A stretch of 64,000 nt of DNA from assembly GCA_014905635.1 (NCBI GenBank), contig JABVCE010000038.1, forward strand, positions 1 to 64,000. Direction: 5' to 3'. This document shows positions 1-64,000 of this stretch, piece by piece. The notes beneath the pieces are model-generated. The model saw nothing but the letters and a program-made list of their open reading frames with translations. It had not been told where the DNA came from and searched no databases. Every line of letters starts with the position of its first letter. The first letter of the stretch is position 1. This DNA is from Scenedesmus sp. PABB004. Taxonomy: Eukaryota. Made by a program: the position numbers and the translations under genes.

Positions 1-3000
1 GCCGGCCGGCCGACCTCTGCGGCGCAGCGCGTGGCCGGGCAGCCTGTTGGAGCCCCGCACGCCCGCTCCCAGGGGCGGCGGGGCAGCGGAAACGGCGCAC
101 GGCAGCGCTGCGCCGCGGCGCCGCCGAGCGGCGCGCCGCGCGGGCGGCGCGCGGCCGCGGCGCGGCGCGGCCGCCGGCGGCGACCTCTGCGGCGCAGCGC
201 GTGGCCGGGCAGCCTGTTGGCCCCGCACGCCGCTCCCCAGGGGCGGCGGGGCAGCGGAAACGGCGCACGGCAGCGCTGCGCCGCGGCGCCGCCGAGCGGC
301 GCGCGCGCGGGCCGGCGCGCGGCCCGCGGCGCGGCGCGCCGCCGGCGGCCGACCTCTGCGGCGCAGCGCGTGGCCGGGCAGCCTGTTGGAGCCCCGCACG
401 CCCGCTCCCCAGGGGCGGCGGGGCAGCGGAAACGGCGCACGGCAGCGCTGCGCCGCGCGCCGCCGAGCGGCGCGCGCGCGGGCGGCGCGCGCCCGCGGCG
501 CGGCGCGGCCGCGGCGGCCGACCTCTGCGGCGCAGCGCGTGGCCGGGCAGCCTGTTGGGAGCCCCGCACGCCCGCTCCCCAGGGGGCGGCGGGGCAGCGG
601 AAACGGCGCACGGCAAGCGCTGCGCCGCGGCGCCGCCGAGCGGCGCGCGCGCTGGGCGGCGCGCGGCCCGCGGCGCGGCGCGGCCGCCGGCGGCCGACCT
701 CTGCGGCGCAGCGCGTGGCCGGGCAGCCTGTTGGAGCCCCGCACGCCCGCTCCCCAGGGGCGGCGGGGCAGCGGAAACGGCGCACGGCAGCGCTGCGCCG
801 CGGCGCCGCCGAGCGGCGCGCGCGCGGGCGGCGCGCGGCCCGCGGCGCGGCGCGGCCGCCGGCGGCCGACCTCTGCGGCGCAGCGCGTGGCCGGGCAGCC
901 TGTTGGAGCCCCGCACGCCCGCTCCCCAGGGGCGGCGGGGCAAGCGGAAAACGGCGCACGGCAGCGCTGCGCCGCGGCGCCGCCGAGCGGCGCGCGCGCG
1001 CGGGCGGCGCGCGGCCCGCGGCGCGGCGCGGCCGCCGGCGGCCGACCTCTGCGGCGCAGCGCGTGGCCGGGCAGCCTGTTGGAGCCCCGCACGCCCGCTC
1101 CCCAGGGGCGGCGGGGCAGCGGAAACGGCGCACGGCAGCGCTGCGCCGCGGCGCCGCCGAGCGGCGCGCGCGGCGGGCGGCGCGCGGGCCCGCGGCGCGG
1201 CGCGGCCGCCGGCGGGCCGACCTCTGCGGCGCAGCGCGTGGCCGGGCAGCCTGTTGGAGCCCCGCACGCCCGCTCCCCAGGGGCGGCGGGGCAGCGGAAA
1301 ACGGCGCACGGCAGCGCTGCGCCGCGGCGCCGCCGAGCGGCGCGCGCGCGGGCGGCGCGCGGCCCCGGGCGCGGCGCGGCCGCCGCGGCCGACCTCTGCG
1401 GCGCAGCGCGTGGCCGGGCAGCCTGTTGGAGCCCCGCACGCCCGCTCCCCAGGGCGGCGGGGCAGCGGAAACGGCGCACGGCAGCGCTGCGCCGCGGCGC
1501 CGCCGAGCGGCGCGCGCGCGGGCGGCGCGCGGCCGCGGCGCGGCGCGGCCGCCGCGGCCGACCTCTGCGGCGCAGCGCGTGGCCGGGCAGCCTGTTGGAG
1601 CCCCGCACGCCCGCTCCCCAGGGGCGGCGGGGCAGCGGAAACGGCGCACGGCAGCGCTGCGCCGCGGCGCCGCCGAGCGGCGCGCGCGCCGGGCGGCGCG
1701 CGGCCCGCGGCGCGGCGCGCCGCCGGCGGCCGACCTCTGCGGCGCAGCGCGTGGCCGGGCAGCCTGTTGGAGCCCCGCACGCCCGCTCCCCAGGGGCGGC
1801 GGGGCAGCGGAAACGGCGCACGGCAGCGCTGCGCCGCGGCGCCGCCGAGCGCGCGCGCGCGGGCGGCGCGCGGCCCGCGGCGCGGCGCGGGCGCCGCGGC
1901 GGCCGACCTCTGCGGCGCAGCGCGTGGCCGGGCAGCCTGTTGGAGCCCCGCACGCCGCTCCCCAGGGGCGGCGGGGCAGCGGAAACGGCGCACGGCAGCG
2001 CTGCGCCGCGGGCGCCGCCGAGCGGCGCGCGCCGCGGGCGGCGCGCGCCGCGGCGCGGCGCGGCCGCCGGCGGCCGACCTCTGCGGCGCAGCGCGTGGCC
2101 GGGCAGCCTGTTGGAGCCCCGCACGCCCGCTCCCCAGGGGCGGCGGGGCAGCGGAAACGGCGCACGGCAGCGCTGCGCCGCGGCGCCGCCGAGCGGCGCG
2201 CGCGCGGGGCGGCGCGCGGCCCGCGGCGCGGCGCGGCGCCGCCGGCGGCCGACCTCTGCGGCGCAGCGCGTGGCCGGGCAGCCTGTTGGAGCCCCGCACG
2301 CCCGCTCCCCAGGGGCGGCGGGGCAGCGGAAACGGCGCACGGCAGCGCTGCGCCGCGGCGCCGCCGAGCGGCGCGCGCGCGGGCGGCGCGCGGCCCGCGG
2401 CGCGGCGCGGCCGCCGGCGGCCGACCTCTGCGGCGCAGCGCGTGGCCGGGCAGCCTGTTGGAGCCCCGCACGCCCGCTCCCCAGGGGCGGCGGGGCAGCG
2501 GAAACGGCGCACGGCAGCGCTGCGCCGCGGCGCCGCCGAGCGGCGCGCGCGCGGGCGGCGCGCGGCCCGCGGCGCGGCGCGGCCGCGCGGCGGCCGACCT
2601 CTGCGGCGCAGCGCGTGGCCGGGCAGCCTGTTGGAGCCCCGCACGCCCGCTCCCCAGGGGCGGCGGGGCAGCGGAAACGGCGCACGGCAGCGCTGCGCCG
2701 CGGCGCCGCCGAGCGCGCGCGCCGCGGGCGGCGCGCGGCCCGCGGCGCGGCGCGGCCGCGCGGCGGCCGACCTCTGCGGCGCAGCGCGTGGCCGGGCAGC
2801 CTGTTGGAGCCCCGCACGCCCGCTCCCCAGGGGCGGCGGGGCAGCGGAAACGGCGCACGGCAGCGCTGCGCCGCGGCGCCGCGAGCGGCGCGCGCGCGCG
2901 GGCGGCGCGCGGCCCGCGGCGCGGCGCGGCCGCCGGCGGCCGACCTCTGCGGCGCAGCGCGTGGCCGGGCAGCCTGTTGGAGCCCCGCACGCCCGCTCCC

Positions 3001-5840
3001 AGGGGCGGCGGGGCAGCGGAAACGGCGCACGGCAGCGCTGCGCCGCGGCGCGCCGAGCGGCGCGCGCGCGGGGCGGCGCGCGCCCGCGGCGCGGCGCGGC
3101 CGCCGGCGGCCGACCTCTGCGGCGCAGCGCGTGGCCGGGCAGCCTGTTGGAGCCCCGCACGCCCGCTCCCCAGGGGCGGCGGGGCAGCGGAAACGGCGCA
3201 CGGCAGCGCTGCGCCGCGGCGCCGCCGAGCGGCGCGCGCGCGGCGGCGCGCGCGCCCGCGGCGCGGCGCGGCCGCCGGCGGCCGACCTCTGCGGCGCAGC
3301 GCGTGGCCGGGCAGCCTGTTGGAGCCCGCACGCCCGCTCCCCAGGGGCGGCGGGGCAGCGGAAACGGCGCACGGCAGCGCTGCGCCGCGGCGCCGCCGAG
3401 CGGCGCGCGCGCGGGCGGCGCGCGGCCCGCGGCGGGCGCGGCCGCCGGCGGCCGACCTCTGCGGCGCAGCGCGTGGCCGGGCAGCCTGTTGGAGCCCCGC
3501 ACGCCCGCTCCCAGGGGCGGCGGGGCAGCCGAAACGGCGCACGGCAGCGCTGCGCCGCGGCGCCGCCGAGCGGCGCGCGCGCGGGCGGCGCGCGGCCCGC
3601 GGCGCGGCGCGGCCGCCGGCGGCCGACCTCTGCGGCGCAGCGCGTGGCCGGGCAGCCTGTTGGAGCCCCGCACGCCCGCTCCCCAGGGGCGGCGGGGCAG
3701 CGGAAACGGCGCACGGCAGCGCTGCGCCGCGGCGCCGCCGAGCGGCGCGCGCGCGGGCGGCGCGCGGCCCGCGGCGCGGCGCGGCCGCCGGCGGCCGACC
3801 TCTGCGGCGCAGCGCGTGGCCGGGCAGCCTGTTGGAGCCCCGCACGCCCGCTCCCCAGGGGCGGCGGGGCAGCGAAACGGCGCACGGCAGCGCTGCGCCG
3901 CGGCGCCGCCGAGCGGCGGCGCGCGGGCGGCGCGCGGCCCCGCGGCGCGGCGCGCCGCCGGCGGCCGACCTCTGCGGCGCAGCGCGTGGCCGGGCAGCCT
4001 GTTGGAGCCCCGCACGCCCGCTCCCCGGGGCGGCGGGGCAGCGGAAACGGCGCACGGCAGCGCTGCGCCGCGGCGCCGCCGAGCGGCGCGCGCCGCGGGC
4101 GGCGCGCGGCCCGCGGCGCGGCGCGGCCGCCGGCGGCCGACCTCTGCGGCGCAGCGCGTGGCCGGGCAGCCTGTTGGAGCCCCGCACGCCCGCTCCCCAG
4201 GGGGCGGGGCCAGCGGAAACGGCGCACGGCAGCGCTGCGCCGCGGCGCCGCCGAGCGGCGCGCGCGCGGGCGGCGCGCGGCCCGCGGCGCGGCGCGGCCG
4301 CCGGCGGCCGACCTCTGCGGCGCAGCGCGTGGCCGGGCAGCCTGTTGGAGCCCCGCACGCCCGCTCCCCAGGGGCGGCGGGGCAGCGGAAACGGCGCACG
4401 GCAGCGCTGCGCCGCGGCGCCGCCGAGCGGCGCGCGCGCGGGGGCGCGCGGCCCGCGGCGCGGCGCGGCCGCCGGCGGCCGACCTCTGCGGCGCAGCGCG
4501 TGGCCGGGCAGCCTGTTGGAGCCCCGCACGCCCGCTCCCCAGGGGCGGCGGGGCAGCGGAAACGGCGCACGGCAGCGCTGCGCCGCGGCGCCGCCGAGCG
4601 GCGCGCGGCGGGCGGCGCGCGGCCCGCGGCGCGGCGCGGCCGCCGGCGGCCGACCTCTGCGGCGCAGCGCGTGGCCGGGCAGCCTGTTGGAGCCCCGCAC
4701 GCCCGCTCCCCAGGGGCGGCGGGCAGCGGAAACGGCGCACGGCAGCGCTGCGCCGCGGCGCCGCCGAGCGGCGCGCGGCGGGCGGCGCGCGGCCCGCGGC
4801 GCGGCGCGGCCGCCGGCGGCCGACCTCTGCGGCGCAGCGCGTGGCCGGGCAGCCTGTTGGAGCCCCGCACGCCCGCTCCCCAGGGCGGCGGGGCAGCGGA
4901 AACGGCGCACGGCAGCGCTGCGCCGCGGCGCCGCCGAGCGGCGCGCGCGCGGGCGGCGCGCGGCCCGCGGCGCGGCGCGGCCGCCGGCGGCCGACCTCTG
5001 CGGCGCAGCGCGTGGCCGGGCAGCCTGTTGGAGCCCCGCACGCCCGCTCCCCAGGGGCGGCGGGGCAGCGGAAACGGCGCACGGCAGCGCTGCGCCGCGG
5101 CGCCGCCGAGCGGCGGCGCGCGCGGGCGGCGCGCGGCCCGCGGCGCGGCGCGGCCGCCGGCGGCCGACCTCTGCGGCGCAGCGCGTGGCCGGGCAGCCTG
5201 TTGGAGCCCCGCACGCCCGCTCCCAGGAGGCGGCGGGGCAGCGGAAACGGCGCACGGCAGCGCTGCGCCGCGGCGCCGCCGAGCGGCGCGCGCGCGGGCG
5301 GCGCGCGGCCCGCGGCGCGGCGCGGCCGCCGGCGGCCGACCTCTGCGGCGCAGCGCGTGGCCGGGCAGCCTGTTGGAGCCCCGCACGCCCGCTCCCCAGG
5401 GGCGGCGGGGCAGCCGAAACGGCGCACGGCAGCGCTGCGCCGCGGCGCCGCCGAGCGGCGCGCGCGGGCGGGCGGCGCGCGGCCCGCGGCGCGGCGCGGC
5501 CGCCGGCGGCCGACCTCTGCGGCGCAGCGCGTGGCCGGGCAGCCTGTTGGAGCCCCGCACGCCCGCTCCCCAGGGGCGGCGGGGCAGCCGAAACGGCGCA
5601 CGGCAGCGCTGCGCCGCGGCGCCGCCGAGCGGCGCGCGCGCGGCGGCGGCGCGGCCCGCGGCGCGGCGCGGCCGCCGGCGGCCGACCTCTGCGGCGCAGC
5701 GCGTGGCCGGGCAGCCTGTTGGAGCCCCGCACGCCCGCTCCCCAGGGGCGGCGGGGCAGCGGAAACGGCGCACGGCAGCGCTGCGCCGCGGCGCCGCCGA
5801 GCGGCGCGCGCGCGGGCGGCGCGCGGCCCGCGGCGCGGCG
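1..5840. repeat. Tandem satellite array, ~172-bp monomer, ~34 copies, open at the left window edge
   Basis: Anchor GACCTCTGC recurs at 12, 183, 351, 520, 696, 868 ... 5338, 5512, 5684 (spacing 168-176). The monomer has about 21 A/T in 172 nt. Homology stops abruptly at ~5841. Confidence 0.98.
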
Positions 5841-5862
5841 CACGGCGCCGGCGGGTTGACAT

Positions 5863-5867
5863 TTACA
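5863..5867 (-). promoter_or_regulatory. Putative TGTAA polyadenylation signal of the peptidase gene
   Basis: TTACA on + (TGTAA on -) lies about 19 nt past the TGA at 5886-5888. TGTAA is the established Chlamydomonas-type poly(A) signal. Confidence 0.55.
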
Positions 5868-5885
5868 CCCATATGCGCTGCGTGC

Positions 5886-8800
5886 TCAACTGCGTATGCT
5901 CTTGAGCAGCGCCTGCGGGTCGGGGCACCAGCCGCCGCATCGCTCGTGCAGGACGCCGTTCCTGCCGCCAGGCCCGCCCAGCGTTGCGGTCAGCAGGTTG
6001 ATCGGCTCCAGGGCGCCGCCTGGCTCCAGCAACAGCTTGCGTATGCGGCTGCCTGCGCACGCAGGCGGCGGGCGGGGGGGGGGGGGGGTGCCATTGAGCG
6101 CCCCCCTCCGCTGCCCATCGCTGCCGCGGGTGCCGCCGTGCGCACCCGCCCCCGCGTCCAGCGGGTCGGCCGCGAGGTGGGTGTCCCAGATTGCCTCCGA
6201 CAGGCAGCGCGCGTAGAGGTAGCTGTAGTACGAGGCGCCGTAGATGGTCAGGTGGCTGAACTTGGCCTGCGGCGACGTGCCCGGCGCCGGCGGCAGGCTA
6301 GCGTGCTCTTGCGCCAGCGCCGCCCACACCTCGCTGGTGCCGCCCGCCTCCGCCGGCAGCGTGGGGCCGTGGTAGACCAGGTCCACCAGCGACAGCAGCG
6401 CCTGGCGCGGCACGCCGACGGGCGGCGGGGCGCTCTCGGCGCGCGGGGCGCGGCGCGTGCCGGGCGCGGGCGCACGGCGGGGCGGCGCAGGAGGGGCGCG
6501 CGCACGCCACCTGCTGCTGCAGCTCCAGCGCGGGCGTGACGGATCCGAGGTGCGACACCTGCCGCGCCAGCTGCGGCGGCAGCGGCTCGCGCGTGGTGCG
6601 GTGGCGCGCCAGCAGCGCCAGCGACGCGGGTGGGTCGCAAAGTGCTCCCAGAGGTGCGAGGGCACTCCACCACGTCCTGCGAGCACCTGCGGGCCACGGG
6701 CGGGAGGCGGGCGGGTTGAGCTGAGCGCGCACGCGCGCAGGCGTGGCGCGGGCCAAGGGCGCCGGCGGCCTGCGCCGCCGCCGGCCGCTCGTGCCGCCGG
6801 GGCGCACCGCGTGCCCCACACGTGCTGGTAGCGCGTGCGCGAGACCAGGCTGTGCACCGCGTGGCCGGTCTCGTGCAGCAGCGTCCGGAACTCCCGCCAA
6901 CTCAGCTGCGTCGCGCCCATGTCGGCGGTGCCGCTGGCGGCCGACGCGGACGACAGGTTGCCGACGAGGCACAGCACCGGCTGCTGGTACTCGCCGCCTG
7001 GCGGGCGGTCAGTCGGCCGGCGCGCTGAGCAGCAGGGCGGGCGGGCGCCTGCGGCCGCTGCCGCGGCCGCCGCGCGGCCGGGGCCGCGTCCGGGCCAATG
7101 CGCGCGCGGGGCCTCACCCGTCAGCTCGCGGCCGCAGCGCACTGGGTAGAGTATGCCGCCGCTGGGCACCTTGCCGGGGCGGGGGCGGAGGTCGAGGTAC
7201 AGGACGCCCAGCGGGCCCAGCGCGGCGCAGCACACCTCCAGCTTCATCACGCCTGTGCCGCGCGCGCGGGCATGGCGGGCCAGGGGCGGGCCGGGCGGCG
7301 CGGGTCGGCACGCCCCGTGGCGCGCGGCGCGGCCCCGCAGCCCGGACGAGCGGCCGGACGGCGCGCCAGCGCCGCGCACCCGCGCCCCAGCCCTCGCCGC
7401 GCCCCAGCGGGCGCTGCGTGAGGCTCAGGCCCATCAGCCGCCCAAGCAGCGCGTCCAGGCCCGCCAGCACGGAGCCGAGGCTGAGGTACGGCGCCAGCGC
7501 CGCGCCGCCGCGCGCGCCCGCCGCCGCGCCCGACGCGAGCTGGCGGGCGTAAAAGTCCTGGTCCCAAGGCTGCAGCGTCGCGCCTGCGGGCGCGACGGCG
7601 CACGGGGCAGGCAGGCTGGGGCACGCCGGGGCACCACCAGCCGACCGCGCGAGCGCGGCGCAGCGCGCACCCGCGTCGCCGGTGTGCTTGCGCTTGAGGG
7701 CGGTGAGCTGCGCCAGCTCCGCCGTCGCCTGGCCCCGCACGCCGGCGGCGAGGTCCTCCAGGAAGGCCTGCGCGGCCGCGGGCGTGCCTGCGCCGCGCGC
7801 GCGCACGCGCACCAGCGGCTGGGAGGCAGCACGGCCGCGCGCGCGCGCGGACGCCCCGACGCCCCGGCCACGCCGGGCCGTCCCCCGCCGCGTCCTGCCG
7901 CGTCCCGCCGCGTCCCGCCGCGCCGCGGGCCGCACCCGCGAGCGTCGCGTCCGCGGCCTTGAAGTGCGCGTAGCTGGCGTGCCCCAGGCTGGCCGCGAGG
8001 TCGTGGCGCGCGGCCAGCATATCGTCAAGCAGCGCCAGGTTGGCCGCCGGCGCGCACGCGCCCGCCAGGTACACCTGCCGGCGCGCGGCCTCGCTGTCCA
8101 CGGCGCCCAGGAAGTGGGCCACGCTGCCGCGTCCAGCGGGACCGCCAGCCGGCCCCGCGCGTCCGCGTGCGCCGCCCACGCGCGCGGCAGCTCGTCGGCG
8201 GGCACGCCCGTCGTGCCCAGCGCCCTGGGGTCGGCCTGGCGGCGGCGCGCGTGCGTGGGCGCGGGCGCGGCAGCAGCGAGTGGCGGCAGGAGGAGGCGGT
8301 CGGGGTGTGGCGACGGCCGTTGCCTCCCACCCTCCCCTGCTCCGCGCGCGCGCTGCTGGCGCGGCGCGGCGCGAACCAGCGTCGCGTTGAAGCGCGCGGG
8401 GAAGTGCTGGTTGAGCGCCAGCAGCCGCGCCACGCGGCGCCGCGCGTCGGGGGAGGGCAGGTGGATGCCGTACTTTTCAAAGTCGGCCCGGTACCGCCCC
8501 GCCACCGCCAGCGTCTCGTCGCAAAACCCCGCCAGCTGCGCAGGCGACAGCAGCTGCGCGCACGGCGGGTGCGGTGGGGGCGGCGTGAGCAGGCGCGGCG
8601 GCGTGCCGGCACGCGCGCGCGTGCGGCCGCCGCGCGCCGCAGCGGCCGCCGCAGCGCGCCTGCTGCCGCAGCTGCCGGCCGGCGGGGTCGTCGCCGGCGG
8701 CCGCCGCCGCGGCCGCGGCGTGCGCCTCCTGCGCCTGCACCAGCTTGTTGTAGAGCCCCGTGTGGTGGTTGATGTCCGCCAGGAACTCGCCCAGGACCTG

Positions 8801-9272
8801 GGGGGGGGGGGGGCACCGCGGCACGGCGCGCAGCGAGCGAGGCGCGCCGTGGGAGCTCGCGCCGCGCTGCAAGCCCAGCTCGCGCGCCGCGCGCCGCGCG
8901 CCGCCGCCGCCGCCGCCGCACCTGGCAGGCCTGGCCCGCGGCTGCGCGCCAGGCGGCGTCGGCGTGCACGTTGCGCGCGCACTCGGCCGCGTCATACACC
9001 TGGCACAGTGCGTCGCTGATGTCGTCAATCAGCCGCACCACGCTCGCGTCCGGGGGCGTCGCCAGCGCCGCCGCCACGAGCTCGCCGCAGCGCGCCTTGG
9101 CGTCCTCCGCCCAGGCGGGGAAGTCGGCGGGGTGCTGCAGCGCGGCGATGCCAAACAGCCCGGGGCCGCCCGGTGCGGCGGCGGCGGCGGCGCCGGCGCT
9201 CGCCGACAGCGCCCGCGCCCGCTGCTCGGCCGCCAGCGCGCGGCGCGCCGCGCCGGCGGCCCGCCGCAGCAT
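5886..9272 (-). CDS. MIPEP: Mitochondrial intermediate peptidase (M3A family, Oct1/MIP), ~11 exons, with three apparent 1-nt frameshifts
   Basis: Presequence-like MLRRAAGAARR; LIDDISDALCQVYDAAECARNVH; LYLDLRPRPGK; HExxH motif LLHETGHAVHSLVSRTRYQHVWGTR; PSHLWEHF; FSHLTIYGASYYSYLYAR; IRKLLLEPGG. GT-AG introns join these blocks. Confidence 0.92.
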
Positions 9273-9360
9273 GCCTGCTGCCTGCTGCCGGGCTGCTGCG
9301 CCTGCCGCGCCTGCTGCTGCTGCCGCTGCTGCCGCGCCTGCCGCGCCTGCCGCTGACGCT

Positions 9361-9830
9361 GCTGCCGCTGCTGCCGCCGCTGCTGCCGCCTGGCTCCACA
9401 GGGCGATGCTGACGTGAGACCGAGGCGGGCGGCCAGGGCAGCGCCGTGCGGGCGGGCGGACGAAGTGGCTGCTGCAGCGGCGGGCGCCGCGCCGGGCGCA
9501 GCAGCGGTCGTCGTTTGCGCTTCGGGCCGCCGCGGTTCGCCGCCCGCTCCTCTGCCCTGCCACCACGCCCCTTCGATCCGCGATCCCGGACGCCCTCCTC
9601 AGCGCTCCGCCGGCGCTCACCAGGCCCCGCAGCGCCGCACGCACCGCCTGCGCGCCGGGCACGCGCCGCGCCGCCGCCGCGCCGGCCCTGCGGCCGCTCG
9701 CCAGTCTGCCCAGGTCCCGGAGCCAGGGCGCTGTCGTGACGCCGCAGTCCCGGCGAACGGGCGGCCAGGCCCCCGCGCCGCGCCGCGGGAGCAGCGGAGG
9801 GCCCGCCGGCGCTGCGGCGCCGTCCGGCCC
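9361..9830. repeat. Inverted repeat copy 1 of a ~470-bp element; putative bidirectional promoter between MIP and TAF10
   Basis: Its reverse complement aligns colinearly with 13946-14410. 9509-9563 is an exact 55-bp reverse complement of 14217-14271. Confidence 0.92.
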
Positions 9831-9894
9831 GGCTGCTGCGGCCCCCAGCCGGCGCTCCGGGTGGCGGAGCCGTGACCCGCGGTAGGCCGGCGCC

Positions 9895-10666
9895 ATGGAC
9901 GGCGAGGGCGCGCCCGCGGGCAAGGCGCTGCCGCCGCGCACCGCCGACGTGATGGCGCGGCTCGAGCACTACCAGCCCACGGTGCGGGGCGCTTCGCTCG
10001 GCGAGCAGCGGAGCCAGCAGAAGCGGCAGCAGCGGAAGAACAGGGGGGAGCAGCAGCAGGGGGCGAGCAGCAGCGGCGCCAGCGGCGCCAGCGGCGCCAG
10101 CGGCGCCAGCGGCGCCAGCGGCGCCCAACCCGCGCCCCCGCCCCGTCTCAGGTGCCTGACGAGCTCGTGCTGCACGTGATGCGCCGCAACGGCGACGACG
10201 GCAGCGACCCGCAGCTGTGCGCGCCCGGCGCGCTGGTGCAGCTGGCTGCCGCCGCCGCGCAGCGCCGCGGCCCCCGCCGGCCGGCCCTGACCGCGGCGCC
10301 GCGCGTCCGCCCGCAGCGTGCGGCTGCTGGGCCTCGCGGGCGAGCGCTTTCTCAGCACCATCCTCACCGACGCCATGCAGTGAGGCGCCGCGCGGCGCAG
10401 GGGCGGCGACGGCGCTGGCAGCGTCGCCCGCTGCACCGGCGGCGCCCGCGCCGCGCCAACCGCCTGGCGCCTGCCGCCCGGCGCCGTGCAGGCTCGCCAA
10501 GCGCAAGCAGCAGATGCCGCTGGCGGCGCGGCGGCAGCTGGGCTACGCGGGGCCGGGCAAGAAGGACGACAAGCGCACGGTGCTGCTGGCCGAGGACGTC
10601 GGCGGGGCGCTCAAGGACGCGGGGCTCAACGCGCGGCCCGCGCCGTACTACATCAACCACGCCTGA
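9895..10666 (+). CDS. TAF10: Transcription initiation factor TFIID subunit 10, 4 exons
   Basis: Spliced product: ...MARLEHYQPT|VPDELVLHVMRRNGDDGSDPQL|VRLLGLAGERFLSTILTDAMQ|LAKRKQ...DKRTVLLAEDVGGALKDAGLNARPAPYY. This matches the TAF10 histone-fold pattern; three GT-AG introns keep the frame. Confidence 0.92.
10071..10125. repeat. Intronic 9-bp minisatellite (CAGCGGCGC)x6
   Basis: Direct tandem copies within TAF10 intron 1. Confidence 0.8.
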
Positions 10667-10835
10667 CGGCGCAGCGCAGCGCAGCGCAGCGCGCGCGGAC
10701 CCGCGCGCGGTGGCGCGGCGGGGCGCGGACCGGGCGCGGCGGCGAGGGGTCACACGGCGCGCCCTGCAGCAGCAGCGGCGCTCGTGCTGCGTCGAGCGTG
10801 CAACGCGCCGCACGCCCGCCGGGCCCGCCCCGCTC

Positions 10836-13800
10836 TCAGCCGGGGTGCGGCCGCGCCAGCGCGGGGCAGCTGGAGGCGATGTCCACCTCCGCGTGCGCCC
10901 ACGCCGCCGCAAACGCGTCGCCCGCTTGCGCGGCGCCGCGACCCCGCGCCGCCGCGACCTGCTGCAGCCCCAGCAGCGACCAGCCGTTGCCCGGGTGGGC
11001 CGCCAGGTCAGCCTCGTACGTGGCGGCGGCCTCGTCCAGCCGCCCCGCGCGCAGCAGCACCCACGCGAGGCACTGCCGCGGCGGCTGGTGCACGCTGCGG
11101 GGCGGCGGCGCGGCCGCGCGCGCGTCGTCCAGGGCGGGGCGGGAGCGCCCCGCCGTCACCCCGGCGCCGCCCAGCGCGGCACGCGCGTGTGCAGGCCCCG
11201 CGCGCGTCGCGCAGGGCGCGCCGCGCACCGCGGGGGCTCCATGTATCCCAGCGCCGCCTCCTCCGCCACGGCCTCGTCGAGCGCCTCCAGCGCGCCGGCC
11301 ATGTTGTTGGCCGCCAGGCGCAGCCGCGCCTCGGCCAGGCGCAGCATGATGGCCGCCAGCGCGCGGTAGCCTGCCGCGGCGGCGGGGGCATGGTGCCACG
11401 CGGCTGGCCAGCGCCCGGCCCCGCGGCGCCGTGTGCGCGCGCTGCCGTGCCCCGCCCCACACACACACACACACCCTCTCCAGCACACGCGCGCCCGCAC
11501 CCGAGGCGTACATCCCCGGCGGCTGCCCCGGCAGCGTCACCGGCTCGGCGGGCACCGCCGCGACCGCCGCCCTGAGCGCCGCGAGCTCGCGCGCGGCCTC
11601 GGCCTCGCGCAGGGCGAGGCTCTTGCGCGCCAGGTCAAACGCGGTCACGTCGCCGACGCCCAGGACCTGGCGCGCCGCGACGCGCCCGCGGCTCGGGGCC
11701 CGGGCCCCGCCCGCGCAGCGCGTCGCGCGCGCGGCGCGGCGACCGCGCGGCGCACGCGCGCCCGCCAGCGCGCACCTGCTCCGCGGCGGCCTGCATGCGC
11801 GCCGCGGCCACGAGCGTCGCGCCCGCGCGGCGCACCACCGCCGCGTATTGGGGCCCCCCGAGCGCCGTCACGCCGCGCGCGTCCGCGGGCGGCGGCGGCA
11901 GCGACGCGAGCTTGGCCCACTCGCCGTACCTGGGGACGGGGAGGGGGGAGGGGGGGCGCCCGGTCAGCGAGTGCAGGGAGGGCAGTGTCTGCAGCGCGTC
12001 CAGCCCCCCCCCCCCCCGACACACACACGGCAACACAGGCACCTGATGTAGAGTGTCGGCAGGCTCACCCACTCGCTGCCGGCGGCCATCCAGGTGTCGG
12101 GCACGCGCGTGCGCAGCGTGCGCACGCCCCGCGCAAACGCCTCGGCGGTGTGGAACATGCCAGCCATGCTGTGTGGCGCGGAGCGGCGCGGCGGAGGGCG
12201 GGCGGCGGCAGTTGGAGGGGGGCGTCGGTCGGCGCGCGGCGGCACGCCGGCGGCGCAGGCGCGGCCCGGCACGCCGCCCTCGTGCCCCCGCCTCATTGAA
12301 CGCGGGCGCGCGCACCTGGCGGCGTAGATGAGGACCGCCAGGTTGTGCTCTGGCAGGTAGGGCACGCGGCACTGCGCGCCGCGCGTGACGTCGTGCTCCG
12401 CCGCCGCGCGGTTGACGGCGACCGCATCGGCGTAGCGCCCGAGGCGCACGTAGATGTGGCTCGGCATGTGCAGCAGGTGCCCGTCCGCCAGCGCGCCGGC
12501 CTGGCGCGCGAGCGCGTCGGCGCTGCCGAACGCGCGGCCCGCCCAGTCGGCTTCGCGCCCTGGCGCGGCCAGCGGGCTGCCCGCCTCGGCTATGTGGATG
12601 TGCAGGTGCAGCGCGTGGCCGTGCCCCGGGCGCAGCGCCAGCGCGGCGCGCAGCAGGCGCTCCGCCTCTGCCGCGGCGGGGCGCAGCGCGCCCGAGGCGC
12701 CGTAGTAGTCCCAGGGCAGGCCGTTCATCACCGCCTCGGCGCCCAGCGCGTACGCGTCCGCGTCCTGCGCAGCGAGGCAGGGGCCCGCCGCGCCGCGCCG
12801 CGGCGGCGCCGCTCAGCGCGCGGCGCCGCTCAGCGCGCGGCGCGCCTGCGCGCCTGGCAGCCCGCCCGCGCTCGGCGCGAGGCGCCCCGCCGGCGCCGCC
12901 GCCGCCCGTGGCGCCGCCCGGCCGCCACCTGGTCCTCCTCGCCGATGGCCGCCATGCGCTCCGCCCAGGCCGCCTCGCGCGCGCGCCAGCTGCCGTCCCG
13001 CAGCGCCGCGGCGCCGCCGCCGAAGCGCGCCGCCGCGGCATCGATGATCCGCCGGTCCCGCCGCACGAGCGCCGCGTCCAGGGAGGAGGAGCCCAGCGCC
13101 GCGTCGCTGGCGCGCAGCGCCGCCTGCGCGGCGCGGCGGGCCGGGTCGGCCGGCCCGGCGCAGCGCGGCGCGGCGCAGCGCGCCGCGGTTGCGCGCCTGC
13201 ATGTGTGCGTGCGCGTCGGTCGCGTGCGCGGCAGTATAAGCAGGGAACGTCTGTCCCAGCCGGCCGGGGACCTTGTTGGGCATCGGGCCCTGCGCGTGCG
13301 CGAGCCCCCAGTGGCACATCGCCGCGCCGGGGTCGGCGCGCAGGCAGGCCTGCAGGCGACGGCGCCGGCGGCGGCGGCGTCAACCCGCGGCGGCACCAGC
13401 CCGCGGCGGCGTCAGCCCGCGGCGGCGTCAGCCCGCGGCGGCGTCAGCCCGCGGCGGCACCAGCCGGCTCGGCGCGCTGCGTGCGCGGCGCCGCGCCTGG
13501 AACATGGTCGTCGCCTCGAGCTGGTTGAAGCTGTGCAGCGCCAGCAGGCCCAGGTTGAACAGCACGCCCGCCGCACCGGGCGACGACGTGGCGATGCTGC
13601 GGTTGACCGCGCGGTTGGCGGCGCCTAGCAGCTTGACGCGCTCCTCGTCGTCCAGCGCGAAGCACCGCGGCGGCCCGCGCCCGAGCGACGCGGCGGCGCG
13701 CGCGCGCGGGCTCGTGAGCCGCAGCGCCACGCCCAGCAGCGCGACGCTCGCGAGCAGCAGCGCCGCGAGCTGCCAGGCCGGCAGGCGCTCGCGGCCGGCG

Positions 13801-13892
13801 TCGGCGCGCGCGTCGTGCTTCCGGCCCCGCGGCGGCCGCGCGCCGAGGTCCTGGCGGCTGCGCTTGCGGACCATGTCGCCGTGGCGATCCAT
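10836..13892 (-). CDS. Uncharacterised TPR-like, His-rich protein with an N-terminal transmembrane anchor, ~10 exons
   Basis: WQLAALLLASVALLGVAL TM segment; FNLGLLALHSFNQLEA..FQ|ACLRADPGAAMCHWGLAHAQGP; HGHALHLHIHIAEA; GHLLHMPSHIYVRLGRY; EADLAAHPGNGWSLLGL; AWAHAEVDIASSC. Resembles a family annotated as TPR proteins in bacteria and fungi (recalled, not searched). Confidence 0.8.
13370..13463. repeat. Intronic short tandem repeat (GGCGTCAGCCCGCGGC-like, ~18-bp period)
   Basis: About five degenerate copies inside the first intron of the TPR-like gene. Confidence 0.65.
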
Positions 13893-13945
13893 GCCGCCGG
13901 GCGCTGGCACACGCCGCCGGCGGGATGCGCCACCGCCCCGCGCGC

Positions 13946-14410
13946 GCCGGGCGGCGCCGCAGCGCCGGCGGGCGATCCGCTGAGGCGGCAGCGCGGCGCG
14001 CGGGGGCCTGGCCGCCCGCTTGCTGGACTGGCCGCGTCACGACACGGGCCGCCCTGGCTCCGGTACCGGGGCAGCTGGCGAGCGGCCGCGGGCCGGCGCG
14101 GCGGCGGCGCGGCGCGTGCCCGGTGCGACGGGTGCGTGTGGCGCTGCGGGGCCTGGTGCGCGCCGGTGGAGCGTTGGGGCGGGCGTCCGGTATCGCGGAT
14201 CAGCGGACGGAGGGGCGTGGCAGGGCAGAGGAGCGGGCGGCGAACCGCGGCGGCCCGAAGCGCAAACGACGCCCGCTGCTGCGCCCGCGCCCGCCGCAGC
14301 CGCAGCCGCTTCGCATGCCCGCCCCTCACTGCGCTGACCTGGCCGCCCGCATCAGTCTCAGGTCAGCGTCGCCCCGTGTGGAGCCAGGCGGCGGCAGCAG
14401 CGGCAGCGGC
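13946..14410. repeat. Inverted repeat copy 2; putative bidirectional promoter between the TPR-like gene and the DnaJ gene
   Basis: Reverse-complement homologue of 9361-9830. Shared blocks include GGGGGCCTGGCCGCCCG, GCGTCACGACA, GCCCTGGCTCCGG, the 55-bp core and GTGGAGCCAGGCGGC. Confidence 0.92.
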
Positions 14411-14439
14411 AGCAGCAGCAGCAGCGGCGCCGCCGCGCC

Positions 14440-15689
14440 ATGCGCGACCCGTGGGCCGAGCTGGGCGTCGCACGGGGCGCGGAGGAGGCGGAGGTGAAGG
14501 CCGCCTACCGCAAGCTGGTGCTGCGGTGGCACCCCGACCGGTGCGCGCCGTCAGCCAGGCGCCGCTGCGCCGCCCCGGCGCCACGCGCCTCGCCGCGCTC
14601 ATGGCCGCCCGTGTGCGCCCGCAGGCACGCCTCCTCCAGTGCCGCCGAGCAGGAGACCGCGGCGGCGCGCTTCAAGGTGCGGAGCGGCCCGCGCCGGCGG
14701 GCCCGCGCGGTTCGCGCTGCGCCGTCCACACGCGCGCGCGGCCCGCCGCCCGCCGCCCGCCGCGCCGCTCAGGTCGTCACCCAGGCCTACGGCATCCTCA
14801 CCGACGGTGCGGCGTGGCAGCGGCAGTGGCTGCGGGAGCCGCCGGCAGCGCGCAGCCGCCGCCGCAGCGGCGCCGGGCGACGCCGCGCGACTGCTGCGCG
14901 CCGACCCTCGCAGACCGCGCGCGCGCCGCGTACGAGGCCGGCCCGAGCGGCCGTGGCACGTACAGCCACAGCGGCGTCAACACCGACTGGGCGCGCAGCG
15001 AGCACGGCGCCGGCGGCGGCGGCTACACCAGCCGGCTGAGTGCGTGGCGGCGCCCCCGCGCGCGCGCGGACGCAGCCGCCCGCACCCTGACGCGGCGCAC
15101 GGCGGCTGAGTGCCGCCGCTGCGCGCGCGCGCCGCGTCCGCAGGCCGCTGGGAGTGGTACCGGCGAATGGCCGCGCAGGGGCTGCGCGGCTTTGGGCACT
15201 CGCTGCACCTCAGCCTCGCGGTGCTGCTGGTGGGCGGGGGGCTGGCGTTTGAGTACTCCCACACAGCCGTGTGGCAGGCGCGCAACAAGGGGGTGAGCCG
15301 GGCGGGCGCCGCGTTGCCGGGCACAGCGCAGACGGCTGCGCGCGCGTGGGCTGCCGCCGCTGGCTGCGGCGCGCGCGCCGACGCCGCGCGGCCGGCCGCA
15401 GAAAACGTTCGAGGACATGCACAGTGCGGTGCGGGAGCAGCGGGAGAAGCGGGCCGCGGGAGCCGGCGGTCAAGGCGGTGGCAGCAGCGGTGGCAGCAGT
15501 GGCGGCGGCGGCAGCGGCAGCAGCGGCGGCGGCGGCGGCGGCGGCGGGCAGGCAGCGAGCGAGAGCGGCGACAGGAGCTGGCACCTGCACAGCTCTTGGG
15601 CTGATGGCATGCGCGGGCGCTTCCTGACGGCGAGAGAGGCGGCAGAGGAGGGCGAGCCGCTTGCCGGCCCGCCAGGCGGCGGTGGGTGA
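14440..15689 (+). CDS. J-domain (DnaJ type C) protein with a C-terminal hydrophobic segment, plant DnaJ72-like, ~6 exons
   Basis: MRDPWAELGV...VKAAYRKLVLRWHPDR (HPD motif)...AARFK|VVTQAYGILTD; C-terminal LAVLLVGGGLAF...VWQARNKG|KTFEDM. Confidence 0.87.
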
Positions 15690-15863
15690 CGGCTTGCTCG
15701 GCGATGCGGCGCTGGGCCCTGTGGTTGGCGATGCGGCGCTGGGCCCTGTGGCCGGCACCCCGTGTACATCAGCGAATGGGTGGCCGCATGGCTGCCGCCA
15801 GCACGCGCGGCGTGTTACGCGCGAGCGCGCCGCCGACGCCGGCGTCACCCGCCGACGCCGCCG

Positions 15864-16618
15864 TCACCGCGCGCCCGCGTCCAGCGCCCGCAGCGCGTCC
15901 AGCTGCAGCCCTGCGGCCAGCCAGCCGTCGGGGGCGTCGCCCACCACCCCCAGCGCGAGGCAGTAGTGCTCCTGCGAGGCGGCGGCGGCGACGCGGCGGC
16001 CGTCGGGCCCTGCGCGCGCGCCACGCCGCGCAATGCCTGCGGCACAGGCCGGGCGCGCCCCCACCTGCAGGAGGCGCCACTCCTCCAGCTCGTCCAACAG
16101 CTCCAGCCGCTCGATGCGGCCCTGCTCCGACACCCACGCGGGGCGCAGCCAGCCGCCGCACGCGCCGCCGCTGGCGGCGGCTGGGGAGCTGCTGCGCCCG
16201 TAGTACACCGCCGCCATGTCCGCCGCCGCCGCCGCCCGCCAGCCGGCCCGCAGCAGCCGCGCCTCCTGCGCCGCCGGCGTCGGCACGGCGCCCGCGCTGC
16301 GCAGCGGGCAGCCCCGCGCCTGCGGGCGCCGCGCGGCGGGCCTGGCACGGCGCGCGGGGCGGGGCGGGGCGGGGCGGGGGGCGTGCCGCCGCCGCCGCCG
16401 TCGCCGCGGGCCCCACCTCGAGGTTTTGGAGCATCGTCGTGCCAAACGCGTCGCCCGGGCGCGTCTGCTCGTACACCACGACCGCCGCCGCGCCGCCGGC
16501 CGCGGCGGCCTTGCCCGCGGCGGCCGCGAGCAGCGCCTCCGCCTCGGCGGGGTCCATGTAGATGAGCACGCACTCGCTCACGTACAGCGTCGGCAGCCTG
16601 CGCGCCCCTCGCGGCGGC

Positions 16619-16654
<36 letters not shown>

Positions 16655-17663
16655 GCGCGTCAGGGAGCCGGGCTGGGGGCGGCCACCGTCCTGCCCCCGG
16701 CGCCGCGCCGCGCCGCGCCGCGCGGACCTGGCGTCGAAGCCGGCGGCCGCGAGCGCGGCGTCAAACTGCTCCGCGCGCCGCAGGTCGGCGCCGACCAGGG
16801 CGTAGCCAGGGCCCACCAGCGCCTGCGCGTGCGCCGCGACCGCGTGCGGCGGCGCCGTCCCCTGCTGCGCCGCCTGCTCCGCCGCCGCCTTGGTCCACGT
16901 GGCGTGGCCGGCCGCGTCCTCGCCGTCCGGCGGGCCCCCGGCGGCGGGCGCGGTGCTCACGGTGGTGCCGTCCGGCAGCAGCGCGCGCAGGCGCTCGCTG
17001 CCCAGCACGGCGCGCGCCTTCCTGCCGACCACCTACGGCGGGCGGCGCGTGCGCGTCGGCCGCGCCGCCGCCGCCGCGGCGCCCGCTCCCCGGGCCTCCC
17101 TTCCCTCCCGCCGCTGCACCTCTGCGTGGTCCAGCTCAACGTAGCGCACGCCGCCCAGCAGCGGCCAGCCCGCCTCGCGCTGCACAAACCACGCGCTGTC
17201 GCTGCCGGCGCCGAGCACCACCACCTGGCAGTGCGGCTGCTGCGGCGGCTGCTGGTGCGCCGGCGGCTGCTGCGGCGCCTGCTGCTGCTCGCGCTGCCGC
17301 GCCGCGCACGCCTCGACAAAGTCGGTCACCGCCTGCCGCATCGCCGCGTGCCGCGCCCACGTGCCGCGGTTGATGAGCGGCGGCTTGCGGCTGGGCAGGC
17401 ACCGCGCCAGGAGCGGCAGCAGGCCGTCCGCAAAGTAGCCCAGCGACGCGCACGACCTGCCGGCGCGGCGCCCGGCGCGGGCGCTCGAGCAGCGGCGCCG
17501 CGCGGCGGCGCGCGCGCGGCCAGCGGCTGGCGACGCCGGCGGCGCACATCTTGGTGGCCTGCGCCTCGTCGTTGGTCTTCTGCACACCGGCGTCCCCGCC
17601 GCCGCCGCGCCGCGGGCGCCGTGGGAGCGCCGGCAGCGGCGGCGGCGGCATCGCCCCGCTCAT
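15864..17663 (-). CDS. LCMT1: Leucine carboxyl methyltransferase (PPM1/LCMT1 family)
   Basis: VQKTNDEAQATKM|SCASLGYFAD; PPLINRGTWAR; QVVVLGAGSDS; YVELD; YALVGADLR; SECVLIYM; YEQTRPGDAFGTTMLQNL; RIERLELLDELEEWRLLQ|EHYC. Confidence 0.93.
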
Positions 17664-18289
17664 CGCGCCGGCGTCCTGCTCGACGCGCTGAACGGTGAGC
17701 CACGGGCTGGGCACGGCGCGGGCTGCGGCGGGTGGCGGCAGCGCTAGCAGCAGCGCTGTCGCTGCTTCGGCGCCGCTGCCGTTGCGGCGCGGCCTCGATC
17801 CGGTGAGCTGGGACGAGCGACGTGAACGAGAGGCGAGCGGCAGCCGCAACTTTACCGGTAAAGCCGCGCAAGGGCTCGGCGGCGCTGCGCCGCGACCGCC
17901 CGACTGCCCGCGCGCGGCGACGCGACTTCGAACCAGGGCCAGCTGATGAAATCAATGAATGTACCAGCAGCAGCAGCAGCAGCCAGGCCTGGCCGTGAAT
18001 GAACGAAACCGTGGTGAGCGCGTTGACCGTGCGCTCGTGCGGCGGCCGCACCACACCGCGCAGGCTCTCCAGCCTGTCGAACCATGTGGTGCCGGTGCGT
18101 CATCATGCTGGCGGGGCGGTGCATCATGTACTCAATCACAGAACGCGCGGTGCGGGGGTCGATGCGATGCTGTGCGTGCGCGCGCGTGGATGGGATCGAG
18201 CGCCGCCGGCATTCGCATGCGGCGGGGGCAGAGCGCGGTGCGTCTACAGCTGGGCGAGAGAACCCAACAGCCGCGTCATCAGTCAGTCA

Positions 18290-19364
18290 TCAGCCCTGCG
18301 GCGCAAAGCGCTCGCGCAGCGGCTGGTCGCCGGCGAGCGCCGCGACCGCCGCGAGCATCGCGCGGGCCCCGCACTCCAGCGCGCCGATGCAGGCGGCGCT
18401 GCGCGCCAGCAGCGCGTGCAGCTCGTCCGCGCCGCCGTCGGCCGGCGGCCGCGGCGCGGCCGCTCCGCCGCCGCTGCTGGCGCGCGGCAGGCGAGTAAAG
18501 CCCACCCCCGCACGCAGGGCGCGGGGGTGCTGCCGGGCGACGCCGGCACACACGCGGCCTGGCAGCGCGCGGCGCCTCCGTGGCGCGGCACCGCGGCCGT
18601 GGCCGCGGGCTCGCCGTCGTCGTCGGCCTGGCGGCGCCAGTCAAGCACCAGCTGCGCCGCGCTCGCCTCCGCGGCCGCCGCCCCGTCAGGGGCCGCCGGC
18701 GGCGCCCGGCGCACCGCCACCGCGCGCAGCGTGCCCAGCAGGCTGCCGCGCAGAGCGGCGCCGCTGCAGCTGCCGTCGCTGCTCTGCCTGCTCATGCGCA
18801 GCTCGAGCGCCTGCAGCGGCGTGCACGGGCTGGGCGGCCGCGGCGAGGCGTCGCTGCCGCCCGCGCTGGAGGCGTGCGACGGGCGGTGCAGGTGGGTGAG
18901 GCGCAGCCCGGGGTGCGGCGCGCACTCCGGCGCTCGGCCATCTGCGCCGGGCGGCGCCTTGGCGGCGGCCGGGCCCGCGGCGGGCGCCGCCGCCGGCGAC
19001 CGCGCCGCGCGCGCCGCCTGGCGCCGCAAGAGACCCGCGGCGTAGCTCAGCGTCAGCCGCCCGCCCGGCGCGCTGGCCGCCACGTGGCGCGCGGCCGTGC
19101 ACTTCTGGGCGCCCGCGGCCTCTTGGGGCGGCGGCGTGCTGCGCGGCACGCGCCGGTGCCCGGTGACGCCGCCGCGGGCCAGGACTGACGGGGCGGGGCT
19201 GGCGCTGGTGGCGAGGCCGGCCCTGCGGCGCGGGCGGCGGTCAGCGTCCCGCGCCAGCCCAGCCCGTCGGATCGCACAGGGCCGGCGCAGCCTTCAGGCA
19301 CGCACCTGCGGCTGGGCTTCCAGGAGTAGCGCAGCCGCGCGGCCTCCTCTGGAGGGCCCGGCAT
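18290..19364 (-). CDS. Hypothetical protein; exon structure uncertain
   Basis: ATG at 19364 with an AG|GTGCGT donor; protein-like stretches LQALELRMSRQSS and DELHALLARSAACIGALECGARAMLAAV. No recognisable domain. Confidence 0.4.
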
Positions 19365-19963
19365 CGCGCCGCGGCCGGTCGCAGCGGCGGTCAACGCCGC
19401 TAGGCGACTGGAGCGGCAGCCCCTTGCTCCCCGCGCGCACGTTGTCGCTTCGGTGAGCGATCCTTCGTGCTCTGGCACTCGCGCAGCAGCTGTTGCGCTG
19501 AAATGGGCCGCTCGCGCGCTCAACTACCGTCGAAGCGTGCTCAAGCGCCGAGCCGCCGCGTGCGTTCAGGGCGTGTTCAGGCGCGGCGGAGCCGGAAGTG
19601 CGGGGCAGACGCGGGAGCGGGGGTCGGATCCGAGAAGACGCGGCTGTTACGACGCGGTTCGTCGGGCAGTCGGACGCCGGCGCGCCGCCGCCGCCGCGCG
19701 CGCGCCCCAACGCAGAGAGTGCATTGCCGCCGCCTGCTGCCCGCCACGAGACGACGCCGCCTCCCTGCGCTGGCCAGTCATCCCGCCGCGTCGCACGGTG
19801 AAAAGCCCGCCACGCATCAACCCGTCAAGCCGTGCGAACGCGGCGCCGAGTCGCCGCCGGCACCCCCTGCACCCCCTCCCCTCTTGTACACACAAAGCTG
19901 CAAGTTGCACAGGAGATGCCGCGCTGCACACCAGGAACCACCGCCGCACGCGGAGCGCTGTGG

Positions 19964-20710
19964 TCAGCTGCTGGCGCCCGCGCGGGGGTGCAGCCACTGC
20001 GGCAGCTGCGGGAGGTGCTGGCGCAGCAGGCTGCCGAGCCAGCTGTCCTGCTGCTGCCGCGTGCTCCCGCTCGCCTGCGGGTCCTGGCTGCTGGCGGGCG
20101 CGCCGGCGTCGGGCGCCCCCTGCGCCACCGCCTCCGTGGAGTCGGCGGGCTGCGGCGGCGCGGCGGCGGCCGGCTGCGCCCCCGCGCGCTGCCGGCGCCG
20201 CCGCCCGCCGGCGGCCGCGCGGGCGGGCTGCGCCGCCTCCTGCCCCTCCTGCTCGCCGTCCATGTCCATGGCGGTGGGGCCTGAGCCCGCGGGCGCAGCC
20301 GCCGGCGCGGTGCCGCCGCCGCCCGCCGCCGCAGCCGCCGCAGCCGCCGCCGCCGCCGCTGCGCCTGCCGTCCTGCCGCTGCCGCGCGCGGCGCGGTGCT
20401 GCGGCGCGCCGCGGTGCCTGCCGCCTGCGGCGCCCGCCTCCTGGTTCTGCGCTGTCGTGGGCTGCACGACCTCGCCCTGCGTGACCTCGCCGGCGGTGTC
20501 GTCCGTCGCGCCGCCGCCAACCGCCGCGGCGGCCGCCTCCGCGGGCGCGTGCCTGCGCCGCCGCTGCCGGCGCGCCGCGCTCGGCTCGGCCGGCTGCAGC
20601 ACCTCCTCCTCATCAACAGCAGCCGCAGCCGCGCCCGGTGCGGGCTGGTCAGCCTCCGCCCGGCTGGGCGCGCGCTTGCGGCGCTCCCCGCGCGCCGGCG
20701 GCGGCGGCGG

Positions 20711-20752
<42 letters not shown>

Positions 20753-20997
20753 GGCCGCGGGCAGCGGCGGCCGCTGCGCTGGGCCCCGGCACCGCGGCAG
20801 CGGCGCTCGGACGCCTGCCGGGCGCAGGCTGGCCCCCGCCGGGCGCCGCAGCTGCCGCGGCGAGGCCCGCCGGCTGCTGCGAGCGCGCGCGCCGCTGCGG
20901 GTCGGGCTGCGCCGGCAGCGTGCGGCCGCTGCGCGTGGCGGTGCCGCGCCTCTGCCCTCGCGACGCGTCGGCGGCCGCGCCAGCCGCAGTCCCAGCA

Positions 20998-21038
<41 letters not shown>

Positions 21039-21945
21039 GACGGCGGCAGCGGCTGCAGCGGCGCCGCCGCCAGGGGGCGCGGGGGCGCCGGCTGCTGCCG
21101 CGTCCGGGGCGCGCCGGCCGCTGCGCTTGCGCCCCTTTGCCGCCTTGCGCCGGCCGCTGCTTGCCTCGAAGCCTGCGGGCGCGGCGAGGCGGGGGTGCCG
21201 GTCGCGCGCGCGGCCGCGGCAGCACCGCGGCGCCACTGCCTCTCCCTCCCCCTCCCCCGTGCTGCCGCTGCTGCCGCTGCTGCCGCTGCTGCCGCTGCTG
21301 CCGCTGGGCCGCCGCACCGTTGGTCTCCGACTTGGACGGCCCGCACACCGCCGCGCAGGTGGTCGCCGTGGTCGCGGCCGCCGCGACGGCCTTGCGCTCC
21401 GCAACCGTCTCGGCGTCGCGCGCGAGCGGCGGCCTGCGCGCGCAACAGCGGCGGCGCAGTCGGCACGCCGCCGCGCAATGGCGCGGCCGCGCCCGCAGCG
21501 CAGCGCCGGCCGCGCCGGCGGCGCCGCCGCGTCGCGCACCGCTCGGGCCGCGAGGCCGCGGTGTCGCCGAGCACCACCTCGAAGAACGCCTCACGCCACG
21601 AGCGGCACGCCGCGGCCGCGTTGTGCATCTGCGCGCCGCGCGGCGGCGCCGCCGCGCGGCGTGGGCCGCTGCCGCCGGCCGGGCCAGCGCAGCAGCAGCA
21701 GCAGCGGCGCGCACCGCGTCCTTGTTCTCCTTGCAGTCGACGGCGTGCAGCAGCTCGAACACGCGCAGCAGGCAGCCCTCCGGCAGCCCGAACTGCCAGG
21801 CCACGCCCTCGCCCGGCGGGCGGGGGCTGCCGGCGCGCCGGCGCGGCTGGGGCGAGGGCGGCCAGTGGGCGATGGTCGAGTCGGCCTCCGACGCCACCGC
21901 CTCCGTCTTGCGCGCCTGGCGGCGCTTGCTGCGCGTGAATGCCAT
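19964..21945 (-). CDS. F-box-like protein with a long low-complexity (polyQ/polyA) C-terminus
   Basis: WQFGLPEGCLLRVFELL...|MHNAAAACRSWREAF fits the F-box pattern LPxxxLxxIF...CRxWR. CAG tracts at ~20713-20751 and ~20998-21037. Internal exon limits are uncertain. Confidence 0.6.
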
Positions 21946-22406
21946 GCCGGGGGCCGCCAGGCGAGCGGCGGGGGCGCCCCCGTGCGACGGCGACCGGGCC
22001 CCGCCCTGCTGGCCTCGCCGCTGCCGCGCGGCCTGGCGCCTGGCGCGCCCCAGCTGCGGCCGAGACGCGATGAGCACGGGTGGACGACGCGGAGAGGCCG
22101 CCCGGACGGCCTCCGCGCGCGGCGCGGGCGAGGGCTGCGTTGCGGGCGCGCGGCCGCGTGGCGCCTGGGGGCTGCGGGCGCGTGGCTGTGGCGGAGGGGA
22201 CGGAAGTGGAGTCGAGAGCGGCACGCGGTGCGCAGCAGCTGAACGGGCTCGCGGGGTTCGGGCCCGCTCCGATTCGCACTGTCCCTGTCCGCCCACAGCC
22301 GATCGCGCCCGCTCACGGCGGCCCTGCACCGGCCCCGCACAGCGAGCGCGCCGCCGCCGACCGCCGCTGCCGTTGACCGCGGCGCTGTCGCTGTCCCGTC
22401 GCCAGC

Positions 22407-24878
22407 ATGGTCTGCGACGCCCACCCGCTGTGGCTGGCGCACAGTCGCCTGCGGCGGCGCCGCTTCGACGACGCCGCGGCGCTCTGCGGCGACGCGCTGC
22501 GCGCCAACCCGCTCGACCAGGCGCGGCGCGGCGCGGGCGCGACGCGGCCCGCGCTTTGCCGCGCCCCCCGTTCGTCGTCATCGCCTCCCCACCACGCAGG
22601 TGGCGTGGTACCTCAAGGTCCGGGCGCTCACGCTGCAGGCGTGGGTGGACGACACGGAGGAGGAGGAGGCGGGCCTCGCGGACGCGCTGCTCGACGAGCA
22701 TGCCGTCGCGACCGTGGCGCGGCCGGGCACCTCGCTCGCGCGGCCCGCCACGGGCGCGCAGGGCGGCGGCGGCGGCGGCCTCGCGCGGGCGATGCGTCCC
22801 TCGAGCGCGGCCGGCCGCCCGCTCACCGGCTTTGCGCGCCCCGGCAGCGCCGCGCCGCGGCCGGGGAGCGGCGCGCCCGGCGCCAAGCCCGGCACCGCGC
22901 TCGCGGCGGCGCTGCGCGGCGGCGCGCGGCCGGGCACGGGCGCCGGCCGGCCGCTCACGTCGTCGGGCAGGCGCGCGCGGCGGGCAGGCGCGCCGCGCCG
23001 CGCCGCGCCGCGCCGCGCCGGCGCCCGCGAGCCCGCGGCGGCGCGCCGCCCCGCGCCGCAGGTTTGTGCGGCTGGGCACCGCATCGCTCGCGGCCGCGTG
23101 CGGCGGCGGCGGCGCCGCCGCGCCGTTCATCGACGCGGCGCGGCTCGACATGGCCAAGTATGGCGGCCGCCCGGCGCTGGCGCGCGTGCTGTGGGACTAC
23201 GTGTATTACGTGGTGCGCCGCGGCGGCGCCCGCCGCGGGCAGGACCACCAGCCAGGGCGCGCGCGCGAGCGCAGTGTGCTGCTGGCTGCGGGGCCCGCCA
23301 CCGCGCGCGCGGCCGCCGCCGCCGCGGACAGGACCACAACATGCGCAAGGCACTGGAGCTGGCCGCCGCCGCCACGGCCGCGGCGGGCTTTGGCGACTGG
23401 TGGTGGAAGGACCGGCTGGGGCGCGCCTACGCGCAGCTGGGGCTGCTGCGCGACGCGGAGAAGCAGCTGGCGAGCGCCGCCAAGACCCAGGTGGCTGCGT
23501 CGCGGTGCGCGGCGGGGCGCCGGCGGCCGCTACGCGGCGGCGCGGCTGACGCGCCCGCGCCGCGTGCGCCCCGGCCAGGACATGGTGGCGGTGGTGCACC
23601 AGCGCGCCAAGGTGTCGCTGCGCCTGGACCAGCCACTGGCCGCGCTCGCGCTGTTTGAGGAGGCAGGTGGGCGGGCCACGCGAGCGCACCGCGCTGCCTG
23701 CCGCGCACGCGCGGCGCGCCCCTCACGCGCCTGCCGCCGCCCGCCCCCAGCCGCGCGGCACCCGGGGGACGTGAGCCTGGTGCTCGGCCAGGTTCGCGTG
23801 CAGGAGGCGCTCGGCCGCCGCGACGAGGCGCGCGAGCTGTATGAGCAGGTGCGGCCCGCCGGCGCGGCGGCGCGCCGGCGCATGCGTGCGTGGTGGCTCT
23901 GCGCGGTGAGCGCGCGCGCCGCCTGCGCCTGCCGCCCGCATGTGCGCCACGCCGCCCGCCGGCGCCCCGCCGCGCAGGTGCTGCGCCTGGACGCGAGCAA
24001 CGTGGAGGCGATCGCCTGCCTCGCGGCGGAGCACTTTTACAGCGACCAGCCTGAGCTGGCTCTGCGCTACTACCGCCGCCTGCTGCAGGCGCGCCCCGCG
24101 CCGCGCCGCGCCGCGCCGCGCCCGGCCGGCGTGGGGCGCGCGCCGGCTGAGCCCGCCCATCACGCCCGCCGTCACTGCTGCGGCTGCCGGCCGGCCCCGC
24201 ACCCGCGCCCGCGCCCGCGCAGATGGGCGTCGTGAGCGCGGAGGTGTGGACCAACCTGGGGCTGAGCTGCTTCTATGCTGGGCAGTACGACCTAGTCGGC
24301 ACCTGCCTCGAGCGTGGGCTCGCGCTCGCGGACGACGGCATGGCGCCGGGCGTGTGGTACAACGTCGGCCAGGTCGCGCTCGGCATCGGCGACCTCGCCT
24401 GGGCGGAGCAGTGCTTCCGCGTAGCCGCCGCGCTGCAGCCGGGGCACGGCGAGGCGCTGAACAACCTGGCCGTGCTCGCCATGCGCCGCGGGCGCGCGCC
24501 GCAGGTGCCGCGGGCCGCGCCGCCACGCACGGCGCCGCGCCCTGCCACCGTCGGCCCACGCGCCGCGCGCCGCGCGCCGCGCGCCGCGCGCCGCGCGCGC
24601 AGGCGGCCGCGCACCTGCACGCGGGCGCCAAGGCGGCACCGCACGTCTACGAGCTGCGCTACAACGCGGCCCTGCTGGCGCACCGGCAGGGCGACCTGCA
24701 GGAAGCGCTGGAGCAGGTGCGCGGGATCGGACGCGAGCAGCAGCGCGCCCCTCGTGCGCGTGAGCTCACGGTCACGCGTGCATTCGCGCAGGTTGACCAG
24801 GCGCTGCAGCTCTTCCCCGACCACGCCGACAGCCTGGAGCTGAAGCGGCAGCTGCGGGCCCAGCTCACAGCGCTGTGA
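22407..24878 (+). CDS. BBS8: BBSome subunit BBS8 / tetratricopeptide repeat protein 8, ~12 exons
   Basis: NPLDQ|VAWYLKVRALT; VARPGTSL; GRPLTGFARP; LTSSGR|FVRLGTASL; DWWWKDRLGRAY; SNVEAIACLAAEHFYSDQPELALRYYRRLLQ|MGV; WTNLGLSCFYAGQYD; VWYNVGQVALGIGD; FPDHADS. Confidence 0.96.
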
Positions 24879-25188
24879 GCCGCGCGGCGCGCTGTGCGCG
24901 TCGGGGCGACGCGCTCGGACACGCGACGGCCGCGGCGGCCGCCTGGGCGATACTGCCGGCGGCCGGCCGCGACGGCAGTGCTGGCATGACGAGTGCGTCG
25001 ACGGACGCGCGTACGGGACCGCCCCGCGATCGGGCGAGCCCGGCGCTGCTGTGCCCTGGCCGTTGGCGCCTGCCGTGGTCATCGACCACTTCCTCCGCTC
25101 AGCCGCAGCAGCTCACACCGTCCCGCCACGCTCCTGAACGGGCTCAGCTGGTGTCCACGCGCAGCGGGCGCGCACACCAGCGGCCAAC

Positions 25189-27972
25189 ATGGCCGGAAAG
25201 CACGTCCTGCTGGCCCTGCTGGCCGGCGCCATCGCTGGTGAGGCCCGCCAGGCTGCTGCCAGCACGCTGGCGAGCGCCGCGGGGCGCTCGGGCGGCTCAG
25301 CAGGCCGGGAGCGCGCTGCCATCACCCAGCGGCAGCTGGCGGGCTTGCCGGTGTGCGCGTGCCCCTGGCCACGCCCTGGCCACGGCGCTCACTCGACCGC
25401 CGCCCGCCTTCGTCTCGCAGTGAATGGCGCCGCCGCGGCGTCGGTGCAGGTGGGTCGGCCGGCGAGACGGTTGCGGCCCGCGGGCCGCGGTCGGCGCCGC
25501 GCCTCGGCCGCCCGGTCGCCCATTGGCGGTCTCGGAGCGGCCTGTCATCGAAGCGCGGGGCCGACAAGCCCGCGCGGGCCGGCAGCGCCGGCAGGGCGGG
25601 CAGCAGATCGACTCGCGGGTGACGCCGGTCGCCCCGCGGCGCTCACCCGCCCGCGCGCCTCGTCCGCCCCGTCCGCAGGCCGGCCGCGGGCTGCAGCAGG
25701 TGGACCCCTTTGCCACCTTCCTCGACGAGGCGCCGCCGCCCGGCGCGGCGCGGCCCGGCGACGCGCCGGCGGTGAGCACGAGCGGCGTGCCCGCCGCGTC
25801 CAACAGCGCCACCACGGTGCCGGTGCTGGGCAGCCCCTACGGCAACTACGCGGCGCAGCAGCAGGCGGCGGCGTACCAGCAGCAGCAGGCGGCGTACGCG
25901 CAGCAGGTCGCGGCGTACCAGCAGCAGCTCGCGGCGCAGCAGGCCGCGCAGCAGCAGGCCGCCGCGGCGGCGGCAGCGCCCGCGTACGCCCCCGCCGTCG
26001 CGCCGGTGGCCGCCGAGGCACCCATACCGGTCTACTCGGCGCCCGCGCCCGCGCCCGTGACCGCGCCCGCGCCGGTGCCCCGGCCGGTGCCCCTGCCCGC
26101 GCCCGTCCTCGCGCCGGAGCCGGAGCCCGCGCCGGCGCCGGAGCCGGAGCCCGCCCCGGCGCCCAAGCCCGTGCCCAAGCCGGTGCCCGTGCCGTCGCCG
26201 CCGCCGCCGCCGCCGCCGTCTCCCCCGTCGCCCCCTCCCCCGAAGTGAGCGCCGCGCAGCGCGCAGCGCGCCGCGCGGGCGCCCGCCAGCGCGCGGCCGC
26301 CGCCCGTTGACGCTCACCGCCCGCTGACGCTCGCCGCCCGCCGCCGCCCGCCGCCGCCCGCCCCGCCCCCGCGTGCAGCCCGCCGCCGCCGAACCCGAGC
26401 CCGCCGCCGCCCAACCCGCCGCCGCCGTACCCGCCGGGCATGATCCGGCGCGCGGAGCTGACCAACCAGATCCCCGCCAACGCGACGGCGCTGCGCACGA
26501 CCAAGATCCTGCTGCCCGAGGGCGCGTCCAAGGACTTCACCTTTGCCTGGGTCTGCGACGCCAAGGGCGGCCTCTACCTGAGCGTCAACCGGGAGCACAT
26601 GATCTCCTGCGGCACCGGCACGATCGACCTCGCCGCCACGCTCAAAATCAAGGGCGCCAAGCCGGTGCGCGCGCCCTTGACCGCCGCCGGCCCGCGCGGG
26701 CGCGCGCGCACGGCGCGGGCGCTGAGACGCGCCGCCGCCGCCGCCGGCGCCGCCGCTGCGGCCGCAGATCACGTGCCCCGACACCGCCAAGGCCTGCCCC
26801 GGCAACACCGCGGTCACGATCTTTGCCAAGTTTGCCAACACGGCGGAGCAGTTTGAGGCCAAGCAGGCCGCGTACACTGCGGGCATCGCCAAGGCGGCCT
26901 CCGTGTCGCCGCTGCAGGTGGTGGTGACGAGCGTAAAGCTGCTCTACACGCCCAAGCCGGTCGAGCCGGAGCCGGAGCCCCTCGCCGACGAGCCCGCCGC
27001 GCCGGAGCCCCTCGCCGCGCCCGCCAAGCCCCTCGCCGAGGAGGAGCCGGTGGTGCTGCTGCCCGCCGGCAAGCCCGCCGCGGCGGCGGCCGTGCCCGCG
27101 GCGCCGGCGGCCAACGCGACCAAGCCCGCGGCCGCCAAGCCCGAGGCCGCGCCCAAGCCCGCCGCCGCGCCCAAGCGCCTGCGCAAGCTGCTGCGCGCTC
27201 TGCTGCAGGCCAAGCCCGCGGCGAAGGAGCCCGCGCCCGAGGGCCCCATCGGCGGCACCATCCCCGCCGACCTGCTCGACGAGCCTGCAGCGCCCGCGGC
27301 GCCCGCCAAGCCCGCCGCCGCCGCCGCCGCCCCGGCGGAGCCCAAGCCCGCGGCGGAGGCCGTGCCCACGGCCGAGCCCGCGGCGGCGGGCCCCGCGGCC
27401 GAGCCCGCGGCGCCGGCCGAGCCCGAGGCGCCGTCGCTCGACGCCGCGGCGACGGTCGAGGAGCTGCCGGGCGGGCCGAAGCCGATGATCGAGGTCATGA
27501 CCAGCATCCAGCCCCTCACCGACAAGGAGGCCGAGACCGTGCTGGGCACGACGGGCAGCCCCTTCTTCCTCTCCACCTTCAAGTCCACGCTCGCGGCGAC
27601 CAACCTCACGCTCACCGAGGACATCGTCACCAAGATCGCGGAGCCCGCCAAGGAGTTTGTCTGGCCCGAGCCCGAGCCCGTCGTGGGGACGAACAAGAGT
27701 GAGCCGCGCGCAGCGTCGGCGCGCGCGCGCGCGCGCGCGCGGCCGCCCCCGAGCCCGCCGGCTCGCCCGCGCCCCGCGCTCACGCGCCGCCCCCGCCGCC
27801 CGCCTGCGCAGCGCGGCTGCCGCTGCCGCTCGACATCATCCCGCTGCCGGAGGACAACACCACCGCCGTGCCCGTCGCCACGGAGCCGGTCAAGTCGGCC
27901 GGCGGCGCCGCCGCCGCCGGCGCGCTCGCCACGCTCGCCTCGGCGCTGCTCGCCGCCGCGCTCGTGCTGTGA
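25189..27972 (+). CDS. Secreted Pro/Ala-rich (HRGP-like) surface protein, probable GPI anchor
   Basis: Signal peptide MAGKHVLLALLAGAIA; PSPPPPPPPSPPSPPPP tract; Cys-containing globular region; C-terminal small residues plus hydrophobic tail KSAGGAAAAGALATLASALLAAALVL-stop. Confidence 0.8.
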
Positions 27973-28261
27973 GCGGGGCTGTGGCCGAAACCGGACAACA
28001 AGACGTGCGCCGCGCCGCGCCGGACCGCGCGGCGCGGCGCCCAGGCCGCGCGGCGCCGCGTTGGGCGCACGCTGGCTGGCTGTTTGGGGGGGCCCGTGAT
28101 CGGGGAGAGTGAGACCTGAACGGCTGTTGCTCGTGTGCTGGGCTTGCTCGCCGTCGGTGCCTGTCGCTGGCGCGTGATTCAACTGCATTAGAACAACCCA
28201 TCCAGTTGGCGGAGTTGGTCGGCCGGGCGGCGCGTCCGCACGCCACGTAACCGCCAGACCC

Positions 28262-31200
28262 TCACCGCGCGGCTGTGCACGAGGCGCGCGGCGCCGCGGG
28301 CAGCCCCTGCGCAGCCGCGCACTCGGCCAGCAGCGCCTGCAGCGCCTCGCCGCTCAGGCGCTCCGGCAGCTCACTCGTGCGCAGCGCGCGCAGCCGCGCG
28401 TCCACGTCGCGCTCCCTGCGACGGTGGCGGCGGCGGGTCGGCCCAGCCGTCGCACGCACAGCCGCGCGGCGCGACGGCCTCGCAGGCAGCCAGCGCGCCC
28501 GCGTGCGCCCCGCGCACCTCTGCGCCAGCTCCCGCGCCTCGCGCGCCTCCCGCACATAGTCCCGTGGCGCCTGCGGCGCGGGCTCCCGCGGCGCGCCACT
28601 GCCGCCGCGCTGGTCGCCGCCGCCCCCCGAGGCGCTGCTCATGCGGCTCGTGCGGCGCGCGGGGCTCACCGGCGCGGCCGAGCGCCGGTCGCTGGCCAGG
28701 CTCCTGCTGCTGGGCTTGCTGCTGAGCGTGGCCGGGGTCGCGATGCCGGCCTGGTCGCGCTGCTGCCCCGCGCCCATCGCCGCCAGCAGGGCGTCAATGT
28801 CCGCGACCGTGCGGCGCCGCGCCGACCCGGCGCTCGCGCCGCTGCGCGCGCTGCCGGCCGTGCTGGGCCGGCGGCAGCCCGCCTGCGTCGCGTCGCCCTC
28901 GGGCGCCGCCCCGCCAGCGGTGCTGTTCCGGCAGCAGGGTGCCTGCGCCGGCGTCGCGGCCTCGCCGCCGCCGAGCCCATCCGCTCGCTGCTCCTGCGCC
29001 TCCTCGTCCTCTGGCAGGCACGCTGCCGAGGCGTCAAAGGGATCCTCCGCGGCCAGCGTAGCGTCGTCGCGGCGCAGCACCGCCGCCAGCAGCGCCTCGT
29101 CCGCGGGTGCCAGGCGGTAGTGGCTGCCACCCCTGGCCGGCGGCGGCGGCGGTGTGCGCGCGGGTTTGAGGCGAGGCAGGGAGACAGCGCGGACGCCAGT
29201 GGCGCCGCAGTGTGTGCCGTGGCGCTGCCCTCACCTGCTGGGTCCGCTGCCGGCGCCTGCAGCGCCGTCTCCGGCCTCGTCGAGCTTGGCGAGCGCACGC
29301 AGCAGACGCGCCGCGTGCAGGCGGCGGCCGCGCTCGCGCTCCAGCGCCGCGTCCAGCTGCGCGGCGCGGCGCGCCAGGCGGCGCGCCTCCGCCTCGGCCC
29401 ACTGCTCGGGGCCGGCGCCGCGCGCCGCGACGAGCGCCTGGGGTGTGGCGGTGCGGCCCTGGTCAGACCGCGCACGCCAGCCAGGGCCCTGACAAGTCCC
29501 TCTCCCCTGACAACCACCCACCTTGAGCCAAGCCTCCCTGAGCTGCTCGTCCAGCTGCCGGATCACCTCCAGCCCGGCAGCCAGGCGCTGGTCGTCGCCG
29601 GGCCCCGCTGCCAGCTGCGCCACTGGCAGCTCCGCGTACCTGCGGCACCCGCGGCGCCGGCACGGGCGCCGTGAGCGGCCGCACGCCGGCCGCGGCAGCC
29701 CGCGCACACCACGCCGGCCGCACCGGTGCGGGCCCTCCCAGCCATCCAGGGCGCGGTACTCGGAGCGCCGTGCGCGCAGCATGCGCTCAACCTGCGCAGC
29801 GCGCGGCGGTCGGCGGATGCGGTCGGCGGACGGCGGACGGCGGGCAGAGCTGGCAGGCTCTGCCCCGAGCGCTGCGCCGCAGCAGTCCCCTCGCTCGCTT
29901 GCCGTGAGCGCAAAGTCGGCGGGCAGCTCCACGAGCGCCTCGCCCGCCTCGTCAGCCTTGGCCGTCAGGTCCGCCACAAACGTGCTCAGCTCCGCCTCCA
30001 GCGCGCCGCGCTTCGCCAGCATCGCCTCCACCTGCGCCATGCAGTCGCTGTCGGGGGCCGCGGGCTCGCCGCCCTGCTCGTCTGCCGCTGGGGCCTGGTG
30101 CTCCTGCTCGTGCGATGCTCCGCGCTCGTGCTGCGTGGCGTCTTGCTGCCGCGGCACCGCTGCGTCGCGCGAGCTGCCCTGGCTGACCAGGCTGCCAGCG
30201 CGCGACGGCTCGGCGGCAGGCTGCGCCTTGTCAGCAGCGGCCACTGCCGCCGCGTCGGGCACAGGCGCCGCGGCGCCCTGCGCGGCGGTCCCAGCTGGAG
30301 CCGCTGCCAGGCCGCCGTGAGCCAGCAGCGGGCGCCCTTCTGCACCGAGGTCCCCCCAGCACCCCTGCTGCAGGCCGGTGCGTGGAGAGGGCTGGGAGCA
30401 GTACAGGCCTTCGATCACCTGCCGCAGCGACGCGCTGGGCGGCAGCCCGCCGCCATTGCCGGGGCCGCCCTGCGCGCGGCGGCCAGCGCGGCAGTCGGCC
30501 CGGCGGCTGCGTCGGCACGCGGGCCGGGCGCCGGCCCTCGCCGCCAAGCCCCACCCATCTCACCGCAAAGCTGGACTCGGCGCTCGCCGTGCTCGCGGGG
30601 GCGCAGCTGCACTCGCTGCCCAGGCCGGCCGCGGCGTCGCCGCGGTCCGAGGCGCTCGCTGAGAAGAAAGCTGAGCTGCCGGGGCTGAGCATCGGGTTGG
30701 CCCGCGAGTCCCCGTCAGACAGCAGGCCCTGCGTCGGGCGTGCCGGCGGGAGCGGGGCGCGCGCGCGCGCCTGTCGGCCGCCGGCCAGGACGGCGCGCCG
30801 CTTCACCGCCGGGGCGCGCGCCAGGGTCAGCGCACCTCGTCGCCGCCGGCATCCAGCATCTCGCTGTCCAGCCCGAGCAGCGACGGCTCGCGCCGCAGGG
30901 CGGTGAGGAAGGTGTCGCCCTCGAGCTGCCGGCCTGGAGCACGCGGGCGCGCGGCCGCGGGGCGGTGAGCGCGCGCGCCGCGAGCGGGCTCCCCGCCGCG
31001 GCGGCGGGCGCGCACGGCGCACCCGAGGCCACCGAAGCCTGCGACGCCTGCGCGCTGATGGCGCTGGCGCCGCCGAAGAGCACCAACGAGTCGTCATCTG
31101 GCAGGGCGCCGGGCGCCTGCGCCGCGCGGCGCGGGCGTGGCGGGTGGAGGCGCGCCCGGCTGGCTCGCTCCGCGGCGGCCTGGCCTGGCCGCGCAAGCGC

Positions 31201-31358
31201 ACCTGGACGCTGGCACGGTGGTGCGCGCTGCTGCCGGCCCTGCGCGCGGCACGCGCAGCGCGCGGGTGAGGGCGCGCCGCAGCCGTGGCCGGAGTCCGGC
31301 GGCCAGCACACCTGCTGCGCGGCGGCGCGCCGCCCACGGGCGTCTTGACCCGGGGCAT
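28262..31358 (-). CDS. Coiled-coil protein resembling fibrous sheath-interacting protein 1 (FSIP1), ~12 exons
   Basis: DDQRLAAGLEVIRQLDEQL and RDYVREAREARELAQR|ERDVDARLRALR...LSGEALQALLAEC occur in the same order as recalled FSIP1 blocks. The gene is well supported by splice sites; the FSIP1 assignment is tentative. Confidence 0.6.
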
Positions 31359-31866
31359 GCCTGCAGGTGGGGTCGGTGGGGTGTGTCGGGTGTGGTTGGT
31401 GGTGCCGGGGCGGAGGCGGGCGTTCGCGCACGGCCCGCGCGCGCACCCGCTGCTGCACCGCCGCCGGCCGGCTGCTGCGAGCTGCGGCGTGGGGCGGGGC
31501 GGATGTGTCAGGGCTGGGCCGGACGCGGAGCGCCTGGGAGGCGCCCTGCAACGCGCCTGGGCGCCGGCGTGGGCGAGGTCAGCGCTGCAGCGCGAGCGGC
31601 GCCGCCGTTTGACGCGCGAGCCGCGCCCGGCGGCGGCGGCGACGAGGGTGCCATCGCGAAGGTGACGGATGTGTCGGGGCGAGCACAGCGAGCAGCCGGC
31701 GTCGTGTCCGCCGCCGCGCAAAAGCGCCAAACCGCACGCGCCGCTCCGTGCCCTTCCTGTGCAGCTGCGCTGCGCGCCACATTGCTACCGGACGTCTCAC
31801 CACCCTGCACGCACGCGTAGCGCCCACACCGCCCACAGCGCGCCCGCGCCCGTCCGCGGCCGCGAA

Positions 31867-34854
31867 ATGGCCACGCCGCCCGCGGCGGCTGCGGCGGAGC
31901 TCCTGGGCTGGCTGGACGCCACCGGCGAGGAGGCGGTTATGGCGCACGTGGCCGCGGCGCTGGCGGCGGGCGGCGAGTGCGGCGCCGGCGGCGGCGCTGC
32001 TGCGCCAGCTGTGCTGCTGCCGCTCGGGGTGGACGCGACGGCGCTCATGGCGGACGCCCCGGCGCTGGCGATGGCGCTGCTCGCGGACGCCGGCGGGGAG
32101 CTGAGCGCGGCGGCGGAGCGGCTCATCAACGAGCAGCTCGCGAGCACCACGAACGAACGCGCGCCGCCGGCGGCGGCCGACGGCCAGCTCGACGCCGATG
32201 GCCACGGCCCCGAGGACGACGACCGGCCGCAGCGGCCCAGCATCCGGCTCCTGCTCAAGCTCACGCAGGCGCGCGCGGTGCAGCGCAGGGGCGCCGGGCG
32301 CGCGCGCGGGTATGCTTGCGCCCGCCGCCGACGGCCGGCCGCGCGCCCGCCGCCCGCCCGCCGCGCGCGTCCGCCCGCAGCCGCCGCTGCCGCTGTCAAC
32401 GCCCGTGCAGGTGCAGCAGCTGGTGTCGGCCGGCCGCGGGCGGGCCGCGGCGCTGGTGTCGGTGCTGGGCGTCGTGACCGGCGTCGCGCCGCCCGGCGAG
32501 CGCGCGCACTCTGCGCGCTACGCCTGCCCAGCGTGCAGCGGTGCCGCGCAGCTGCTCGGGGGGCAGCACTCGCTGCCCTGCTGCGGCATCGCCGTGGTCG
32601 CCCCCGGCGTGGTGGAGGACCTCTCTGGCCGCGTCATGGTGCCGGCGCAGGCGCTGTGGGTGGGCGAGCTCTCCAGCGCGACCGGCGCGCCGCGCGGCTA
32701 CGGGACCTCGTGCCCACCGCTGCTGGTGCAGCTGCCCGAGGACGCGGTCGGCACATGCCAGCTCGGCGCGGCGGTGCACGTGCTCGGCACCGCCGCCGCG
32801 GTGCTGGCAAGCGGCAACGGCTGCAGCATCCAGGCGCGCCGCGCGTGCGCGGGTGGCGCGGCGCGCGCAGCGGCGCGGCTGGCCGCCGCCCGGCAGTGGC
32901 CGAGCCGCCGCCCGCGCAGGTGCGCGCCAACAGCGTCCAGGCCCTGCAGCCGCACCCGCTGCTCTGGGCACTGCCGCGCGCCTGTGCGCCCAGCCTGGCT
33001 GGCGACCCCGCGCCCCTGGACACGCTGTGGCGGCTGCTCGGCGTCGCACTGGGCCGCGTGCAGCCGCTCGACCCGCACCTTGCACTGGCGCTGCTGCTCA
33101 GCGCCGCGAGCGTGGGTGGCGGCGGCAGCGGCGGCGGCGGCGGCGGCGCTGGCTGGCAGAGCGAGCGCGGCGCGGCGGAGCAGGTGTGCGGCGCGAGCGC
33201 CGCGCGCCAGCGCCGCCGCCGCAGGTCGCGTGCCGGCCGCACTTGTCGACCGCGCCTCGCCCCTGGCCACCCCGCAGGTCAGCCTGCTGGTGCTGCATGA
33301 CGCGCACACGCCCTGCACCGCGCGGCTGCTGCGCGAGGCGGCGGCGCTGCTGAGCCCGCAGTCGGTCGCGATGCCGGTGCGGCACGCGGAGCACGTCACC
33401 CCGATCCTGGGCGGCGGCAACGTGGCCGACGCTGGCGGGGCGCCCGTGTTCGCCTCGACCCTGCACCTCGCCAACGCCGGTGCGCGCAGCGCTGCGCCAG
33501 CGCTCAGCTGCCTGGCTCGCGCGCGCCAGCGCCTCTGCGCGGGATGCGCTGAGTGCGCCGCCCTGCCCCCGGCCTCCTGCCCACGTCGCGCCCCAGGCGT
33601 CGCGGTCGCCGACCTGCCCACCATGCCCACCAAGGCGCGGCAGCAGCTGCTCACGGCGGCAGCGCAGCGCGCCACGCCGCTGCCGCGCGGGCTGGCGCCC
33701 GGCGCGCTGCCGCTGCCGCTGACGGCCACGGTGTGGGCCTGCACCGGCTGGGACGAGGTCTGCCCCGGCGGCGCCGCCGGCGGCGCCAAGGGCGGCGGCC
33801 GCGCGGCGGCGGTCGCGCTGCAGGCATTCCAGGCCTTTGATCTCTGCCTCGGCGACGGCACCGCACACGAGGGTGCGCAGAGCCCGTTGCAGGGAGCGGC
33901 GGCGGACGCGCAGCGCTCGTCGAGCGCGCGCCGACGCCGCGCTGCGCCGCCCTGCCTGGCCGCGCAGACGAGCTGTTCTGGGAGATGGAGCTGCAGCGGC
34001 CGCACGAGCAGCAGCGCGACGCGGCGGCCGCGCTGCGCCACCTGCTCGCGGTGGCGGTCGCCGCGCCGCGCCCCGTGCTGGGCGAGGCGGCGCAGGCGTT
34101 CCTGGGTGCGCGGCGGCGAGTGGGGGCTGCTGCGCTGGCCGCGCCACGGCCGCCAGCGGCCAGGGCTCACGCGCCGCCGCCGCTCGGGTGCAGGGCAGTA
34201 CTTCCTGGTCGTCCGCCAGTCGCTGGCCAGCACGAGCAAGGTGCGGCGGCGCCCCAGCGAGCGCGGCGCGGCCGGCGCGCTGCGCGTCCCGCGGCCTGCA
34301 CGTTCCGCGCTCTGCCCACAGGCGCCGCCCCTGGCGCTGCACGCGCGCAGGTGTCCAAGCCCGCGCTGCTGTCCAGCCTGGTGCGCGTCGCGGGCGGGCT
34401 CGCGCGCCTCGCGGGCCGCTCCGAGGTGCTGGAGTGCCCCGACGCTGCGCTCGCGGTGCTGCTGATGGAGCAGTCGCTGGCCAACAAGGTGCGCGCAGCA
34501 CGCGCACACGCGCGTGCTCGCGGCACCGGCGAGCCCCGTCGCGCGCAGCCTGAGCTGCTGCCGCCGCTCGCGCCACACTGTACTGTGCTGCCGCTCACGC
34601 CGCAGCTGGGCGACGCCTACCAGCCGCTCCTGGACCTGCCGGCCGACCTCAACCCCGCGCAGGGCCGCAACCTGGACGCGCAGCTGGACCTGCTGGCCGG
34701 CATCATGGCCCGCACCTTCCGGCAGTGCTGCGGCGACGACGAGCAACACGCGCTGGACGGCGGCGGCGGCGGCTGGGCGGACGGCGACGACGGCGACTCG
34801 GGCTGCGGCGGCGGGCTCGGCGGCTGCGACGACGGCAGCGGCTGTGACGAGTGA
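31867..34854 (+). CDS. MCMDC2: MCM domain-containing protein 2 (ATPase-degenerate MCM paralogue), ~9 exons
   Basis: WLDATG; IRLLLKLTQ|PPLP; SARYACPAC..CC Zn-finger; VEDLSGRV; VRANSV; no GDPxxxKS Walker A; LHLANA|GVAVAD; LSSLVRVAGGLARL...DAALAVLLMEQSL. Confidence 0.75.
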
Positions 34855-35052
34855 GCGGCGCGAGCAGACGGGCCGGCGCTCGGTGACACGGCGAGCTGCT
34901 GCGCCTCAACTCCAGGACCCTGGCCGCGCGCGCCTCCTCAACTCGCCGCGCGGCCGCGCACCCCGCGCGCCGCCACGAGCCCCCGCCGCAGCAGCTCCTG
35001 GCCCCTCCAGCAGCTGCGGGCAGCGCTGCCGCCGCCCCAGCTGCGTGGCGGC

Positions 35053-37210
35053 TCACTTTTTGAGGAAGCCTGGCAGCGGCAGCACCTCCCTGATCACGCC
35101 CCCGACCTGCCCACAGCAGCGGCGGCGGCGGGCCGCGCATCAGGCGCCGCTGGGCGGCCGAGCGCAGCTGCCGCCGCGCCCCCTGAGCGGCGCGCGCGGG
35201 CCTGCGAGCCGGGGACCCGGGCGCCCCCGCAGCCGCCGCCGCCGCCGCCGCCGCCGCGCGCCTTGCCGGCTGAGTCCGGGATGAGGTCTTTGAGCCCCGT
35301 GTGCGCCAGCTCCTTGGCCGTCGCCGTGCACTCGGCGTAGATGCTGCGGCGGCGGCTGACGGTCGGCCAGCGGCGGAGCGGCGCACGGCGACGCCCGTGT
35401 GCGGCGACCGCGCCCCGTGCCCCTGCCCACCTGCAGTAGCGCTCGTCGACTGCGCGCAGCGGCAGGGGGTGGCGGACGGCGGCTGAGCGCGCGCCGCTGG
35501 CCCGTCCGGCGGGCCGTCAGGGCCGCGAGGACGACGTGCACTGCGCGCGCGCGTCGCCACCTGCGCCGCCTGCGCCCACGCACCTGCCTGCTGGATGAGC
35601 GCGCGCGCCAGCCGGCGCAGCTTGTCGTCACGCAGCACGCCCAGGTCTGGCGGCGGGCGCGACGGCGGCGCAGCGCGGTGGCAGGCGCCGCGGTCGGCGG
35701 CGCCGGGCTCCGCTGCTCGCCTGCCGCGGCCGCGGCCTGCGGCCGAGCGGCTGCGCCCGGGCGCGGTCCCTGGCGCGGGTCACCCACCGTTTGGGTCGTC
35801 GTAGAGCTGCGTGATCGTGTCATACTCCACCTCCAGGTCGTGCTCGACGCAGTGCTGCTCAAACACCGCCACGCCCCTGCGCCCGCGGCGGGCCGGGCGG
35901 CGGGGCGACGGCCGCGCGTCGCCGCACGGCGCACAGCCGCGCGGCGTCGCGCCGCCGCGGCGCGCGCCGCGCCTGCGCTCCGCCAGCTCCTTGCCGTGGA
36001 GGTGCCACTCGTGCGCGAGCAGCATGTCGCGCAGGTGCTTGACGCTCTGCAGCGGCCGCGGCGGCGGCGGCGCGTGGCTGGGCCGGGCGCGGGCCTGTGG
36101 CCCGAGGCCGCGGCCGCGGCCGCGGCCGCGAGCCCGCGCCGCGAGCCTCGGCGCCCGCGGCGGCCGTTGGCCGACGCTCGCTGGCCCCCGGTCTGTCCGT
36201 CCGCGGGCCGCCGCACCTCCAGGTAGCCGCGGTTGAGGTTCTCCGTCAGCGACGACTGCAGGCGCTTGAGGTCAAACAGGCCCCCGCCCTCGTCCGACTC
36301 GTCCTCTGCGGCGCGGCGCCATCGCGGCGCGGCGCCATCGCAGCGCGGCGCGGACGCGGCGCGGCGCGGCGCGGCGCTGCGACCACCGCCGCTGACGCTG
36401 CTGCTGCCGCCGCCCACTGCTGCCGCGCTGCGCCCGCCGCCCCCCGCCCGGCGCCCCGCACCGTCGTAGCCCTCATAGTCTGGCACGTCCTCGGCGTCCG
36501 CCTCGGCCAGGGCGGCGGTGTCTGGCGGCCGCGGCGCGCGTGGCGTGGGCGCGCGCGCGCGGGCGGGCACCTCCGCCGCGCTGCGCGCCGCGGCCGCGCG
36601 CCGCCGCACCGTCCTGCGCCTCGCCGGCGGGGCCCACCCCCGCGGCGGCGGCGGGGCGGGCGCTGCGGGCCTTGACGTTGTGCAGCAGCGTGACCAGCGT
36701 GCCCTCCAGGCTGTCCAGGCGCTTGTCCAGCGCGCGATACCTGGGGGGCCGGCGCGTGGCGCGCTCGGCGCGGCGCGCGTCCAGACGCGCGGTCGCGCGC
36801 CGCGCGCCCAGCCGGCCGGCCCCTGCGCGCCCCCGCCCGCCCGCCCGCCGCACTGCGAGGCCATGTCGTCCAGCTGCGCCTGCAGCTTGGCGCCGCCGCC
36901 GGGCCGCCGGTGCGCGCCGGCGCCGTCGTGGCCGGCCGGGGCCTTCTTCGCCGCCGCGGCTGGCTCGGCCTCGGCGCCGCCGCTGCTCGGCTTGAAGCGC
37001 GCGACGCCCGGGGGCGCGCGCCGCGCGGGCGGGCGGCCTGCCGGCGGCGGCCGATCAGGGGCCCCATGCGCGGCGGCAGCACGCGCGGCAGCAGCGGCAC
37101 GCCGCGCTGCGCGGCGCGCCTGCCAGCGGCGCACCCCACGGGCTCCGCCCTCCGCCGCCGCGCGCCACGGACGGCGCGGCGGGCCGCCCCGGCGCCGCCG
37201 CGCAGCGCAT
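35053..37210 (-). CDS. Hypothetical protein, possibly organelle-targeted, ~9-10 exons
   Basis: Arg/Ala-rich N-terminus, then spliced exons YRALDKRLDSLEGTLVTLLHNVK, LFDLKRLQSSLTENLNRGYLE, SVKHLRDMLLAHEWHLHGKELAER, VFEQHCVEHDLEVEYDTITQLYDDPN and VGGVIREVLPLPGFLKK-stop. Confidence 0.7.
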
Positions 37211-37809
37211 GCTGCCGGGCGCCGTCGTCGTCGCCGGCGGGGGCGCGCGCCGCGCGTGCGAGGGCGTCGGTGGTGCTGGCGTGGCTGGCGCGGGCGAGCG
37301 TCTGTGTGGGCGGGGCGCACGCGCGGCCGTGGTGCGGACCGCCGCCGACTGACGACGCCCCGGCAGGCGCGGCGCGACCGCCCGGCATCCGAGCTGCGAC
37401 CGCGCCCTGCTCGTCGCGCAGCGGCGCCTGGCCCGCGCGGCCCGCCGCCCCCTCGAGCCCGCCGCGGCCCGCCGGCGACGGGCGTCTGCCAGCCGCCCGC
37501 CGCCGCCCGGGGCCCCGCCGGGCCTGGCGCCGCGACCCGCGGGTGCGCGCGCGCGTCCCGGCGCAGACCGCGCCGGCTGCGGCTGCGGGCTCAGCTGTGT
37601 GAGGCGAGGGCATGGAGAAGAACCGCGCCGGCCCAGCCCCAGCGCTCCAGCCGGATCAGCCTGCGCCAGGCTCCGCCCGCCCGAGCACACGCGTCCATTC
37701 TCTCCCGCCGCTCCACCGACACGCGCCGCCCCCCGATCAGGCCGCTAGCCGTTGCTGCTCCCCCGCCCCTCCCCGCTCGCGCGCCGCAGCGCGGCCCCAG
37801 ATCGCCGCC

Positions 37810-38470
37810 ATGTATTGCGGCTGCAGAACCTGCTGCGGTAAGCTGACCTGGTGCTTCACCGTGCTCTTCCTGCTCTGCGCCACCGTCGGCCTCGCCGTGG
37901 GCCTCTACTTCACCGTGCCCTGCACCCGGTGAGGCCCCCGGCCCAGCCCGCGCCGGGGCGCGCCGCGCCGTGCCGCCGCGCCGCGCCGTGCGCGCGGAGC
38001 GCCGAGAGGCCCGCATGCGCCCCGGCACCGCGGGCGCATCCCGGCCGCGCAGCCCCTGCCGCGGCGCCCGTCGCCGCTGATCGCGGCGCCCGGCGCGTCC
38101 CGGGCGCCCGCGGCGCCTCGGGCGGCCCCGCCCGCCCGGCGCGGCCACGGGCCGGGGGCGCCGCCACTGCTGGCAGCTGACGCACCCGCGCCGCGCCGCG
38201 CCGCGCGGTCGCCGCTCGCAGGACGCTGATCCAGTGCAACCCCGCGGTCAACGGCGCCTGCTGGAGCGCGTTCTGGACGTGCAGCGGCTCGGGCAAGGCC
38301 AAGGGCGTGTACTTCTTCCTCGCCGTCGCCGGCGCCGCGTGCTTCCTGCTCTCCCTCATCTCCTGCTGCTGCTTCTGCTGCCAGAAGAACCCCCGCGCCA
38401 AGGCCGCCAAGCAGGTGCGCGTGCGCGCGCGGGGGGGGGAACCGCGGCGCGGCGCGCGCGGCCGGGAGCC

Positions 38471-38511
<41 letters not shown>

Positions 38512-38791
38512 GCGCGAGGCGGGGGCGCGCGTGCGCGCGCGCGCTGCCCCGCCCCTCACCCTCCTGCCCGCCGCTCACCCTCCCTCCTGCCCGCCGCTCA
38601 CCCCGCCTGCCCCCCCCCCCCCGCACCTGCAGGACCAGTTCATCCAGGGCACCACCGGCGCGGCCGCGGGCACGGGCGCCGCGACGAGCAGCGACGCCGC
38701 GACGACGGGCTACGCCGACCAGTATGCGCCCGGGTATCAGGCCTATGACCCGTACCCCAACACCGGCAAGCCCAGCGTGGCCCACGTGTGA
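37810..38791 (+). CDS. Small Cys-rich protein with two transmembrane segments, 3 exons
   Basis: MYCGCRTCCGKLTWCFTVLFLLCATVGLAVGLYFTVPCTR|TLIQCNPAVNGACWSAFWTC...VYFFLAVAGAACFLLSLISCCCFCCQK...KQ|DQFIQG...VAHV-stop; GT-AG introns in frame. Confidence 0.8.
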
Positions 38792-39214
38792 GCGAGCGGG
38801 GCGCGCACGCGCGTGAACCCAACACGGCGCGCGCGGCGCCCCGACCGCCGCGCATGCGCGGCGCCGGCCCGCGCGGAGTGGGCGCGCGCAACGCGACGCG
38901 ACGCGCAGCAAGCAAGCGAGCGAGCTCCCTGACCCGCGTTTGACCAGCGGCGTGGCGGCAAGCACTTGGCGACGGGCGGCAGCAGCTCTGCCGCGGGAGG
39001 GGGCGCCCGCCTCGCCGCCCCCGTGGCGCGCGGGGCGCGGCTGGGGCCGCGCACGCTGGGCCAGCACTGGCGGCGGGTCGCGCGCAGCGCGCCCGCTCAC
39101 ATTTCTTGGCAAAGCGCTGGACGCCGCTCGCGGCTGACGGGGCGGGGCCGAGGGGGCGGCGTGGGGCGCTCTGAACAGCTCAGTAACAAACGAGCTCGCG
39201 TCACTCCGCGCTCC

Positions 39215-42200
39215 TCACGCCCACGCGCGCCCGCTCCCGCCGCCGCCGCCCCCGCCGCCGCGCTTGCCGGCGGCCGCGTCCTGCTGCTGGGCCGCCGCGG
39301 CTGCCCGGATGTTGGCCGTCAGGTAGTTTCGACCGCCGCCGCCCGCGCCGCGGCGCGCCGGCTCGCGGCGCGCTTCGTCGCCGGCGCGCGCGCGCGCCGG
39401 CGACGGCGCGGCCGGCGGTCGTGTCGCCGTGCCAGCGGTGAGGTAGGTGCCGGATGGCAGCGCGTCGCGCGCAGGCGGGCGCCACTCGGGCTGGCGGCCC
39501 CGCACGACGAACACGTGCTGCGCGTCCGGCGTGACGACCACCAGCTTGCCGACCACCTCCTTGCCCAGCTCCCTGCGAGGGCGACGCGGGCGAGGCGGTG
39601 AGACCCGCCAGCGGCGGCCGCCTCGTGCACGTGCTGCAGGGCCCCTCCCCTCACTCACTTGCAGAGGAAGGTCACGGTCAGCGGCGCGGGGCCAGCGCCG
39701 GGGCCCCCGCCGTCGTCGCCACCGTCGCCGCCGCGCGGCGCCGGCGGCAGCACGCTGCGCGCGGGGCGCACGTCAAAGTTGAGCGGGCTGTCCGGCGTGA
39801 ACTCGGCGGTGAACGGCTGCGCCTGGCCGCCGCTCGCGTAAAGGCGCAGCGGCAGCTCCGCGGTCGCGCCCATGTGCGCCTCCAGCAGCAGGGTGCCCTC
39901 GCAGTCGGGCGGCGCCGCGGCGAGGTGCAGGTCGTACAGCCAGCGCGCGCCGCTGCTCGCCGACACCGACAGCTGCGCGACCGCCGACACCGCCCTGAGC
40001 GGCGCAAATGCCATCCGGAAGCGCAGCGCCGGCGGCGGCGGCGGCGGCGCCGAGCCCTCGGCCGCGCCGCGCGCGCCGGCGTCCTGCGGCTGCGGCAGCG
40101 CGTCCAGCTGCTCCAGCGCGAGCGCGCCCGCGAGCGCGGGGCGGTGCTCGTCGGGCAGCACCAGCGCGCCCGTGAAGGTCACGCCGCGCGCCGGCGCGGC
40201 GGGGTCGAGCCCCGGCAGCGGCACGACCAGCACCTCCTCGGCGCGCTGCTTGGCGCGGCACTTCAGGCGGAAGCTCACGCCCCGCGCGTCGGCGTGCGCG
40301 AGGCCGCGCACGGCAAAGCGCCACACGGGCGGCGCGGGCGCGGGCACCGGCGGCGCCACCAGCTCCAGCTCGAGCGTCGCGCCCGCCTCGCGCAGCACGG
40401 AGGGGCGGAACGTCACCGGCAGCGCGAGCTCGCCGCGCGGCGGCACGTCGACCTCCGCCAACTGCTGCACCACCGCCGCGCCGTCGGGCGCGCCGCCGCC
40501 GTCGCCGCCGCGCGCCGGCGGCGGGGGCGCGGCGCGCGCCTCCGGCAGCGCGAGGCTGAACGCGCCGGGCGGCTCGGCGCTCAAGAGCGACACGCGCACG
40601 CGCGCGGGCGCCGCAAAGGGGTTGCGCCACGCGAGGCCGGCCGCCGTCGCGGGCGCGCCCAGCGGCGCATCGACGACCGCAGACTGGGAGCCGCTCGGCA
40701 GCTCCCCCTGCGCCGGCGGCGGCAGCAGCAGCAGCGCAGCGTTGCGCACGCTGGAGCGCGCGGGCGGCGGCGACACCCCCGCGCCCCGCGGCGCCCGCAG
40801 CGGCGCCCGCGCGCGCCGCGCCACACCTGGCCGCGGCACGCATACTCCACGCAGCCCGCCGTCTCGCTCTCCACGCGCACGCTGCCCGCCTCCTCCACGC
40901 CCAGCGCGGAGGGCCGGTACTCCACGGCCAGCTCCGCGCTGCCGTGCCCTGGCAGCGTGAGCGATGCGGGGGTGACAGCAAACACCGCGGCGTCGCTGCT
41001 TGCCGCCGTGAAGCGCGCGGGCTCTGGCGTGGGGTTGGTGACCACGACCACGTGCCGCGCCGCGCAGCCCAGAGGCACGACCAGCAGCGGCAGCGCCTCG
41101 GGCCCGCCGGGCGTCGCCTCCATCGCCACGCGCCACCAAAACTCACCCGCCTGCGCGCGCGCGGGCGCGGGCGGGGACCGCGTGGGCGGCCGCCGCCGCG
41201 GCGCGCATGCGAGCACGCGAGCACGCGCCGCGCGCCGCGCGCACACCTCGTCGCTGACGAGGCGCAGCACGCCGTCCTCGCGGCCCGGCAGCAGCGGCGC
41301 ATAAAAGCACTCAAAGGTGCACCGGCCGGCCGGGGGCGCGGTGAAGCGGCCGGGGCCGACCAGGCTCGCGCAGCTGTAGTGCGCGGTCAGCTGCAGCGGC
41401 TTGTCGCTGGGGTTGGTCAGGCTCACACGGATCGCCACCGCCTGCGCAAACGGGGCGAGCGGGCGTGGGTCGCCGCGGCGGCGGCGGCAGCACGCGCCAC
41501 CCACCCCCGCACCTGGCGCACGGCGCAGGCGACCGACACGAGCCCCAGGTCGGGCGGCTCCGACGCCCGCACCTGCGCGGCCGCGCGCGGCGGCGCGGGT
41601 TGGCGCTGCGCGCCCCGTCGGTGCGCCCGGAGCCACAGAGCCGCGAGAGCGTCACGGCACCCTCGGTGTGAGAGGCCTGCACAAGTGCACCCTAAACCCT
41701 CACCTCCACCGAGTACCAGGCCATCCGCCCGTCCTCTGCCACAAACGACACGGTGCCCCAGGTCGTGCCGCTGCGCAGCGCCAGCACGCCTAGCTTGTAC
41801 GTCTCGCCCCTGCGCCGGCGGCGGCGGCGGCGGCGGGCCTCGTACTCCTGGCGCGCGGCGGCCCAGGGGGCGGCGGCGCCGCGGCGACCCAGGGGGCGGC
41901 GCTGTGTGCGGGGCTGCCAGCGCCGGGCCCCGCCTGTTGGTGCTGGTGCAGGCGTGCGTTGCTGGGCCGCTGAGCGCGTCCAGGTCGGCGAACACGCTGT
42001 ACACCAGCGGCAGCGCGCCGGTGATGTTGGGCACCTGCAGCCGCCGGCTCGCGGGCGACCGCGCCTGCGCGGCGCGGCGCGGCGCGCGGGGCGAGCGTCG
42101 GGCGGCTGCCGGCCGCCGCGCCGCAGCGCGTGCGCAGCATGCGGGCGACAGCGCAGCGAGCGGGCTGGGAGAGAGCTCTGAGAGAGCTCGTCGCACCTCG

Positions 42201-42680
42201 CAGTCGATCACGACGTGCCCCTCCGCGAGCGGCTCGCCGCCGCGCCCCGTGAGCGTGTACGTGTTGCGCTCCCCCGTCGCGGCGATGGACAGCTCAAGCG
42301 CGCCGGGCCAGGCGCCGCTGCCAGGCGGGGTGAAGGTCAGTGGGTACGCGCCCGACGACCGCGGCGGCACGACGACCTCCCGCGGCCCGCTGAACCCGCG
42401 CCCCGTGAGCGTCGCGACCGCGCAGAGCGCCGCGTCGCCGGGGTTGACGACCGGCACCTCCTGCACCACGCTCTGCCGCGCGGGGCACTCCAGCTCCAGC
42501 ACGCACGCCTGGCCCCGGCTCTGCGCCGACACCTCCAGGTCGACCACGCGCACGTCAGCCGCGCTCGTCAGCGTCAGCCGCGCCGGGTAGACCCCTGGGC
42601 CAAGCGGCCTCAGCGACAGCCGCAGCACGTTGCCGCCGCCGCCGCCCGGCTCCGCGCCGCCGCCCGCGGCGGCGTCCGCC

Positions 42681-42714
<34 letters not shown>

Positions 42715-45700
42715 GGGGCGCCGAGGCCGGCGGCGCGCCGGCGGCGCCCGCAGCAGCGCGCAGCGTGAGCGCGGGCGGGCAGGCGATGAGGGCGCTGGAG
42801 CAGGTCAGCGCGTAGTCGAGCACCCGCTCGCCGCGCTCCTTGTCCACGCGGCCGATGTCGGCGCGCAGCCGGCCGGCCTGCTCCTTGTCGCGCGCGAGCG
42901 GGTGCTTGTCTGCGTAGGTGCGGCGCGCCGCCTCGAGCTGGTTGTTGCTGAACGGCAGCACCACCTCCACCGTCTGCGCCGGCCGCGTGCGGGGCGGCGC
43001 GTGCGGGGCAGTGTCAGACTCCGCGGCGGCGGCGTCAGACGCGGGGGCGCGGCGCGGCCGCCCCGCCCCGTCGCGCCGGCGGCGCACCCACCTGCTCGCC
43101 CGCCAGCCCCACCGCCGCCTTGTGCACCAAGAACGGCGCCGGCGGCAGCACCTCACCGACCAGTTCGATCGCGCACTCCCCGCTCTCGCTGTCGGCCAGC
43201 ACCAGCAGCGCACGCACGGCCGGCGGCGGCGGCGGCCCGCCCGCCTCGGCCGGCTGCGCGGGGGGTCCCGGCGGCGGCATGCAGAAGGGCAGGAAGGACA
43301 GCCGGACCTTCTCGCTGCCGCCCGTGCGCAGCCGCAGGCGGTGCCTGTCGAGGCCAAAGGGCTCGGGGAACGCGGCAGCGGCCGCCTGCGCGGCGGGCGG
43401 CCGTGGCGGTGAGCTGCGCGCCGTGCGTGCGCGCGACCCGCGCCCGCCCGCAGCACGCGGCCGGCCGCGCACCAGCGCCAGGCGCCGCTGCTCCTCCGCG
43501 CGCTTCTTGGCGGCGGCCGCCGCCGCCGCGCCCGCGGGCCGCGCCGCCGCGCCGCCGCCCCTGTCGCCCCTCTCGCCTCCGCCGGCGGCAGCGTCGGCCG
43601 GCGCGGGCGGCGGCAGCGGCACGAGGGCGAGACTGAAGTCGCAGTCTGGAGGGGGGCCAGTGGCGGCGCGCGGGGTGCGTGAGGCGCGGCGCGGACCCGG
43701 CCGGCAGCGCACGGCACGCAGCGCAGCGCGGCGGGCGCCGCACCCGCTGGGAAGGGGTTGGTGACTGTGAACTCCTGGGTCGCCAGCTGGTAGAGCGGTG
43801 CTGCCACGCACACGCGGCGCAGCGGCGCGCGGCCGTCGACCGTCCCACGGAGGGCAAACACGAGCGTCGCGGCCGAGGCGGACGGCCCGTCGCGCCGACT
43901 CATCAGCACGAGGCGCGCCGCCTTGGGCATCGACGTGGCGGGGCTGAACTTGATGGGCACCTGGTGGGCGGGCAGGCAGAGAGGGGCGACCGAGGGGGTG
44001 GGTTGGGGAGGGTTTAGGGAGGTCAGCGAGCGCCGTGGCGGCGGCCACCCCAGCGGCGCGGCCCTGAGGGGGGCAGCCTGGCACCGCGGCGCGCCTGCGT
44101 GCTCTGCCCCGGGGCGATCGTCACGACGCTCGCCTCCAGCGCAAAGTCGGGCGCGCCCTCGACGTGCGCGGCGTAGCTCAGCTGGCGGCGCGTGGGGTTG
44201 GCCAGCTGCACCTCGCGCACCTGACGCACCGGGCGCGGGGGCGGCGCGAGCAGCGTGCGTCAGCGGTGGCACCGGGTGCGCCCCGAGCCCCCTCTGAGTC
44301 TGGGCCAGCAGCGCAAGTAGCCGGCCCCCGCGAGGCCAGCCACGCGAGCCGCACCTGCTGCTGGCCGAGGGTGCAGGCAAAGTCGAGGCTGGCGCGCGGC
44401 AGCAGCTGCGGCAGAGCGCCAAAGAGGAAGGTCAGCAGCAGGACCATGCCGACGGGCTCGCCCTCCTCCAGCTCCGCCGCCGTGAGCTCATACGGCAGGC
44501 ACAGCTCCTGCGGCGGGACAGGGCGGGGCCGTTGGAGGGGCGCCCAGCGGCGCCTCGCCGCCCCCCCCCCCCAGCTCTGCACTCGCCCCTGAGCCCCGAG
44601 GTCGCGGTCGCGCGCCTGCATCGCCTGCACCACGAGCTCCTGGTTCTCTCGCACGTGCCGCGGCTCGGCCGAGGCGCGCAGCTTGGCCGGCAGCGCGCCC
44701 GCCGCGCCGCTCGGCCAGTGCGCGGCCAGCAGCGCGCCCAGCGCGAGCCCGTCGCGGAGGCCGCTGAAGCTCGTGATCGGCGCGATCGGCGCGGCCGAGG
44801 GAAAGGCGCGCGCCAGGTGTGCCGACAGCCAAGCCAGCAGGCACGTCTCCGCGCTGCCGTGGATGTTGCTGCCGGCCAGCGCCTCGTCGCTGGGCGCCGC
44901 CGCGCCGGCCGGCGGCGCGGTGGACGCCGCGTCCCCGGTGACCGGCGCCCCCGCCGCGGCGCCGCCGGGCGTGCTCGCCGCCGCCGCCGCCTTGCAGACG
45001 CCTGCTGCGGCGGCCCCGCTGCGGCCCGGCTGCCCCGCCGCCGGGCCCGCGTCGGCCGCGGCTCCGCCTGCGGCAGCGCCCGCAGTCGTGGACGCCAGCA
45101 GCGTGCGCACGGCCGCCGGCGTGACGCGGGCCAAGACAAAGAGCTTCATCACCTGCCGCCGTGCCGCGGAGCACAGCGCCGCACAGCGTGAGTGACAAGG
45201 CGGCAGGCGCGGCGCGCAGCAAGCGCCCAGCCTCTGGCGTGCTACGCCGCGGCCCGCGCGATCAGCCCCCCCCCCCCCCCCCCCCGCGCCTGCAGCAGCA
45301 GCGCGTTCCAGGCCTGCGCCGAGAGCGCTGGGAAGCCCTCCTCCACGGGCGCCCACGCCTCGAGCGCCGCCTCGGCCTCCGCGTTGCCCGCCGCCGCGGC
45401 AGTGCGGGCCTCCATGAGGGCTGTGAAGTCAGCCTCCGCCAGCAGGAGCTCCGGCTTGATGCCATTGACCAGCCCGCCCAGGCCGCGCAGGTGCGAAAGC
45501 ACCGCCTCGCACACCGCCAGCGCCTGCTGCGCGGCCTTGGCCTTGCCCGCGCCGGGCCGGCGCGCGCCGCCAGCGCCCTGCGCGCGTGGGGCCGCGCGTC
45601 GGCCGGCCGGCGCCGGCGGGCCGCGCCGCGGCCCTGCCAGCGCCGCGCGCACCTTGAGGCTGACCGGGCGGCCGCCCAGCGCCTCCACGAGCTCCACCAG

Positions 45701-48700
45701 CAGCTTGCCGCGGCTGGCGCGCAGCGCGGCGCGCAGCGCGCCCGCCGCGCCCGCCCAGGCGCCGTCCGGCGCGGCGCAGACCGGCAGCCCCGCCGCGGCG
45801 GCCCAGCTGCGAGGCATCACCGCGGCGAGGTACTTTGGCACGCCGGCAGAGAGGTGCAGCGGGCCGACCGCCTCGTCCGCGGGCATCGAGTAGCGCGGGC
45901 TGTCCGAGAGCGCCGGCGGCCCCCCGCCGGCGCCCGGCGCGAGATCGAGCGCGCCGGCGTTGGCCTGGACGGCGGCGGGCGGCGGCGGCGGCGCCGCGGC
46001 GGCGGCGGGCGGCGGGCGGCGGCGGCGGCGCGTGTCGGGCGCCGCCAGCCGCATGGCTCTGCGACCGGGCCACGCGCGCGCTGCCACGCTGTGCGTGCTG
46101 TGCGCCCCGCGCGCGCGGGGCCGCACCGCCATGAAGGGCCCGTGGCTGAGGCTGCAGTCGTCGGCGCCGCCAGTGATGGCGATGCTGAACGCGCGGCCAC
46201 CCGCGTCCAGGAGGTCAACGATCGCGGTGAAACCGAGCGGGCGGGGGCTCACGAACGAGACGAGCACCGGCAGGCGCTCCTTGGCCAGGCCTGGCGGCAG
46301 CCGGCGCGTGCGGCACGGCGGAGGGAGCGGCGGCGGTCAGCGGGGCGCTGCCAGCGAGACGGCCGGGCGCGGGGAGGGGCGGGGCGGCCGGGCGGCCCGC
46401 GCGAGCAGGCAGGCTGGCTGGCGGCGCACCAATGAGGTTCCCCTCTGGGAAGCTCAGGCTCAGCGGCGCCCAGCCGCCGTCGGGCGGCAGCCGCACTGCG
46501 GCGCGGCGGCGGCGGCAGCAGCTGAGCGCCGGCGTGCGGCCGGCGAGCCATGCGTGGCGCGGGCGCTGCCGGCGCACCGGTGAGCTCGAGGTTGTCGTAG
46601 CCGTCGTTAATGATGGTGAAGCGCCCGCGCGCCGTCACGCCCAGCGGGACCTGGCGGCAGCGGCGGCGGCGGCCGCGCGGTCAGCAGCGTCCCCTCCCGA
46701 CCTGTGCGACGTCGCCCCACGCCCGCCCCCGCGCGCCGCACCGTCGGCAGGAGGCACTCGGGCACGTCAAAGGTCAGGCGCGGCTGCACGCCCTCGCCGC
46801 TGAGCGCGAGGGCCATGTAGGGGCTCGCGCCGGGGCCGGCCGCGCCGAGGAAGATGGGCAGGCGGCCCTTGTAGCGCCGCGCGTCGGCGGGCGTGAAGCG
46901 CAGCGTGAGGCCGGCGCCCTCGTCGGGCCCCAGGACCACCGCCTCGCCCGGCGGCGCGTCCCAGCCCTCGACACCAAACACGCCGAGGCAGGCCGCCGCG
47001 GGGTCGTCGCCGCAGAGCGGCGCCCCGAGCGCGACGCTCAGCGGCGCCTCGGTGTTGTTGCGCAGATACACCTCCGCCGCGTACGGGCTGCGCCCGGGCG
47101 CGCCGCGCCCGCGCACGACGCGCTCGCCAAACGCCACGGCCGAGCTGCTCAGGATGAGCCGCGGCACCACGCCCTCGCCGCTGACCGGCACTGCCAGCGG
47201 CGGCGGCGGCGCGGCGCCCGGCCCGGCGCCCCCGCGCGGCTGCTGGTGCTTGCGGAGCTGCCCGGCCGCGCGGAGCCGCCGCGCCGGCCGGCGGGGCTGC
47301 CCGCGCGCGGCGCGGCGGGCGCCACCAGTGCAGGCCCCGGCGCGGGCGCCGGGGCGCCGCTGTTGTGCAGGACCAGGGGCAGCGCAAACGCCACGGCCTG
47401 GGCCTTGGTCGGCCGGAAGCTGAGCGTGAGCGGCAGCGTGCTGCTTGGCGAGAGCTGGATCAGGAAGCGGCAGCCGCCGCCACCGCTGCCGGCGGCAGGC
47501 CGCCCTCCACCGTGGCCGGTGATGCTGTGACGCACGTGCGCGGGTGCGCAGGGGCAGGGGCAGGGGCGGGGCGCGTCGCGAGGGCAGGGGGGAGAGCGCT
47601 GCGGCCGGCCGCCGCGGCCGCCCGCCGCGCCGCGCCGCGCCGCGCAGGCGTGCCGCGCTCACCGCCGCGACGCGCGCTTGCTGCCGAGCGCGCAGGCCTC
47701 CCCGTTGGCGCCGATCTTCTGCACGGGGCACGCGGCGTAGCCCGCGCCCGCCCAGGCCTCGCGACTGAGCAGGAGGTCAAACTCGGGCGCGTCGGCGAGG
47801 TCGCAGAGCAGCGTGGTGGCCACGAGCGTCGCGTTGACCAGGGTCAGCGGCGCGCACGAGGCGTCGCCGATGAAGGTGGGCGGGAACGCGACGCCGCCCT
47901 CGGCCACGTGCACCGCCGGCAGCACCGCCTCGCCCCTGCGCGGCAGTGGCGGCGGCGGTGGTGCGCGGCCGCCGATGGACGTCGGCGTGTGGGCGGCAGC
48001 AGTGGCAGCAGCCACGGCGACAGGCGCGGCGCGCGCCTGATGGGCAGCCCGAGCGCCTTGCCGCCCCGCACGTCCACCTCCAGCACTGCCGAGAACGGCC
48101 CCGGCTGCGTGGGCAGCAGCGACACCTCCAGCTCGGTCGCGCCCTCCGCCGGCACGCGGCCCCGCGCGGGCGACACGGCGAGCGCGCCACTTGCGGTGAC
48201 CTGCGCGGCGGGCGCGCAGCTCGCGCCTCGGCGCCCGCGCTGCCGCGGCGGCGCGCGCGCACGCGCGGCGCGGCCGGCCCGCAGCGCGCGCGGGCGCACC
48301 TTGAACGCCGCGTCCGCGGCGCCAGCGTTGCGCAGCGCCACGACCGCGCCCACGCGCTCGTGCAGCGGCACCGGCCCCAGGTCGAGCTCGCGCTCCCTGA
48401 AGCGCAGCTCGCCCACCGCCAGCTCGCCGTGCAGCGCGACCTGCTTCGGCGCCGCGTCGCCGCCGCCGCGCAGCCGGAGCGTCATGAACCCGCTGTGCTG
48501 GCAGCCCAGCGCCGCCACGGCGTCGCCGCTCGGCGGCGCGGCGGCGCCGGCGCCGCCGGCCAGGTGGACTGTGATGGCTGCGCCGCCGCCCGCGGCGGCG
48601 GACGGCGCGCCGCCGCTGTCCCCCGAACCGCCCGCCTTGCCGCCGGCTGCTGCGTTGCCAGCTGCCTTGCCGCGCGGCCGCGCCGTCGCAGCCGCCGCTG

Positions 48701-51700
48701 GCGTGGCCGCGCTCGCCGCGTCTGCCGCGCCGGCCCTCGGCCCGCGCGCCGCCGCCGGCGGCCGCGCCCGCCGCGCCCGGCGTCCAGCGCACGGTGACGC
48801 GCTCGCTGGACCTGGGCTGGACGCAGCCGGACGCGGGGGTCACGCAGAACACGGGGCTCGCGCTGGACAGCGCCCACTCGTAGTCGACGGCAAAGGCGTG
48901 GCGGTTCTGCATCACCAGCGTCTGTGGGGGGCGTGGCGACGGTGCGGAGGCGACGGCCGCGCGTGCGCGTTCGCGTGCGCGTGCGCGTGCGCGCGAGGTG
49001 CTCAAGCACAGCGTCAAGCACGGGGCTGAGCGGCGGCGCGGCGGGAGCGCGGCGGCGTCACCTGCTCCACGCAGTCCGCCCAGGCGTCGGCGCCGGCGTC
49101 GTCGCTGAACGCAAACAGCAGCTCCTCGGCCGACAGGTCCAGCGTGACCGCGACCACGTCGGCCGCCACGTCCAGGCTCTGCGCGGCGGCAGCCAGGGGG
49201 GGAGGGGGGCGGCATGGCGGCTCAGCGCAGGCGCCAGCCTGGACAACGGCAGGCCGCTGCGCCCGGCCCTCCTCCGCGCACCTGCATGTGGACGCCATTG
49301 ATGCAATACTCAAGCCGCTCCCTGACCTGCTGCACGTCGTGGCAGCGCAGCACGAGCTCAAACTTTGCGGCCCCGCCGGCGGGCACGACCTGCGCCGCTG
49401 GGCCCGCGACGCTCAGCAGCCCGTCCAGCGCCGACAGGTCGAGCGCGACGTGGATGGCCGCGGCCAGGCCGTTGCTGACCACCAGCGCCTCGGTCGCGGG
49501 GAGCGCAGGGGAGACCTTGCCAAAGCTCAGCGCGCGCGGGCCGACTGCCACCTTGGACAGCTGCCCGGGCGCCAGCTCCGCCGCGCACTCGGCGCGCTCC
49601 TGCGCGGCGCGCAGGGCGGCGCGCGACGAGGTGGCGGCTCCGGCAGCGGCGGCTGCCAAGGCGCGCCGCCGCCTCCCTCGCGCCAGCGTCGGCTGTGACC
49701 CCCCCCCCCCCGCACCTGCGCCGTCTCTGGCCAAGCCTTGTGCACCGGGATAGCTGCGAGCGCCGACGCCGTCGGCGCGCGCTGCACGCTCGGGCCCGCC
49801 ACGCTGTGCTGCTTCACCGTCCACAGCGGGTCCACCGCGCGGGGCAGCTGTAGCTGCCCGGGGCGCAGGCCCCTGCGGCGAGCGGGCGCGGACGCGGCGG
49901 CAACGCGGGCCAAGTCTGAGTCGGGCGGCCGACTGAGTGCGGCTGAGCGCGCCTGCGCCTGCGCCTGGTCGCAGCTCAGCCGACTCACGCGTATGGCGTC
50001 ATGCCCAGGTTGACGTCATCCTCGCCGCCCTCCGGCCGCGTGAGGCGCGCGCGCGCCGCGCCGGCGCGGCCCGAGCGAATCAAGCGCGAGTGGCGCGGCG
50101 CCGTGAGCTCGGCAACAGCTGCCTCGCCCTCGTCCACCAGCGCCCTGCGGCGGCAGCAGGGCAGGGCAGGCAGCAGGCTCGGCGCGGGGGAGCGCAGTGC
50201 CGGCGGCTGGACGCCAGCGCCGCGCCGCGCCGCGCCTGGGCCGCTTGAACGTGTCTGGCGTCGCGTCGAGCCCGCCGGGCAGCGGCGCCTTGGTGCCGAG
50301 GGTCAGGCTGCTGCCGAGCACCGCGACGATCGTTTCCGTCAGCACCGGGCCGCCCGCCGCCGGCATCGCCTGGAAGCTCAGCGACGCCTGGTGCCGGCCC
50401 AGCGCCTGCGCGCGGCGCGGCGGGCGCGCGGCGGCGCCGCAGCTCGACCCCGGCACGCCCCCGGCGCGCTGGCGGCGCCCCCGGCTCCACGTCACCGCGA
50501 ACCTTGGGCATGTAGCGCAGGAGGACTTGCGCACTCGCCCCCGGCGCCAGCGCCAGCTCCGCCGGCTCCGCGCGGAAGTAGCAGGGCCCGCTGCGCCCCA
50601 CCGCCACGCGCACCGGCAGCTCGGCGCAGCCGTTGGCCACCTCCACCACCTGGTCTGCCCACTCGTGGCAGGGCACGGCGCCAAACTGCAGCGTCTGCGG
50701 GCTCACGCGCAGCGCCGGCGAGAGCGCGGCGCCGCGCACGGCCAGCCGCAGCTGGCGCGCGCCGCCAGCCAGGCTGACCTGCGACGGCGGCGGCGGTCGG
50801 CCGTGTGCGGCGGAAGCGGGGCACCGCACCCGCCCGTCCGCGCGGCGGTGCTCCGTGTCGCCCGAGGGTCGCAGCGCGGCGCCGCGCCTGCATGATGCAG
50901 TCGTGCTGCTGTGTTGCCGCCGGCGCAGGCTGCGCCGAGAAGCCCTTGGCCGCCCGCGCCGGCGGCAGCCGGAGCACCAGCGCCAGCTCCACGCTGCCAA
51001 ACGCCGGCACCACGCCGCTGGTGGGGCTGACGCGCAGCGCCGACGCGCCCTCCTCCCGCGCCTTGGCCTGCGTGCGACGTGCGGCGCGCGCGGCCTCGGC
51101 GCGGTGCTGGCCAGCCGGCCGTCGGCCCTGCCTGTGCCGCCAATGCACCGACCGCCCCCCTCTCCCCAAACAGCTCACACGAATGCGCGCCATCTGCAGG
51201 AACGCCGCGTGCGCGTCGCCGCCCGCGCCGCCGCCCGCGCCGCCGCCGTCGCCGCCGGCCAGCAGCGCCTTCATGTCCTCGGCGACGCCATAGCTGAGGT
51301 CAAAGCGCGCCGGCGCGGGGCCGCCGTTGTGCAGCGCCACGCGCCGCTCGCAGGACTCGCCGGAGAAGAGCCGCCCCAAGTCAAGCTGCGCGCGGCCGCG
51401 AGGGCGGCGGCGGGGGCCGCGTCGGCCGCGCGGCCTCCACGCGTCGGCGGCGCGCGCGGCTGCCGCTGCGCGCGCGCATGGCCCCCACACCTCGGTGATG
51501 GCCTTGTCGGTGCGCGGGTCCCGCAGCTCGAAGCTCTGGCCCACCACGGTGGCGGTGAGGGCGTAGAGCCGCGGCTCAGGCAGCCCCGCCACGACCAGGG
51601 CCACCTCGCCGGCGAGCGCGCCGACCTCGGCCGGCGCGAGGCGCGCCGTGAGCTGCGCGCTGCCGCCGGGCGGCACCACGCCGCACGCCTGCTCCACGCT

Positions 51701-52457
51701 CAGCGGCAGCCCCCTGCGCGGCGCAGAGGCGGGCGCCGCATCGGGGCAGGCCACGCGCGCTCGCCCGCGTGGCGCAGCCGCTGCCCCGCGCGGAGCAGGC
51801 GGCCGCCGCACTTGTCCCACTCCAGCCGCCACTCTGCCGGCAGCCGGCCCGCGTTGGCCAGGCGCAGCACGCGCTCGGGCCTGGCGTCCACGCCGACGAC
51901 CCCGAACTCCAGGCTGCCCTCCAGCGCGAGCGCCGGCCGCGCGGGGCGGGCGTGCAGCGCGACCTCCAGGGCCTGCCCGTCCTCCGACAGCACGCGCAGG
52001 GCGTCATGGAAGTCCCGGTCGATGGCGACGAGCGCCGAGGCATCAAACACGACCTGCACCGGCGAACAGCGGCTGCGCGCGGCTCGCGGCGCGTGCGGCG
52101 CCCGGCAGCGCACGCGCGGCGCGGCGCGGCAGCGCGCCTCGAAGCTCAGCGACAGCCCCGGCGCGATGCGCTGCGTGGCGGTTGCGCCGACGACCCTGAA
52201 GAAGCGCGTGGCCGGCGGCGTCACGCGCACCGAGCGCGGCCCGGCCGTGTCCAAGTTCTGCGCGGGCGGCGGCGGCGCGCGTGCCGTCTCGGCGGCGGCG
52301 CTCCGGCCGCGCGTGCTGCCCCGCTGTCGCCGCCGCCCGGCGCCTGCCGTCTCACCGTGACCACCACCACGGCGGACGCGGTCTGCCCGGGCGCCGGGCC
52401 GTCGAAGCACACCGCCGCGGGCGTGGCGCGCAGCAGCGCTGGCGCGGCCGCGGCCAT
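39215..52457 (-). CDS. CFAP47: Cilia- and flagella-associated protein 47 (many ASH/Ig-like domains plus calponin-homology domains), >30 exons
   Basis: Repeated ASH-like units (LEFGVV..LRLANAG, LDLG..VALHNGG, LQFGAV, VAFPPTFIG); CH-like GSNIHGSAETCLLAWL and FSGLRDGLALGALLAAH; FTAEFTPDSPLNFDVRP; C-terminal ELGKEVVGKLVVVT..FVVRGRQPEWRPP. Confidence 0.85.
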
Positions 52458-53029
52458 CGCGACAGCCGTGCGCCGCACGGGCTGCGCTACGCGGGGGGCG
52501 GCTCCATGGTCACTGGCGTCGGCACGCACCCCAAGCGCCACGCTGGCAGACGGCGCGGCCGTTTTGACTGCGGCGCGCGAGCGGACGCCCCGGCGGCGGT
52601 CCAAGCCGGCGGCGGCGCCGCAGTGCGGAAAAGCGGCGCACGCAGACGAGCACGCAGCCTCGCACGACGCCGCACGGGAACACGCCGACCCACGCGCCCC
52701 GGCGTGCTCGGCCCTCTGCTGCCCCATCGCAGCGGGCTCTGCCGCTCCATTGCTCGCGCCCGCGCGTGCATCTCGCGCACTGTCGCACGCCCGGCCAGGC
52801 GCAGCGGCGCAGGCAAGCGTAGGGGCGCGGAGCCGGGCCGTGCAGGAGCAACGCCTTCTCTCTCGCTTGCAGCGAGCGCTGCCGGGCCCCTCCCGCACGC
52901 CCCGGCACCGCAACCCCGCAAGGACAACACCCGGCCGGCGCGCGGGAGCAGCGGCGCCCGCCGGCGGGCGCCGCGCGGCGGCAGCAGCGAGCGAGCGCGC
53001 CGCCGCGGCCGGCGGCCCGCCGCGCCGCC

Positions 53030-54123
53030 ATGGCGCCGGTCTACCTCAACGTCTACGACCTGACCACCCAGATGAACAGCTGGACCTACTGGTGCGGCGT
53101 GGGCGTGTTCCACGCAGGCGTGGAGGTCTACGGCGTCGAGTACGCGTTTGGCGGTGCGCGCCGCCGCCGCGGGCGCGGTGCAGCTCCGTGGCCGCGCGTT
53201 ACGTCGCATGCGCCGCGCGTGCGCGTGCGGCGGCGGCGCGTCAACCCCGCCGCCCGCGGCGCAGGGCACGACTACGACGTCTCGGGCGTGTTCGCGACGC
53301 GCCCGCGCGAGGCGCCCGGCGCGGGTGCGGGCGCGGCGCTGCGGGCGGCAGCAGCGCCCGGCGGCGAGAGCGGCGGCGGCAGCGCACCCGCGCGGCGCGC
53401 CTGACGCCCCGCCGCCGCGGCGGCCACGGCCACGGCCGCAGTGTTCCGGGAGCGCATCCACATGGGCGACACCGCGCTCAGCGCGGGGCAGGTGCAGCAG
53501 CTGGTGCAGCAGATGGGGCACCAGTACAAGGGCAACCAGTACCACCTGCTGCAGCTCAACTGCAACCACTTTGCCAGCGACATGTGCGTGCAGCTCACCG
53601 GCAAGCCCGCGCCGCCGTGGGTGAGAGCGGCGCGCGCGCGGCGCGCTCGCCCGCGCGCGGCCGAGGAGGAAGGGGCGCCGGGCGCGGCGCGGCGCGGCGC
53701 GGCGCGGAGCGCTTGCCGACGCGGGAGCGCGCTGCCCGCTGCAGATCAACCGGCTCGCCGGGCTCGCGGTGCTGCTGCACTGCTTCCTGCCCGGCTCGTG
53801 GGTGCCGCCGCTGCAGACGCCGTCGGCGGCGCCCGACCTCGCGCCCAGCGGTGAGGCGCCCGGCGCGCGCACGTTTTCGCGCCGCCGCCGCGGCGCGTGC
53901 CGGCTCGCTCGCTCGCAGCGGGCGGCAGCGCGAGCGGGCGCGGCGGCGGCGGCGGCGGCGGCCCCGCCCTCGCTGAGCGCGCCCGCGGCGCGCCGCGCCG
54001 CCGCCGCCCCCGCCCGCAGTCGCGCCCGCGCGCAGCAAGCGGCGGGCCATCGCGCGCGACAGCAGTCGCCAGAAGCTGCTGGACGGCCCCGTGTCGGACG
54101 AAGCGATCGAGGCGCGCGTCTGA
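53030..54123 (+). CDS. PPPDE/DeSI-family cysteine isopeptidase, 5 exons
   Basis: VYLNVYDL; GVGVFHAGVEVYGVEYAFG (catalytic His); YHLLQLNCNHF (catalytic Cys); PPW|INRLA. Confidence 0.93.
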
Positions 54124-54779
54124 ACGCCGTGCGGGGTCGCCAACGATCGTGTACCATCACCTTGCGACTGCCGCCGCCGCCCGGGCGCGTGCCGGGCCTG
54201 GACGCGCAGCGTGTGACTTGACTTGTGTGACGCGCGGGGTGCGGAACGCGTGAGTGCGCAGCGGCCGTGACGGTCAGAATGTTTGACCGCCGCCCTGGGC
54301 CCGCCACCGCCCTCCCCGGACCGCGCGCCGCACCGCGCCCACAACGCACGAACAGAAGGTGGCCCCGCCACGGCTCGCTCGCGCACGGTCGCCACAAACG
54401 CCGCCCGGAGAAACGCGGCCCGCCCGCCAGCGGCATGCGGCGCACCTGAAGGCACCCCCAGCGCGCTAGGAGGGGGATGATGGTGCGCCCGGGCGGGCGG
54501 TGGGGCCGCGCCGGGGTGCAGGCGCGCCCCGGTCCGCCAGGGAGCGTCGGCGGCCATCTCCCGCCCGCCCCGCGCGCTGTGGGCGCCAGAGCGCTCCCGG
54601 CGAGCGGAATCGCGCGTTTCATGCTTCGATGCGCCCGCAGCGGGCGCGCCAGGCCGCCGCAGCGCCCCGGCCGTCCGTCCTGACCGGCCCGCCGCCGCCG
54701 CTGCTGCGCGCGCGCGCCGCCCGCCCCGGCGCAGGGCTAGCGCCCCGTCGCGCCGCCACCACACCCAACGCATGCAGGC

Positions 54780-56771
54780 ATGGCCGACGGCGCGCTCGAT
54801 TTTGCGGCGGCGGCGGCGTACGCGGCCGGGCTCGCGGGCGTCGGCTGGGAGGCGCTCGCCGCTGCGAGCGGCGGGCCGGCCAGCCGGCCGGGCGGCGCGG
54901 GCTGGGGCGACGACCCGCACGCCGGCGCGGCCGACAGCGGCAGCAACAAGAACAAGCACGGTTTCCGCGGCGTGAGGAAGCGGCCGTGGGGCAGCTACGC
55001 GGCGGAGATCCGCGACGGCGGCGCGAACAAGCGGCGCTGGGTGGGGACGTTCAAGTGCGTCGAGGAGGCGGCGCGCGCCTACGACGCCGCGGCGCTCACG
55101 CTGCACGGCATGCGCGCCAAGACCAACTTCAAGTACTCGGCCGCCACGCTCGCGCGCTACAAGACCGCCGCCAAGGTGCGGACCGCTCGCAGGGAGGGCC
55201 CGGCGGCGCGGGCGCGCTGACCCGCCGCGCCCGCGAGCCCGCCACCCACACGCCGCGCCGCGCCGCGCCGCGCCGCGCGCGCGCAGCACGGCCCGGCCGA
55301 GGACCTGGAGGCGCTGCTGGCAGACATCGCGACCGGCCGCGACCTGCCCGTCCCAGAGGGCATGGAGGAGGAGGACCCGGCGCCCTTTGATGGCCCCATG
55401 GCCGCAGCGGCCGCGGCCGCCACCGCCGGGGCCGTGCCGGGCTCGCCGAGCGCGTCGGGCGGCGGCAGCGGCTGCGGCTCGCGCTCGCCGGCGGGCAGCA
55501 ACCCGCTCGTCGCGGCGGCCGCGGCGGCCGCGGCGGCCATGGCGGCCGAGCAGCCGGGCGGGGGCTTTGCGCCGCCGTTTGGCGGCGGCCCCGGCGCGGC
55601 GGCGATGGCGCTCTTCAAGCACCGCAACCCGGGCTTTGACCTTCCCGACCCCGCCGGCAGCGAGGGCAGCCACCGCAGCGAGCAGCACGGCGCGGACGGG
55701 TCGTCGCCGGCGCTGACGCACCACTCGCCGACGTCGGGCAGCAGCCGGGGTGAGGGCTTCTTTGCCTGGGGCGAGCCCGCGGCGCCGCGCGGCGGCAGCA
55801 GCGGCGACGGCGCCGGCGCGGGCAGCGGCGACCTGTCGGCGCTCAGCCAGCAGCTGGCGGCGCTGGCGCAGCCGCAGCAGCCGGCGGCGGGCGAGGGCGC
55901 GGAGCAGCGTGCGCCCCCGCAGTCGGCGGACGAGGCCGACCGGGCCGTGGGCGCGGCGCTGCTGATGGGCGCCGCCGCCCTGGCCGCCCGCCGCGCCAGC
56001 GACGACGCGCGGCGCGCGCTGAGCGGCAGCGGCGGCGACGACGCGCGGCGCGCGCCGGGCGGCGGCGGCGGCGACGACGCACGCGCGGAGCCGCTGGCGC
56101 CGGGGCTGCAGGCGGCGCCGCAGGCCGCGGGCGGGGGTGCCCCGGCGCGCCTGACGCTGGACAACGCCGTGGCTGCCGCGGCGCTGCTGGGGTCGGTGTT
56201 TGACCTTGACGTGCAGCAGCAGCGCAAGATGCTGGTCGGCCTGGTCAGCAGCGGCCTCTTTGACGTGCGCCTGGAGTGCCTCACCGGCGGCGCGGCCGCG
56301 GCCGTCCTCGCAGGGGGCCGGCCCGCAGACCAGCCCGGTCTGCTGGCGGCGGCGGCGGCGTGCGCGCGCACGCCCGAGGCGGCGCCCACGACGCCCTCTG
56401 GCGCGGCCGAGCAGCGCCAGCAGCAGGAGGCGGCCTTGCAGCAGCAAGGCGGCGGCTGTGGCAGCGCCGCCGAGCGCTCGCCGCCACAGGACACGGCGGC
56501 CGCCGCAGTGGGACAGCCGCCGGCGCCGAGCGCTGGCGGCGCAGCCCGGCGCGCGGCACCCGAGCCGGGCGCCGACGCGGCGGACAGGTGCAGCCTCGCG
56601 GGCGGCAGCCAGGGCCTGGCGAAGCGCGCCAAGCTCGCGCACCACGGCTCGCCCGCGGCGCCCTGCGCCGCGAGCAGCCAGGCGGGCGGCGACGACAAGC
56701 CCCTGAACGCCCTCGCCGCGCTGGCGGCGCTGCTGTCTGACGCCGACGCGCACGCAGAGGGCGGGGCCTAG
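54780..56771 (+). CDS. AP2/ERF-domain transcription factor, 2 exons
   Basis: [49 protein letters not shown]; one GT-AG intron at ~55176-55286. Confidence 0.93.
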
Positions 56772-57738
56772 GCCGCCAGCGGCCCGGCGGGGGGTCGAGC
56801 GTTCCCACCGTCTGTGGCGCACTGGGAAGCAGCTGCAGGCTGGCAGCTCGCATCGGTTTGCCCGGGCGGGCCCTAGGCAGGCAGGCTGGCGTCGGTGCGC
56901 ACAAGCAATTCGTCGGGGCCGCTCAGTGCACTGCCCAGCCCCCGCGCCTGTGGCGCCTGTGCCCACAGGCGGCGGCGCGGGCCGCAGGAGTGTGCGCGCA
57001 GGCTGGCGGGGGCGCTACTTTACTTGGTCTCGGCACACACACACACTCAAAGGTCACCGGGGCAGGACCCCCGTGGGGGGCGGGGCGCGTGCCGGCGCCG
57101 CGGACGACGGCTGGCGCGGCCGCGCCGCCGGCGCAGGGGCGGTCGGGGTCGCGGCACTGCCTGGGCGTGAGTGCGAAGAACCGGCTGCGGCTCCTTTGAG
57201 CAGGATTTGCGACCCAGGCGCATCGCGCCGACACCCTGCGCGATGCCCTGGGCGCGCGGTGTGGTTTGGCGCGCGGCAGCGCGCGCCGTGTGTGGCGGCG
57301 CCGCCGCCGTGGGCGGCGCCCGAATGTGGAGACTCCCCCTTGTGCATCGCGCGAGCGGCAGCTGCTTGTGCGCTGCCGCTGGCCGCTGGCGGCGCGCGCG
57401 ACGCGGCCGCCTAGACTAGCATTCGCGCCCCAGGTGCGCGCGGACGCGCCTGGCAGGGGGCCGCGTAGCGTAGCATGCGCAGTGCCGCGGGCACTGGCGA
57501 CGGCGCACTGCCGCTCCACCAGCCCGATTTTGCTTTGGGCTGCACGCTCCCCCCTGTTCCGTGTCACGCACACCCGCAATTGGTTGGACGGGCTGCCGGC
57601 GGTCGTGCTGGCTGCGTGTGCAGGGCGTGGCTGGCTGGCGCACGCAAGACTCCCGACTCGAATCGTAACGCAAACTGTTGCCCCGCCCTCGTCTCAGCGC
57701 AGCGCTTCTCTGCCGCCGCCCGCGCCGCCCGCGCCGCC

Positions 57739-58436
57739 TCACTTCTTCTTGCCCGAGCGCTTGCCCTGGCCCTTCTTGGGCGGCCCGCCGCCCGTCGCCC
57801 TCGCCATCTGCACGCGCGCGATGCGCCTGCGGGCGGCGGCGGCGGCGGCAGCGTCAGCGGGCGCGCCCCGCGCCGCGGGCCGGCTGCGCCCCCCCCCCTC
57901 CTCGTGCCCCCCGCCGCCGCGGCCGGCGCCCGCCGCCCCGCTCACTCCTCCTCTAGCTCGTCGGCGAGCATGGGCATTTTGGGCCCGGTGACGGTGAAGT
58001 ACCACGACGCCACGTGCCGCCCCTTGAGCGGCCGCAGCAGCACGGCGCGCCCGCTCCGCCGGCCGTCGCCGAGGTGGTGCCCAAAGACGCGCGCGCGCAC
58101 CTGCGCCAGCGTCTCGCCGCCGCCGCCGCCGCCGCCGCCGCTCGTGCTGGGCTCGTTGGCGCCGCTCACGCCGCTGCCGCCGCTGCCGCCGCTGCTGCCG
58201 CCGCTGCTGCTGCCGCTGCTGGCAAAGCCCCGCACGCAGCCGCCGCCGACAGCGACCACCGCGCCGGCACCACAATTGCCGCTGGTGGTGGTGGCGCCCG
58301 GCGCCGCGAGCTGGCCGCGCAGCCCCGCGCCGCCGATGCAGCAGCGGCGCAGCGCCCGACCGGCGGCTGCTACGAGCAGCTGCGCGCCGCCCGACTGCGC
58401 GCTCGCGACGGCGGCGGCGACCAGCTGCGCGGCCAT
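57739..58436 (-). CDS. MRPS33: Mitochondrial ribosomal small-subunit protein mS33 (Rsm27/MRPS33 family)
   Basis: Presequence ending VRGFASS; LAQVRARVFGHHLGDGRRSGRAVLLRPLKGRHVASWY; C-terminal GGGPPKKGQGKRSGKKK. Confidence 0.85.
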
Positions 58437-58777
58437 GCTGGGGCCTTGCCGCGACGAGCGGCGGCGGCGCGGGACGGCGGCGGCGACCGGTCGCGCGCGC
58501 CGCGCTCGCGGAGGCCGGCTGGGCTGAGCTGCGCGGAGCAGGGCGCGCGCCGGCCTCGCCGGCGTCCCGTGGGAGAGGCGCGGGGGTGTGGCTGGCCGGC
58601 GCAGGTGCGCGCGGGCGTCCAGGGCGGCGAGTTCGGCGAACCCCTGCGCCCTCGCGGCACACACGCACGCGCCGCGCTGGCGCGGCGACGCCGTCCGATT
58701 GAGCGAGCACGAACCGACCCGCACGATGATCGCCGCCTGAGGTGCACCCACCGCGCCCGCGAGCGCGAGTCGACAGC

Positions 58778-61700
58778 ATGGGCGCCTGCCTGGGCAAGCC
58801 CGAGCCGCCGCCGGCGGCTCCGGGCGCGGGCAAGGCAGATCAGGGCGCGCCTGCAGCGCCGCCGCAGCCCGCGCCGGGCGGCGAGGCCGGCGCGGGGGGC
58901 GCGGGCATCAACATCCTGCCCGGCCCGAGCAGCGTGGCCATCCTGCCGCCCTGGGTGAGCCACAACGAGCTCTACGTCGGCGCCCGGCCCTCCTCGGCAG
59001 GCAGCGCGCCGCCGGCGCCGACGAACAACGACCCCGCGGCGAACGCGCTGCGGAGCAACCTGAGCGAGGTGCGCAGGGGGCCCCGCCGCCCGGCCGGGAG
59101 GGTCGTCGCGACGCACCGCCGCCAGGCACCGCGCTGGGAGGCGCCGGCGCCCCGCCGGCGCCCTGCGGCCGCGCCAGGGAGCGGCGTCTCGGAAAAGTTC
59201 GCCCGAGACGTGTCCTCGCGCGCCGCCAGGGCGCGGCCTGCGCCCGGCGCGGGCTCCCGGGCGCGGCGCCGCGCGGGCCGTGCGTTGGGCGCAGCGCCGC
59301 GGCAGCACGGCGCCGCGGCCCGCCGCACCGCGCCGCGAGCAGCAGCAGCGCCGGCAGCGGCGGCGCCGTCGCTGGCGCAGCGGTGCTGGCCGGCGGCAGC
59401 GGCGCCGCTGCGCCGCACCGCGACGGCGCCGCTGCCGCAGCAGCAGCCGGCCGCACCTCCGTGCCCGCAGCGCCCGCAGCCGCGGGGCGCGCAGGGCGGC
59501 CACGCGCGCTCGCTCACGTGCCGCGGCGCCCGCCCCGCGCCGGGCCGCGCCGCGCCGCAGGTCAAGGCGGTCCTGCAGCAGCTGACGGCGATGAACCCCA
59601 ATCCCACCATCGGACTGGCCGAGGCGGCTGAGATGCTGTGCAGGCACCTCGGCGTCGCGGTCGTCAGGTGCGCGGCCGCGCCGGCGTGCACACGCCGCGG
59701 CGGGCGCGGCGGCGAACCCCCGCGCCGGGGGCGCGCCCCGGTGACGCGCGCAGCAGGCTACGCGCGCACCAAGCGGGCGCCTGCTGCGAGCCAGTGGCGC
59801 CACCGGCGGCGCGCGCGCGCCGGCGGGGGCATGACTCGCGCCCGCCCCCCGCCCGCCCCGCCCGCGCGCGCGCAGCATCGTGGCGTGCACGGAGGGCCTG
59901 GCCAGCTACATCCTCCTCGCGAGCTACGGCAGCGGCGCGGCGGAGCTCGAAAAGTTTGTGGTCATGCGCGGCGCCGACTGGTCGCCCTTCCTGCTGGACA
60001 GCCACACAAACCACATCTACTACAGCGTGCAGAACGACGAGCAGGCGCTCACGCTGCCAAAGGTGCGGCGCGCCCGGGCGGTCGCCGACGCGGCGGCGGC
60101 GCGGACGCGGCGCCGGCGGCAGCGCGGCGGGGCTGCCGCGCGCGCGCGCGGGCGCACGGCGGCCGGGCCCGCCCCGACCCGCTCGCGCCGCGCCGCGCGC
60201 GCCATGCAGGACTGGGACGCGCTGTACCGCTCGGCGGGCATCAAGAGCTTCATGGCGGTGCCCATCGGCGGCGCGGGCGAGGTGCTCGGTCTGCTGACCA
60301 TCGCAAAGCACGAGGCCGGCGCGTTCAACGACGAGTGGTGCGCGCCGCCGCCGCCGCGGGTCGCAGCGGGCGCGGGAGGTCGCAGCGGGCGCGGCGGCGG
60401 AGGGCGCGTGCCGACGCGCCCGCCGCCGCCGCCGCCGCGGCTCCCCCACCGCCGCGCAGGTGGGAGCCGATGCTGGGCGTGCTCGCGGTGGGGCTGCTGC
60501 CGCAGCTGCGCAACGAGCAGGTCGGGTACCTCTGCCACCTGGTGCGCGTGCTGCACAGCACGCAGGACTACCTCGCACTCGTCGCCCTGCTGCTGCAGGC
60601 ACGCGCGCGGCCCCCGCGTCCGCCGCTGCTGCCGCTGCCCCGCAGCCTGCCGCCGCGCGCCGCGCGTGCCGCCCCCGCGCGGCGGCCGGCGGGCGTCCCC
60701 GCCTCGTCGCGCCGACCGCCGACCGCGGCCCGCGCCCGCCGTGCACGCGCAGGGCGCGCACCGGCTGCTGCTAAAGACGACAAACATCAAGATGGGCGTG
60801 CGCCTGGGCCTGCTCAACCAGGACCACAGCAAGGCGCTGATCTTTGAGGTCGACAGCGCCAAGATGAAGGGTGCGCCGCGCCCCGGCGGACGCGCAGGCC
60901 GGGCCGCGGGACGCTGCAGCCGGGGCGGACGCGGCCGCGCCGCACGCGCGCCGCGCCGCCGCCGCCCGCGCTCCGCGCGCCCGCGCCCGCGTCCACGCCC
61001 GCGCCCACGCCCGCGCCGCCGCCGCGCCCTCCCCCCTTTCTCTGCCCCGCCCGCCCTCCTGCGCTCCTCCCTCCCGCCCAGACACCGACTACCTGGCCAC
61101 GCCGACGCGCGAGGCGATGGCCGACATCACCATCACCGAGATCGGCCTGGAGAACACGCTGCTGCTCGACGCCATCAACAAGGGCAAGGCCCGCTTCGTC
61201 AGCGACTGCGCGAGCTACCTGCAGGCGCGCGCGCGCGTGTGGGCGGGCGGCGGCGGCGGCGGCGGCGGCGGGGCGCGTGCGCGCGCCCTGAACCCAGCGG
61301 CGCCGCGCCCGTGCCCGCCGCGGCGTGCCCACACCGCGTCGCCGCCCGCCGCGCTGCGCTGCCCCCGCCGCGTCTCCCGCCGCCGCCACACCAGAGCTGC
61401 ATGAAGCCCGCGACCGACATCTTCATCAGCAGCCAGCAGATGGTCGCCAGCATCGTCGTGCTGCCCCTCATGTGCGCCCGCACCCGCGCACCACCCGCGC
61501 ACCACCCGCGCACCACCCGCGCTCTGCACCTGCGCCCGCCGCCCTGTGCCCGCACCCCTGAACGGGCCTCTTGCTAGACCCCGACCACCCCCACGCGCGC
61601 CGCGCGCTCCTCTGCAGGTACGCCGACCAGAACCTGGGCGGCCTGTACTTCACGCTGGAGACGCCGAGCAACTTCCAGAACATCAAGGACATGCTCATGG

Positions 61701-64000
61701 GCTTTGTCAACTCGATCGTGCTCGTGCTGCTCCAGAAGCTCGAGGGCCAGCTCCACCAGATGTGGGACGTCGTCGTGCAGGTGCGCGGGCGAGCGAGCGC
61801 CCTGCACTGCACGCCCGGCGGGGCGCCGCCCGCCGCGCGCGCTGCCGGGCGGCGCCGCGCGGCGTCCGCCGGCGGCGCCGCTCTCTGACGCCGCGCGCCG
61901 CACGCGCTGCGCCCCGCGCGCCGCGCAGCGCCCGCTGGTGATGAACGGCGCGGGCGGCGGCGGCGGCAGCATGGAGGCCAAGGACGTGGCGGCGATGCAG
62001 GCGGCGATGCAGGCGGGCGGCACGCTCCCCGGCGACGGCACGCACGACGCGATGCTCGGCCTCGCCCCCGGCGGCGACGCCGCCGCCGCCGCCGCGGCGG
62101 GCAACCCGCCGGGCAGCTTCGCCGGCGGCAGCTTCGCCGCCGGCGGCGGCGGCAGCACGCTCGGCGCGGAGGGCGTCGCCGCCGCGCTCGCCGCGGCGGG
62201 CGCCGGCGGCAGCGTCGCGCTCGGCGGCGGCGGCAGCGTCGTGCTGGGCGGCGCCGGCGACAACAGCGCGGGCAACGTCAGCAAGAAGCTCTTCGTCAAG
62301 CGCTCCTGCACCGAGGCCATGCTCAAGGCGCGCGCGCGGCGCGCTTACCGCCGGCGGCCGCTTTGGGGCGGGCCAGGGCGGGGCGCGGGGCGGCCCGCCG
62401 GGCTCGCACGCGTCGCGCCACACGCACGACCTCCACGCCCACGCCCACCGCACACCGCGCACGCTCGCTCGCCACGTCCACCGCGCGCGCTCGCGCTCAC
62501 GCGCGCTTGCTTGCTGCCACGCACGCACGCACGCGCAGGTGCTGCAGCACGAGATCCGCAAGACGCACGCGCGCAACCAGAAGGTGGAGTGGGTGGACGA
62601 CCTGGTGCTGATGGAGACGATCGGCAAGGGCGGCTTTGGCGTCGTCTACAAGGGCAGCTGGAAGGGCAGCCTCGCCGCAATCAAGGTGGGCGGGCACGGC
62701 CGCGTTTGCAGTGATCGGCGGGGCTGCGCGCGCAGACGCGGCGCCGGGCGCGGGCGCGGGCCAGGGTCTCACGCCGCCGCGCCCGCGGCGGCCGCCGCCG
62801 CAGGTGATGTACGCGCGGCAGCACGAGCGCCAGGCGATGAAGGACGCGCTGGAGATGGCGGTGCTCACCACGGTGCGCGACACACCCCGCGCGCCGCGCC
62901 GCGTGCCCCACCCCGCGCGCCGCGGGGCCGCGGCCGCCCAACGGCGCCCCGCGCCGCGCTCCCCGGCCTCGTGCCGCGCCTCGACCGCGCCTCGACCGCG
63001 CCTCGCCGTGTGCCGCTGTGTGTGTGTCCCGCCCCGCCCCGCGCCGCCCCACACCGCCCCGCTGCCCCGCGCCGCCGCGCCGCCAGGTGAGCCACCCCAA
63101 CATCATCCAGGTGTACAACTGCTTCACAGACATGGTCGAGGACGCGGGTGCGCCGCAGCAGCGGGGCCCGCGGCCGGCGGGCACGGCCGGGCGGGTCGCC
63201 GCGACGCTCCGAACCAGGGCGCGGCGGCGCCCAGCCGCCCGGCCGCGGCGGCCGCGCGCCCGCCGCGACCCGACCCGACCCGACCCCGCCCGGCGCGGCG
63301 CCGCCCGACCCAGGCACGACGCCCAACGCGAGCCAGCCCGAGGGCCGCATCAACGTGCGCTTCCGCCGCCTCGAGCCGGAGGAGGACCGCAGCCTGGTGC
63401 GCCCGCCCGCCCCGCGCGCCCGCGCCGGGCACGACCCGTCGCCCGGCCGCGCTGCACCCCCCTGCGCCGCCGCGCGGGACGCCCTCGCACACCCTCTCAC
63501 ACACCTCTCACGCACCCTCTCGCACGCGCCCTCTCACACCTCTCAAACCCTGGACCCCAACTGAACCCCGCCGCCCCGCGCCCCGCGCCCCGTGCGCCCC
63601 CAGGCGACGTGCAACATTGTGGTCATGGAGTTTTGCGACAAGGGCAGCCTGCGCCACGCGATGAAGCGCGGCGTCTTCCACAAGCGCCTCGGCTCCACCA
63701 GCGTCGCGGTCGACCTCTGCGCCATCGTGCAGGCGCGGCCGCGCGCGCGGCGGGGGGGGGGGGGGCGGGGGCGGTTGCGCGTGGAGGCTCTGGCCGGTTG
63801 CGCGCGCCCACGAACGGCGGGCGGGTGGCAGGGTTGCAGCGTGGGTTGTGGCGTGCGGCTCACGTGCCATGCCGCACGCGGCCGCCGCGCCCAGGTGCTG
63901 CTGGAGGTCGCGGCGAGCGTGCAGCACCTGCACAACATGCAGCTGCTGCACTGCGACATCAAGCCTGAGAACGTGCTGCTCAAGAGCGACAACTCAAACC
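58778..64000 (+). CDS. TKL/MAPKKK-like Ser/Thr kinase with an N-terminal acylation motif and two GAF-like domains; 3' end beyond the window
   Basis: MGACLGK; GIKSFMAVPIGGAGEVLGLLTIA; VASIVVLPLM|YADQNLGGLYF; IGKGGFGVVYKGSWKGSLAAIK; HPNIIQVY; VMEFCDKGSL; LLHCDIKPENVLL. Confidence 0.92.

Follow-up and report, generated by a model that had tools for sequence, protein, structure and literature searches.

In the Drosophila melanogaster group, inverted duplications accompany 17 of 29 inversions, with a median length of 321 bp (range 46 bp–1.9 kb) and an identity of 88% ± 5.4% (Ranz et al. 2007, PMC1885836). They are described there in terms of staggered (isochromatid or chromatid) breaks, and most are gene fragments presumed to be non-functional. 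The bidirectional promoter of BRCA1 and NBR1 in catarrhine primates has likewise been duplicated, each copy lying between divergent transcription units; this duplication is described as tandem, spans ~4.4 kb together with 5′ exons, and has as new partners a pseudogene and an lncRNA from the same two genes (bioRxiv 10.1101/2025.11.08.687349). Recurrent NAHR inversions, such as the polymorphic ones of humans (PMC3961182), have inverted repeats around an invertible segment.

The locus described here lies in a 64-kb window of DNA (the whole stretch analysed) and shares features with each of these systems. As in the Drosophila staggered-break duplications, sequence that has just two copies here in 64 kb is present in inverted orientation at both ends of a segment, but the segment is very small, with two genes in 4.1 kb, the host is a green alga, and the duplicate is a nearly complete head-to-head spacer, both copies of which stand at the promoter position of intact genes. 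In contrast to the BRCA1/NBR1 duplication, the algal copy is inverted, includes no part of a CDS and lies next to two intact protein genes that are unrelated. Compared with the NAHR inversions, which likewise have inverted arms, those of the alga are short (~0.5 kb) and 84–90% identical, and their perfect matches reach 55 bp at most; the cassette between them could, in principle, flip again. A literature search of titles and abstracts, limited in coverage and terms, found no description of inversion-coupled promoter duplication in algae.

An inverted duplicate in the spacers of two head-to-head gene pairs

Using gapped local alignment, we found that 9333–9831 and 14446–13943 are reverse-complement homologues, with 433 of 515 columns identical (84%), 55 mismatches and 27 gap columns in 12 indels; over aligned bases only, copy 1 and copy 2 are 88.7% identical. 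Comparison of the copies by blastn gave 84.1% over 515 columns (E ~1e-152), and a repeat search returned a chain of inverted arms (9349–9831 / 13943–14428) with 81–90% complementarity. Leaving aside the (CTG/CCG)n end, robust homology covers ~9385–9831 / 14396–13943, where 391 of 461 columns are identical, with 45 mismatches, 25 gap columns and a Jukes–Cantor distance of 0.11 (Table 1). The local score of the pair was 286.5; the highest among 200 dinucleotide-shuffled sequences was 22.5, and 200 real pieces of the same window, which is 80% GC, scored no more than 36.5. No other inverted pair in the window reaches 120 bp, and a 31-nt core pattern has only these two sites with up to 3 mismatches allowed. 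Alignment, blastn and the shuffle controls thus bear out the inverted homology of two ~470-bp stretches described in a first-pass annotation of this DNA, which had put their identity at about 80%, somewhat below the 84–90% obtained by alignment. The duplicated inverted element is confirmed as a genuine feature.

Table 1. Positions of the duplicated element, its internal features and the flanking genes in the 64-kb window
Feature	Position	Strand	Basis or remark
Copy 1, duplicated intergenic element (robust part)	9385..9831		Low-complexity homology leftward to ~9333
Copy 2, reverse complement of copy 1	13943..14396		Low-complexity homology rightward to ~14446
Exact 55-bp core, copy 1	9509..9563		Sequence pattern match and alignment
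Exact 55-bp core, copy 2	14217..14271		Sequence pattern match and alignment
(CTGCTGCCG)n tract, MIP-facing end of copy 1	9275..9389		Ends 3 nt from the MIP start codon
GGGCGGCCAGG motif, two direct occurrences per copy	9427..9437, 9759..9769, 14007..14017, 14338..14348	+, +, -, -	
MIP (mitochondrial intermediate peptidase, peptidase M3; annotated OCT1), multi-exon	5868..9272	-	Pfam PF01432; tblastn of P0005, P0006 and P0159
TAF10, 4 exons, 129 aa	9895..10666	+	PF03540 (precomputed); mapped protein models
TTC38-like gene, multi-exon	10845..13892	-	Homologues; public gene models
DnaJ-domain gene, first part	14440..15039	+	Pfam PF00226; J domain directly after the ATG
Segment between the copies, 4,111 bp, probably inverted	9832..13942		TAF10 (+) and TTC38-like (-), convergent

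In both head-to-head gene pairs, the distance between the start codons is below 1 kb (623 bp for MIP/TAF10 and 548–566 bp for TTC38-like/DnaJ). The starts of MIP (9272, −), TAF10 (9895, +) and the DnaJ gene (14440, +) agree with Pfam hits and mapped annotated protein models, and the 623-bp spacing given for MIP/TAF10 in the first-pass annotation is right. Its 548-bp spacing for the second pair holds from the upstream in-frame ATG at 13892 that it chose for the TTC38-like gene (its 'TPR-like' gene); from the ATG of the public model, annotated at 13874, the distance is 566 bp. TAF10 and the TTC38-like gene were missed by Pfam on raw ORFs because of their introns, and were found via homologues and public gene models.

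The two inverted copies exactly bound the 4,111-bp block of TAF10 and TTC38-like, and their robust parts end ~43–112 nt short of all four start codons. The homology enters no CDS, as had been claimed, the sole overlap being a low-complexity tail that runs 7 nt past the DnaJ ATG and is regarded as a (GCN)n artefact. The element itself reads as non-coding: none of its five ORFs matched Pfam, and open frames in it carry no meaning, because nearly all six frames are stop-free at 80% GC.

Two further readings of the element were rejected. A conserved ORF was set aside because 11 of the 12 indels between the copies are not multiples of 3 and break the frame. An assembly artefact would probably look different, as 10–16% divergence with 12 indels is unlike a collapsed or chimeric assembly.

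Gene order in relatives and origin of the duplicate

In the genome matching the window, the annotated order is MIP (KAF8055907), TAF10 (KAF8055908) and TTC38-like (KAF8055909). MIP and TTC38-like are annotated consecutively in two of the three relatives for which both accessions were compared; TAF10 intervenes in the window. In Raphidocelis subcapitata, the TTC38-like gene (GBF99344, Rsub_11756) and MIP (GBF99345, Rsub_11757) are neighbours on the same 98,196-bp contig, and in Scenedesmus sp. NREL 46B-D3 the corresponding models (KAF6261102 and KAF6261103) are neighbours on a 486,431-bp contig. The assembly of NREL 46B-D3 is untidy at this locus: the MIP model beside TTC38-like is a partial, C-terminal one, and full-length MIP is on a separate 8.6-kb contig. 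In Tetradesmus obliquus, the two accessions (SZX72403 and SZX67883) are far apart and not consecutive, in a numbering that may not follow position. The ancestral order is deduced from how annotated genes are numbered in distant relatives and not from DNA alignment, and consecutive numbering would also be expected if a small TAF10 between MIP and TTC38-like had gone unannotated in them.

In a single-gene tree of TTC38-like sequences, where the row for the window carried a flag for deviant composition, the window lineage falls within Scenedesmaceae (support 97/97), and Selenastraceae form the sister group. MIP and TTC38-like are therefore adjacent both in a relative from the window's own family and in one from its sister family, which argues that the order in the window is the derived state. 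The query for a metagenome scan was P0008, a JGI gene call; over its real-exon part (34 aa), it shares 94% identity with the MIP model of the genome matching the window. The scan returned 80 loci, all with generic M3 peptidases, and none of them also carried the element or a relative of TAF10 or TTC38-like; the sole long MIP-like match among the 80 (L008) showed 27% identity and 53% GC.

The element is probably an inversion-coupled inverted duplication of a head-to-head intergenic region, a by-product of an inversion of ~4.1 kb. An inversion origin had been proposed in the first-pass annotation together with MIP/TPR-like and TAF10/DnaJ as predicted ancestral pairs; the first of these is found, by annotation order, in Raphidocelis and NREL 46B-D3, and Tetradesmus lends it no support. 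The source would have been the intergenic region (promoter and 5′ leaders) of one head-to-head pair in an ancestral order MIP← →TTC38-like ... ←TAF10 →DnaJ. Staggered breaks flanking that region and a second break in the other spacer, followed by fill-in and end joining, would give an inverted duplicate of the spacer, and the two-gene block of TTC38-like and TAF10 (~4.1 kb) would flip, leaving MIP← (P) →TAF10 ←TTC38-like (P inverted) →DnaJ. We infer both the break mechanism and which intergenic region served as the source. The size of the element (~450–500 bp) and its identity (84–90%) are within the range described for staggered-break inverted duplications.

Depending on the source, two of the four genes would retain just a short piece of upstream DNA of their own. 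In one option, this piece measures 63 nt for TAF10 and no more than 43 nt for DnaJ; in the other, it measures 112 nt for MIP, made up entirely of CTG-type repeat, and 50–68 nt for TTC38-like. The model implies that the original ATG-to-ATG spacer of the pair concerned measured ~106 nt or less (TAF10/DnaJ) or ~162–180 nt (MIP/TTC38-like). Such a spacer is short against the present 548–623 bp, unless DNA was lost at joining, and this counts against the model.

The same final geometry would result if inverted repeats, for example a promoter-seeking mobile element, had already been present in both spacers and homologous recombination between them had flipped the block, the repeat then being the cause of the inversion. 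The gene order of the relatives backs an inversion and is silent on how it arose. We nevertheless consider this unlikely, as it needs two independent insertions, each nearly filling a head-to-head spacer and sparing the CDS. No further copies are present in the 64-kb window, which is the extent of the copy count, and the copies have no terminal inverted repeats. Repeat content reported for the genome matching the window is 1.31% (PMC12571836), and repetitive sequences at breakpoints are given for just 2 of the 29 Drosophila inversions (PMC1885836).

There is a slim chance that no inversion occurred, and that template switching or ectopic repair placed a copy of one spacer in the other, the order in the window being ancestral and TAF10 unannotated in the relatives. 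TAF10, small and with four exons, is easily missed by annotation, and the Tetradesmus accessions are not consecutive; but a near-whole spacer would have to be replaced precisely between start codons, in inverted orientation and at both ends of the block, and TAF10 would need to have been overlooked in each of two independent annotations.

A MITE-like or otherwise dispersed element domesticated as a promoter, with many genomic copies unconnected with any rearrangement, had been offered as an alternative in the first-pass annotation and is very unlikely. Direct occurrences of GGGCGGCCAGG near both ends of each copy would suit such an element, and copies were counted in the 64-kb window only. That window, however, holds just two, neither copy contains terminal inverted repeats among its internal repeats or an inverted-repeat pair joining its termini, and the low reported repeat content (PMC12571836, as above) again speaks against it. 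The 31-nt core pattern had no matches in metagenome, prokaryote-genome and viral contig collections, which may lack this alga.

The other alternative raised there, duplication of a structured non-coding RNA gene between protein-coding genes, is extremely unlikely: conservation is uneven, with an exact 55-bp core, and consensus folds are of low energy, but sequence of 80% GC folds strongly anyway, consensus folding of the copies gave no usable signal on either strand, the suggested Rfam scan, run on 8800–15000, returned no matches on both strands at E up to 1, no tRNA or tmRNA genes were found, and double changes affect 2 of 135 (+) and 2 of 138 (−) predicted pairs, alike on both strands, in a two-sequence covariation comparison of little power.

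Possible promoter role and conserved blocks

If the element is an inversion-coupled duplicate, the two genes with short upstream DNA of their own would now be driven by a bidirectional promoter borrowed, as a duplicate, from the other pair. Judging by position, the four unrelated genes may share one promoter module. A tentative and rather doubtful extension is that the locus represents a natural promoter swap, in which two housekeeping genes kept ~40–110 nt of their own upstream DNA and run on the mirror image of a bidirectional promoter that belongs to a different pair. One module would then co-regulate a mitochondrial peptidase, a TFIID subunit, a TTC38-like protein and a J-protein, and selection or gene conversion would keep its core, made up of the 55-bp block and the twin GGGCGGCCAGG sites, alike in the two copies.

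If true, this would be a compact, clean non-animal case of an inversion carrying its own duplicated breakpoint sequence, the duplicate being a whole bidirectional promoter, not a dead gene fragment. It would show that a small inversion between essential genes is possible without silencing any of them, and would reveal a route for unrelated genes to acquire common regulatory DNA. To our knowledge, the core promoters of extremely GC-rich algae are poorly known. If the reading is correct, nature has here replicated a promoter, and comparing the two copies, which differ by ~11% and have conspicuous conserved blocks, could help to define promoter elements in such algae.

The exact 55-bp core that the first-pass annotation had placed at 9509–9563 and 14217–14271 was recovered at precisely these positions by pattern scan and alignment. 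A run of 55 matches exceeds expectation under evenly spread differences (permutation of the longest run, P = 0.0028), and the copy-1 core overlaps those 30-column alignment windows in which GC content is lowest (70% G+C in copy 1). On sequence grounds, the uneven divergence between the copies would fit either constraint or gene conversion. GGGCGGCCAGG occurs 5 times in the window, against 0.83 expected, and 4 of these occurrences are inside the two copies, near both ends of each and in direct orientation. Blocks conserved in both copies, namely the 55-bp core, a run of 34 bp and the paired GGGCGGCCAGG sites, are candidate retained promoter elements, or possibly gene-conversion tracts.

A TGACG-like motif upstream of the GGGCGGCCAGG sites was dropped from consideration, as one of the four sites lacks conservation. 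The (CTGCTGCCG)n tract of copy 1 has a shorter counterpart in copy 2, at 14388–14428, which ends 12 nt from the DnaJ ATG.

An inverted duplicate in the spacers of two head-to-head gene pairs

The first-pass annotation had described two spacers as reverse-complement homologues, and both alignment and chance controls confirmed this. One (copy 1) lies between the genes for mitochondrial intermediate peptidase (MIP) and TAF10, the other (copy 2) between a TTC38-like gene, then called TPR-like, and a J-domain gene (DnaJ). A repeat search of 8500–15500 recovered a co-linear chain of inverted arms joining 9349–9831 to 13943–14428, with 81–90% complementarity. Gapped local alignment of 9200–10000 with the reverse complement of 13800–14600 spans 9333–9831 / 14446–13943, with 433 of 515 columns identical, 55 mismatches (22 transitions and 33 transversions) and 27 gap columns; the 12 indels measure 2, 2, 1, 4, 4, 1, 2, 6, 2, 1, 1 and 1 nt. 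blastn returned an identical span (84.1%, E ~1e-152), and MAFFT on slightly longer stretches gave a mean column identity of 87%. The leftmost 50 alignment columns are low-complexity (CTG/CCG)n. With this end removed, robust homology covers ~9385–9831 / 14396–13943 (391 of 461 columns identical, 45 mismatches, 25 gap columns; p-distance 0.103, Jukes-Cantor distance 0.111). The exact 55-bp block reported at 9509–9563 / 14217–14271, hereafter the core, was borne out.

The window is 80.3% G+C and contains no N, a composition that fits the published genome of Scenedesmus sp. PABB004 (39.8 Mb, 78.5% GC and 1.31% repeats in a table of PMC12571836). Because BLAST statistics cannot be relied on at 80% GC, the local score was calibrated directly: the two whole intergenic regions scored 286.5, while 200 dinucleotide-preserving shuffles averaged 16.2 (maximum 22.5) and 200 real 547-bp pieces of the window averaged 17.7 (maximum 36.5). 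When the window was compared with itself, the two copies were the sole inverted pair of at least 120 bp, and all 33 direct pairs fell inside a tandem array at 1–6600. A 172-bp satellite (1–5854; 34 tandem copies, 97% matches) begins at the window edge and stops just short of the MIP 3' end (~5868); the 2,178-codon open frame running through it (3–6536, plus strand) is spurious.

To the left of copy 1, minus-strand ORFs matched Pfam Peptidase_M3; to the right of copy 2, a plus-strand ORF matched the DnaJ domain. TAF10 and the TTC38-like gene were missed on raw ORFs because introns split both, and are recognisable in frame translations. Using the last TAF10 exon as query, a single protein was matched, a 129-aa TAF10 (precomputed PF03540; 100% identity over the 48 residues queried), which shares one 246,936-bp PABB004 contig with a MIP model (OCT1) and a 673-aa hypothetical protein. 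Placed on the window with tblastn, these three proteins gave 96–100% identity for most exon segments (95.7–100% for TAF10); lower-scoring segments exceed the length of the protein stretch covered, that is, they cross introns. The window thus belongs to this genome or to one almost identical to it. The TTC38-like gene is one of a large family, with 1,312 library proteins matching at E ≤0.001; its Tetradesmus orthologue is named "Tetratricopeptide repeat protein 38" by one source, and bacterial relatives of the protein carry TPR Pfam domains. All four gene models are intact, and the ends of TAF10 and the TTC38-like gene make these two convergent. Short, near-perfect tandem repeats occupy apparent introns of both: a 9-bp unit (CAGCGGCGC) ×6 at 10071–10125, in TAF10 intron 1, and a 16-bp unit ×5.5 at 13371–13458, early in the TTC38-like gene.

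Start codons and repeat tracts flanking the two copies
Feature	Position	Strand	Remarks
MIP start codon	9272	-	
(CTGCTGCCG)n tract, copy 1	9275-9389		within 3 nt of MIP ATG
TAF10 start codon	9895	+	gene end 10666
TTC38-like start codon	13892 (first-pass model) or 13874 (public model)		in-frame ATGs six codons apart; gene end ~10845
(CTGCTGCCG)n / (GCN)n counterpart, copy 2	14388-14428		ends 12 nt before DnaJ ATG
DnaJ start codon	14440	+	

Gene order in relatives and a proposed staggered-break inversion

Gene neighbourhoods were read from protein accession numbers and locus tags. In PABB004, MIP, TAF10 and the TTC38-like protein are KAF8055907, KAF8055908 and KAF8055909. In Raphidocelis subcapitata, MIP (GBF99345, Rsub_11757) and the TTC38-like protein (GBF99344, Rsub_11756) are encoded on one 98,196-bp contig, and in Scenedesmus sp. 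NREL 46B-D3 they (KAF6261102, partial, and KAF6261103) share a 486,431-bp contig. In two of the three relatives, MIP and the TTC38-like gene therefore stand next to each other without an annotated gene in between, in a numbering that carries no information on orientation. Of the two ancestral pairs predicted by the first-pass annotation, MIP/TPR-like and TAF10/DnaJ, the first is consistent with the numbering in these two; in Tetradesmus obliquus the numbers (SZX67883 and SZX72403) are not consecutive, in a numbering that may not follow position. The protein-search matches included no TAF10 for any of the three relatives, nor the MIP of the two newer Tetradesmus assemblies. The numbering would be no different if a small TAF10 gene lay unannotated between MIP and the TTC38-like gene in the relatives. 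The NREL 46B-D3 MIP beside the TTC38-like gene on the 486-kb contig is a C-terminal partial model, and a second, full-length entry (751 aa) sits on a separate 8.6-kb contig (entries P0002, P0159), which suggests an assembly gap or unmerged haplotig exactly at the MIP/TTC38-like locus.

In a maximum-likelihood tree of ten TTC38-like proteins, in which three long outgroup branches and the deviant composition of the window's row were flagged, the window's protein falls within Scenedesmaceae (97/97) as sister to Flechtneria + (Tetradesmus + NREL 46B-D3), with Raphidocelis + Monoraphidium as the sister clade (99/98). Taken together, tree and numbering show the MIP/TTC38-like adjacency within the window's own family as well as in its sister family. 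Parsimony would make this adjacency ancestral and the window's gene order derived.

This order probably arose when the 4,111-bp block holding TAF10 and the TTC38-like gene (9832–13942) was flipped, with one spacer duplicated in the process, presumably by staggered breaks. With P as the duplicated element, the ancestral order would have been MIP<- m'·P·p' ->TTC38-like ... <-TAF10 t·d ->DnaJ, which staggered breaks would convert to MIP<- m'·P / t ->TAF10 ... <-TTC38-like p'·P(inverted) / d ->DnaJ. The unique pieces measure 112 nt for m' (entirely repeat tract), 63 nt for t, 50–68 nt for p' and at most 43 nt for d. A mirror-image scenario in which the TAF10/DnaJ spacer supplied P is just as good a fit. 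One mild difficulty is that, barring loss at joining, the original spacer of the non-source pair would have been only ~106 nt or less, or ~162–180 nt. The left boundary of homology lies inside a CTG/CCG-type repeat, and repeats of this type are structure-forming and break-prone. Recombination between the arms, which are 84–90% identical and share a perfect 55-bp stretch, could in principle still flip the block today, but this is unlikely.

Comparison with known duplications

Among known systems, the inversion-coupled inverted duplications of Drosophila come closest. According to PMC1885836, inverted duplications of non-repetitive breakpoint sequence occur there at 17 of 29 fixed inversions (median 321 bp, range 46 bp to 1.9 kb, identity 88% ± 5.4%) and are explained by staggered breaks, fill-in and end joining, with repetitive sequence in two cases only. 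The geometry of our element is the signature reported for these duplications. In contrast to Drosophila, the inversion here would be small (two genes, 4.1 kb) and would have occurred in an extremely GC-rich chlorophyte; the duplicated piece is an entire head-to-head spacer, and each of four intact unrelated genes faces one copy of it. A functional parallel is the duplicated BRCA1/NBR1 promoter of primates, described as tandem and as including 5' exons (bioRxiv 10.1101/2025.11.08.687349). A limited literature search by title or abstract found no algal inversion-coupled promoter duplication.

The core pattern had no match in three public contig collections (metagenome, prokaryote-genome and viral), possibly without this alga, and a metagenome scan that used a related MIP fragment as seed yielded generic M3 peptidase loci only; TTC38-like, TAF10 and the element were absent from all of them.

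Anatomy and putative promoter role of the element

Each copy fills nearly all the space between two divergent start codons. This occupancy, the little upstream DNA of their own left to two of the four genes and the intact gene models point to a promoter role, and by their position both copies are likely to be bidirectional promoters. Beyond the repeat tract, in copy 1 orientation, the element comprises ~445 bp of unique sequence; homology ends sharply at 9831 / 13943, past which unrelated sequence runs for 63 nt to the TAF10 ATG and 50 nt (68 nt to the annotated start) to the TTC38-like ATG. The proximity of the tract to the MIP and DnaJ start codons puts it inside the 5' leaders, and its length, 115 bp in copy 1 versus 41 bp in copy 2, indicates that it expanded or contracted after duplication.

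Identity is uneven along the element, ranging from 70% to 100% in 30-column windows, with peaks at the core (9493–9552) and at 9654–9698. A run of at least 55 matches arose in 0.28% of 20,000 permutations scattering the same number of differences over the columns. The conserved blocks may reflect constraint on candidate promoter elements; gene conversion acting on the two arms would leave an identical pattern.

In neither copy are the two termini linked by an inverted-repeat pair. Only one of the 12 indels has a length divisible by three, and none of five ORFs taken from the element matched Pfam; stop-free frames are open nearly everywhere at this GC, so their openness is uninformative. The first-pass alternative of a duplicated ncRNA found no support: neither strand of 8800–15000 had an Rfam match at E up to 1, ARAGORN found nothing, and consensus folds of the two copies gave double changes in 2 of 135 (plus strand) and 2 of 138 (minus strand) pairs, a test nearly powerless with two sequences at 80% GC.

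The 11-mer GGGCGGCCAGG occurs twice in direct orientation in each copy, ~332 bp apart, and is kept in both, so that the element holds four of the five occurrences in the window (shuffles expect 0.83). The fifth, the only one outside the element, lies in GC-rich sequence on the minus strand at 55979–55989.
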